NCBI GenBank assembly: GCA_963924565.1 | Contig: OZ004611.1 | Coordinates: forward strand, 29,574,001 to 29,638,000 | Direction: 5' to 3' | Source of the DNA: Ascidiella aspersa | Lineage: Eukaryota | Length of the DNA stretch: 64,000 bases | In this document: positions 1 through 64,000 of the stretch, piece after piece | How the letters are laid out: every line of letters starts with the position of its first letter | Position numbering within the stretch: position 1 is the stretch's first letter | Position numbers and translations under genes: made by a program | The notes under the pieces: model-generated | The model's database searches: none | Told to the model about the DNA's origin: nothing | Seen by the model: the letters and a program-made list of their open reading frames with translations, nothing else

Positions 1-9900: not shown

Positions 9901-11644
9901 GGTGGCCGAGGTTCTTGTTAGAGGGGTCAAAGCTCGCGCCGGTTGCGGATACAGATTCGATTGCGCTCCTAATGTCTTTTCCCAAGTGCTGGCATACGCT
10001 GACGACGGGTGTCTCATCTCGAGCTCGAGGTCACAGATGTGCGAGCAGCTGAAAGTGTGTGAGGACTTCGCCGGCTGGGCAGGTATCCGTTTTAACCCGA
10101 AAAAATGCCGCATAATGAACCAGGTGCTGGTTGGAAGTCGCCGACAACGGGATCCGCAGCCTTTCTCGCTCTCGGGCGAGGAGGTCAAGGTGATTGGTCT
10201 GGGCGAATTCTACCGCTACTTGGGAGTGCGGCAGGGATACCTTCCTGACACTCGATCGAACACCACCCTCGAGTTGTCTGCCGAGCGAATCAAGCGACTC
10301 TTTGAGTCGCCCCTCACGCCACACCAGAAGCTGCTGGCACTGAAGCGATTCGAGCTCCCCCGTCTGAGCTTCATCTTGAGGTTGCGGCATTTTCCGGTAA
10401 AGGAGTTGAGGAAGGTGGACTCTACGGTGCGGCGTTGCGTGCGCATTTCACTCCGCCTCCCAACACGAACGTGCGTGGCTTTTTACCACACGTCAGCAGA
10501 CAGCGGAGGCCTGGGGATCCCGTCGATCGCCGCCGAGGGCGACATACTGGCGGTGACACAGGCCTTCAAAATGCTGACAGCACCGGACTGGCGGGTGCGC
10601 GCCGTGGCCGTGGGTCGACTCGAATCTCTCTCGAAACGGATGGCCAAAGCTGAAAGTGTCGATGCCGGTGCGATGGCAGCTTTCATATCAGGGGGCAACG
10701 TCAGTGGTAACGGGTGCGGAGCGGGCGGAAGTCTGGAACGAGACTTGTTTACGTTTGTACGCAAGGCCTCGGAAAGGATCGATGTTCAATTCGTCGCGGG
10801 CGCTGACGGGCAGTTTTCTGTGACGTCTGGTGACAAGACGTTATCCCCCAGCAACCGGGCAGTATTTACCAGGACCCTCCACGCCTTACAATCAAAGCGT
10901 TGGAGGGAAGTGTGGGCCAGTCATCCAGACCAAGGTAAGACCGTAGGGGCCCACACCCAATACGGTTATTCGAACCACTGGTTGAAGAACCCCGGGGCTC
11001 TGACTATTCCAGAGCGCATTTTCGCGATGAAAGCACGCCTCAACCTCCTTCCTGTCAAGAAGGTTCGGGAACGATTTCACGGGGGACAGTCAGACGTTAG
11101 GTGCTGCAGATGCGGCAGTTCGGCCGAGACACTTCCCCACGTACTCAACCACTGTGTTCCCGTCATGCCCCAAATCCTATCTCGGCACGACGCCATACAG
11201 GGGGAAGTGTTGCGCCACGTACCTTCAGGGACCTTCACCAAGGTTTCTTGTGACCGAGTTTGCCGGGAGCACGCCGATGCCACGGGTGAGAACCTCCGGC
11301 CAGACTTGATTGTCGAGAGCGCCGACAGGTTCTTAGTCGTGGACTTTGCGTGCCCTTTCGAAAACGGCCAAGTTGCCCTTACCGCTGCTGCGGCCCGTAA
11401 GCACCAAAAGTACAGGGAGTTGTGTGGAAACTTGGCCCGTGTTTCCAAGAAGCGAGTCCTTTTCCACACCTTCATCATCGGCTCCCTGGGCAGCTATGCT
11501 CAAGGCAACAATTCCACCCTCAGCGCCTTGGGCATCACGGGCCGTCGTATGACGGAGGTAGCCAGAGCATGCTCAGCTCTGGCTATCAAGGGTAGCCACC
11601 ACGTGTGGCAATCTTGGTGCAGGGGGATTGTTACCAAACCTTAA
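6929..11644 (+). CDS. Retrotransposon protein (1571 aa from first ATG): 5 N-terminal zinc fingers, reverse transcriptase, CCHC knuckle, PD-(D/E)xK restriction-like endonuclease
   Basis: RT motifs NWRPISI, QKGF, WLDVKNAFGSI, GVRQGCPLS, YADD, FNPKKC, YRYLG; CRCGSSAETLPHVLNHC; RHD; RPDLIV..VVDFACPF..KHQKY. The track's 6767 start is a GTG inside the AT-rich repeat. Confidence 0.95.
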   Translation: MNVQPPRRRLRPAVRSRADQGTASSKPTKDAPSQEEAPPLSVTFRGPGDSVFRCGVSGCSMVSAALQSVKRHLASVHGLAVGVLDAACGKCSASFRSRGSLINVRDHYRACGAVAPAAAPRTPRAFCCPVCDSRWPSLVAAKSHHYQKHPGGPSRNNNSFVVAPGLLSPRRSIKQRPFTLNVRYVDAATTYKCPVPACPKGNDGYARVRTLKTHLSTCHKINNVLLRVVCGKCECVVADKAMSLLPASSHFKSCSGSGKPPSIPVPILPPSPANHSVGEDSDSSTVGKVPSLIFYQSKASINTTPPSDSEFLYGHVSPPSGSSHCSSVTLISPIATVAPVLSYADAVRTPSPKLSQIDLVTPPNLPTVGIQNSFSAECVDPYQPSEVSSVINATSPSGPPSFTLLRSWLNTPCTGSTRRVPVEIPQISPSRLARLAVTIRDHYRSRVNVATGVSPDPKPPKASVFLSGETPGREVVKVKEGPPVQGGWTDRPTQQLLVSNLLSAGELDQATSPPEVVEPCVAEATVAGAGEVSAAGNCPSPEPVPGAPERPAVKTRCEWEALLPSSPPVSDQVPVPVVGDVSHRSPVASSENASSSLPVRCNVNDPPLTDPSNDDLRARLAHVIDAHSSPDSFGELEHALEEWTKLAGSVDITRKQRKPRYNRGAQHRATTNRERGHPNKTTIPVKGAAAKGQCLRSAFWRDQRATVRRITDGLKGEVKCGIAPRVIEEKFRADLKAPGAYEHLEPVPSWMRATTGGGDASSGASGGVDSAPISPREVEMVLQSVNTASAAGSDGLSYGFWKALDPRGIVLAELFERCRIARRIPAQWRKSKVTLICKDPGGDLDDVSNWRPISICRNLYKLYAAVLARRLQRWALDGGVISPEQKGFMPVEGTFEHVFVLDSAWVDARQAKKDIFVAWLDVKNAFGSIRHDCIRSIMDELQVPDYLIECVADIYVGNTCVVRTAGGVTNEIPVGRGVRQGCPLSGLVFNLVAEVLVRGVKARAGCGYRFDCAPNVFSQVLAYADDGCLISSSRSQMCEQLKVCEDFAGWAGIRFNPKKCRIMNQVLVGSRRQRDPQPFSLSGEEVKVIGLGEFYRYLGVRQGYLPDTRSNTTLELSAERIKRLFESPLTPHQKLLALKRFELPRLSFILRLRHFPVKELRKVDSTVRRCVRISLRLPTRTCVAFYHTSADSGGLGIPSIAAEGDILAVTQAFKMLTAPDWRVRAVAVGRLESLSKRMAKAESVDAGAMAAFISGGNVSGNGCGAGGSLERDLFTFVRKASERIDVQFVAGADGQFSVTSGDKTLSPSNRAVFTRTLHALQSKRWREVWASHPDQGKTVGAHTQYGYSNHWLKNPGALTIPERIFAMKARLNLLPVKKVRERFHGGQSDVRCCRCGSSAETLPHVLNHCVPVMPQILSRHDAIQGEVLRHVPSGTFTKVSCDRVCREHADATGENLRPDLIVESADRFLVVDFACPFENGQVALTAAAARKHQKYRELCGNLARVSKKRVLFHTFIIGSLGSYAQGNNSTLSALGITGRRMTEVARACSALAIKGSHHVWQSWCRGIVTKP

Positions 11645-12820
11645 ACCATCCTTTGCAAGCGCAGACTGGCACCACACAAACACAAACCGGACGATCACGG
11701 CGGCGGGGCATCAACTTAACCGCAAATAAACCAGCTCACCAGTACGTTCATCAATCAGCCAACAACCCAGCCCACTCACCACCCCATCACCTCGGAAAAC
11801 TTCAGCCCTTTGACCCCAGCTCTATCCACGCCCCGCCGCCAACCCCTCCTCGCACTCCAATGTTAAAGCTGGCCTCCTCCAATCAAAACCCACTCCTGAT
11901 AGTTTCGCCGAGGTGCTCCCAACTCTTCAACCGCGCGGCAGCCGGGGACCAACTCTCCAAACACTTTAACGTTCCAACGTTCGTCTATCGTCCCCGGCCA
12001 ACACCTTCAACAGTTCCGCCCGCCACACCAGTCGAATCATCGTCAACGGCAAAAGGGCGGATGCCGCGCGGTCAACACCTCACCTCTTCACACCAATGGG
12101 GCCGGCTAGGAAGCCTGCCCCCGAACTGTCTGGCACCAACACTGGAGCACCTCGGCCCCCCAACCCACACGGAGGCCAGCAGGCCGGCGCACGTCGCCGA
12201 CCCACTAATTCGCACCATCCCCACCCGGTTTGCACAACACTTAGCTTTTAAATCTTTTTTTTTGTCTTAGGTAGCTCGTTTTTACACTTACTAGCAATTA
12301 AAGCACTTACCGCACTTAAACCTCTTTCAAGTTTTAAATGCACCCCCCTTTTTTTATATATATGCAAAGTTCCGAACTATTTTTTATATTTACATTGTTT
12401 TTAAATATTTTTATACCCACACCCCGTGTACTTTTTTCGCCACCCTCACCCCTTTCCACTCACTAGGCACACTTCCAAAATATGTATCTAAATTACACAA
12501 TACCATACCCGAGCCCAGTCTGCGCCAGTCCCTCTGTTCCTCCTGCGACGTCTCCTGCAAGCCCTACCATCGGCAGGCCCCACAATTCACTTAGCTTATA
12601 ACTTAACTAATCTGGCCCTAACTTTTTTAAATTTACCTTTTTTTCCACAGTAATCATCAATCTTAACCAAACCAAACCCACAAATTCTATCACCCATCGC
12701 CGTTACGGCGGTGGAGGCCGAGCGTGCAACGCACAATACTTATTGCCGGCGAAGCCTGTTTATATTGTCGTTTTCGTGTTTTATCGCCGTCAACACAATA
12801 AACCGGTGTACAGTCAAAAG

Positions 12821-12970
12821 TCTGTTCTTCTCAGTTTAATACCTGGGACGCAAGCGATTCGCTTGCTCTTTGTATTAACCTGATTTTTGGACAGGGAGCA
12901 CGGTGCCGAAGCTTGCTTCGCCCTGCTCACGGGTTGTCCTGGTATTGCAGTACCTCCAGGCACGGCCCAC
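12821..12970 (+). pseudogene. U2: 3' part of interrupted U2 gene
   Basis: Starts TCTGTTCTT (U2 nt 41). Confidence 0.93.
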
Positions 12971-13209
12971 ATTCCCACACTGTGGGAATTCCTCTTCATC
13001 CAATTGAAAATTTGCTTCTTGTTTTGAAAAAAAGAAGCAAAACATAAATCGATTTTTCGAGCGAAAATTGAAAAGAAAAATGGTGACCGATCGGCCAAAA
13101 ATGACAAATTTTGTTCCTACAAGTTGATGCGGGGGGCTTATGGGGTAGCTATCCACAAAGAGTACGGGCGAGTAGTCGAGTAGGGCCTCGGGAAAAATCG
13201 TCACAACTC

Positions 13210-13374
13210 ATACTTACCTGACGGGGGTCTTTAACCGTGATCACGTAGGCGGTTGGCCCAAGGCGAGGCCTTGCCATTGCACTTCGGCTTGGCTGACCCT
13301 TGCGATTACCCCAAATGCGGGTAACTCGGCCGTATAATTTCTGTTAGCGGGGTGTGCGTTCGCGCAAAACCCCA
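13210..13374 (+). ncRNA. U1: U1 spliceosomal snRNA
   Basis: Copy of 1561-1725. Confidence 0.97.
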
Positions 13375-13507
13375 TACAAACCTTAATCAGTTCTGAAAAA
13401 GCTTGGAAACGGCAAGAGCCGGTCGTAGCTGCAAAACGCTGAAAGAGCAGGAGGAAATTTTCGGGGGGCGTCTTCCGAGTAGCGTCGGCAGAATCGAGTA
13501 AAATGTC

Positions 13508-13556
13508 AAAATAAGGAACGCTTCACGATTTTGCGTGTCATCCTTGCGCAGGGGCC

Positions 13557-13596
<40 letters not shown>

Positions 13597-13613
13597 ACTG
13601 CCGAAGCAAGTAC
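13508..13613 (-). ncRNA. U6: U6 spliceosomal snRNA
   Basis: Copy of 1859-1964. Confidence 0.97.
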
Positions 13614-13973
13614 AATCGTTTACCAACTTTTTTCCTTATCAACGACCTCGTCGAAAAACGCCGACTCTTTGCGGAGAAGACCCGAATCGCCCAGCCAATT
13701 GATTTAGATGTGTCACGATGACGTCGGCAAAATTTCAATAACTCCTGGCCAGAAATCAAAGGCCAGCTAAAACGAGAGTCCGACTGCCAAATTCTCTTTT
13801 CAATTCTTTTCCAATTGTAATTCGTCGTGTCGTTTTGTCGAAAATCGCTTCCAAATGCACTCTTTTCGAGAGACGGCAAAATACGTTTTCGCTTGCCAAA
13901 TCTTTCCACGGCCAACCAGCAAGTCTTGGGTAAGGCTGAGAGTTGTACTTCTTCCTGACTGACCCCAAACTTT

Positions 13974-13990
13974 ATCGCTTCTCGGCTCTT
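13974..13990 (+). pseudogene. U2: 5' 17 nt of interrupted U2 gene
   Basis: Same junction as 4711-4727. Confidence 0.9.
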
Positions 13991-16900
13991 CAGAGACCTA
14001 ACATTGGTGGTATACGAGCCTCATCCACGAGTTAACTTTGCAACTTCAATCGGGAAGGCAAAGAGTGAGCCCCTTCAGCTGGCCAAGTTCCTCGTAAACA
14101 GATTATACTTGTTAGGCGAGTTCCCCCGGTTGTCGTGTGGTATCGTAGTCACGTTCCTCGACTTGGAGCCCGACGACTCTCTTTTGAGAGCGTGAGGCAC
14201 AGATACTGGTTTGGAGCCCGACGACTCTCTGTTGAGAGCGTGAGGCGTAGATACTGGTTGGAAGCCCGACGACTCTCTGTTGAGAGCGTGAGGCCTAGTT
14301 TTTACTGGTTGGGAGCTCGACGACTATCTGTTGATAGCGTGAGGCACAGTTTTCGTCCCCCGGTTTTCAGCGGCTCCTACGCGGCCATCCGCGCGCTCCG
14401 CCCCGGGCCTCTTCAGCAGCGGAGCTCCCGGCATTTTTTTGCCGCAGCCCTCACCCGCACTCCACCGGAGGTCCCTGCAGTTGCCGGTGTGCCATCCGGT
14501 GTTTGCTGCCCAGCTCTTGGCCTCACCCCACCGGAGGTCCCTGCAACGTTGGCCAGCTCTTCGGCCCTCTACCTCCAGTGTTCGCCGACCCCCACCGGAG
14601 GTCCCTGCAGTTGCCGGTGTGCCATCCTGTGGTTGCTGCCCAGCTCTTGGCCTCACCCCACCGGAGGTCCCTGCAACGTTGGCCAGCTCTTCGGCCCTCT
14701 ACCTCCAGTGTTCGCCGACCCCCACCGGAGGTCCCTGCAGTTGCCGGTCTGCCCTCTAGTGTCCACTGGTCGGCTCTCCACTGTACCCCACCGGAGGTCC
14801 CTACAACTTCGGCAACTTTGTGGTGCTCTACCACCAGCGTCCAGCTACCCCCACCGGAGGTCCCTGCAACCTTGGACAGCCCAGCGGTCCTCTAACACCT
14901 GCACTCCGCCTCCACCACCGGAGGTCCCTGCACCTGCCCGCTGCTCTTAAGCCTTCACAACCGGAGGCTGTCGCAGCCGCCGGTCTGCCGTTTGTGCACC
15001 AGTTCCCGACCTTCACAACCGGAGGCTCTCGCAGCCGCCGGTCTGTCGTAAGTTGCTGTACCCGCTGAAACCAGCCACCATCTCAACTGCGCCTCTCCCC
15101 ACTCCATCTGCTCCCAACCAGCCTCACCGTCTCACCATCCGCTTCCAACCCATCCGCCTCAAAACCAGTTCTACCATCTGTTCCAAACCAGCCTGCTCAT
15201 CCATCTGCCTCACCGCCTCACCATCTGCTCCAATCGCGACAACACCACCGAACGTGACTACGATCCACATCCATCTTCACCACACGACAACCCACTACCA
15301 CCTACGAAGAACTTGGCCCATCACCACCAGCAGCCCTTCACCCCTAACTCGCGGATTACACTCTGGATTAATACCATCAAAACACAAAGGATTATTCCAC
15401 CTTTCATCGCTCTCAATCATCGCCGGATCCGACACCCTTCCCCCCCTGGTTGGCCCACATCGCCGGTCTCCTTCTAAACAAGTATTTTAGCATAACCTTC
15501 TATCCTTTTTGGCCGAGAAGCACCTAACTTTAATTTAATTTATCATACTCCCCCTCGGTTATATCTTTTAATACCCTCCCCCCCTGCAACTCAAGCAATT
15601 TTAATAAGGACTCGCGCCGGCTCTAAATTGTGCTTCCTCGGTCCCTCTACCAGTTTTATATCTTACCTTTTTATTATTACATTACATACATTTTACTACT
15701 ACATATTATTACATATTATTACATACGTCTCGCTCTTTTACAATTTTACTGTGCCACGACTACTCGCAGACTTATATTTTACCTTTTTATTATCACATAT
15801 TATTACATAAATTTTACTATTACATATTATTACACATTATTACATACGTCTCGCTCTTTTACAATTTTACTGTGCCACGACTACTCGCAGACTTATATTT
15901 TACCTTTTTATTATTACATATTATTACAAACATTTTATTATTACATATTACTACATATTATTACATACATTATATTATTACATATTATTACACATTATTA
16001 CATACGTCTCGCCCTTCTACAATTTTACTGTGCCACGACTACTCGCAGACTTATATTTTACCTTTTTATTATCACATATTATTACATACATTTTACTATT
16101 ACATACTACTACACATTATTACATACGTCTCGCTCTTTTACAATTTTACTGTGCCACGACTATTCGCAGACTGTACACCGGTCCCAACGTCATGAACGTT
16201 CAACCACCGCGTCGCAGGCTTCGCCCAGCAGTTCGTTCACGCGCGGATCAGGGGACGGCATCATCCAAACCAACCAAAGATGCCCCATCGCAGGAGGAAG
16301 CCCCACCCTTGTCGGTAACGTTTAGGGGGCCCGGGGATTCCGTGTTTCGGTGCGGGGTTAGTGGCTGTTCTATGGTCTCGGCAGCGCTCCAATCAGTCAA
16401 GCGCCATTTGGCATCTGTACATGGCTTGGCTGTTGGAGTGCTGGACGCGGCCTGTGGGAAGTGTTCCGCTTCCTTCAGGTCGCGTGGCTCCCTCATTAAC
16501 GTGAGGGACCATTACCGTGCCTGTGGAGCAGTCGCCCCCGCCGCTGCACCGCGGACTCCTCGGGCCGTTTGCTGCCCAGTCTGCGATAGTCGCTGGCCGT
16601 CTCTCGTAGCTGCCAAGTCCCACCATTACCAAAAGCACCCGGGCGGGCCGTCACGCAATAACAACAGCTTTGTGGTGGCCCCCGGTCTGTTATCACCTCG
16701 GCGTAGCATTAAACAACGCCCCTTTACTCTGAACGTGCGCTACGTCGACGCGGCTACCACCTATAAATGCCCCGTGCCGGCTTGCCCGAAAGGTAATGAC
16801 GGATACGCTAGAGTCCGAACATTAAAAACCCACCTCAGTACTTGTCACAAAATTAATAACGTCTTACTTAGGGTAGTATGTGGCAAGTGCGAGTGCGTCG

Positions 16901-19900
16901 TCGCCGACAAGGCTATGTCCTTATTGCCCGCCTCTTCGCACTTTAAATCATGTTCTGGCTCTGGCAAACCCCCGAGCATCCCGGTGCCCATACTCCCACC
17001 CTCGCCCGCGAACCACTCTGTTGGGGAGGACTCTGATAGTTCTACAGTTGGCAAGGTCCCTTCGCTGATCTTCTATCAGTCGAAGGCTTCGATAAATACC
17101 ACCCCGCCCTCGGACAGTGAGTTTTTGTATGGCCACGTCTCTCCCCCAAGTGGGAGTTCTCACTGTTCTTCAGTAACGCTAATTTCCCCCATCGCTACGG
17201 TTGCGCCGGTGTTGTCGTACGCCGATGCAGTCCGTACGCCATCTCCAAAGCTGTCACAGATAGATCTAGTTACCCCACCAAACCTACCAACCGTGGGCAT
17301 TCAGAATTCCTTTTCGGCAGAGTGCGTCGACCCTTACCAGCCTTCCGAGGTTTCGAGCGTCATCAACGCGACCTCACCATCTGGTCCCCCTTCGTTCACG
17401 CTCCTTAGGAGCTGGCTAAACACTCCTTGCACCGGGAGTACCAGGCGCGTTCCGGTAGAGATCCCGCAGATCTCTCCTTCTCGCCTCGCTCGACTGGCAG
17501 TTACAATTAGGGATCACTATCGTTCAAGGGTTAACGTCGCCACGGGGGTCTCGCCTGATCCGAAGCCACCGAAAGCGAGCGTGTTTCTCTCTGGAGAAAC
17601 ACCTGGCCGCGAAGTGGTGAAAGTGAAGGAGGGGCCGCCAGTTCAAGGAGGGTGGACGGATCGTCCGACACAGCAACTTCTTGTGTCGAACCTTCTTTCT
17701 GCCGGAGAACTGGACCAGGCTACATCACCTCCCGAGGTGGTGGAGCCGTGCGTTGCCGAGGCTACCGTTGCGGGAGCGGGGGAGGTGTCGGCGGCAGGGA
17801 ACTGCCCGTCGCCTGAACCCGTTCCGGGCGCGCCAGAGCGACCGGCCGTGAAGACCAGGTGTGAATGGGAGGCCTTGTTGCCGAGCAGTCCGCCTGTGTC
17901 CGATCAGGTCCCAGTACCCGTGGTTGGAGACGTGTCCCACCGAAGTCCTGTTGCAAGCTCTGAAAATGCGTCAAGCTCATTGCCTGTTAGATGTAACGTT
18001 AACGACCCACCTTTAACCGACCCCAGTAATGACGACTTGAGAGCTCGCCTTGCGCATGTAATTGACGCCCATTCTTCCCCCGATAGTTTCGGCGAGCTCG
18101 AGCACGCATTAGAGGAGTGGACCAAACTCGCTGGCTCTGTAGACATTACGCGTAAGCAGCGCAAGCCTCGATACAACCGCGGTGCTCAGCACCGTGCGAC
18201 CACCAACCGCGAGCGCGGCCACCCCAACAAGACAACCATACCAATAAAGGGGGCGGCCGCCAAAGGGCAGTGCTTGCGCTCAGCGTTCTGGCGAGACCAG
18301 CGAGCTACGGTTCGCCGCATCACGGACGGGTTAAAAGGGGAGGTCAAATGTGGGATAGCTCCTCGAGTCATCGAGGAGAAGTTTCGCGCCGACCTTAAGG
18401 CACCGGGGGCGTACGAGCATCTCGAGCCGGTACCAAGCTGGATGCGAGCCACGACGGGAGGGGGAGATGCGTCATCGGGGGCTTCTGGCGGTGTGGACTC
18501 TGCTCCAATATCTCCGCGCGAGGTGGAGATGGTTCTCCAGTCCGTTAACACTGCTTCGGCGGCAGGATCTGACGGGTTGTCCTATGGCTTTTGGAAGGCT
18601 CTAGATCCCAAGGGCATCGTCCTTGCGGAGCTTTTCGAGAGGTGTAGGATCGCTCGTCGGATTCCCGCGCAGTGGCGTAAGTCGAAAGTCACTCTGATCT
18701 GCAAGGATCCGGGCGGCGACCTCGACGACGTCTCGAACTGGAGACCCATTTCCATCTGTCGCAACTTGTACAAGTTGTACGCGGCGGTGTTGGCGCGGCG
18801 TTTGCAGCGCTGGGCGCTCGACGGTGGCGTTATTTCTCCTGAACAGAAGGGTTTCATGCCAGTGGAAGGAACGTTCGAGCATGTTTTCGTGTTGGACTCA
18901 GCCTGGGTAGATGCACGACAGGCGAAGAAGGACATCTTCGTCGCCTGGCTCGACGTCAAGAACGCCTTCGGCAGTATCCGTCACGATTGTATTCGTAGCA
19001 TAATGGACGAGCTTCAGGTTCCTGACTACTTGATTGAGTGCGTTGCTGATATCTACGTTGGTAACACGTGTGTCGTTCGCACGGCGGGTGGTGTTACCAA
19101 CGAGATACCAGTAGGGCGAGGGGTACGCCAAGGCTGCCCCTTGTCCGGCCTCGTATTCAATCTGGTGGCCGAGGTTCTTGTTAGAGGGGTCAAAGCTCGC
19201 GCCGGTTGCGGATACAGATTCGATTGCGCTCCTAATGTCTTTTCCCAAGTGCTGGCATACGCTGACGACGGGTGTCTCATCTCGAGCTCGAGGTCACAGA
19301 TGTGCGAGCAGCTGAAAGTGTGTGAGGAGTTCGCCGGCTGGGCAGGTATCCGTTTTAACCCGAAAAAATGCCGCATAATGAACCAGGTGCTGGTTGGAAG
19401 TCGCCGACAACGGGATCCGCAGCCTTTCTCGCTCTCGGGCGAGGAGGTCAAGGTGATTGGTCTGGGCGAATTCTACCGCTACTTGGGAGTGCGGCAGGGA
19501 TACCTTCCTGACACTCGATCGAACACCACCCTCGAGTTGTCTGCCGAGCGAATCAAGCGACTCTTTGAGTCGCCCCTCACGCCACACCAGAAGCTGCTGG
19601 CACTGAAGCGATTCGAGCTCCCCCGTCTGAGCTTCATCTTGAGGTTGCGGCATTTTCCGGTAAAGGAGTTGAGGAAGGTGGACTCTACGGTGCGGCGTTG
19701 CGTGCGCATTTCACTCCGCCTCCCAACACGAACGTGCGTGGCTTTTTACCACACGTCAGCAGACAGCGGAGGCCTGGGGATCCCGTCGATTGCCGCCGAG
19801 GGCGACATACTGGCGGTGACACAGGCCTTCAAAATGCTGACAGCACCGGACTGGCGGGTGCGCGCCGTGGCCGTGGGTCGACTCGAATCTCTCTCGAAAC

Positions 19901-22108
19901 GGATGGCCAAAGCTGAAAGTGTCGATGCCGGTGCGATGGCAGCTTTCATATCAGGGGGCAACGTCAGTGGTAACGGGTGCGGAGCGGGCGGAAGTCTGGA
20001 ACGAGACTTGTTTACGTTTGTACGCAAGGCCTCGGAAAGGATCGATGTTCAATTCGTCGCGGGCGCTGACGGGCAGTTTTCTGTGACGTCTGGTGACAAG
20101 ACGTTATCCCCCAGCAACCGGGCAGTATTTACCAGGACCCTCCACGCCTTACAATCAAAGCGTTGGAGGGAAGTGTGGGCCAGTCATCCAGACCAAGGTA
20201 AGACCGTAGGGGCCCACACCCAATACGGTTATTCGAACCACTGGTTGAAGAACCCCGGGGCTCTGACTATTCCAGAGCGCATTTTCGCGATGAAAGCACG
20301 CCTCAACCTCCTTCCTGTCAAGAAGGTTCGGGAACGATTTCACGGGGGACAGTCAGACGTTAGGTGCTGCAGATGCGGCAGTTCGGCCGAGACACTTCCC
20401 CACGTACTCAACCACTGTGTTCCCGTCATGCCCCAAATCCTATCTCGGCACGACGCCATACAGGGGGAAGTGTTGCGCCACGTACCTTCAGGGACCTTCA
20501 CCAAGGTTTCTTGTGACCGAGTTTGCCGGGAGCACGCCGATGCCACGGGTGAGAACCTCCGGCCAGACTTGATTGTCGAGAGCGCCGACAGGTTCTTAGT
20601 CGTGGACTTTGCGTGCCCTTTCGAAAACGGCCAAGTTGCCCTTACCGCTGCTGCGGCCCGTAAGCACCAAAAGTACAGGGAGTTGTGTGGAAACTTGGCC
20701 CGTGTTTCCAAGAAGCGAGTCCTTTTCCACACCTTCATCATCGGCTCCCTGGGCAGCTATGCTCAAGGCAACAATTCCACCCTCAGCGCCTTGGGCATCA
20801 CGGGCCGTCGTATGACGGAGGTAGCCAGAGCATGCTCAGCTCTGGCTATCAAGGGTAGCCACCACGTGTGGCAATCTTGGTGCAGGGGGATTGTTACCAA
20901 ACCTTAAACCATCCTTTGCAAGCGCAGACTGGCACCACACAAACACAAACCGGACGATCACGGCGGCGGGGCATCAACTTAACCGCAAATAAACCAGCTC
21001 ACCAGTACGTTCATCAATCAGCCAACAACCCAGCCCACTCACCACCCCATCACCTCGGAAAACTTCAGCCCTTTGACCCCAGCTCTATCCACGCCCCGCC
21101 GCCAACCCCTCCTCGCACTCCAATGTTAAAGCTGGCCTCCTCCAATCAAAACCCACTCCTGATAGTTTCGCCGAGGTGCTCCCAACTCTTCAACCGCGCG
21201 GCAGCCGGGGACCAACTCTCCAAACACTTTAACGTTCCAACGTTCGTCTATCGTCCCCGGCCAACACCTTCAACAGTTCCGCCCGCCACACCAGTCGAAT
21301 CATCGTCAACGGCAAAAGGGCGGATGCCGCGCGGTCAACACCTCACCTCTTCACACCAATGGGGCCGGCTAGGAAGCCTGCCCCCGAACTGTCTGGCACC
21401 AACACTGGAGCACCTCGGCCCCCCAACCAACACGGAGGCCAGCAGGCCGGCGCACGTCGCCGACCCACTAATTCGCACCATCCCCACCCGGTTTGCACAA
21501 CACTTAGCTTTTAAATCTTTTTTTTTGTCTTAGGTAGCTCGTTTTTAACCGCTTTACCGCCCCAAAATTGCACTTACTAGCAATTAAAGCACTTACCGCA
21601 CTTAAACCTCTTTCAAGTTTTAAATGCACCCCCCCTTTTTTTATATATATGCAAAGTTCCGAACTATTTTTTATATTTACATTGTTTTTAAATATTTTTA
21701 TACCCACACCCCGTGTACTTTTTTCGCCACCCTCACCCCTTTCCACTCACTAGGCACACTTCCAAAATATGTATCTAAATTACACAATACCATACCCGAG
21801 CCCAGTCTGCGCCAGTCCCTCTGTTCCTCCTGCGACGTCTCCTGCAAGCCCTACCATCGGCGGGCCCCACAATTCACTTAGCTTATAACTTAACTAATCT
21901 GGCCCTAACTTTTTTAAATTTACCTTTTTTTCCACAGTAATCATCAAATCTTAACCAAACCAAACCCACAAATTCTATCACCCATCGCCGTTACGGCGGT
22001 GGAGGCCGAGCGTGCAACGCACAATACTTATTGCCGGCGAAGCCTGTTTATATTGTCGTTTTCGTGTTTTATCGCCGTCAACACAATAAACCGGTGTACA
22101 GTCAAAAG
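13991..22108 (+). mobile_element. Full-length Utopia-like retrotransposon in U2 (copy 3)
   Basis: Near-identical to 4728-12820 with the same 5' and 3' junctions. Confidence 0.93.
16192..20907 (+). CDS. Retrotransposon ZnF-RT-RLE protein (1571 aa), intact
   Basis: Same motifs as 6929-11644; only a few amino-acid differences (e.g. F/V, V/I, R/K, D/E). Confidence 0.95.
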   Translation: MNVQPPRRRLRPAVRSRADQGTASSKPTKDAPSQEEAPPLSVTFRGPGDSVFRCGVSGCSMVSAALQSVKRHLASVHGLAVGVLDAACGKCSASFRSRGSLINVRDHYRACGAVAPAAAPRTPRAVCCPVCDSRWPSLVAAKSHHYQKHPGGPSRNNNSFVVAPGLLSPRRSIKQRPFTLNVRYVDAATTYKCPVPACPKGNDGYARVRTLKTHLSTCHKINNVLLRVVCGKCECVVADKAMSLLPASSHFKSCSGSGKPPSIPVPILPPSPANHSVGEDSDSSTVGKVPSLIFYQSKASINTTPPSDSEFLYGHVSPPSGSSHCSSVTLISPIATVAPVLSYADAVRTPSPKLSQIDLVTPPNLPTVGIQNSFSAECVDPYQPSEVSSVINATSPSGPPSFTLLRSWLNTPCTGSTRRVPVEIPQISPSRLARLAVTIRDHYRSRVNVATGVSPDPKPPKASVFLSGETPGREVVKVKEGPPVQGGWTDRPTQQLLVSNLLSAGELDQATSPPEVVEPCVAEATVAGAGEVSAAGNCPSPEPVPGAPERPAVKTRCEWEALLPSSPPVSDQVPVPVVGDVSHRSPVASSENASSSLPVRCNVNDPPLTDPSNDDLRARLAHVIDAHSSPDSFGELEHALEEWTKLAGSVDITRKQRKPRYNRGAQHRATTNRERGHPNKTTIPIKGAAAKGQCLRSAFWRDQRATVRRITDGLKGEVKCGIAPRVIEEKFRADLKAPGAYEHLEPVPSWMRATTGGGDASSGASGGVDSAPISPREVEMVLQSVNTASAAGSDGLSYGFWKALDPKGIVLAELFERCRIARRIPAQWRKSKVTLICKDPGGDLDDVSNWRPISICRNLYKLYAAVLARRLQRWALDGGVISPEQKGFMPVEGTFEHVFVLDSAWVDARQAKKDIFVAWLDVKNAFGSIRHDCIRSIMDELQVPDYLIECVADIYVGNTCVVRTAGGVTNEIPVGRGVRQGCPLSGLVFNLVAEVLVRGVKARAGCGYRFDCAPNVFSQVLAYADDGCLISSSRSQMCEQLKVCEEFAGWAGIRFNPKKCRIMNQVLVGSRRQRDPQPFSLSGEEVKVIGLGEFYRYLGVRQGYLPDTRSNTTLELSAERIKRLFESPLTPHQKLLALKRFELPRLSFILRLRHFPVKELRKVDSTVRRCVRISLRLPTRTCVAFYHTSADSGGLGIPSIAAEGDILAVTQAFKMLTAPDWRVRAVAVGRLESLSKRMAKAESVDAGAMAAFISGGNVSGNGCGAGGSLERDLFTFVRKASERIDVQFVAGADGQFSVTSGDKTLSPSNRAVFTRTLHALQSKRWREVWASHPDQGKTVGAHTQYGYSNHWLKNPGALTIPERIFAMKARLNLLPVKKVRERFHGGQSDVRCCRCGSSAETLPHVLNHCVPVMPQILSRHDAIQGEVLRHVPSGTFTKVSCDRVCREHADATGENLRPDLIVESADRFLVVDFACPFENGQVALTAAAARKHQKYRELCGNLARVSKKRVLFHTFIIGSLGSYAQGNNSTLSALGITGRRMTEVARACSALAIKGSHHVWQSWCRGIVTKP

Positions 22109-22258
22109 TCTGTTCTTCTCAGTTTAATACCTGGGACGCAAGCGATTCGCTTGCTCTTTGTATTAACCTGATTTTTGGACAGGGAGCACGGTGCCGAAGC
22201 TTGCTTCGCCCTGCTCACGGGTTGTCCTGGTATTGCAGTACCTCCAGGCACGGCCCAC
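22109..22258 (+). pseudogene. U2: 3' part of interrupted U2 gene
   Basis: Starts TCTGTTCTT. Confidence 0.93.
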
Positions 22259-22497
22259 ATTCCCACACTGTGGGAATTCCTCTTCATCCAATTGAAAATT
22301 TGCTTCTTGTTTTGAAAAAAAGAAGCAAAACATAAATCGATTTTTCGAGCGAAAATTGAAAAGAAAAATGGTGACCGATCGGCCAAAAATGACAAATTTT
22401 GTTCCTAAAAGTTGATGCGGGGGGCTTATGGGGTAGCTATCCACAAAGAGTACGGGCGAGTAGTCGAGTAGGGCCTCGGGAAAAATCGTCACAACTC

Positions 22498-22525
22498 ATA
22501 CTTACCTGACGGGGGTCTTTAACCG
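22498..22525 (+). pseudogene. U1: 5' 28 nt of a U1 gene broken by a Tx1/L1-like element; end of the snRNA array
   Basis: ATACTTACCTGACGGGGGTCTTTAACCG then unrelated sequence; upstream spacer intact; 3' part of U1 not found in window. Confidence 0.9.
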
Positions 22526-23047
22526 CGTCACTCCAGGTGGTATATTGAGCCCGCTGCTCAACAGGTGCGAAATTAGTGCGTTACTCAGCTTATATCTTTT
22601 TTGAGTCTATCTCAGCCTTACAGTTTTGTTTAGTTTTGTCTAGTTTTGTTGTCTGGTCAGGCAAGCCTAGAATCTTTTTTCTTTTCTTAAAACAGCAACT
22701 AACCCTGGGCTGTTTTCCTTTGCGCCTTTATTAATTTTGTTTTTTTGGGGACAGTATCTAGCCCTTGGCTGCCACCTAGTGTTTTTTCTGCTCTTTTACT
22801 GGTGGCCGTATCTAACCCTGGGCGGCCACCACTTGCTCTTTTAAAAGACAGCATGTAACCCTACGCTGTCTACCTTAAAGCAATTATAACACGTTTTCTG
22901 TGACGTAACTAATTGCCAATCAAGCAATCAGCGCTTTTCGCTGATTGATTGATTATTTAATTGCCACTTTACCTTAATTTATTGTATTTTAACGTCTATT
23001 TGACGTTAAAATCACTACTACACCAACAAACCACAAATAATAAAAAT

Positions 23048-24261
23048 ATGTCGAGTGACGCCAAATCCCTCAACATTAAAATCGTCTGTGACGAAGCACA
23101 TGACATACAAGACTTTTTGCACCTCTTTGAGGAAGACGGTGCATTTGCCGAATACACAAACAATATTATTGGAGGACGAACTTTAAACCGAACAACAAAA
23201 TTATATATTATTACCTTTAAACCGGAATCGCTAGAAGAACAATACAATCATATGGCACTCCACAACTTAACAAAAGATGGCTTTCACACCACAACAAAAA
23301 CTGGCAAAAAATTTCTAATCACTTCTCGCATCCCTCCGAGACGAACAAAGAAAGTGACTTTATACCCTGCACCCTTTCACCTTGTTGAAAGCGACCTCAA
23401 AGAAATAGTAGAATACTTGGGATGGGGGACACTCGAAAACTGCTAATTTTGTTGCCATAAAAACCTCCCCTCTTTTCGGAACGGTTTTGTTAATCTGTAT
23501 ATCTCAGATATGATTCTCGAAAACATCGAACAGGAGATAGTTTTTGACCAATACACTATCCAGGTTCTTCGTCCCGGAGAGCCTATGGGCCCATATTGTG
23601 AAAAATGCCACACTCGGGGTCACTTGACCAGCGCATGCCCTGTTGCCGAAAAGCACAGATGCAGGCATTGTCAATCGACCGAGCATAAATCAAAACGATG
23701 TCCAAAACTTTACCATCATCGTCCCAACAATATGACCAAAATTACCCCCCTTTAAACAACGACAAACCATCGCAAGAAATCTCACAACAACAACAGCAAC
23801 AAGGTAACATAAACTCGCTCCTTGAGGTGATCGAGCACTTTGAAACCTCCGGTTCCCCAGTAGACCCCCCACCGCCACCCGATGCACAGAAAACCTCATC
23901 AACAACATCTCAACAAGACTCACCTAACATCCTAGATTTGCCAGTTCCCCTAATATTCTCCCCTGCGAGAGACAATTTACCATCATCGACAAGTGCCATT
24001 TCGGAACAACATTTTAATTTACTTGAAGAATTTGAAAATCATCCAGCAATAACTTTACATACCGGTACACCAAAGCGCCCACGAGCTGAGTCGCTCAGCC
24101 CAAACCGCCCTGCTAAATCCTCGTCACTCGATAGAGAGGGACGAAGTTCTAAGAGCTACGACCCCTCCACCCGATTCCAGCCTAATTCAGCGTAAAGAGA
24201 CTCCTGGGACGAGGCGAAGGCCCCTTTCCAAACTTAAAGGAAAATCTAAAAAAACCTAAAT
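23048..24261 (+). pseudogene. Tx1-like ORF1 (gag-like, two zinc knuckles) with a stop and frameshifts
   Basis: CEKCHTRGHLTSAC and CRHCQSTEHKSKRC; in-frame TAA at 23444; Ser/Pro-rich tail; end approximate. Confidence 0.8.
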
Positions 24262-24310
24262 AATCCAATCCTCTTTTCTTTTTTGTATTTGTTCTTCTCT
24301 CTGATCCGAT

Positions 24311-24929
24311 ATGATTTTTTCTCTACATAGTTTAAACATTAATGGGATAAAAAATAAATTTTTAAATCTAGAAAACTTTATTTCGAAAACAAAACCACAT
24401 ATATTAGCAGTACAAGAAACTCATAATATAAATAATCAAAAATTACACACGTTACAAACCAATATAAATTACAAATCCTACCAAACCGCCCCTGATAATA
24501 CATATACTAGTGGCACATACGAACGTTCAGGAATAATATTACTATATAAATCGGACTTGGAAAATGATTGGAACATTACACATCACATAATAACAATTAA
24601 ACGTATACAAGCCATTATCCTGACAAACAAAAACGATACGAATAATATAATATAATAATTAATATATATTTAACATCGGGCAATACATACTAGAACACAA
24701 CAAATCCCACTGCATATCAACCTAAACTAAAACACGAACATATTGATGCTTACAGATATTTTGAGCCTACGAAAAAAATTTTCACATATATTAGACGTAA
24801 TGCCGCTTCCAGGATTGATCGCATATATATTTCGAACACTTTAAAACCCAAATTAATATAAAATACAGTCACATCCCTATCACATTTTCAGACCATCAAC
24901 AATCCCCCTTTATAAACCTTAATTTAGAC
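24311..24929 (+). pseudogene. ORF2 N-terminal AP-endonuclease domain (disrupted)
   Basis: SLNINGIK, ILAVQETH, SRIDRIYIS (~24810), SDH (~24890). Confidence 0.88.
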
Positions 24930-27900
24930 CAGTGGTCTTCAACCTTTTTTACAAAATCGCCCCTTTGTTGAAAGTGCTGGTCCAAATCGCCCCCTCAAAC
25001 GAGGCCTCGAAATTAACGGCGGGCGTGGGCCGAAGGGTTTAGAAACGGCCACCGAAAGTAAGCTCTGCTCGGCCGCAGGTAACTTGAGAAGGATACAAGT
25101 AGCTTTGTATGCGTATTGCGAAAGCAAAACTCGTTTTGTTCTTATTACCATCGGAGATTCGGCTCGTTAACTCGTTGCGATACCTTTATAACTTTGGCAA
25201 CGTGCCATACTCGCTCCGATTAAAACCCACGTGCGTTTGCAAAACGTTTTTCACCTGGAATTAACGCGAAGCGCTGAAGCAGAAAACTTACGTCAATCAT
25301 AGACGTTTTTGTTGCTGGCCGCCGGAATCGCTTGCCGTTCGGCCATACTGGTTGCCGGGTGGAAAAGTTAAGTTCGAGGACTGCGAAACGATTGCCGTTG
25401 TACAAAAGTTCATGTCGCTAAAAATTTACATACAAAACTTCAAATATCCCAACAATATAAATAAGCAAAAGCAAGCACATTTTATTGAAATAAAACAGCT
25501 CGTGGAAGCTAATTAATGCGACCCTTGCGCCTGGTGCTTATTTGCAAGACTAGTAATAGCTGGGTGCAAGCCAGTCAGCTTAAGTCGAATTGCATTTCCT
25601 CCAGTCTTGTTGATGTCAAGTTGGTTTCGGTATTTATTTCTCATGTGCAATACTTCACTAAAACCTTGTTCAACAATGTATGTCGAAGGAAAAGCCAATA
25701 AATACAACTACTTCACTTTTGCCCATAGTTCCGGAAATCGATCATCGCACTTGATCCAGAAATCTACCCATCCATGTGCGAAAAAAATTGCTCGAGCTTT
25801 TTCGTCACTTTGCAAGTCGATAAGTAGTTCCTCCTGCATGGCAGAATCACATTCGTTAACTGAGATGTTTGCAGTAAATGGTTCTACCATCCATGGAAAA
25901 ACTTCAAGATCGAGCGTACATGTCTTTTTGAACAGCTTTCAGGTGTTCAATGTAAATGAGCAAATGATTGTCTGTGACATCAACCAATACTTTTGACAGT
26001 CGAGGAAAGTGATGGAATTATCTTCTGTTCAGGGTTTGTTGGTAAAGCTCCAGCTTGTTCATTAGGCCACGTATTATTGTTTTGCATTGAACCAACGTCG
26101 CATTTCTACCTTGGAGTTTGTTGATTGCGCTGTTAATTTTCTCAAAAAAATCTGCTAAACAACTGACATCTTGGTGGCAGGTAATTACATCTTTAGCAAG
26201 ATCAGATTCTTCACCAAGAAACTCCACTACACTTTTGTAAAGTTCACAGTACCTTGAAAGAGATTCGCCTTTCGACAACCAACGAACTTCCGTATGAAGC
26301 AGAAGACGCTCGAATTCTTCATCGTTCTCTTTGCACAGCTGTCGAAACATTCGGTTATTTTTGGCATTAGCCTTTATTTTGTTAATTGCGTTAACAGCAA
26401 CACCCAAAGATTCTTGCAGACGCGGACTAAGGCGTTTGGCAACCAAATGCTGACGGTGATCACACAATGCACAGTAAACAAATGGGGAAGTTTTTGCCGA
26501 AGTAAAGATGAAAACCCCCGATACCTGCCTACCATCGCTGGGGCACCATCAGTAGCGCATGCTACTATATTTGTAAGAGGGATAGATTTGTCTTGCAAGT
26601 AAGCTAACAAAGTTTGAAATATTGTTTGGCCTTTAGTGTATGTTTCCAAACACTTGCAAAATAAAAGCTCCTCCGTAATTTTGCCTTCAAATATATAACG
26701 GACATAAGCCATTAGTAATGCATTATTGTCTGATGTTGTGGTTTCATCCAGTTGTTAGCTGAAAGAAGCTTTTTTGTAGCACTTCACAAAGTTGTTCTTC
26801 ACTGTTTGCACCCATTTCATCAATTCTTCGCTTTACGGTAGTATCACTCAGTGGAACTGCTTGGAGTACAGGTGCAGGATCTTTCTCCATCACAGTTGAA
26901 ATAATTTCTTTAACAGCAGGTGCTACCAAACTTTCTCCAACAGTAAAGGGCAAGCCTTTTTTCGCAATTAATATAGAAATCTTGTAAGAAGCTATCAGTC
27001 CTTTGACGTTTTGGTCACCTTTTTTAGCAAAAATATTGCATATGCTACTTTGAGCATGACTCTCTTTTAAAGCTTGAAAAAACCCCGTTGGCTTGTTTGC
27101 TTTGTCAGGATGAATCCTGTTTAAGTGGTCCTTCAACCTTGACGGCTTCATAGCCTCATTACTGAGAGTTTTCTTACACAAAAGACACATGGGAAGTTGC
27201 ATATTCGATGGAAATGGTACAAAACCAAAGTTGATGTACCCCACAAGATAAGAACGGCACTTAATTTTTGCTTTTTTAGAATTAGAAGCCATAACCTTCC
27301 GCAATAAAATTACTATTTAAAATAAACCAGAAAACAAAAAAGTAACAATTTAAGAAATCGCTGTTACTTTCTTGTACTGCTATTATATATAATAAGCCTT
27401 CCGCTAACGCTATAAGCAGCAAACTTGACATCTTCTCTGCACAAATCAGTTAGTTTTTTGAAGTGCAGTACCCTGCGACAAATAAACGTCCGACTTGCAA
27501 GCTACCGATTGTCGAACGAAATTACCACGTGCTTGATCAGAGCACACTCAAAATCGCGCAGGCACACACGCATTTGCATTGCAACAATGTTTGACCACGG
27601 TTTGACCTTTTTTTTACTCGTGCACAAGTCGAACAAACCAAAAAGTAGTTTAAGGATCCAGAACGATTATAGCGTTCGTTATGCGCCCCGGTTTATGCGC
27701 AGAACGCTATATGAAGGCTAAATGTTTGTAGAGAAACGCGTCTCCTATTTCGGCGTCTTAAACAACACACACAGTTTGTATTTGAAACTTGTTGATGAAA
27801 TGAACGAAGAATCAAAGCTGGCTCAATTCAAGGAGACGGTTTCTACACAAAGGCAACGTGTCAAAACGTTTCACATGTGGTCCGAATTCAAATATTATGC

Positions 27901-28517
27901 TCACCAACTATTTGGGGGAACCGGGAGAAGTAATTAGCGTCACTAACTTATCAAACGCCTAAATAAAAACAAGCAATTTAGCAAACAAGGCCTCATTATG
28001 ACGTCACACATATAAACATAAACTTACCAAGACTTAAAGTTAAACAAATGAAGACAAGAAAGAGTGAGATGTCACTCTGACAAAGCTCACAAGAAAAGGC
28101 TGCAAAACAAGAGCAGTGTAAATACTCATAAAAGACGTTATCTTATACACGAAGCCATATTTCTAGGCGAACTGACTATTTGCGGTAGTAAATTTAGCAA
28201 AGGTTACTTTACATGTTGACATATTATTACCAAGGTTGCAAAACCACATTATACACAACGCAACTCACCAAAATCTTTCGTGTAACAAATACTTCAGTTT
28301 AAACAAAACGGCAGCAATACAACTTCCACCACGACAGTCAGGCGAAAAGGAAAACCACATGTATCAGAAAGTAAGCTCACAACGGTACAGCACCAATGTC
28401 TCATAGAAATCAGTAATTACTGGCAAATACGACGTAACAACGATCTTGACCGATAATTGCGCTCGGCCTTACCAATCGCCCCCTAAACAGTAAAATCGCC
28501 CCCGTTGAAGAACACTG
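24930..28517 (-). mobile_element. hAT DNA transposon (Buster/Charlie type)
   Basis: TIRs CAGTGGTCTTCAAC / GTTGAAGAACACTG; 8-bp TSD ATTTAGAC / ATTTAAAC; Tx1 ORF2 resumes after it. Confidence 0.92.
25513..27304 (-). pseudogene. Frameshifted Buster-type hAT transposase
   Basis: BED-like CLLC..LSNEAMKPSRLKDHL..H, ATDGAPAM, HC, LLLHTEVRWLSKG, FPSTYIVEQGFS across several ORFs. Confidence 0.9.
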
Positions 28518-28846
28518 ATTTAAACAAACAATCCCGCAGGGACGCGGAAAATGGAAACTTAATGTAACTTTATTAAAACATCCAATTTATATACAAAGAA
28601 TCAAAAATACAATAGCACAGTGGCAAGCTAACTTGAAATCACATGACGACTTGTGTCAACAATGGGAAAAATAAAAAATAAAATGGGAATCAATTCTTTT
28701 CGCCCAAAAAAAACAACACCAAAAATCGTTTTCTACAAACCAAGCTTGAAAATAAACTTAAATCAATAATGGAAAATATCGATTACGACAACTTAGAGTA
28801 CAACATTGATTACTTAGACACTATTGAAAAACTTAAAACTATTGAC

Positions 28847-30591
28847 TTTCGAGAGACGGCAAAATACGTTTTCGCTTGCCAAATCTTTCCACGGCCAACC
28901 AGCAAGTCTTGGGTAAGTCTGAGAGTTGTACCTCTTCCTGACTGACCCCAAACTTTATCGCTTCTCTGCTCTTCAGAGACCTAATATTGGTGGCATATGA
29001 GCCTCATCCACGAGTTTACTTTGCAACTTCGATCGGGAAGGCAAAGAGTTGAGCCCTTCAGCTGGCCAAGTTCCTCGTAAACAGACTATACTTGTTAGGC
29101 GAATTCCCCCGGTTGTCGTGTGGTATCGTAGTCACGTTCCTCGACTTGGAGCCCGACGATTCTCTTTTGAGAGCGTGAGGCGCAGATACTGGTTGGAAGC
29201 CCGACGACTCTCTGTTGAGAGCGTTAGGCCTAGTTTTTACTGGTTGGGAGCTCGACGACTATCTGTTGATAGCGTGAGGCGCAGTTTTCGTCCCCCGGTT
29301 TTCAGCGGCTCCTACGCGGCCATCCGCGCTCCGCCCCGGGCCTCTTCAGCAGCGGAGCTCCCGGCATTTTTTTGCCGCAGCCCTCACCCGCACTCCACCG
29401 GAGGTCCCTGCAACGTTGCCCAGCTCTTCGGTCCTCTACCTCCAGTGGTCGCCGACCCCCACCAGAGGTCCCTGCAGTTGCCGGTCTGCCCTCTAATGTC
29501 CACTGGTCGGCCCTCCACTGTACCCCACCGGAGGTCCCTACAACTTCGGCAACTTTGTGGTGCTCTACCTACCACACGACCCTATCGCCGCCGCTCTTAC
29601 TGTACTTTTTTTTACTCGCGGCGAAGGTCCACGCCGCTACATTGAACCGTTCGTTGTATTTTATAAGTTAAGCACTACGTCTCGTTCTTTTACAACTTAG
29701 GGCCCCTATAATATTTGTTCCTGCCTCGTGGCTGCCTTCTCTGTTGTTAGGGTAATTCCTGTACTTATATCTCGTTAACGTCCGAATTAAACAGTTCCTC
29801 TGCCATTTTCCATCGGCGGTGTTAAACCCTTTACTCAACTAATTCTACCATACGTCTGCTACTTTAAACCCTAACCAAATCGCCGCCGCTCTTGCTGTTC
29901 TTTTTTTTTACTTGCGGCGAAGGTTCCACGCCGCTACATTGAACCGTTCGTTGTATTTTATCCCTATTTCTTCTTAACTTAAGCACTACGTCTTCTCGTT
30001 CATTTACAACTTAGGGCCCCTATAATCTTTGTTCCTGCCTCGTGGCTGCCTTCTGTTGTTAGGTTCCTGTACTTATATCTCGTTAACGTCCGAATTTAAC
30101 AGTTCCCCTTCAATTTTCTCCATCGCCGGTGTTAAAACCTTTACTCAACTAATTCTACCATATACGTCTGCTACTTTAAACCCTAACCAAATCGCCACCG
30201 CTCTTGCTGTTCTTTTTTTTTACTTGCGGCGAAGGTTCCACGCCGCTACATTGAACCGTTCGTTGTATTTTATCCCTATTTCTTTTTAACTTAAGCATTA
30301 CGTCTCGTTCTTTTACAATTTACTGTGCCACGACTATTCGCAGACTGTACACCGGTCCCAACATCATGAACGTTCAACCACCGCGTCGCAGGCTTCGCCC
30401 AGCAGTTCGTTCACGCGCGGATCAGCAGGGGACGGCATCCTCCTCTAAACCAACCAAAGATGCCTGCCTCATCGCAGGAGGAATCCCCACCCTTGTCGGT
30501 ACGTTTAGGGGGCCCGGGGATTCTTCCGTGTTTCGGTGCGGGGTTAGTGGCTGTTCTATGGTCTCGGCAGCGTTCCAATCAGTCAAGCGCC
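28847..30591 (+). mobile_element. Displaced fragment: ~110 bp U2 upstream spacer + U2 nt 1-17 (28957-28973) + 5' UTR and first ~75 codons of a diverged Utopia-like copy
   Basis: Matches 4601-5570 and 6860-7142 with substitutions and indels; breaks off into Tx1 RT sequence. Confidence 0.88.
29585..30310 (+). repeat. ~300-bp tandem repeat (about 2.4 units) in the variant Utopia 5' UTR
   Basis: CGCCGCCGCTCTT..GGCGAAGGT anchor at ~29586, 29881, 30193. Confidence 0.8.
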
Positions 30592-30594
30592 CAT

Positions 30595-31218
30595 ACTCCA
30601 TTGGCGATAGTTCTAACTGACTTTAAGAAAGCTTTTGATATGGTTGACCACAATTTAATGTTTACAATTTTAGAAAAAATGAAAAATCCATTATAAAATG
30701 GGTACATATAATATATTATAATATAGACAGCAAAATTTTAATAAATGGTACGCATACCTCTCCAATTCATATCAAGCGAGCATCCTCATTGGGGAAACCC
30801 TGGCAAGAAAATAAACAGTACGAAACAACTCAGCGGCATTACTTTTAATAATATGAACATTCGTCTTCAACAATATGCTGACGACACAATTCATTTTTTC
30901 TTTCAAACTCTAATGACGTAAAAACATTATTTACGATACAAAACAATTACGAAGAAGCCACGGGTCAAACACTAAATATGTCTTAAACAGAAATCTTAAC
31001 AACCATTTATTCCGAATATATTACTAATTTTCTTTGGCACCCCGAATATTTTAAAACGTTTAAGCGAACCAAATGAATTATGCCTATAGGTAAGGGAGGT
31101 TTAAATGTCCCAGACCTGTACACCAAAATTCTTGCCGCTAATCTAGAAAGATTTAAATATATTAAAAACATAGAAAATCCGAATCAATTCTTTTTCACCT
31201 ATCAATTAGGTTTCAAAA
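30595..31218 (+). pseudogene. Decayed RT domain of the Tx1-like ORF2
   Basis: LAIVLTDFKKAFDMVDH, QQYADDT (~30868), GGLNVPDL (~31095). Confidence 0.8.
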
Positions 31219-31269
31219 TTATGTGACCCGTGTGTTCCGAATGCAATATTCGCGGACATTGGGCCCAAG

Positions 31270-32740
31270 CACCGAAATTGTATTCACTGCAATCTTTAAA
31301 ATGAACTGTGACATTGGATCAGTGTTAACTTCTAGTAAAGAGACAATTTCTGAGTTCACAGCTGAGGAGCTTAAAATTATTAGAAGAAGGTGTAGACTTA
31401 CAGACAATCTTACAACCCTGTGGGTTGTCATACAACAAAGTATTTACAACATTATGCATATCATAACAATTTGCTGTGACCTATAATTCAGCAGCCACAA
31501 AAAAATTTATCTTCAGTTTCTGTTTGGAACATCCATATTTTGATCTGGTGCCAGGAAAAAAATTCTGCCATCGTTATCTGTTTCTAAAGGTTTTTTACAG
31601 TAGAAGCACAAAGTTCTTTAATCTGTAGTGCTTAAACTTTTTAAAAATAAAATTCCCATTGTTAAAAAAGTAGTGTGTTTACAGATGGTGCTGCTGGACA
31701 ATATATAAAATCAGAAAAAATCTCCGAAATCTAATGTTTTAACACGACTTTAATTTATATGTTAAATGGCATTAAGGACAATGTGACGGGTTAGGTGGAA
31801 CTGTAAAAAGATTGGCTGCTCGGACAAGTCTGCAGAAAATTGGAAAACATTGTATGCAAACCCCAAAAAAGAGATGCCTGATTGGGCCACATCAAATATC
31901 TGCAATATTAATTTTTCATTTGTATTCAATAAGGAAGTAGAAAAAGAAATGCTTTGTTCCAGAGGAATCTTGCCAGAATCAATGTGTCTGAATTTTTTGC
32001 ATGTTTAGATTATTAAAAGGTCTGGATTTGTGACATTCCTTAAAACAACTATCACACTGGGATGAGCAAAGGGGGGTTGTTACTAGCAAATACAACAACC
32101 AATGGTGGCTTTCCTGTATTTTAGACCTATTAAAGAAATCAGATGAAGTGATGGTTACTTTTCTACAAGTTTATATCCATCAGCGGCCACAGAAAGAATT
32201 TGTTAATTGACCAGCAAAGAACAACAAAATGCATAACATGTCACTACAGAAATGTGGAGTGGAATTTTGTTTTGTACTTGCAATTTAGTTAGGTCCAATG
32301 AAGAAATGGCTTAGAAAGTGGCAATGTATGTTATAGATAAATTTCCATAATTGAATAAAAGCAAAGAACACCATACCCATTTTCCTGCTAGTTACCTAAC
32401 AAATATAACTTTTTACCCTAAAGAAAAAAAATCGTAAAATAAAAAAGTATCAGAAGTGCCCGTTTTAACGGTTACATTTTTTTAATGTTTACCATGTAGG
32501 GGTTATGTCAGATACTTATGTTCAAAATATTCTTTTTAGGCCTTTAAGGCACAAAGGACACATTACATGTTAATCTAGCTTGTGTATATCCAAAGATATG
32601 GCTGTTTTCATGCAGAAACAGCGCCCTCGAGTTTACCTAAATAACTTTGCAAATACACAACAGACTAGAATAAAATTTGGCACACATCTTCAATTAAAGG
32701 TCCTTTACATATATTTTAATTTTAAAAATTAATCAAACTC
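31270..32740 (+). mobile_element. Heavily decayed DDE transposon remnant, Sola2-like; limits approximate
   Basis: FTDGAAGQY (~31678) and GQCDGLGGTVKRLAARTSLQ (~31776) resemble Sola2-type motifs (family assignment from memory). Confidence 0.55.
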
Positions 32741-33157
32741 TACCACAATATCAACACAGAAGAGCCCGAATTTGATTGGAAAAAAGCCAAATTAAAAACT
32801 ATTTATCATATACTGTACAATCTCGATTAATATTAAAACACCCCTCGACCAGTCACCATCAATCTAAATTGGAACAATATACTTTTACGAGATAATAGGA
32901 AAAAATTCTTCAACAACTCTGAACGACAAACCAACTATTTGATAGCAAATAAAGAATGTTTTTACAAACTTAACAAATTATATAGACTACCCAAGACTCG
33001 ACTATTTATTATACTGTAAATTATGTAAACATGAACGAGAGACAATATTAACCTTCTTCAAATAAATTGCACTTGAAGCTAGCTTACTAAATCTTAAATT
33101 ATTAACTATAGCAAAAAAACTATATTACCACTAGAAACAACAAATTGGACTTAGACA

Positions 33158-33418
33158 ATGAATACATTTTCCACCAAGACCAATTGCAAGAACTTTAAAC
33201 CGCACCACAAACCTTTACATCAAAGGCGTTGCCACATATGCTGTCACAAGAACTTTGAGTATCAAATTCGACTTGACGAAATACATCATATTATACAAGT
33301 ACTCACGTGCTCGGAGTGCGGCATCCGGGGGCACTGGGCGAACGTCTGCTGCCCCAACAAAAAATACCCCGCTACCAAACAGCAGCATTCTCCTGCGAAA
33401 AGAGACCCCAGTGACTAG
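33158..33418 (+). CDS. Small 86-aa ORF with CCHC zinc knuckle immediately after the Tx1 ORF2 remnant
   Basis: CSECGIRGHWANVC (CX2CX4HX4C), preceded by CHICCH; ATG start. Confidence 0.45.
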   Translation: MNTFSTKTNCKNFKPHHKPLHQRRCHICCHKNFEYQIRLDEIHHIIQVLTCSECGIRGHWANVCCPNKKYPATKQQHSPAKRDPSD

Positions 33419-36400
33419 GCGTAAAACTGTCAAAATGTTTGCCAAAGTCGACAAATGTCGTGCATTGTTAACCTCGCGAGTGAAGCGCCTTTAGTCAAAG
33501 ATTGAATTGTCCTCTAATTTTGTCGTCCATTGGTATTACTGGAAAAGGCATCACCCAAACTGGGCGTCAGGCGATAAACTTGCGAGTGGCTTCTTCCAGG
33601 CAGCTAGAAAAACCGTCAGAATGATTTAATAACAAACATAAAATGAAGGCTTTACTTTGGGTCAGATAAGATTTAAACAGCCGATCTGCGCTGCAGGCTT
33701 TCATCGACGCAACAACCTTTTTTTATCTTGGGAATATCGTCCATAGCACATGGTGCAGGCAAAATAATTAACGCCGCAGGTAAAAATGTTGACCTGCGTC
33801 TTTGTTTGACGTGCAATTTTAAACACACGGTCACAGAAGCAATATAGTATTTTTATAAGAGTGGTAGAAAAGCAGACCACGGATGCACAATGTAAAAAGG
33901 CTGTGTCGGAAATTTAATCGGCTGGGAAGTTTCAAAACTTGTCAAACGAAGCAAGCCGTGTTTACAAATAGCTAGTCGGGGACAAATGTACGGTCTTCTT
34001 CATGGTGGCTATGTGTTAGATAAAAATATAAAGTACGGCAAATGACGATTTCTGCAAAACATTGATCTTGAAATCAGCCTTTATCCAGCAAACTGTGTTA
34101 ATTTTCCAATCGAAATAATCGTTTAGCAGTATTTCTGATAAATTTCCTTTTGTTGAATACTTTTTGGGTGTCTACCTATTTTGAGAAAAATACAGTCGTT
34201 TGTTCCAGGGTGCAGGTACATCGAGTCAACTGCATTCATGAAAAATCCAACAAAGCTTTCTGTTCTTCAAATACAGTTTTGTTCAGCCACTGCCCTTTAT
34301 GAACACACTGTTTGACAATGTAATCCGTTAGAAAATTCCATATTTCTGTCATGTCTAAATGACTTGCACCAAAGTAAACAAAGCTTTAGCAAAAGCTACA
34401 AGCAGCTCCGCACGTGTCGAGTCCAAAATAGAAATGGACGAATTAGCGAGAAACGTTAAAAGCGCGTGAAAAGAAAAAAGGCAGCGCAAGAGAGAGACCC
34501 ATGTCTCTTCTACACGTGCGCAGTAGTGCAACAATAAAAACATTAGATTTTTTACTTTGTTTGTTTCCCTGCTGGTAAATGCTCATGGTTATCAGACTTG
34601 TTATTAAAATAGTTTTTATTGACAATTTCAAATTAAGGTGGTCCGTGATATTGTATATAAAACCTTTCAAGAAAAGTGAATAGAAAACTTTTTACTGAAC
34701 CAACAATGAAGAGTTGTAGAAGCTATTAGGCAAGGACTTTTTGCAATTGTGTCCATAACCAAGTTTATATCGTAGAATAGCCGCTTTTTCTCTATACCAA
34801 ACTTGTTTTTTTTTTATTATTTACATGGTAAATTTAATGGAATTTATAATGTACCAGAGATGGAGGAAAAGAGGACTTAATGTATATGTTGTTGGTAAGT
34901 TTTTTAAAATGAAGAACCGCTGATGAGCTTACTTAAAACCACTTAAAAAAGGCATTCAAAAACACTTTGGGAAATCTTTCGCTAGATAAAGCCTGGTTAA
35001 AATTGACGAGACCAACGTCGAACTATTATATCGTCCAATGTATATATTAATAAATTAATGAAAGAAGCCCAATGCGTTGACAAAATAATGTTCATATATT
35101 GGCCCATTGTCTGCTGGATGTACTTATAAACCATCCAAGTATGCCCTACATTTATTTTTCTGATGTATAAAAAACAGTGTTCGGTATCAGGTAGTGGCAA
35201 GTTTCTTTACACAAAAGGAAATGGCGAATTGTGGACAATGTAAAAAGGCCCCTCGGAAGTTTCGAAACATGTCAACTGAAGCAAGGGTGAAATGTATTTT
35301 ATTGCTTAGGTTTCCAATAAAAATATCAAGTACGGCAAATGACCATTTCTGCAAATTGCCAACATGTGTTATATATTTCAAAGGCAATAAATCTTTAAGC
35401 AGTATTTCTGACAAATTTCCCTTTGTTGCACTACCTTTTTGCTGTCTAAACCTATTTGAGAAAAAGTATAGTTGTTTGTTCCACCAGGGTGTAGGAACAT
35501 CAAGTCAATTGCGTTCTTAAAAATCCAACAAAGCTTTGCACATAGACTGTTTGTGTCAACTTATCATGCTGCTGATTTTTATACAAAACCAGCGAAGCAC
35601 AATTTTGTGTTCTTCAAATACAGTTTCGTTTAGCCACTGCCCTTCATTTTTTAAGGACACGCTGTTTGACAGCGTAATCCGTTTAAAATTTCTATATTAT
35701 CTTGATGTCATGTCAAAATGACTTACAACACAGCAATTTTTTTGTCCGACCAAGCTTTAGCAAAAGCTACGAGCAGCTCTGCACGTGTCGAGTCCAAAAT
35801 AGAAATGGACCAATTAGCGAGAGAAACGTTAGAAGCGGGTGAAAAGAAAAAAAAGGCAGCGCAAGAGAGAGATACCCATGATGTCTACACGCGTGCAGTC
35901 GTGCAACAATGAAAACATTAGCTTTCGGCACCAACTATTTGTCATACAAGAAGCTGTACTGTTAAATAGTTTGTTATTGTAATGTAATACCATGCTTTGT
36001 TTGATGCTAGATAACTTCGTCATAATCTTCCAAAATTTGAACACACTTTTAGCATCTGTATAGAATTGAAAAAAATTGTTACGAACTAGCTATATGTTTC
36101 TAATAAAGAGTTACACAAATGCAATGTACTAAACTATTTGCATACATTTACGTTTATTACAAATTCCCATTCCTACTTTTTGGTTGAAAAACCTCTTCCG
36201 TTTCGATTTCATTACCAAACTTTAATAAATAAATTATAATTAATTTAGATAGTCACTAACCATAGTAAAATTGTGCTGTTACTTTACACCTCTACTCAAC
36301 AAATAAATTAGTAATAATGATTTTTCACATTCTTAACCTGCTAAATAAATAAACCAATGTACATTTTTCTGGCTTGTGTGTAGACAACTAAGGTATTGTG

Positions 36401-37323
36401 ATGCTTATACATGGTAAAAAGTGGAAATCCCAGACATGCCAACATTTTTAGGAAGCATTTTTCGGTGTGTGAGCACACCCTAATTACACTTTTTCATGGT
36501 TTGGAAAGACCTCTGTCTTTGAATGTCAAAAAGCTAGGCTGTGCTAACAATTTATGGAAACCAAGTGCCAAGGAACATGCTCAATGAGGTTATATTTTTA
36601 GGTAATGCCAAATCGGTTAACATAACCTCGGTATAATTTGTTTTACAGGTGTCGCTTATTGCATCCTTTTTGGAGCAGTTACCATTTTTGTACCCTTTAT
36701 TACAACTTCAAGACGCTTGTAGGCTGTTGGGGTGTTACTGCAGCCACCAGCAGGTCGGACAGCAATGAAAAACAATTTCAGGTGATCTTGTGGCTATTGC
36801 ACATTAACAAAAACTTAGTGGGACATTGGCTCTGCCTACTAAATTAACAAACAAACTTTTGGTACTCTGGATGCAGGCTAAAGAAACAACGAAACCAGTT
36901 TGTGCAGTGGAGTGCTGTCAGTTGATTTTAACAAAAGGATCCCATACAAACTTTTTCGCGTGAGAAACTCACAGTTGGTGCACATCCTTTGAACAGCCAC
37001 ACTAGAACTTAATGCTTGTGCTGCAAGAGATTTACTTTCTTTTTTTTTGCTGCTGCTATTTAATATGGAACAGAACGCTTATTTTGTTGGAGTTATTACA
37101 ATTCAATAATTATATATTGCCATTTAATTTTTCCTTCATCTCCTTCTATCAAAATTCCCCAATCAGCAAAAGCATTTCGAACAAGTTTAAAAATATGGCA
37201 AACATCAAGCAGAACATAAATCCGTTATTTTTCTGATGGTCGAGGGATGTTCAAAGTTTGAAGCAACCTGGTATAATAGACGCACCGAGTTCGCATTTCA
37301 GAGATACTGCCATTGCACTAGAG

Positions 37324-39122
37324 CAGAGGCTCAACCTTTTTTGTCTCATGGCCCATTTTCGTTTTACAAAAATTCTTGTGGCCCAGTAAATTTTTATGAA
37401 AGAAAATAGTATAAAATAAGTTTAGTTAGCACAAACAGAAACAGGGCTTTTCAAGACGTATGATTTTTGCTGCTAGACTTTATCGATCAATTCATCAAGT
37501 TTTGGAGGGGTTGAAGAGAGTGCACAACGCATATCATCTCCCACGTTTAATCGGTTTCGAGCCTTAGTTTTTATTTGCACCAGAGTGGAAAAGCCTGCTC
37601 CGCATAAATACGTACTGCTGAAAGGCAACAGTGTTTTGAGACATTCTTTAACGATGCGTGGGTATGTGAAACAGAGACACATTTGCCCAAAACTCACAGA
37701 TCGATAAAGTCTCAAACATGTCTTTACAGACAGAGTCATTTCTTAAGTCAATAAGCTCGTCCGGAGAACTAAAACATTATTACCCTTGGACAACCAGCGG
37801 ACTTAAGTAAATTTAAGTGTTCAGCTTTCATTTCAAATGCCCCCCATTCTTAACAAAGTTTACTGCCTTGATAACAGTGTTCAAAACATCTTGAAAAGAT
37901 TCTGAAAGAGTTTTCGATGCAAGGGCTTGTCTGTGTATCATGCAGTGCATTGAGACGGCATTGGGTGAACGGCTACGAACTAATGCTTGTAAGCCACTCA
38001 TGGCTCCCAGCATGGCAGAAGCATTCCCACTTGAGTCCTTCTTGGTCGAAAAAAGCATCCAACTTTTCCATTACATCAACGGCTCTCGTATTGGTCTCTA
38101 TAATGCAGACCAAAACAGCATGTTGCTTTTTATGTCCTTTTCTGACGTGTATCTGCAATAAACCAAGAGCTGGAAGCAAGAAGCAACGTCGGTAGTTTCA
38201 TCAAGCTGAATTGAGAACAATCCTAATTAGGATTTTTTTATTTCTGTTATTACATGGTCTTTTATATTGTTGGTATCGTTTGAAAGAGGAATTTGTAGTA
38301 ATTTTGTTTTGCTTTCTTCGCCAAGTACAATTCTAGCCATTTCTGCAGCACATGGTTTAATGAGAGTTTCGCCAATTGTGTGTGGTTTACATTGCTTTGC
38401 GATCATAAAACTGACTTCATAAGATGCTTTAACAATTCTTTTGGAATGTTGCCAGTAATCTCCTTTTGAATCCAAGCGCTGGCGCTTCATATTATCTTCC
38501 TTTAGTTCAAAAAGTTCTCATTTTTATCCTTGTAATTTGGATGAACTTTTTCCAGATGAAGTTTAAGTTTTCAACGAATGATGACCAAGAACTTTAAAAC
38601 ACATTTCATTGTCCTTTTTCTTCTCTGTAGTCATGTATTGATGTAAATCCTTACTTGATGTAATTTTCATTAAACTTTCGTTTTAACATTTTATTTAAGT
38701 GTTTTAAATCTAAATTTAAACTATTTTTTTGTATCCCAGAAGAAGCTGTTTCGGAAATTTATCTATTTATACTTGCAATAACTATGTGTACTAATTATTC
38801 CTGTAGTGATACTGTTATGAACACAACAATGTACCCGTGAAAAGCGTCAACTACTAGTTTCGCTTTCGCTTGGTTTTCCAATCGCACATAAACCACTCGT
38901 GTTTACCTTACCACGTTTTATTTCAAATGCCCTGCTTTAACACAGTAAACGTCACGCCACTTTTGAGGCATTGTGACGTAACACCGAACTGTTAGTTGTA
39001 AATGTCATAAACAAAGAATGTTAAATACAACCGTTAGAAACTAATGGCACAAATAAAACTAAATTCGTATATAAATCTAGCTTTTTTATAATGGTCTATG
39101 GCCCACTGGTTGAGAACCGCTG
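37324..39122 (-). mobile_element. Decayed, internally deleted Buster-type hAT element
   Basis: Ends CAGAGGCTCAACC / GGTTGAGAACCGCTG; transposase pieces KPHTIGETLIKPC, HCMIHRQALASK, LLPFSSTYLCGAGFS. Confidence 0.82.
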
Positions 39123-40289
39123 GTCTAGCTAGTCTTGTGATGTATCTTGTTACATCATAAAGCATCTATTATGCTGTACTATACCTGCTATCAGCGAATC
39201 GTTAGCATTAGTCAGAAAGTTGTTACATTAGAGAGAATTGTGACTGCACTAGTGTACTACAAGAAACATGGATTAACTGACCGTTGAATTTTTATAGGGC
39301 CGCGAAATATTAAAATAATTGCAACGGGTGTCCACCAGGCGAAATTTTTAGAAAAGTTTGGGAACCACTGAGCTAGACTATAGCGGCTGGAATCACCGCT
39401 TTGTAATATCGCGTGTGTAGTGAGATTTGCGAAATTCCATGGGCAATGTGACCCACAATAAACTAGAGAATCGACAGCCCCCACCCCCTTACTAATACTC
39501 GCAGCGTTACTGCTGACAGAATTGGTGTCTGACACCGCTAATATAGCGATACAGATTATATGTTTGCTAAATACCCTTAACGCCAAATGCTAATAAGCTT
39601 ACCGAATTGTGCATGAAATTTATCGCCCTGTATCTCTGTAAATCGATGTATCGCATTTCATCAATGTACGTTCGTAACTTATTTGTGTAACAAAGGGTTC
39701 GAGCAACCAAGACAAATAAGTGTTGAAAAATTGTTTATAGAACAGACGACCTGAAGCCGTAGCTATTGAAGGCCAAGAATTGATTGTTTCCTGAATTGTA
39801 TTTTCAATCGTGTGTGTACATATGAACCGTAGAGAAAAATCTTTTAAAAATTAGCCCCCCCAAAAAATTATAAAAACGCCCATAAAACCCTACTTCTACG
39901 TCACTATACACTAGACCGTTTTCCACTGAAGCGTCAGCCAACGGCTTTTTCGCGTTTCTCGATGGGTTCTACTTAATGGTTTTTATTGAATACGTCTTCT
40001 AAATGCGGCTTGAATCACCGATTTGTCACATCATTGTGTTTCTGAGATTTGTGAATATACTCAACGGGCAATTATCTACTGAGTGAAGTGTGACTTGATC
40101 TAGTGTTCAAGAAGTTAAGGACAGGTATTTTTGCGGCCTGTTCCTTTGGAGTCAGATTAAGGACTTATAAGGGATTTAGGCAGCCGTCGGTTCTCGTCTA
40201 TAGAGCCAGCGCCCTCTTACTCCTAACTACAGACCTCGATTCGCTAAAGGCGCCAGGATTTAAAAAAAAGTGGTCCTTTAATTTTTTAC

Positions 40290-40397
40290 CTGATAACCAA
40301 CTATGTTTTTTGCACACAAGATTTGTTTTATAAGTAGCATCCATAGGTGCACCATCATTACAACTTGTGTCTAACTTTGGCAAACTATTTGTGTTCG
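40290..40397 (-). CDS. Possible downstream exon of the lectin gene
   Basis: TATAG|..|GTAAAA, 108 bp, open in phase 1-1 and compatible with the preceding exon; no domain recognised. Confidence 0.35.
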
Positions 40398-41512
40398 CTA
40401 TATGAGGTCTAAAAACATAATATGGTCGTCATTATGAGCTTGGTCCACTAATAACTGGAGATTTTAGCGCACCCCGGCGCCTTGTGAAAAACTCGCAAAA
40501 GTAATTTTGAATGACCTTTTTTTCACGGAAAAAATCTTCTATTTGAGCTCATTGGAATTTCCTTGTTTTTTTAAAAGTTAAGTTTAGTCCCATTTATGTT
40601 ATGTACCCTCCATTGTTAACCATTTCATCAACCTTCGGAAAGCTGTCTATTAAAAAATTAATGTAAATTTTAGTTAATTTAAGTTTAACAACGAATGCTA
40701 CTATTTGGCCCATGTTAAGCTGTCCTAAGACATGTCCAGAATGTTCATTATCATCCGGCTTCCTTGACTAAATTTTATATCTTTTATCCAAAGTTAAGTT
40801 CTCTATTAAAAGAGTACTGATGATAAAAATAAGAAGCCATAAAAGTATTTATCAGAGATAAGGCTAATTATGGAGAAATGGAAAATACTGCTGCTGTAAA
40901 TTAAATACGAATTACAACGCTAGAAAGAGTCTATGCATAAACAGTTTAAGTTTAATAGCAGCCACTTTACCCGAAATCTATAATAACTCGCCCAATATTT
41001 GAAAGTTGGCATTTTTAGTCTCTTAGTCGAAACAAAGAATTTAAATTAATACCCTTTATTCCGAACGACTGGTAGGTAGATGACTTTTACAACATGAATA
41101 TTGGGACACAAAAATTAGCATTCACATTCTTATACGAATAAATTGCGATTAAATAAAATTTATTTTGTATTGCTGTTTAATTGTAGTCTACTTGAAATGG
41201 CTTTTTGGGGGGCTATTTATTTAACTCTAAACGACTGGCAAGCAAATAAATGTAGAAAAAGCAATGTTTTTCGGTAATGATAAATTGTTGTACACCAGTT
41301 TATAAGGTTTAAAATTATCATTTAAAAAGTGACAATTTCCTTCTATTCAACATTAAACACTGTATTTTTAATTTTTCTCTTTGAAAAGTAAAATTTTATT
41401 GTGTGAGTGAATAGCAGATAAACTCAATAGCAGCGATTAATAAGAAGATGCTGTATGTGGTTGCCATACCTTTTAAAACTCGACGACATAAAAAACTAAT
41501 TACACCGATTAC

Positions 41513-41748
41513 ATTGAGCTTCGCATAAGGGAAGAACATCAACATCGCTACAAGGAAGGTCGACCATCACAAATTCGCTGCCTGAATGTTCAAGTGCAAC
41601 GCAGTTGCCTGATCCGTCCGGCTCGTTACTGCCAAAGAAAGTTGTTCCAGTGGAAGGAAAGCCATCAACCCAAACGAAGTCACCCACGATTGTTCTGCTT
41701 AAACCTATCCAATACTTCTTGGTTGTGTCAAGAAACATTACTAAACGG
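41513..41748 (-). CDS. Exon: C-terminal half of a C-type lectin domain
   Basis: YWIGL, WVDG, NEPD, C..DLPC..LPLCE; AG/GT borders; in frame with exon 43089-43236. Confidence 0.88.
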
Positions 41749-43088
41749 CTGAAATACAAGATAGTGCCAGTTAGAAAGTGCAAGGAAGAGTATGGGTGCA
41801 TTTTTTTTAAGGTGGAACTAGTTTAAACGTATTTTATAGTAAATTGTTTCCATTGGGCATTTAAGTTAGTTCAACATTACAGGTTTAGTACTAATGCAGT
41901 TAAAATAGTAGGTCTTGTTATGTATAAAGTAGCCATAGTATATTAAAATTAAAATTGCTTTTCACATAAACAATGAAATATTATCGCGAAGTATTTTTTA
42001 CAGGTTGTCTTTGTGAATGTAGATAGGCCAAGATGCGATTTCGGCCAAATTGATTTAACATTTTTGCGCCGAACGATACTTTGTAATTTTGGCGACTGTG
42101 AAAGAGGGTTTGAGGTTTTAACGTTTGAGGAGAGATTTAAATAAGGTAAACGTATCATCTTAACATTTTACGTCTGTGCTTAAAAAAACACGTCTTCTCC
42201 AAAATTAATAGCAGCAGGTTTCTAGAGCTTACTTTCGACGTTACTTTTTGAAGAAGCTATGAGTGTTTGCGAAATAATTAATAATTCAATGTAGAGCACA
42301 TGTCGACAAAAATCACTAGTTTAACTCATATCAGCGTGATTTTCTTTTCAATACTTTTATATATAATCGGTTTGTTTAACAGGATTGTAATTTATAGCGT
42401 GGGCCTGTTTCTGCGAAGTATTAAGTAGAACCCCAATGTCAATTTCGTTCTTATCCAAACAGGTCCAGATATAGCACTAAAATAAACTGAAAAAAAGTGT
42501 TTGGTGTTCCGCATAACCCAGTTAGTGCATTTTTCTAAATTTTTGCTTGTTTCCTGCATAAGATGTGTTCCGCGGTTCAAAAAAAAAACACCCTGATTAA
42601 GTATCTCCCAAAAAGCGCGCGGGGAAAAAATCGCTTATTTGGTTTAACTAAATCATTCGGCCGAAATAGCATTTTGTAGAGTCCCAGTCCACACAACTAA
42701 ACAGCGTCCTCATGCTGAAAACATTCGCAGACCATATACGATACATAGCTTGGTAGAAAATAAAAAAATGAAGTTTGAGATGGGGCACTTGGTGCAGCAA
42801 TAAAAGGGTAGCAATCTATAAACCTGGCGATCGGTTCGTGAGCCAATCAGTTTTTTTGTTTTCATTTTATCACTGTTACCAAATAAGATTGTGGGCGCCA
42901 ATAAAATGAGTTGCCCGCGATCCTGAGTTAGACCACTCTAAACAGAGTATCAGAATGTGTTACTAAAAAAGTTTTTCTCTAATGTTTAGGCTTTTTATCT
43001 TTGAATTTGATTTCTCGGGAATATTTCACAAATAAACCTTTGGGTGAAATTAAACCCGACACTACTTAAATCTAAGAAGGGCTGTTAC

Positions 43089-43236
43089 TCGAAGACGTCG
43101 TCGCGGCATCTTATCCCAGCAGCCGCAAGGTCGCTACCTCCAAGTGCCGGACATGCCAAAGTTCTCGCATTCGACCAACTGACGCCAGTCGTTCCACGAG
43201 GGTAAAAGCTCAAACCGTGTTTACACGGATGACAAC
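43089..43236 (-). CDS. Exon: N-terminal half of the C-type lectin domain (missed by ORF track)
   Basis: GCHPCKHGLSFYPRGTTGVSWSNARTLACPALGGSDLAAAGIR; phase 1 to phase 2; canonical splice sites. Confidence 0.82.
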
Positions 43237-43639
43237 CTGAAGGCAATACATACGAGTTGTATTATAATACATTATGTATTAATTGTAAAAACATATGAAT
43301 TTCTAAATACAAATAAATTGTATAAGATATGAACTAGATGGGGTATTTTTCAGAGCCTTATTTGTAAGGGTGATTTGTCAAAATAAATGGTTCATTATAA
43401 TTAGGGTTATTTACCAGGTTGATTCTTGTAGTACTATATATATTACACTTTCGATCTGTCCACTCAATAAAGGTATAGCACTTATACGATGACACCACAC
43501 TTATTTTACGATTTTTTTGATCGCTACCAAGAGGAACACTAAAAATATCTCTCAACATCCAAAGTAAAAATAATCCGTCTTACAAATAACGCAAAACATG
43601 ATTTAATTACTCTTTTTTAATTGATTTCTTGTGTCGTAC

Positions 43640-43819
43640 CTAGGCAAGAGAGGGAAGGAGGTACCCAAACGTTTGTTCCGGTGCAGGTTGTTGTGTCTGG
43701 TTGCCCTGCCACCACCGCCAGATCACACCTGCATTCTATTGTTAGGCTGCCTGTTGCACCACCAGGTGGGATTGTAACGGAGCCACCGAAGGTCATAGGT
43801 GCAATTTGGCAGACGGCAG
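43640..43819 (-). CDS. Exon: sushi/CCP-like domain
   Basis: 180 bp phase 1-1; C..P..G..EC.C..G..TC..W.P..SC. Confidence 0.8.
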
Positions 43820-43975
43820 CTATTAAAACATTAGTTGGAGTTAATAGCAAAATATCAGAACAGGGCTATCCGAAAATTGATGATTTTATTCCCAAAGATT
43901 GACGTTACTGAGCATAACGAAGTAATAGTATTTTTTTCACTTAATCTTTAGTCTTCCTGTTTTGAAAGTCTAAAC

Positions 43976-44379
43976 CAGTGGTTCTCAACTTTTTAAAAAA
44001 AATTACGCAACGGTCCCCCAATTTTTTTTTAAATTGCTCACGATCCATTGAAAATATAAACAAATAAAGACAAAATAACACGTTGTTTTTAATGTGGTAT
44101 CAATGGGACGGGTGCACTTGCTTCTTTGCTATTTACTCGGCTTTGTAACCTCTAACGAATCACGTTATTTAAGTAAAGCAATATAATCATATACAGTTTT
44201 AAAACCGTTACCGTACAGCTTACAGTGGCAACGCAGCAGCTGTAAAATAAACAACTATAATCAGCTTGTTTGGAAAAGTAAGTTGCCTGAAAATTTTAAT
44301 GCACAGAAAAAATTATTCTTCAGGAGCGTCGTGTTGATATTTGTTAGGTGCTTCGCGGACCCCAGTTTGAGAACCACTG
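43976..44379. mobile_element. hAT MITE
   Basis: TIRs CAGTGGTTCTCAA / TTGAGAACCACTG; perfect 8-bp TSD GTCTAAAC. Confidence 0.92.
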
Positions 44380-45691
44380 GTCTAAACAATAGGAAACAGT
44401 TCAGACAACGTATAGCGTTTTCAAAAATGTTCAGAATCTCCACAGCCCCATACATGAAAAGCCAAAGCCGCAAAAAACAGTATAGATTTTAAAATATATT
44501 TTAAGCAAACGAGCATTTTAACGGTAATACGTTTATATATACATATTACATTTTTAAATGAAATAGAAACATTGATTTTCATTTAGCAAACTATGATTTA
44601 AAACTAAGCGATTTATTTCTCTACTTTCTATTTTACACAGCTACTTTGAGATTGTGATGACTACTACCTTGCAAACTTAAATTCACTTGTCTTATTTATT
44701 ATTTTCAGACATGTAATAAATAGCAAAATAGCTTTTGAAACAGTTTTTGCAGGTACGGCGCGTACAAATTAAACAGCATAACAATATTGCTGTTTAATTC
44801 GAAAAGCAGTCATTCTATTACAAATATTGCGATAAAATTTAGGGAGTCGAACCGTTGGACTTTTCCGGTTCAGGTTCGGTTCGGGTTCAAAAATTTTTTC
44901 GGAATTCGGTTCAGTTCCGGTTAGGGTTCAGAAGAATTTAAAAGTTCCGGTTCAGATACAATATAATTTGCGTTAAATCTCAAGATGTGGGTCGATAAAT
45001 GTTGAGAATAATCTTTGAAAAGTCATCTAATCCAAGTTACGTGACTTATTAAAAAAAACAGTTACACATTATTGAAATATCTTAAAAATCAACGATTTTT
45101 CCACTCAATTTTCAAATTTTTTTCATAAAATTTGAACATGGCGTAACTTGACTCTGTAAAATAGAAGTTGTGACGTCATACAGGAGCGGACCGCTTAATT
45201 TTGAAAAGTATTTTTTTTAATATTCTTTATAAAACTGTGAGCTTACTTTTAAATTTTTGACAGGAATCAACACTAAAATATTTTATATGTATGTTGTTTA
45301 TACAACAATATCCAACCCCATTTGGTAAAAACATAAAAAGTTGCTTTTAAACACGCACAAATATGATGGTTAGAAAACACTTAGCCACACTTACTGCACT
45401 GATGATGGCAAAAGAAATTGCCGAAACGTTTGCTAATAAAAGAATGAATCTTTTATCTATTATTTGGGCCACTCTCTTTCTACTGAAGATAATGAACAGA
45501 TCCGTGTTAGTTCCAAAAGCATCTATATTGACAAATTGATTTAAAACTGGACTTGTCAATAATATATTAAAATTCTTCTAACTCTGATTGGACAACATTC
45601 TAATCATTCAAGCAGCCTAATGGGATACGAAACCCAATGAATTCAATTCAAAATTCAAAAAAATTCAATTCAAAATTCAAAAATTGTTTTT

Positions 45692-48100
45692 TCAAAAAAA
45701 AAAACAGGTATTTAGATCCCTATCAGCATTCAATAATAATTCATCTTGTATTTTATTTAATGCAAGACCAGTGGAGTGACTACTTCTAAATGCGTATTGG
45801 TGTTCATACAGAAATTTATATTTTTCAAGGTAGTTGTAGAGCCTAATTTGAATCATTTTTTTCAAATACCTTACTAAATGTGGAAAGTAGAGATATAGGC
45901 CTGTAATTTGTGCATTCATCCTTTGAGCCAGATTTATGAATTGGAATGATTTCAGCTATTTTCAGCTTATCTGGGTAAATTCCCTGTTGCAAACAGTTGT
46001 TAAATATGTCACTTAACGGTGGTGCAATAATTTCAACAGCCATTTCAATAAACTTTACTGGTATGTCATTGTATTGAGTTGCTTTTTTACATTCTATTGA
46101 ACTTACAATTGCAGAAATTTCATTAGTGGTTACTGGAGCTAAATAGAAGGAATTTTGTGGAGTTATTATTACATTTATTTGACTGGGTTGCTGTGGTGAA
46201 GGTATCTTGTCAGCTAATTTCTTGCCTATTTCAGAAAAGAAATTATTGAATGTTTCAGCTATTTTTTGATGATCATAGGTTAAGGTATTAGTGGGAGATT
46301 TTATTTTGGAAATGTGATTGTACCTACACTTTATATTGATTATGTCCTTTATTATTTTCCATGTTTTGCCTGAGCTATTGTTATTTGATAGAAGGTTATG
46401 ATAGTAGTTCCTTTTTGATGTAAGTATTACACGACTTAATGTATTTCGATAGCGTTTGCATTGATATGCTTCAAAAAACTCCTTGTTTCAATGCATCTTT
46501 GAAAACATTTTATGCTTTGTTTTGATCGATTTTATTATCCCATTGGTAATCCATGGCTTTCTAAACATCCTTCTTTCTTTTCTAGTTTTTTTCCGAATAG
46601 GGGCATATTTATTAACAACTGATTCAAGAGTTGTGCAAAAGATTACAAAGGCATTGTTTGGTGATCCAGTGGTTTGGCTGCTTGCAAGGGAAGTTTGGAG
46701 TGTGGACTCCAAATCATCTAGGAACATTTCTTCGTTAAAGTGTCTCATATCTCGAATATATTGCGCTATTTGTTTAGGATAGACATTTTTTATGGAGTGT
46801 GAAATGACAAATATAGGTGAATGGTCAGATATATCCGCAGTTGCAATACCAGAGGTAAAATTGGTTTGTGAAAGGGAACTATTTGTATAGATGTGGTCAA
46901 GTAAAGTTGCGCGATGCGGGGTGATTCTTGTGGGCTTGTTACGATCCAATTGAAAGACTATTTATGTTGCTCCAGTAGTTTTGGATGTTTTGCAAATTTG
47001 TTTTGTTCATCAGGTCTATATTAAAGTCACCACATATGAAAAAAGACCGATTTGACATGTTAAGTAAATCAAGCTTATTTAAAAATGTATCCTGAAAGTC
47101 ACTAAAATTATATCCTGGATGTCTGTAGATCCTCAATAGTGTATACTTAGAACCTCAATAGTGTATACTTGTTGATTAAATTGAATATCAATCCACATGT
47201 TTTCACAGTTCGTCACATTTAATTGTAATTTTTGGTTGATATTGTACAGGTGTGGTTGCTTTATATAAATTCCTACACCACCACATTTTTGATCGGAGTT
47301 GATGTTTTTCATATCCCTCGAAAGTAATGTTACTGGAGATATGATTATCTGATAGATGAGTTTCGCTTAATGCAATTATATCAGGAGTTTTACCCCGACT
47401 GCTAACCATTGTGCATGAAGGTCATCATAATGCTTTTGTATACTTCTGATGTTTATGTGGATTAAGAAAAAGTCACTAGTATTAATATTGTTTACAAGAT
47501 TTGAGAATTTTGCTACGTCATAATAGTTACACTCACAAGCAAGTCAGATATATCATCCATAGCTTAATTCACAAAATACATACATTTATGCAATAATACC
47601 ACTTTTACTTATTGTTTATTTTGCTTTTTGTATATTAAGGATTGAACAAATCTTCTTCTGTTGGCTTTTGTTAGGCTTTCGTTAATGAATAGCTTGGCAT
47701 CATCCGATTTAGTCATATTTTCTGTTTTTAATAGACGGCGTTTTTGATAGACTTCTTCAACAGTTGTTCTTTTTGTAAATTTGGCAATAATAGTTGGCCT
47801 ATCATTTTTTACTGCTTGAGGTAGTCGATGTGAAATATATATGTCGTTTCTGTTGATTTTGACTCCAATTTTATTACATACAGCTATTACAAGATCATCA
47901 GTCCTTTCATCTGCAGTTTGAAGCAGGCCTTTAAATTCTAAGCAATCTCTTCTAGAGTACTGTTGCAAGTCATTTAAATTATCTTCTGTGTTTCAGAAAG
48001 CTTTGTATCATTTGTTTTTTGATATGTTTGTACTTCTTTTAATAAAGTGTCTAGTTTCTTGTTTCTTGTGCTTCAATCAATCTTGCTCTGTGCATTTCTT
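45692..48100 (-). mobile_element. Decayed, 3'-truncated CR1/L2-like LINE in an intron
   Basis: ORF1 piece QQYSRRDCLEFKGL..FINESLT; APE PDIIALSETH, GDFNID, LDHIY, SDH; RT start NYRPISLLSTFSKVFEK; left/right limits approximate. Confidence 0.85.
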
Positions 48101-48900
48101 AGGCTGTGAGCCATCACAGTATTAAAATTATCTTAATTCGAATGAATACAAGATCGAGAGAAATACGACTTATTCAAATAGAATCCGATAGGCAATTATT
48201 TCGCAGATATATACAACAAACACTAATATGATGTTATCATAACGAGATGTTTTAAAACGTAACCTAAAAACACTTTTTTTCGATGTAGTGCACAGATATC
48301 CTGAACACTTATTTTAAATGTGGCGTGTAAAAAAGGGACATGGATGGATTTTCACCGATTTACAATACCGGCAAAAATTATTTTACCGAAACGCCTGTAC
48401 GGATCGTTGTGGCTATAAGAGAGTCTCATCCATGCAGGTTTTTAAAACCTTGAAATAGCGTTGCACTCAGTGTCTGAGAAACGCTGCCCTAGGGCCTAGG
48501 CAAGCATTAAGTTGCTGTTGCAAAACACTGGTTGCGTCCGATCGCCTGTAGCTATGGCAGACAAGTCCTGTTTATTTTGTGATGTTTTTATAAGTTTTAC
48601 GTTTCAAACCTCTTAAAAGTGGCTGTAAAGCAGCCGTTTGTGAAAAATGGTTAACCTATTCGGCATTAGCGAAGCCTAAAACCTGTTTCGCCGCCAACAA
48701 TTCACAAAGCCCTACTTTTTTGAAATAACAATCGTTGCGGGTATTACGGTGAACTTAAAACCTTGTGCAGAGTTTGCGTTTAGACACTCGCTATTGTGGA
48801 CTTTTACTTTGTTTTTACAAGTCTGTCGCGCCTCAATTACTAAGGTTTTGCAATGCAGCGTTTTGCGGTTTGGTTTACTAGAACCTATTCAGAAAATTAC

Positions 48901-49014
48901 CTGTTTCGCAAAGAGGTCCAGTAAATCCTGGTTGACACGAGCATGAAAAGCTTCCAGGGTTGTTTAAACATTGGGCTCCGTTTAGACAAGGACCCGAATC
49001 ACATTCGTTTATAT
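48901..49014 (-). CDS. Calcium-binding EGF exon (type C)
   Basis: 114 bp phase 1-1: [38 protein letters not shown]. Confidence 0.9.
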
Positions 49015-49519
49015 CTGAAAAGCGAATGACAAATGATAATAATTTGTAATATTAATTAAGACTAGAATTAGATTTACTACGTACGCGAAAACTATAAATT
49101 GCACTAAAATCTGATCTCGAGTAGAACGAATTGTAGACAAGTGGCAAAGATAACTGCCCTCAGCCTTATCTTTTCACAAGTCGTCTACATAGCTGTAGAC
49201 CTTCAGCAATAATAAGTAAAATAATCTCTATTCACAATTTGAATTAAAACTAAATTGTCAGTAATATGTTGAAATTCGTCAAAAACCTAAAATTCAATAA
49301 GAAACATAAAATTTGAAAACTAGATGAAAATAAAGCTAAAGAACCCTAGCTATTAAACAATGGAATTGTTTTCCGAGGAATGCTAGCTCAAACGCAAGAA
49401 GATTTATATATTGAGGAAAGGTTAGGCTAAATCTCATTACATTACAGTTTAGTGTGAACATTGAGACTCCATCCTACAATACCATGTGAGGCTTAACCTT
49501 GCGATAAACAGCACTTTAC

Positions 49520-49654
49520 CTGTGCAGTCACCGTTGAACCCCTGTCCTTGATAACCCTGGGAACATGGGCAAGTGTGAGATCCGACATTATTCATACAAT
49601 CAGTATTCATTCCGCAAAAGTTGGTCGCTCCTTGGTCGCTGCACTCGTCAATAT
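49520..49654 (-). CDS. Calcium-binding EGF exon (type B)
   Basis: 135 bp phase 1-1: DIDECSDQGATNFCGMNTDCMNNVGSHTCPCSQGYQGQGFNGDCT. Confidence 0.88.
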
Positions 49655-50336
49655 CTGCATTAAATCTTGTAGTGATGAGACGACAAATTACATGTCCATT
49701 TTACTCATGTTGGGTTTTTATTTTCGTGAGGCCATGTTGCAAGACCGATTGGCAATAATATCGCACTTACATACAAGATTTAGCTGTGTTTTTTGACCAA
49801 GTCTGTCGCGCCCTAATTACTAAGAACTTTTGACTCAAACATTTGGCGATTTACTTCTCTCCTTTGGACTCCAGCCATAAGGCCAAAATAAGAACAACAT
49901 AAACGTTGGAATAAAACACATTTCTTATTATTGTGTGTTCCCCTCCTTTCTGCTTTACACCGCTACTTTGTGATTAATGACTAACTTGCAATCTGTAATT
50001 CACAAGTCTTATTTGTGATGACCTTAACGAACTTTATTTAAAATTTCCAGACTTGCAATAGCAAAATAGCTTTTGAAACGGCAACTAAAAGACAGCAACC
50101 TTAACTTTACAACGTACAACAACTTGTTTTAAGGTGCACAACAATTGTTTACAATTTGCGGTTTAGTAGCCATTCAATTACACATATTGCAATTAAAATC
50201 GTTAGTTGAACACTACATTCAAATTGCTGCTAAAATTCACAGGATGCTGTTCCATTCACCATACTTTGCTGTTTATTTCGCAAATTAGTCTTCCATTCTA
50301 AGTACACTATTGCCATTACAATTGTCAATTATAGAC

Positions 50337-51180
50337 CAGTGCTCCGCAACCGGAGTGCCGCGACGTTCCCAGAGGTGTACTACGTTTAGGATTCTTTTTA
50401 ACAATCAGTCTAATTAAAGCGACAAATGGATATCTTATCAATGGCAAGTATTTTGAACTTGGTATGTTACGAATTTGTCAGCAAGTATAACTTACCGCTT
50501 TAACAGTCAGTATTGTGAATAAATTAACGTCTATCGCGGACGTCTTATTATCCTGTTCACTGACAGACATCAGATCATTTCTTTGTTGTGAGCCCTTTAT
50601 AGTTTCAGAGCGCGCATTTGCTATTAGTTACTAATAAAATTATGAGGGACGAGAAAAAAATGCATTGTTTCAATGATAAAACACAGAAGCGCTAAATCGA
50701 TTTCCCAAGTACTGTTACAATTTGATGGTGATTACTGACAAGTAAGAATTTGTACTGATTTAACAAAAACGCCCTGGATTTTTGAAAGTCCGGTGCTCAT
50801 TAATATTATTAGGAATTGGCAGTTTGCGATTAGATAAGTAGTCTTGGCAGCTGTTTAAAGAACTAAATTCAGCAAGAAGTACAAAGCGCCAATTTCAGGT
50901 TTCATTTTTCTAACGCTATTTATAGTAAAGCCCCCTGTTCTCTTATTACGGTAGTTGTTGCAACGGGGTATAACTTTCAAAACTTTGGCCGGCTTTAGAA
51001 ATTTTACAATGCTTCAAAATCGCAAAAACAGAAGATAAAGGAATGCAATACGTTAAATTTATTTCATTACAAAAATCGCTTCTTTTCCCTTTGCTGCCTA
51101 GCATTTTTGCCGAAGTTGTCTATTGTCTAAGAAATAAATTTTGTTGGTGTGCCGCAAGTAAAAAAGGTTGCGGAGCACTG
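50337..51180. mobile_element. hAT-type MITE (copies at 54482-57876 and 61222-63974 carry a nested insertion)
   Basis: Perfect 15-bp TIR CAGTGCTCCGCAACC; TSD decayed. Confidence 0.8.
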
Positions 51181-51904
51181 AACTCGACGTTTCATTCGAA
51201 ATGTTGCTGTTTGATTCACACAGCAGCCATTCGTTCACTATGCGTTTCATTTGACACGTCAAAGTCCTAAATACGCTATGCCATTGTCCCAGTTGCTCTT
51301 GAATTCAACATGTTGTGAATAACGCAAAGATGTCATTCCACGTTATATGCTGTTTGATCTATACGCGCGGTATCCGCAATTTTAAAACAATTGTGGCTTT
51401 GTCGTATTAAAATCAACTGTTGTACGTAACGCCAACACGGTAGTGTCTTATTAGTTGCCATTTTTAAAGCTATGCTTCTATTACATGTCTGAAAGTTGTA
51501 AATCAATTTTGTTTACGTAATCACAAATAAGATATGTAAACTACAAAGTAGACAAATGGATTGCAAAGTAATCATTATAATGACAAAGTATAGCTGTACA
51601 AAATAGAAAATGGAGAAGTAAATCGCCAAGTGTTTGAATAATAATTTGCTAAATAAAAAGCAATGTTGCTATTTCATTTCAAAAATTGTTATGTGAATGA
51701 AGGGTAAAATACGCCTTTACATAACAAATACTTTTCGTTAAAATCTCTAAATTGTTATTTTGCGGCTTTGGCAGTAATTGCGTTTAGACACTCGCCATTG
51801 TGGACTTTTGCTGTGTTTTGACAAGTCTGTCGCGCCTCAATTACTAAGGTTTCGCAATGCATCGTTTTGCGGTTTGGTTTACTAGAACCTATTCAGAAAA
51901 TTAC

Positions 51905-52018
51905 CTGTGTTGCAAAGAGGTCCAGTAAATCCTGGTTGACACGAGCACGAAAAGCTTCCAGGGTTGTTGAAACATTGGGCTCCGTTTAGACAAGGACCCG
52001 AATCACATTCGTTTATGT
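51905..52018 (-). CDS. cbEGF exon (type C)
   Basis: 114 bp, AG/GT borders, near-copy of 48901-49014. Confidence 0.9.
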
Positions 52019-52523
52019 CTGAAAAGCGAATGACGAACGATAATAATTTTTAATATTAATTAAGACTAAAATTAGAATTACTACGAACGTGAAAACTATA
52101 AATTGCACTAAAATCTGATCTCGAGTAGAACGAATTGTAGACAAGTGGCAAAGATAACTGCCCTCAGCCTTATCTTTTCATAACTCGCCTTCATAGCTGT
52201 AGACCTTCAGCAATAACAAGTAAAATAATCTCTATTCACAATTTGAATTAAAACTAAATTACCAGTAATATGTTGAAATTCGTCAAAAACCTAAAATTAA
52301 ATAAGAAACATAAAATTTGAAAACTAGATGAAAATAAAGCTAAAGCACCCTAGCTATTAAACAATGGAATTGTTTTCCGAGGAATGCTAGCTCAAACGCA
52401 AGAAGATTTATATATTGAGGAAAGGTTAGGCTAAATCTCATTACATTACAGTTTAGTGTGAACATTAAGAGTCCATCCTACAATACCATGTGAGGCTTAA
52501 CCTTGCGATAAACAGCACTTTAC

Positions 52524-52658
52524 CTGTGCAGTCACCGTTGAACCCCTGTCCTTGATAACCCTGGGAACATGGGCAAGTGTGAGATCCGACATTATTCATA
52601 CAATCAGTATTCATTCCGCAAAAGTTGGTCGCTCCTTGGTCGCTGCACTCATTAATAT
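52524..52658 (-). CDS. cbEGF exon (type B)
   Basis: 135 bp, near-copy of 49520-49654. Confidence 0.88.
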
Positions 52659-52986
52659 CTGCATTAAATCTTGTAGTGATGAAACGACAAATTACATGTT
52701 CTTTTTACTGAAGTTGGGTTTTAATTTCCGGACAAGACTTATAGTTTTGACCGTCAAGCTAATTTTCGTGAGGCCAAGTTGCAAAACCGATTGGCAATAA
52801 TAGATACAACAAGCTTTAGCTGTGTTTTTTGACCAAGCTGTCGCGCCTTAATTACTAAGATTTAGCAATTACTTTGCTACAAGCCACAAAAATAGTCCAA
52901 TAGTTTATCATTTCAAACGTTTGCGGATTGCTTTGTTTAAATCTCTACAACTCGAACATGAGCATTGAGCATACATAGAGAATTAC

Positions 52987-53100
52987 CTGTGTCGCAAATA
53001 GTTCCAGTAAATCCTGGTTGACACGAGCAGGAAAAGCTTCCAGGGTTGTCTGAACATTGGGCTCCATTTTGACAAGGACTTGAATCACATTCGTTTACGT
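52987..53100 (-). CDS. cbEGF exon (type A)
   Basis: [38 protein letters not shown], phase 1-1. Confidence 0.9.
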
Positions 53101-54790
53101 CTGAAAAACGTTTGACGAATGATAATATTTTTTTGTTAATTAAGGCCAGAATTAGATTCACTGCATACGCGAAAACTGCACTAAAATCTGATCTAGAGTA
53201 GAATAATTGCAGGGTAAAAGGCAAAAATTACTGCCCTGTCTTTTCACAACTCGCCTACATAGCTGTAGAATTTTCACAATAACATATGATAAGCCAAAGC
53301 CGCAAAAATAGCAGTTTATAGATTTTTAAATATCTATTAAGCAAAGGCGCATTTTAACGGTATAACGTTGATTAACATATCATATTTTTAAATGAAATAG
53401 CAACATTGTTTTTTATTTAGAAACTTTTGATTCAAACATTTGGCGATTTACTTCTCTCCTTTGGACTCCAGCCATAAGACCAAAATAAGAACAACATAAA
53501 CGTTGAAATAAAACACATTTCGGAATAAGACCAAAATAGCATTAATACCTACTAGTCGTAATACGAAACAAATCGGATTAAGACCTAAACCCTTTGGAAC
53601 AACACCTAAATGGCCAGAATCAGGCCTATACAATATTTTACCTAACCCCAAACCCCACCCACCCCTAAGTGCCTCACTAAATCCTCTAATAATTTCAACC
53701 CCAACCCATTTTCTAACCCACTCATTACCCACCAATAACCCCAAACAGCCTGAAAAATCCGGTTCTTAAACAGCGGCGCCCTAACGTTGCCGGTCAAACT
53801 AGGCCGCCCAAACGTCGACACCAAAAAAGCCGATGCCATAACCATGGCCCCCATCATCCCATTTCCTCCCTACAGTTTCAGGCGTTATATGTGATTTTTA
53901 GGCCTCATTCCGATCAATTTAAAACTTATTCAGACAGGTTTATGTCTGAATATTCTGTCGCGGATATTACGGCGTATTTGGCTTCATTATGTCTTTGGTT
54001 TTAATACTATGGTTTTATAGATTTTTCTGATTTAGGTATTATTGTATTTTAGTTATTATTGTGTGTTCCCCCTCCTTTCTGCTTTACACCGCTACTTTGT
54101 GATTAATGACTAACTTGCAATCTGTAATTCACAAGTCTTATTTGTGATGACCTTAACGAACTTTATTTAAAATTTCCAGACTTGCAATAGCAAAATAGCT
54201 TTTGAAACGGCAACTAAAAGACAGCAACCTTAACTTTACAACGTACAACAACTTGTTTTAAGGTGCACAACAATTGTTTACAATTTGCAGATATGGGCGC
54301 GTACAAATCAAACAGCATAAATATATTGCTGTTTAATTCGAATAGTATCGTTAGTTGAACACTACATTCAAATGGTTGCTAAAATTCACAGGATGCTGTT
54401 CCATTCACTACTTTGCTGTTTATTTCGCAAATTAGTCTTCCATTCTAAGTACACTATTGCCATTACAGTTGTTGCCTAGACCAGTGCTCCGCAACCGGAG
54501 TGCCGCGACATTCCCAGAGGTGTACTACGTTGAGGATACTTTTTAACAATCAATCTAATTAAAGCGAAAAATGGATATCTTATCAATGGCAAGTATTTTG
54601 AACTTGGTATGTTACGAATTTGTCAGCAAGTATAACTTACCGCTTTAACATTCAGTATTGTGAATAAATTAACGTGTATCGCGGACGCCTTATTATCCTG
54701 TTCACTGACAGACATCAGCACTTAGATCATTTCTTTGTTGTGAGCCCTTTATAGTTTCAGAGTGCGCATTTGCTATTAGTTAGTAATAAA

Positions 54791-57300
54791 ACTAGACGGG
54801 GTGCGGTTGTTGTATATTTTGTCAGGGGGTATATTTTCAGGGCTTAGTGTTTATTTTCAATTTTTACTTTATTTTAATTTTTTTTTTTTTTAATTTTTTT
54901 TTAATATTTGTATTGTGTACTTTATATTATATATTTTGTGTTTCATTTTCCTTACCTTGTTTCTGCAAGCAAAAACAGATATGGGCCGAAAACTTCCCCA
55001 CTTAACTTATGCCTTTGATGCGTAAGGGGTTCAAATATGGCGTAGATTTTGGGGAATGATCGAAACATATATTTGATAAATAGAATTTACGTAGATAATG
55101 CGTATGGCCATTTTATTACATTTTGACCAGCTTACGTGTTTGAAAATCAAATATTACCATTCTCTTAAAGACTAAAAATGGTTTAACGCCTATGGTTTGC
55201 TATACTTTTGCAAACTTTTACTCGGTAATTTTTTACCCTGGCTTGGTCAGAGCAATCACTGTTAAAACAGGCTTTAAATCTGTAGTTTCAAACAATATGA
55301 AAAACACTATTATGTGCTCAATACGCAAACTATTAAATCGAAAGTTTTGCTAGATGTTTAGGCCTGATGTTGGAATGCTGGTTGGAACAAGATGCACAAC
55401 AGGTGCTAACAGAGAGGCGTAGACTGCCTTAAAATTTCGCATTTAAATTTGCGGCGGTAAATACACCCTATTGACACTTGATTATTAGGCGAAGCTTATC
55501 GCGAAGTTATTGGTCGCCCGAAGAAAAGCTAACGCCGCATTGAAAGCAAGCATTATAAATGAGTCGCCGATATTCTGCTTTGAACACCTCTACTCGCAAT
55601 GCTTCCAGTTCACGGCCTTAACTCGACAATACGATGAAATACGATTTGGAGAATATTTGAAAAAATCGTATTTGGAGAATATTTGCTATTTGCACCTGTA
55701 TAGTATGTTACTCCAATCCAACATATCAACACACAATTTTAAGTTGCGTAGGCCTGGTGTTGATATGTTGGATTAGAGTTGCCATCAGATTTCGCATTTA
55801 AATTTGCAGCGATAAAATAAGTTGTTTCTTAAGAGCATTAAGTAATTTTACTAAAGAGAAGCCTTTTTTTAAAATGCAAGTCGCGCGAGCCCAGTTTTGG
55901 ACGTGCCACTTCGCACAATGAAAGTCTCACGCGCGGGACAATAAAGCGCAGCAGGCGGTCAGTCGCTTCGTCACTTCACAAGCTGGACAAAGCAAGCGAA
56001 TATGAACGAATTCTGTATAAAAGTTTTTCTGCTGCCAGATGGCAGTCGTTAGCTACAAAGAGCTAAAACGCAATATTTCAGGTTTTTTCCCCCCAAGCAA
56101 AGGCCCCTGGGGCTGCAGTCTCATAACCTTCTACAAAGCACCTACATATCACTCTACGCCATGTCTGAAAATTTGAAGGTTCTACGATGTCTACTTTTCT
56201 ATAAAGCTTCGGACAAAAATCGGTCTGAAACATACCATAGGAAACCATAGGAAACCAAAAAAGAACTAGACGGAGGTGCGGTTGTTGTATATTTGTCATA
56301 GAGTATATTTGCAGGGCTTGGTGTTTTTTTGTTTTTTTTTAATTTAAAATTTTTTTTTTAACTTTTTTTCCACACACATACACACATTTCACAAACTTTC
56401 TCTTTTATTATGTAGATATTTTATATTTTTCCTTAACTTGTTTCTGCAAGCAAAAACAGATATGGGCCGAAAACCTCTCCACTTAACTTCTGGCTTTGAT
56501 GCGAAAGGGTTCAAATATGGCGTCGTAGTATTTGGGAAATGATCGAAACATTAGAATTTACGTAGATAATGCGTACAAGCATGTTATTACACTTTGTCCA
56601 GCTAACTTGTTTAAAAACCATTATCATTCTCTTAAAATGATTTAACGTCCTTGGTTTGCTATACTTTCGCCAACTTTTACTGGGTAAATTTTTGCCATGG
56701 CTTGGTCCGAGCAAGCACAGTTATAACAGACTTTAAATCTGTAGTTTCGAGCAATGTGCAAAACAAGTTTATGTGCCTAATAAACCACCTTTTAAATTGA
56801 AAGTTTTGCCAATTGAAATCCAATAAACGCAGTGTTCTTAGATTTATTTTGATTGGAGTAACATGCGCAGCAGGTGCATATAGAGAGGGGAACACTGCAA
56901 CCAGATTTCGCATTTAAAATATGCTGCTTTGTAAGAGTAGTAGGTTATTTTACTAAGTGAAACCTTTTCTTAAATGCAAGTCGCGCGCGCCCAGTTTTAC
57001 CAACGCAGCCACTTAGTCCCTTCGCGAGTTGAACCAACGATGCGATATAAACAAATTCTGTATCGAGTTTTTCTGCCGCTAGGTAGGAGTAGATAGCTAC
57101 AAAGAGCTAAAACGATGACGTCACAATATTTTAGGTTTTTGGCCCCCCAGTCAGAGGCCCCTAGGGGTACAGTCATAAACCTCGACATCGCACCTCCATG
57201 CCACTTTACGCTATGTCTGAAAATTTGAAAGTTCTACCATGTCTACTTTTTCTGCAAAGCTTCGGACAAAAATCGGTCTGAAACATTTTCGGCCCATATA
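54791..57300. mobile_element. Non-autonomous composite insertion inside the MITE, Helitron/Helentron-like (shorter copy ~61531-63397)
   Basis: Absent from the 50337 MITE copy; begins ACTAG (CTAG-3' on minus), internal duplicate at ~56264, inverted ATATGGGCCGAAAA / TTTTCGGCCCATAT. Confidence 0.45.
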
Positions 57301-58612
57301 ATAATTATGAGGGATGAGAGACAAAACGTATTGTTTCAATGATAAAACACAGAAGCGCTAAATCGATTTCCCAAGTACTGCTACAATTTGATGGTGATTA
57401 CTGACAAGTAAGAATTTGTACTGATTTAACAAAAACGCCCTGGATTTTTGAAAGTCCGGTGCTCATTAATGTTATTATGAATTGGCAGTTTGCGATTAGA
57501 TAAGTAGTCTTGGCAGCTGTTTAAAAAAAAAAACTCAACAAGAAGTACAAAGCGCCAATTTCAGGTTTCATTTTTTGAACGCTATGTATAGTAAAGCCCC
57601 CTGTTCTCTTATTACGGTAGTTGTTGCAACGGGGTATAACTTTCAAAACTTTGGTCGGCTTCAGAAATTTTAGAATGTTTCAAAATCGCAAAAACAGAAG
57701 ATAAAGGAATGCAATACGTTAAATTCGTTTCATTACAAAAATCGTTTCTTTTCCCTTTGCTGCCTAGCATTTTTGCCGAAGTTGTCTATTGTCTAAGAAA
57801 TAAATTTTGTAGGTGTGCCGCCGAATTGTTTTAGCCCTGTTGGTGTGCCGCAAGTAAAAAAGGTTGCGGAGCACTGAACTCGACGTTTCATTCGAAATGT
57901 TGCTGTTTGATTCACACAGCAGCCATTCGTTCACTATGCGTTTCATTTGACACGTCAAAGTCCTAAATACGCTATGCCATTGTCCCAGTTGCTCTTGAAT
58001 TCAACATGTTGTGAATAACGCAAAGATGTCATTCCACGTTATATGCTGTTTGATCTGTACGCGCGGTATCCGCAATTTTAAAACAATTGTGGCTTTGTCG
58101 TGTTAAAATCAACTGTTGCACGTAACGCCAACGGTAGTGTCTTATTAGTTGCCATTTTTAAAGCTATGCTTCTATTACATGTCTGAAAGTTGTAAATCAA
58201 TTTTGTTTACGTAACCACAAATAAGATATGTAAACTACAAAGTAGACAAATGGATTTCAAAGTAATAATTATAATGATAAAGTATAGCTGTATAAAATAG
58301 AAAATGGAGAAGTAAATCGCCAAGTGTTTGAATAATAATTTGCTAAATAAAAAGCAATGTTGCTATTTCATTTCAAAAATTGTTATGTGAATGAAGGGTA
58401 AAATACGCCTTTACATAACAAATACTTTTCGTTAAAATCTCTAAATTGTTATTTTGCGGCTTTGGCTTTCCATAATAACAAGTAATTGCGTTTAGACCCT
58501 CGTCATTGTGGACTTTTGCTGTGTTTTGACAAGTCTGTCGCGCCTCAATTACTAAGGTTTCGCAATGCATCGTTTTGCGGTTTGGTTTACTAGAACCTAT
58601 TCAGAAAATTAC

Positions 58613-58726
58613 CTGTGTTGCAAAGAGGTCCAGTAAATCCTGGTTGACACGAGCACGAAAAGCTTCCAGGGTTGTTGAAACATTGGGCTCCGTTTAGACA
58701 AGGACCCGAATCACATTCGTTTATGT
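58613..58726 (-). CDS. cbEGF exon (type C)
   Basis: Copy of 51905-52018. Confidence 0.9.
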
Positions 58727-59231
58727 CTGAAAAGCGAATGACGAACGATAATAATTTTTAATATTAATTAAGACTAGAATTAGAATTACTACGAACGTGA
58801 AAACTATAAATTGCACTAAAATCTGATCTCGAGTAGAACGAATTGTAGACAAGTGGCAAAGATAACTGCCCTCAGCCTTATCTTTTCATAACTCGCCTTC
58901 ATAGCTGTTGGCCTTCAGCAATAACAAGTAAAATAATCTCTATTCACAATTTGAATTAAAACTAAATTACCAGTAATATGTTGAAATTCGTCAAAAACCT
59001 AAAATTAAATAAGAAACATAAAATTTGAAAACTAGATGAAAATAAAGCTAAAGCACCCTAGCTATTAAACAATGGAATTGTTTTCCGAGGAATGCTAGCT
59101 CAAACGCAAGAAGATTTATATATTGAGGAAAGGTTAGGCTAAATCTCATTACATTACAGTTTAGTGTGAACATTAAGAGTCCATCCTACAATACCATGTG
59201 AGGCTTAACCTTGCGATAAACAGCACTTTAC

Positions 59232-59366
59232 CTGTGCAGTCACCGTTGAACCCCTGTCCTTGATAACCCTGGGAACATGGGCAAGTGTGAGATCCGACAT
59301 TATTCATACAATCAGTATTCATTCCGCAAAAGTTGGTCGCTCCTTGGTCGCTGCACTCATTAATAT
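59232..59366 (-). CDS. cbEGF exon (type B)
   Basis: Copy of 52524-52658. Confidence 0.88.
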
Positions 59367-59694
59367 CTGCATTAAATCTTGTAGTGATGAAACGACAAAT
59401 TACATGTTCTTTTTACTGAAGTTGGGTTTTAATTTCCGGACAAGACTTATAGTTTTGACCGTCAAGCTAATTTTCGTGAGGCCAAGTTGCAAAACCGATT
59501 GGCAATAATAGATACAACAAGCTTTAGCTGTGTTTTTTGACCAAGCTGTAGCGCCTTAATTACTAAGATTTAGCAATTAATTTGCTACAAGCCACAAAAA
59601 TAGTCCAATAGTTTATCATTTCAAACGTTTGCGGATTGCTTTGTTTAAATTTCTACAGCTCGAACATGAGCATTGAGCATACATAGCAAATTAC

Positions 59695-59808
59695 CTGTGT
59701 CGCAAATAGTTCCAGTAAATCCTGGTTGACACGAGCAGGAAAAGCTTCCAGGGTTGTCTGAACATTGGGCTCCATTTTGACAAGGACTTGAATCACATTC
59801 GTTTACGT
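59695..59808 (-). CDS. cbEGF exon (type A)
   Basis: Copy of 52987-53100. Confidence 0.9.
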
Positions 59809-62800
59809 CTGAAAAACGTTTGACGAATGATAATATTTTTTTATTAATTAAGGCCAGAATTAGATTCACTGCATACGCGAAAACTGCACTAAAATCTGAT
59901 CTAGAGTAGAATAATTGCAGGGTAAAAGGCAAAAATTACTGCCCTGTCTTTTCACAACTCGCCTACATAGCTGTAGAATTTTCACAATAACATATGATAA
60001 GCCAAAGCCGCAAAAATAGCAGTTTATAGATTTTTAAATATCTATTAAGCAAAGGCGCATTTTAACGGTATAACGTTGATTAACATATCATATTTTTAAA
60101 TGAAATAGCAACATTGTTTTTTATTTAGAAACTTTTGATTCAAACATTTGGCGATTTACTTCTCTCCTTTGGACTCCAGCCATAAGACCAAAATAAGAAC
60201 AACATAAAAGTTGAAATAAAACACATTTCGGAATAAGACCAAAATAGCATTAATACCTACTAGTCGTAATACGAAACAAATCGGATTAAGACCTAAACCC
60301 TTTGGAACAACACCTAAATGGCCAGAATCAGGCCTATACAATATTTTACCTAACCCCAAACCCCACCCACCCCTAAGTACCTCACTAAATCCTCTAATAA
60401 TTTCAACCCCAACCCATTTTCTAACCCACTCATTACCCACCAATAACCCCAAACAGCCTGAAAAACCCGGTTCTTGAACAGCGGCGCCCTAACGTTGCCG
60501 GTCAAACTAGGCCGCCCAAACGTCGACACCAAAAAAGCCGATGCCATAACCATGGCCCCCATCGTCCCATTTCCTCCCTACAGTTTCAGGCGTTATATGT
60601 GACTTTTAGGCCTCATTCCGATTAATTTAAAACTTATTCAGACAGGTTTATGTCTGAATATTCTGTCGCGGATATTACGGCGTATTTGGCTTCATTATGT
60701 CTTTGGTTTTAATACTATGGTTTTATAGATTTTTCTGATTTAGGTATTATTGTATTTTAGTTATTATTGTGTGTTCCCCCTCCTTTCTGCTTTACACCGC
60801 TACTTTGTGATTAATGACTAACTTGCAATCTGTAATTCACAAGTCTTATTTGTGATGACCTTAACAACTACTTCATTTAAAATTTCCAGACTTGCAATAG
60901 CAAAATAGCTTTTGAAACGGCAACTAAAAGACAGCAACCTTAACTTTACAACGTACAATAATTTGTTTTAAGGTGCACAACAATTGTTTACAATTTGCAG
61001 ATATGGGCGCGTACAAATCAAACAGCATAAATATATTGCTGTTTAATTCGAATAGTAGCCATTCAAATACAAATATTGCAATTAAAATCGTTAGTTGAAC
61101 ACTACATTCAAATGGTTGCTAAAATTCACAGGATGCTGTTCCATTCACTACTTTGCGGTTTATTTCGCAAATTAGTCTTCCATTCTAAGTACACTATTGC
61201 CATTACAGTTGTTGCCTAGACCAGTGCTCCGCAACCGGAGTGCCGCGACATTCCCAGAGGTGTACTACGTTGAGGATACTTTTTAACAATCAATCTAATT
61301 AAAGCGAAAAATGGATATCTTATCAATGGCAAGTATTTTGAACTTGGTATGTTCCGAATTTGTCAGCAAGTATAACTTACCGCTTTAACATTCAGTATTG
61401 TGAATAAATTAACGTGTATCGCGGACGCCTTATTATCCTGTTCACTGACAGACATCAGCACTTAGATCATTTCTTTGTTGTGAGCCCTTTATAGTTTCAG
61501 AGTGCGCATTTGCTATTAGTTAGTAATAAAACTAGACGGGGTGCGGTTGTTGTATACTTTCAGGGCTTAGTGTTTATTTTCAATTTTTACTTTATTTTAA
61601 TTTTTTGTTTTTTTAATTTTTTTTAATATTTGTATTGTGTACTTTATATTATATATTTTGTGTTTCATTTTCCTTACCTTGTTTCTGCAAGCAAAAACAG
61701 ATATGGGCCGAAAACTTCCCCACTTAACTTATGCCTTTGATGCGAAAGGGGTTCAAATATGGCGTAGATTTTGGGGAATGATCGAAACATATATTTGATA
61801 AATAGAATTTACGTAGATAATGCGTATGGCCATTTTATTACATTTTGACCAGCTTACGTGTTTGAAAATCAAATATTACCATTCTCTTAAAGACTAAAAA
61901 TGGTTTAACGCCTATGGTTTGCTATACTTTTGCAAACTTTTACTCGGTAATTGTTTTGGACGTGCCACTTCGCACAATGAAAGTCTCACGCGCGGGACAA
62001 TAAAGCGCAGCAGGCGGTGAGTCGCTTCGTCACTTCACAAGCTTGACAAAGCAAGCGAATATGAACGAATTCTGTATGAAAGTTTTTCTGCTACCAGATG
62101 GCAGTCGTTAGCTACAAAGAGCTAAAACGCAATATTTCAGGTTTTTACCCCCCAAGCAAAGGCCCCTGGGGCTGCAGCCTCATAACCTTCTACAAAGCAC
62201 CTACATATCACTCTACGCCATGTCTGAAAATTTGAAGGTTCTACGATGTCTACTTTTCTATAAAGCTTCGGACAAAAAACGGTCTGAAACATACCATAGG
62301 AAACCATAGAAAACCAAAAAAGAACTAGACGGAGGTGCGGTTGTTGTATATTTGTCATAGAGTATATTTGCAGGGCTTGGTGTTTTTTTGTTTGTTTTTT
62401 AATTTAAAATTTTTTTTTTAACTTTTTTTCCACACACATACACACATTTCACAAACTTTCTCTTTTATTATGTAGATATTTTATATTTTTCCTTAACTTG
62501 TTTCTGCAAGCAAAAACAGATATGGGCCGAAAACCTCTCCACTTAACTTCTGGCTTTGATGCGAAAGGGTTCAAATATGGCGTCGTAGTATTTGGGAAAT
62601 GATCGAAACATTAGAATTTACGTAGATAATGCGTACAAGCATGTTATTACACTTTGTCCAGCTAACTTGTTTAAAAACCATTATCATTCTCTTAAAATGA
62701 TTTAACGTCCTTGGTTTGCTATACTTTCGCCAACTTTTACTGGGTAAATTTTTGCCATGGCTTGGTCCGAGCAAGCACAGTTATAACAGACTTTAAATCT

Positions 62801-64000
62801 GTAGTTTCGAGCAATGTGCAAAACAAGTTTATGTGCCTAATAAACCACCTTTTAAATTGAAAGTTTTGCCAATTGAAATCCAATAAACGCAGTGTTCTTA
62901 GATTTATTTTGATTGGAGTAACATGCGCAGCAGGTGCATATAGAGAGGGGAACACTGCAACCAGATTTCGCATTTAAAATATGCTGCTTTGTAAGAGTAG
63001 TAGGTTATTTTACTAAGTGAAACCTTTTTCTTAAATGCAAGTCGCGCGCGCCCAGTTTTACCAACGCAGCCACTTAGTCCCTTCGCGAGTTGAACCAACG
63101 ATGCGATATAAACAAATTCTGTATCGAGTTTTTCTGCCGCTAGGTAGGAGTAGATAGCTACAAAGAGCTAAAACGATGACGTCACAATATTTTAGGTTTT
63201 TGGCCCCCCCAGTCAGAGGCCCCTAGGGGTACAGTCATAAACCTCGACATCGCACCTCCATGCCACTTTACGCTATGTCTGAAAATTTGAAAGTTCTACC
63301 ATGTCTACTTTTTCTGCAAAGCTTCGGACAAAAATCGGTCTGAAACATTTTCGGGCAAAAACAAGATATGTCCCGAAAATAAATTTTCGGCCCATATAAT
63401 AATTATGAGGGATGAGAGACAAAACGTATTGTTTCAATGATAAAACACAGAAGCGCTAAATCGATTTCCCAAGTACTGCTACAATTTGATGGTGATTACT
63501 GACAAGTAAGAATTTGTACTGATTTAACAAAAACGCCCTGGATTTTTGAAAGTCCGGTGCTCATTAATGTTATTATGAATTGGCAGTTTGCGATTAGATA
63601 AGTAGTCTTGGCAGCTGTTTAAAAAAAAAAACTCAACAAGAAGTACAAAGCGCCAATTTCAGGTTTCATTTTTTGAACGCTATGTATAGTAAAGCCCCCT
63701 GTTCTCTTATTACGGTAGTTGTTGCAACGGGGTATAACTTTCAAAACTTTGATCGGCTTCAGAAATTTTAGAATGTTTCAAAATCGCAAAAACAGAAGAT
63801 AAAGGAATGCAATACGTTAAATTCGTTTCATTACAAAAATCGTTTCTTTTCCCTTTGCTGCCTAGCATTTTTGCCGAAGTTGTCTATTGTCTAAGAAATA
63901 AATTTTGTAGGTGTGCCGCCGAATTGTTTTAGCCCTGTTGGTGTGCCGCAAGTAAAAAAGGTTGCGGAGCACTGAACTCGACGTTTCATTCGAAATGTTG

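Follow-up and report, generated by a model that had tools for sequence, protein, structure and literature searches.

The window analysed here, a stretch of 64,000 nucleotides (G000:C5:29574001-29638000 of a 309-Mb assembly) which holds the right-hand end of a 1193-bp U1-U6-U2 tandem array, contains an old, broken copy of an L1/Tx1-like LINE of the AP endonuclease (APE) type, which opens with the first 28 nucleotides of a U1 snRNA gene and lies directly behind the U1 promoter. We consider it probable that this LINE belongs to a family that targets U1 genes leakily by target-primed reverse transcription, borrows the U1 promoter, re-anneals its U1 head to the upstream half-gene and descends from elements that targeted spliced-leader (SL) RNA genes.

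The U1 junction and the LINE in the window

The relevant part of the window was found to contain the following features.

13991..22108 (start approximate), + strand: intact RLE-type (Utopia-like) element in U2, with a 1698-aa ORF carrying RVT_1, CCHC and PD-D motifs; U2 resumes at nt 41
22264..22497, + strand: U2-U1 spacer and U1 promoter side, array-like; promoter side plus head differ by 1 mismatch in 262 nt from each of the four intact U1 units of the window
22498..22525, + strand: U1 snRNA nt 1-28, the head of the element, identical to intact U1; the same head is found on the copies on C1 and at C5:29.78 Mb
22526..23047, + strand: LINE 5' UTR, 522 nt with one ATG, 72% identical to the C1 copy
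23048..24195, + strand: ORF1, broken by a stop (23444-46) and a frameshift near 23.7 kb; CCHC knuckle; 75% amino acid identity to C1 over 131 aa
24311..24929, + strand: N-terminus of ORF2 with the AP endonuclease (PF03372, E 3.5e-7; tblastn with the C1 ORF2), broken
24930..28517, - strand: hAT-like DNA transposon nested in ORF2, with terminal inverted repeats, an 8-nt duplication (7/8 matching) and a weak zf-BED match below cut-off; the hAT label is tentative
28539..28846, + strand: ORF2 remnant past the transposon, 64% to C1
28847..30591, + strand: cassette spacer, 5' part of U2 and 5' piece of an older RLE copy, in array orientation; 97% to the spacer and 84-93% to the RLE 5' region
30595..31219, + strand: ORF2 reverse-transcriptase remnant of the same or a second LINE copy, 73-75% to C1
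32729..33185, + strand: last ORF2 remnant, 65% to C1

The break of U1 after nt 28 that the initial annotation described was confirmed by the comparison with the intact genes. It had also reported a leader of about 520 nt with a single ATG and an APE-type ORF2, and both descriptions agree with the measured 522 nt and with the endonuclease domain starting at 24311. The element had further been called complete-looking, which did not hold: besides the stop and the frameshift in ORF1, the APE frame is open for 112 codons only, and the element has lost its 3' end. The CCHC match of the window ORF1 is weak and below the Pfam cut-off. The remnant that ends at 33185 is not followed by a 3' UTR, a polyA or a U1 3' half; the search of the window found no U1 3' half and no duplication downstream and only one junction is visible, as had been said. 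The next 10 kb past the window (L068) gave no match to the U1 3' half or the duplication. Insertions of about 1.5 kb and of no assigned type were seen both in the LINE remnant (31220-32728) and in an array unit (L146:1162-2738).

The LINE opens with CGTCAC at the position where U1 reads TGATCAC, a resemblance pointed out earlier, and the first 6 nt of its 5' UTR may be decayed U1 nt 29-35; in a shuffle test for a decayed-U1 origin of the bases past nt 28 the LINE was not significant (392/2000 for the window, 1713/2000 for the C1 copy), and the companion SINE described below was nominally significant (21/2000). A promoter-plus-head pattern matched 48 places in the assembly, against none for a reversed-pattern control, which rules out chance. 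These were 44 intact U1 genes, two LINE copies, one U1 fragment and one RLE junction. The promoter-like match at C5:30.08 Mb was rejected as a LINE copy, being the U1 fragment alone, without LINE. The RLE junction lies just left of the window (L005:8071-8097; G000:C5:29572051), where the promoter and U1 nt 1-27 run straight into the RT region of an RLE element that is truncated at its 5' end, and the remaining U1, U6 and the start of U2 are absent. A junction of this kind can therefore form without the Tx1 protein, or at a Tx1 nick.

As to the proposal that two types of element share one cassette, an RLE element sits in U2 and the APE LINE in U1. Intact RLE-type elements occupy U2 at the Utopia/Keno site. 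The young Utopia-like copies (window 4728-12820 and 13991-22108; L166) replace approximately U2 nt 18-40, and older, degenerate RLE copies were observed at 28.9-30.6 kb and at C5:29.76 Mb.

Other copies of the LINE and a companion SINE

A genome search with the LINE 5' UTR gave two matches, the window and a copy on contig C1. The C1 copy is the only full-length one (about 6.3 kb, with polyA, one ORF1 frameshift and one ORF2 stop) and sits off target, in non-U1 DNA. It opens with U1 nt 2-28 inside a target-site duplication of about 35 nt, which is interrupted by 27 nt on its 5' side and encloses head, element and polyA. Its domains are PF03372, PF00078, a weak zf-RVT and a zf-CCHC above cut-off, and human L1 ORF2p was the best solved relative (E 2.5e-47). 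A third copy was detected by an RT search of the genome, in which the best 150 of 470 candidates were scored. Found at C5:29.78 Mb and oriented the other way, this copy has a U1 promoter in front of it and leaves U1 after nt 27. In ORF2 it shares 87-89% identity with C1, at its start it resembles the window copy, and on its 3' side it continues into cassette spacer. Thus U1 nt 1-27/28 and then a common stretch of about 45 nt open each of the three copies that have a 5' end, and in two of the three the U1 promoter stands upstream (junctions at nt 28 and nt 27). Because the identical start recurs in two other copies, we take the U1 junction as the true start of the element. Four more RT-positive loci (L151/L152, L153, L154 and L160) lack the U1 head; L153 has an SL head.

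The endonuclease DNA of the two other copies is 62-70% identical to that of the window. Mismatches between the window and C1 ORF1 at the three codon positions numbered 45/32/113 over 221 codons, mostly in third position, which indicates that the two diverged under purifying selection and represent separate lineages, not one duplicated insertion. Both array copies lack the 3' end and return downstream to cassette spacer in array orientation, a configuration that one crossover with a dispersed copy would fail to produce.

The LINE body was present in sequencing runs X21, X1 and X2, with differences scattered over the contigs of X1 and X2, which points to an old shared insertion; one X1 contig carries a C1-type start behind a U1-like head. 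In DNA run X21 the head was followed by intact U1 in 1028 reads and by the SINE in 57, with no LINE variant among the rows listed. Depth in this run was approximately 1450 over U1 and 2-8 over the LINE, so that some 200 or more U1 units may exist, compared with 46 in the assembly, which may hold only a fraction. RNA run X22, of which about 6% was read, yielded 8 reads, four of them of the SINE type; the 5' UTR and ORF1 had none, and intact-U1 reads were likewise absent, so this result is weak. The anatomy of the copies suggests that the LINE would be transcribed from the U1 promoter, and the start points and read-through copies of the SINE lend this indirect support.

We searched for the other junction from both sides. 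The search with the C1 3' end gave 41 matches, with the best 40 of 97 candidates scored, and 30 of the matches were fetched; U1 followed the LINE in none of these 30 ends, which fall into 13 flank groups and include 70-92% identical relatives, some from related subfamilies. The search with the U1 3' half gave 64 matches, 44 in array genes and 20 dispersed, and no LINE stood upstream of any of the 20 dispersed halves, all of which were read. A LINE-polyA-U1 junction was absent from the assembly, in which the polyA-U1 pattern found one SINE locus only. The U1 specificity of the LINE is at best leaky. The claim of a U1-specific family was therefore upheld in part: the recurrent nt 27/28 junction, behind the promoter in two of three copies, and the SL-gene-specific sisters described below favour it, whereas the off-target position of the full-length copy and the lack of U1 at 30 of 30 3' ends do not. 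Junctions near U1 nt 28 did recur, and a duplication was seen at the off-target C1 copy.

Several features of the 3' ends were observed besides. A motif of about 45 nt in the 3' UTR is conserved across the U1 family and the families at the SL variant on C7 (L067 3' UTR; L070-L098, L156, L157), and may halt reverse transcription as a folded or protein-bound RNA. Many short copies begin at one point about 215 nt from the 3' end, within a word that we take to be box C-like, and a presumably box D-like word lies near the tail. Neither the C1 3' UTR nor the sequence upstream of 18 relatives gave a credible Rfam match. At L074:1730-1862 (also L075, L077, L078 and L081) a U4-like sequence (Rfam, 53.6 bits) is closely preceded by a short LINE 3' end, and these U4-adjacent ends have been amplified in several loci with common flanks. 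At L092 a U2-like 3' stem follows the LINE 3' end.

The genome also contains a SINE with a U1 head (about 385 nt, with polyA and with duplications at many copies; for example L003:4897-5290), for which 297 candidates were found genome-wide, the best 40 scored and 30 fetched. Of the 26 heads that could be read, 14 begin at U1 +1 or +2, and 11 of these exactly at +1. Sixteen of the 26 have in common a change at nt 16 that is absent from array U1, in keeping with a master located outside the homogenised array. Twenty further dispersed U1 heads, from 107 matches, all belonged to this SINE. Some copies adjoin U1 on the 3' side as well: at L113 head, SINE and polyA are followed by U1 from nt 27 to its normal 3' end; at L135, which was found through the U1 search, SINE tail and polyA are followed by U1 from nt 26, all within one duplication; and at L169 the polyA precedes nt 13-28 of another U1 head. 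In copies not selected for it, U1 sequence stood at the 3' junction in 1/30 and 1/14 readable ends. None of the 48 promoter-plus-head matches in the assembly had the SINE behind the U1 promoter. SINE and LINE have in common the head and a weak stretch of about 70 nt (E 0.09), and their tails are unlike; the SINE may be mobilised by the machinery of this LINE. Copies with the U1 start, the SINE body and U1's own 3' end suggest that masters lay inside U1 genes and were read from U1 start to U1 end.

Sister families at spliced-leader genes

Relatives of ORF1 cluster on contigs C3 and C7 (49 matches, 30 fetched), and 22 of 28 fetched relatives, the U1 family excluded, start at the SL exon or, on C7, at an SL-like exon that appears to be an SL variant. 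The genome contains arrays that begin with the 16-mer given as the Ciona spliced leader in Table 1 of PMC1488885, the portion of that paper on which we rely, and the host is on this basis presumably an ascidian. APE LINE families with both junctions were found in two SL arrays (G000:C3:5.2-5.43 Mb and C7:14.2-14.8 Mb, with 584-bp and 429-bp units). The LINE loci in these arrays are as follows.

L042-L062, L148, L155-L157, L161 and L162: LINEs in SL arrays

Several of these sisters have intact ORFs, the 5' junctions on C3 fall at SL nt 30-31, and the SL gene is rejoined after the polyA in all five array copies read to the end. Dispersed SL-headed copies (L041/L158, L065 and L153) keep the head without the promoter flank. 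A tRNA-like stretch was seen by eye in the 3' UTRs of the SL-targeting L148, L155, L157 and L158; ARAGORN called no tRNA in 8 loci. We found no report of an SL-targeting APE element in the literature searched, outside which lay Repbase and most subscription papers.

The SL sisters are 52-58% identical in the RT to the near-intact C1 copy, compared with at most 50% for database matches; the best match in the homologue search had 37% identity. The U1 element nested among the SL sisters in three quick trees with SH-aLRT values of 99, 95 and 89-92, obtained as quick or FastTree runs on subsets of 120 proteins and 80 loci and with a midpoint root only. The single match labelled TX1 (P0055) fell outside the clade holding the U1 element, in trees without named Repbase references. 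The family landing in U1 was likely derived from SL-gene-targeting elements, and the direction of the switch would be from SL to U1.

Further relatives came from metagenome data. L187, the best of 80, lies in the SL gene of an SL-U2-U1 cassette, and L192, L198 and L246 are flanked by U2. Locus L193 (OFBE01000058.1, 23-6205) is an intact L1/Tx1-type LINE that sits inside a U1 gene; both of its junctions are visible, and a duplication of 12-15 nt covers the same stem-loop. A single U1 lineage for L193 and the window element was rejected (AU test, p 4e-13), and L193 is therefore an independent case, which speaks for the feasibility of such targeting and not for the target of the window family. 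The near-identical L195 adjoins U1 without the junction of L193.

Origin of the U1 head and relation to known elements

Under the mechanism that we favour, insertion would proceed by target-primed reverse transcription, and the family would favour, though leakily, the first stem-loop of U1 genes. The endonuclease would nick near U1 nt 23-26, and the U1 head of the cDNA would anneal to the upstream half-gene, giving a seamless 5' junction. A copy landing in a U1 gene would be transcribed from the U1 promoter upstream; only such promoter-backed copies would act as masters, and off-target progeny would keep the head without a promoter. The 3' ends of both array copies would have been lost by deletions and array turnover, the U1-headed SINE would use the LINE machinery, and the family would have switched its target from spliced-leader RNA genes to U1.

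It is also conceivable, though unlikely, that the head is acquired at the RNA level, by a reverse transcriptase that jumps to a U1 5' fragment ending at about nt 24-28, after which the cDNA anneals to a nearby U1 gene; the endonuclease would then have no U1 preference and the array copies would stem from insertions elsewhere in the cassette. The main support for such a jump is the RLE element joined to U1 nt 27, and it would agree with a junction that varies in position (nt 27, nt 28 and, in one X2 contig, nt 24), with the lack of U1 after 30 LINE 3' ends and with the repeated U1 5' additions to SINEU-2, for which template switching was proposed (Kojima 2015, PMC4494074). However, the head and the bases next to it are common to three diverged 5' variants, which indicates that the head was inherited and not added anew. 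Moreover, 2 of 44 unselected SINE copies have their 3' junction on U1 nt 13-27, where a hand estimate would give roughly 1e-5 per insertion, and the SL sisters and L193 are genuine cases of snRNA-type genes targeted with two junctions.

More doubtful still is the view that the LINE, although U1-headed, inserts at random and is driven by an internal promoter, in the manner of the crocodilian U1-headed Tx1 elements, and that the array recombined into its 28-nt head. The promoter side in the window is a near-perfect match to the array of this individual, the LINE beside it is decayed and the arrays of other samples differ, which together imply that recombination reaches the junction; the dispersed LINE 3' ends and the nt 16 change common to SINE heads fit as well. 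This account, however, needs two separate crossovers within 27-28 nt, each with cassette DNA downstream too, and leaves unexplained both the read-through of the SINE into the U1 3' half and the nesting of the element among SL-specific families. That the junction is a deletion breakpoint or an assembly artefact which removed the true start is very improbable, and the C1 copy largely refutes it. There has been much rearrangement in the region and, among the listed reads and contig pieces, none bridges the junction by 31 nt on both sides, but the same start was found inside the target-site duplication at C1 and again at C5:29.78 Mb, the LINE body occurs in X21, X1 and X2, and an X1 contig spans from nt 4 of the head into the 5' UTR.

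Leaky U1 targeting with a borrowed promoter has parallels among known elements. Keno is a U2 snRNA-specific APE element of the Tx1 clade (PMC4494074; available part of PMC4640811). Like Keno, the family described here is an AP-endonuclease LINE lying in sense orientation in a Pol II snRNA gene whose 5' part is kept in front; unlike Keno, its target is stem-loop I of U1, used leakily, and its 3' junction is putative. Insertion at the Keno/Utopia site of U2 was not found for this element, the head of which is U1, and it branches separately from the Keno-like L192 and L198. The crocodilian families Tx1-2_Crp, Tx1-2B_Crp and Tx1-4_AMi, together with SINEU, have U1-derived heads and Mariner-N4 or LTR targets, and their transcription was left open (PMC4494074). 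As in crocodilians, an L1/Tx1-type LINE and a short polyA retroposon are both U1-headed here; unlike there, copies in this ascidian-type invertebrate host stand behind a real U1 promoter and SINE copies read into the U1 3' half. The LINE has the U1 head of the Tx1-Mar families, lacks their preference for Mariner-N4_AMi (its flanks are the U1 promoter or diverse) and was not grouped with the Keno-like loci. The companion SINE has the snRNA-derived head, polyA, length below 500 bp and duplications of SINEU, and would be a SINEU-like family outside crocodilians, which we assume to have arisen independently of the crocodilian SINEU.

NeSL and other SL-targeting RLE elements, and Utopia, insert into SL RNA or snRNA genes, and a target switch of NeSL from U2 to SL has been proposed (available part of PMC4640811). 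These elements use a restriction-like endonuclease, whereas the window family belongs to an APE clade and would have switched from SL to U1. Dada-U1A/B_DR are DNA transposons specific to U1 genes with 6-7 bp duplications (available part of PMC8869645); they resemble the window LINE in their insertion into U1 and differ in not using reverse transcription. The available part of Kojima and Jurka 2015 (PMC4640811) lists as snRNA-gene-targeting elements then known only Keno and Utopia (U2) and the DNA transposons Dada-U1 and Dada-U6. As that list holds no U1 retrotransposon, a U1-targeting one would fill a gap. U1-headed Tx1 elements are already in print; a U1-targeting retrotransposon was not found in the literature searched, to which Repbase, Repbase Reports, Kojima and Fujiwara 2004, most subscription papers and the figures and supplements of PMC4494074 did not belong.

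The transcription of snRNA-headed SINEs was called an open question (Kojima 2015, PMC4494074), and masters inside U1 genes offer a testable answer to it. In a broader reading, for which we see the case as evenly balanced, an APE-LINE clade of ascidians would be a parasite of snRNA-type genes that have external promoters and would have switched from SL RNA to U1, masters read from the U1 promoter would explain the transcription of U1-headed LINEs and SINEU-type elements without an internal promoter, and stem-loop I of U1 would have been adopted at least twice independently by AP-endonuclease LINEs. The intact SL-specific sisters and the near-intact U1-headed copy form a natural pair for studying how an AP endonuclease changes its target, a change that bears on tools for site-specific gene insertion.

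Follow-up and report, generated by a model that had tools for sequence, protein, structure and literature searches.

A repeated hairpin motif under selection in the 5' leader of a U1-headed retrotransposon from the ascidian Ascidiella aspersa

In the ascidian Ascidiella aspersa, the leader of a retrotransposon that begins within a U1 small nuclear RNA (snRNA) gene carries four hairpins which, judging from the comparison of copies, are real and under selection. They represent an RNA motif that we did not find described, in an element of a known kind, with a function that we infer: their sequence pattern makes it likely that a protein docks at these repeated sites. Unless another locus is named, coordinates refer to the window, i.e. 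the whole stretch of 64,000 nt that was analysed (contig OZ004611.1, positions 29,574,001 to 29,638,000, forward strand).

Positions 1-22525 are the end of a tandem array whose 1193-bp unit contains U2, U1 and, on the opposite strand, U6, as established from Rfam hits and comparison of the units; only U1, U2 and U6 reach the Rfam threshold in the whole window. Among 91 candidates obtained with a U1 query, all 40 that were scored are perfect copies adjoining the window, i.e. there are at least 40. The last U1 gene of the array ends after nt 28, where a second retroelement begins, and segment 22109-22525 is 99.8% identical to intact array units. The linked U2/U1/U6 unit is homogenised along with the U2 element inserted in it, as 9.7-kb blocks are 99.5% identical. 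The U1-inserted element has a leader of 522 nt after the U1 head (550 nt with it), followed by ORF1 from 23048 and an APE domain from ~24305; its later parts are broken up and its 3' end is lost. The features of the insertion site and of the coding part are as follows.

22264..22497, + strand: U2-U1 spacer of the 1193-bp array, which should contain the external U1 promoter, given the known layout of snRNA genes
22498..22525, + strand: U1 snRNA nt 1-28, the head of the element (100% match)
23048..23755, + strand: ORF1, broken in the window copy; two RRM folds and two CCHC knuckles (zf-CCHC E=0.0096, below the cut-off)
24305..24929, + strand: start of ORF2 (APE endonuclease), broken; Exo_endo_phos E=3.6e-7, with matches to locus L028
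~24930-28525: DNA-transposon-like insertion; an X1 contig joins across it
up to ~32950: scattered RT fragments after the DNA-transposon-like insertion

A DNA search of the genome returned two matches, the window and a copy on C1 that is 72% identical (loci L002 and L028, which are one copy). This copy is full length, with an intact 262-aa ORF1, one stop in ORF2 and a poly(A) end. It lies away from all U1 genes and starts with U1 nt 2, directly after a target-site duplication; two blocks are repeated on both sides of it, with an indel between the blocks. The U1-derived 5' end has thus been carried to a new site, as in other snRNA-headed retroelements. In two of the four leaders described here, the 5' junction is found at U1 nt 27-28 behind array-type upstream DNA. 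No U1 remainder follows any 3' end examined, the only full-length copy (L028) being off target.

By its sequence features this is an L1-clade non-LTR retrotransposon, with 'Tx1-like' as a lead for its placement. ORF2 combines an APE endonuclease (Exo_endo_phos in the window) with a reverse transcriptase (the RT ORF of L028), ORF1 has its RRMs ahead of the CCHC knuckles, as in the type I ORF1 of PMC4120745, and L028 ends in poly(A) within a target-site duplication. The RT ORF of L028 has 1565 protein matches, the top ones with RVT_1 and Exo_endo_phos at 37% identity, and its best PDB match is human L1 ORF2p (E=2.5e-47; 5.6e-21 for R2). Among the 120 RT matches listed, one is named 'Transposon TX1 putative 149 kDa' (29%).

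The initial annotation had placed four hairpins with U-rich linkers on the + strand of the leader, and all four were confirmed at those positions.

22689..22716, + strand: hairpin 1 (core 22695-22710), with an AA bulge and an ACCC loop
22750-22773, extending to 22747-22776, + strand: hairpin 2 (core 22754-22769), with an AU bulge, a GCCC loop and one A.C mismatch
22800..22831, + strand: hairpin 3 (core 22808-22823), with an AU bulge and an ACCC loop; pairing probability ~1.0 in global and local folds
22846..22871, + strand: hairpin 4 (core 22851-22866), with an inner G-C pair in place of C-G

In the RNAalifold consensus of eight hairpins, the outer stem leads via a 2-nt bulge into an inner stem of 3 bp, which is capped by a 4-nt loop. 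A conserved 12-nt loop sequence had been proposed; a span of that length is present, but the better reading divides it into a bulge of 2 nt, a weak stem of 3 bp and an RNCC tetraloop, and CUAACCCU itself is not conserved, occurring in just two of the four window hairpins and three of nine cores. The motif is composed of a stable stem of free sequence, an A-A or A-U bulge, the weak inner stem and the RNCC loop, in which CC alone is fixed; loop position 2 is C, A or U, and GUCC and GACC occur. The hairpins fall into two stem classes, 2/3 and 1/4. The predicted inner stem adds ~0.5-0.8 kcal/mol in seven of nine hairpins and is outside the best local fold in the other two, and its pairing probability is 0.2-0.7 where the hairpin forms. 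It is supported by one compensated change from C-G to G-C (in hairpin 4 of both subfamilies, which counts as one event) and one from U-G to U-A, with one U.U exception. As the inner stem is weak, the open 12-nt loop and the bulged tetraloop may both be populated.

The 221-nt hairpin region folds with a z score of -2.38, and 3 of 200 shuffles are as good. Without restriction, hairpins 1 and 2 of the window and 2 and 3 of L028 lose to longer-range pairings; with a 45-nt span limit, eight of the nine hairpins form at probabilities of at least 0.98. Hairpin 2 of the window is decayed, with a local-fold pairing probability of 0.07 versus 0.99-1.0 for hairpins 1, 3 and 4, and contigs of X1 and X2 have a T at 22749 that restores one of its outer pairs. 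The shared 16-nt core GYAWSTARNCCTDSGC occurs four times in the window, against 0.24 expected, a count reached by none of 100 shuffles and, within the leader, by none of 2000 leader shuffles. As the core pattern was built from the window hairpins and their L002 orthologues, the held-out loci L114 and L179 and the divergence contrast below are better tests. An Rfam search of 22480-23100 gave nine weak matches at E<=10, all far under the gathering threshold, and detected no family, ribozymes included. Thus, the view of the initial annotation that this is an unannotated structured RNA motif stands: it is a covarying, sense-strand motif without an Rfam match.

The stems were said to differ in sequence and yet keep pairing, which is borne out by compensatory changes and G-U wobbles across copies. 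On the sense strand, the 90 pairs of the nine hairpins comprise 74 Watson-Crick pairs, 13 G-U, 1 A-C and 2 others, and the excess of G-U over A-C points to constraint at the RNA level. The covariation score is 0.573 versus 0.250 for shuffled alignments and is reached by none of 500 shuffles, with 93.9% of cells paired in the nine hairpins and at most 47.5% in slid alignment controls. Two-sided changes affect 6 of 11 pairs, a count that is not above shuffles (59/500), the rows being related by duplication and descent. The window and L028 differ at 9 of 64 core positions and 7 of 40 stem positions, as opposed to 40 of 106 linker positions (plus 10 gaps) and 32 of 57 fourfold sites of ORF1, and the conservation of the cores relative to the silent rate has a binomial P of ~4e-12. 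Leader/ORF recombination or conversion among hairpins could bias this contrast, but the nearby linkers diverge freely.

Three diverged U1-headed leaders besides that of the window keep the motif, one of them full length with four hairpins and two of them truncated relics with one each. Thus, the stems are not lacking from intact family members: full-length L028 has kept all four, and in contigs from other samples they are combined with an ORF1 free of the stop seen in the window. The exact-core pattern has 32 matches in the genome versus 8 in a reversed control. Thirty were fetched, nine of which are in U1-headed leaders; eight of these nine extend by 5-8 pairs. Stem extension never exceeds two further pairs in the other 21, and the best covariance-model score among them is 18.4 bits. 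A looser core pattern gave 42 matches versus 18 in the control. The one-mismatch matches were examined for 16 of 33, and as the genome was searched by IUPAC patterns, variants outside these patterns may be missed. The ninth exact-core match led to the third subfamily (L114/L128, which are one subfamily), which has array-type upstream DNA, a junction at U1 nt 27 and one hairpin at +148, followed by a deletion; this hairpin scores 37.2 bits with a covariance model not trained on it. The fourth leader, L179, came from the looser pattern and is older; its U1 head is decayed, and its single hairpin, at +209, scores 27.7 bits, also held out. The leader and ORF1 end of L114/L128 are very unlike those of L028, and their ORF2 sequences are ~90% identical, a pattern that suggests that subfamilies have swapped their 5' modules.

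All four window-type hairpins are also covered by contigs from two other samples, in which the leader shows three differences from that of the window. The ORF1 stop of the window is absent from X1 and X3 contigs and from six of six X8 reads, and short X4 contigs hint at a further leader variant. An RNA run in which ~6 of every 100 reads were sampled yielded eight reads, none on the hairpins, two on ORF2 and four from one copy of the U1-headed SINE described below, which says nothing firm on expression, splicing or trans-splicing. Runs X5 and X6 gave no matching reads. A metagenome scan gave 10 loci at 24-29% identity, none of them with the motif.

Other parts of the leader have recurrent features.

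22526..22543, + strand: 5'-splice-site-like stretch, predicted to fold back onto the U1 5' arm (local folding, all four leaders)
22545..22561, + strand: small covarying hairpin TTGAGC/GCTCAA, found in all four U1-headed leaders (variants TAGAGC/GCTCTA and TTGGGC/GCCCAA)
22608..22650, + strand: U-rich tract with three AGTTTTG units, the first part of which is similar to the helix-H strand of U1 and its Sm site, which lie equally far from +1
22880..22954, + strand: GTGACGT(C/A)A..ATTG module and long hairpin; the module is also found in relatives headed by a spliced leader (SL)
22987..23011, + strand: hairpin of 10 bp, followed by an A/C-rich stretch and then by the ORF1 start; in L002 its stem is identical and its loop different

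Per-copy shuffle tests of the fold-back onto the U1 arm are weak (25, 129 and 120 of 1000), and SL-headed leaders are likewise predicted to fold back over the SL donor. The GTGACGT(C/A)A..ATTG module is present in 10 of 15 leaders, several of them near-identical, and in none of 3000 shuffles. The leader also holds what we take to be CRE-like and CTCF-like motifs, some of them common to SL-headed families. The U-rich tract has 18 identities in 26 positions with U1, reached on the diagonal by none of 300 shuffles in a post hoc comparison and by 138 of 1000 by local alignment; in two other leaders the likeness to U1 helix H and the Sm site is off the diagonal. U-rich, Sm-site-like tracts lie near the Sm position of U1 itself in the window (22608-22650) and in the leaders of L114 (+126) and L179 (+147 and +157), and two of the four leaders have a canonical AU4-7G tract. 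Homology of the leader to U1 beyond the head was rejected, being not significant by local or global alignment in three leaders, with one post hoc block in the window, and a canonical Sm site before each hairpin is not conserved. Pairing of the loops with the G run of the U1 head was dropped by eye, as any 4-nt C-rich loop would fit.

Three other groups of retroelements serve as natural controls. A pattern for the U1 head gave 35 matches and none in the control. Two are the LINE copies and 33 are other U1-headed insertions, of which 28 were fetched. The latter represent a SINE of ~400 nt with a poly(A) end, headed by U1 nt 1-35 with a variant (L068-L097, e.g. L091 from 1497) and dispersed over C1-C9. 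Target-site duplications of at least 9 nt flank 9 of the 28 loci, and none of the 28 has U1 upstream DNA; by its sequence, it is a SINEU-like family outside crocodilians. The covariance model has no match in the 28 loci. X8 DNA reads number ~90 for this SINE versus ~1030 for U1. A link between the SINE and the tail of the U1 LINE was discarded, as one 13-mer (E=0.15) is too weak to argue for shared machinery.

Genome searches with ORF1 and APE gave 50 and 32 matches, respectively, mostly in clusters on C3, C7 and C36. The stretches read contain intact or decayed relatives joined just past an SL exon and its donor, in arrays of a gene that starts with the Ciona-type spliced leader. This radiation of SL-headed APE-type LINEs (L029-L037 and L170-L178; C3 5.2-5.43 Mb, C7 14.2-15.1 Mb and C36) includes many intact ORFs, some C36 copies look ORF1-only, and two types of SL genes, with 584-bp and 429-bp units, host the LINEs. 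Their leaders have structures of their own and are motif-free: the covariance model found nothing above 12.3 bits in the SL-headed loci and other stretches, and no match in 10 further loci. Their ORF1 proteins are homologous to those of the U1-headed elements (27-41% identity). In an ORF1 tree with midpoint root, the two U1-headed proteins group together (100/100) within a nine-row clade that includes SL-associated families (97/97), from which we infer a switch of head from SL to U1 in this LINE lineage. A LINE 3'-tail motif, GCCGAAGAGGC ... ATGATGAGGCC ... ATGGATTC, occurs in L028 (minus strand, ~6200-6330), L010 (~1065-1170) and the flank of L068, and is a candidate recognition signal for ORF2p. 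A tRNA-like sequence is found within the 3' UTRs of SL-headed LINEs (L031, L037; L169 2357-2429), one instance being at the Rfam tRNA threshold.

Several U2 genes carry a single-ORF RT element (1571 aa, RVT_1), read as Utopia-like from its site and layout. It has hairpin arrays of its own at window positions 4905-5082, 14168-14345 and 29149-29280, with four, four and three units and one compensated change, in a fourth unit. The hairpins have a GCC stem, a 2x2 internal loop, a bulged A and a UNUU loop, and are unrelated to those of the U1 element. The initial annotation had pointed out that both snRNA-inserted elements have four hairpins ~190-370 nt past the snRNA start, and this agrees with the positions that we determined (192-374 in the U1 element, +195 to +372 in the U2 element). 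A 25-nt motif, identical at 24 of 25 positions, is shared by the leader of the U2 element (5154-5178) and SL-headed leaders (L030, L031, L032), the elements being unrelated, and is absent from the U1-headed leaders.

Nearly the same core, picked up among the one-mismatch matches, also occurs in a single-locus host array on C1 (3261.9-3266.2 kb; L192 3894-8173, minus strand) of ~95-97 units of 43-46 bp. A pattern built for it gave 94 matches and none in the control, every match being at the same locus. In each unit, the core has an AG bulge and is flanked by arms rich in G and in C, with U/G-rich linkers, and the core is more uniform than its flanks. On its strand, the array is preceded by splice-site-like boundaries, and long ORFs are absent outside the repeat. 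The units are not predicted to adopt the fold of the element hairpins (pairing of at most 0.45 for the outer and 0.05 for the inner core pair), 168 of 500 shuffles equal or exceed the stability of a unit, and the loop C that is fixed in the element is altered in 10 of 95 units. The array is a candidate for an lncRNA built from repeats, or else a minisatellite with a chance resemblance; the latter is a fair explanation, given 33 non-family matches versus 18 in the control.

Bulge and loop letters that stay constant while the stems can be exchanged, in several copies separated by unstructured linkers, are the usual anatomy of protein-binding arrays. We tentatively propose that the hairpins offer multivalent binding to the ORF1 protein (ORF1p) of the element itself, with its RRMs and zinc knuckles, which would select full-length RNA for packaging. 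The element starts with U1 nt 1-28, two copies lie behind array-type U1 upstream DNA, and full-length L028 is dispersed; the U1 promoter of an array-inserted copy would start the template RNA at U1 +1. In the copies compared, the bulge and loop letters are fixed and stem changes are compensated on the sense strand, which may be the signature of a protein-binding hairpin that was multiplied by duplication, with a probable gain in avidity. The putative ligand, ORF1p, is predicted to have two RRMs and two CCHC knuckles: the model of L028 ORF1p has the RRMs first and then the knuckles (pLDDT 80), and its best PDB matches are the tandem RRMs of U2AF65, HuR and Sxl. According to the available text of the respective sources, the knuckles of SART1 ORF1 package their own mRNA specifically (PMC4120745), and zebrafish L2 ORF2p reads its own hairpin via the loop sequence, the stem being exchangeable (PMC4176376). 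A different four-hairpin motif in the U2-inserted element is expected if each array is read by its own protein. Nevertheless, the motif is tied to the U1 head and absent from SL-headed relatives with a homologous ORF1p, which counts against ORF1p as the ligand, as does the ~95-copy C1 array, which fits a host ligand if it is not due to chance. Human L1 ORF1p binds RNA with little sequence preference. The shared GTGACGT(C/A)A..ATTG module could be the real self-recognition signal, leaving the hairpins for a host-specific need.

Recruitment of a host RNA-binding protein by the hairpins and U/C-rich linkers, to confer the fate of an mRNA (stability, export or translation through a long structured leader) on a U1-capped, intronless RNA, is somewhat unlikely. 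The tie to the U1 head is equally compatible with a host factor, as lineage and head cannot be told apart in this genome: the motif is found only in the U1-headed lineage, whose ORF1 sits among SL-associated families, SL-headed relatives would obtain their mRNA fate from the spliced leader, and the non-coding U1-headed SINE is devoid of the motif. The long leader (550 nt) is strongly folded, with a hairpin and an A/C-rich stretch before the AUG, and the C1 array has a nearly identical core in host DNA behind splice-site-like boundaries. C-rich loops with pyrimidine linkers also recall PCBP/PTB-bound viral leaders, but a loop in which CC alone is fixed, GUCC and GACC being found, is weak for a poly(C) binder. 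Furthermore, none of the 21 other exact-core matches has a stem longer by more than two pairs, the C1 units are not predicted to take the element-hairpin fold, and length alone leads to mRNA export of U1-promoter transcripts in Xenopus oocytes, where those with inserts of 200-360 nt were made and exported as mRNA (available text of PMC2241894). A broader scenario, which we consider quite improbable, makes the motif a host RNA-protein code: the SL-derived U1 LINE would pose as an snRNA, with its masked U1 5' end, Sm-like U tract at ~+125 and hairpins, and be routed via host RNPs to snRNA arrays, and the C1 array would be a host lncRNA with the same code, as a scaffold or a decoy against ORF1p.

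The initial annotation hinted at a convergent escape from snRNA termination. TAR works as a bulged hairpin near the 5' end, and the hairpins might similarly form a nascent-RNA anti-terminator that lets the polymerase run 6 kb from the U1 promoter, the U2 element having evolved its own array. We regard this as unlikely. Both elements have four hairpins at ~+190 to +375, and dispersed L028 shows that full-length RNA from U1 +1 was made. Nevertheless, the two arrays have no common sequence or architecture, and hairpin number varies, with three in one U2-element copy and one in each of two truncated leaders. Insertion at U1 nt 27-28 would remove the normal 3' box from the region, the U1-headed SINE attains ~400 nt despite lacking the motif, and those SL-headed LINEs in SL arrays whose ORFs are intact have neither the motif nor a fourfold repeat at that distance. 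The oocyte transcripts with long inserts behind a U1 promoter (PMC2241894) also speak against it. That the repeats are DNA-level sites (internal promoter, insulator) or neutral palindrome duplications is very unlikely; the CRE-like and CTCF-like motifs, some of them common to SL-headed families, and the origin of the hairpins by duplication would fit, but 13 G-U versus 1 A-C on the sense strand, compensated stem changes and cores far more conserved than silent sites argue against it. Least probable is that the loops are branch points for SF1/U2 snRNP or bait for telomeric UUAGGG RNA. The branch-point-like CUAAC and the match to the C-strand of TTAGGG in CUAACCCU, both noted in the initial annotation, are each confined to three of nine cores, although they also occur in L179, and they do not hold as features of the motif. 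Sequences like 5' splice sites are kept near the head, and a CAG follows a pyrimidine tract in hairpins 1 and 4. However, where core position 5, the C of CUAAC, becomes G, its pairing partner changes as well; position 8, at which the branch A would lie, is G in five of nine cores, and position 9 is free. Spacing to the next AG is not kept: L028 hairpin 1 has no AG within 60 nt, and for window hairpin 1 it lies 52 nt away. We therefore rejected both a spliceosomal branch point or SF1 site, for want of a fixed branch A in YUNAY and of a kept AG distance, and a telomeric repeat or telomerase template, as CUAACCCU is not conserved.

Comparable elements are known elsewhere. In crocodilians, U1- and U2-headed Tx1-Mar families are found with SINEU, their transcription route being left open in the available text (Kojima 2015, PMC4494074). 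As in that system, an APE-type retrotransposon and a short non-autonomous element are both headed by a U1 fragment in A. aspersa. Unlike Tx1-Mar (Mariner element), two copies sit in U1 genes behind the array upstream region, in an ascidian host, and the leader has a conserved hairpin array, which the same text does not describe for Tx1-Mar. Keno (APE/Tx1) and Utopia (RLE) target U2 genes, and the DNA transposon Dada-U1 is the sole U1 targeter listed in the available part of a 2015 source (PMC4640811). The insertion into an snRNA array is like that of Keno and Utopia, and the same array contains the U2-inserted single-ORF RT element with its own four-hairpin leader; unlike Keno and Utopia, the U1 element has a U1 head, and no copy was seen with the U1 remainder at its 3' end. 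From what the sources present, it shares with the ZfL2 3' stem-loop (PMC4176376) a loop-specific, stem-tolerant hairpin in retrotransposon RNA, and with SART1 (PMC4120745) possible self-recognition, there by ORF1-dependent packaging, the ligand of the U1 element being putative. The R2 5' RNA element is described as pseudoknotted (PMC2346776, PMC11194090) and ZfL2 has a single 3' hairpin, in contrast with the 5' array of four hairpins without an Rfam match of the U1 element. In the freely accessible literature that was searched, we found no description of the motif or of a U1-headed ascidian LINE or SINE. HIV Psi is a four-hairpin array read by CCHC knuckles, and TAR and Psi are bulged hairpins in a 5' leader. 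The U1 element has no sequence likeness to them, its loops are RNCC whereas those of Psi are G-rich, and it is not an LTR element.

The available text of PMC4494074 leaves open the transcription and handling of snRNA-headed retroelements, a question for which A. aspersa offers a natural control set: a U1 LINE with hairpins, a U1 SINE without them, SL-headed sister LINEs without them, and a U2 element with a different array at the same distance. With some positions of the 16-nt motif fixed and others free, binding and reporter assays can address the question directly. Should the ligand turn out to be a host protein, the C1 array may represent a new lncRNA built from repeats. With ORF1p as the ligand, the element would provide a compact, sequence-specific ORF1p-RNA pair in the L1 clade, which would be useful for studies of cis preference and for RNA-templated insertion tools.
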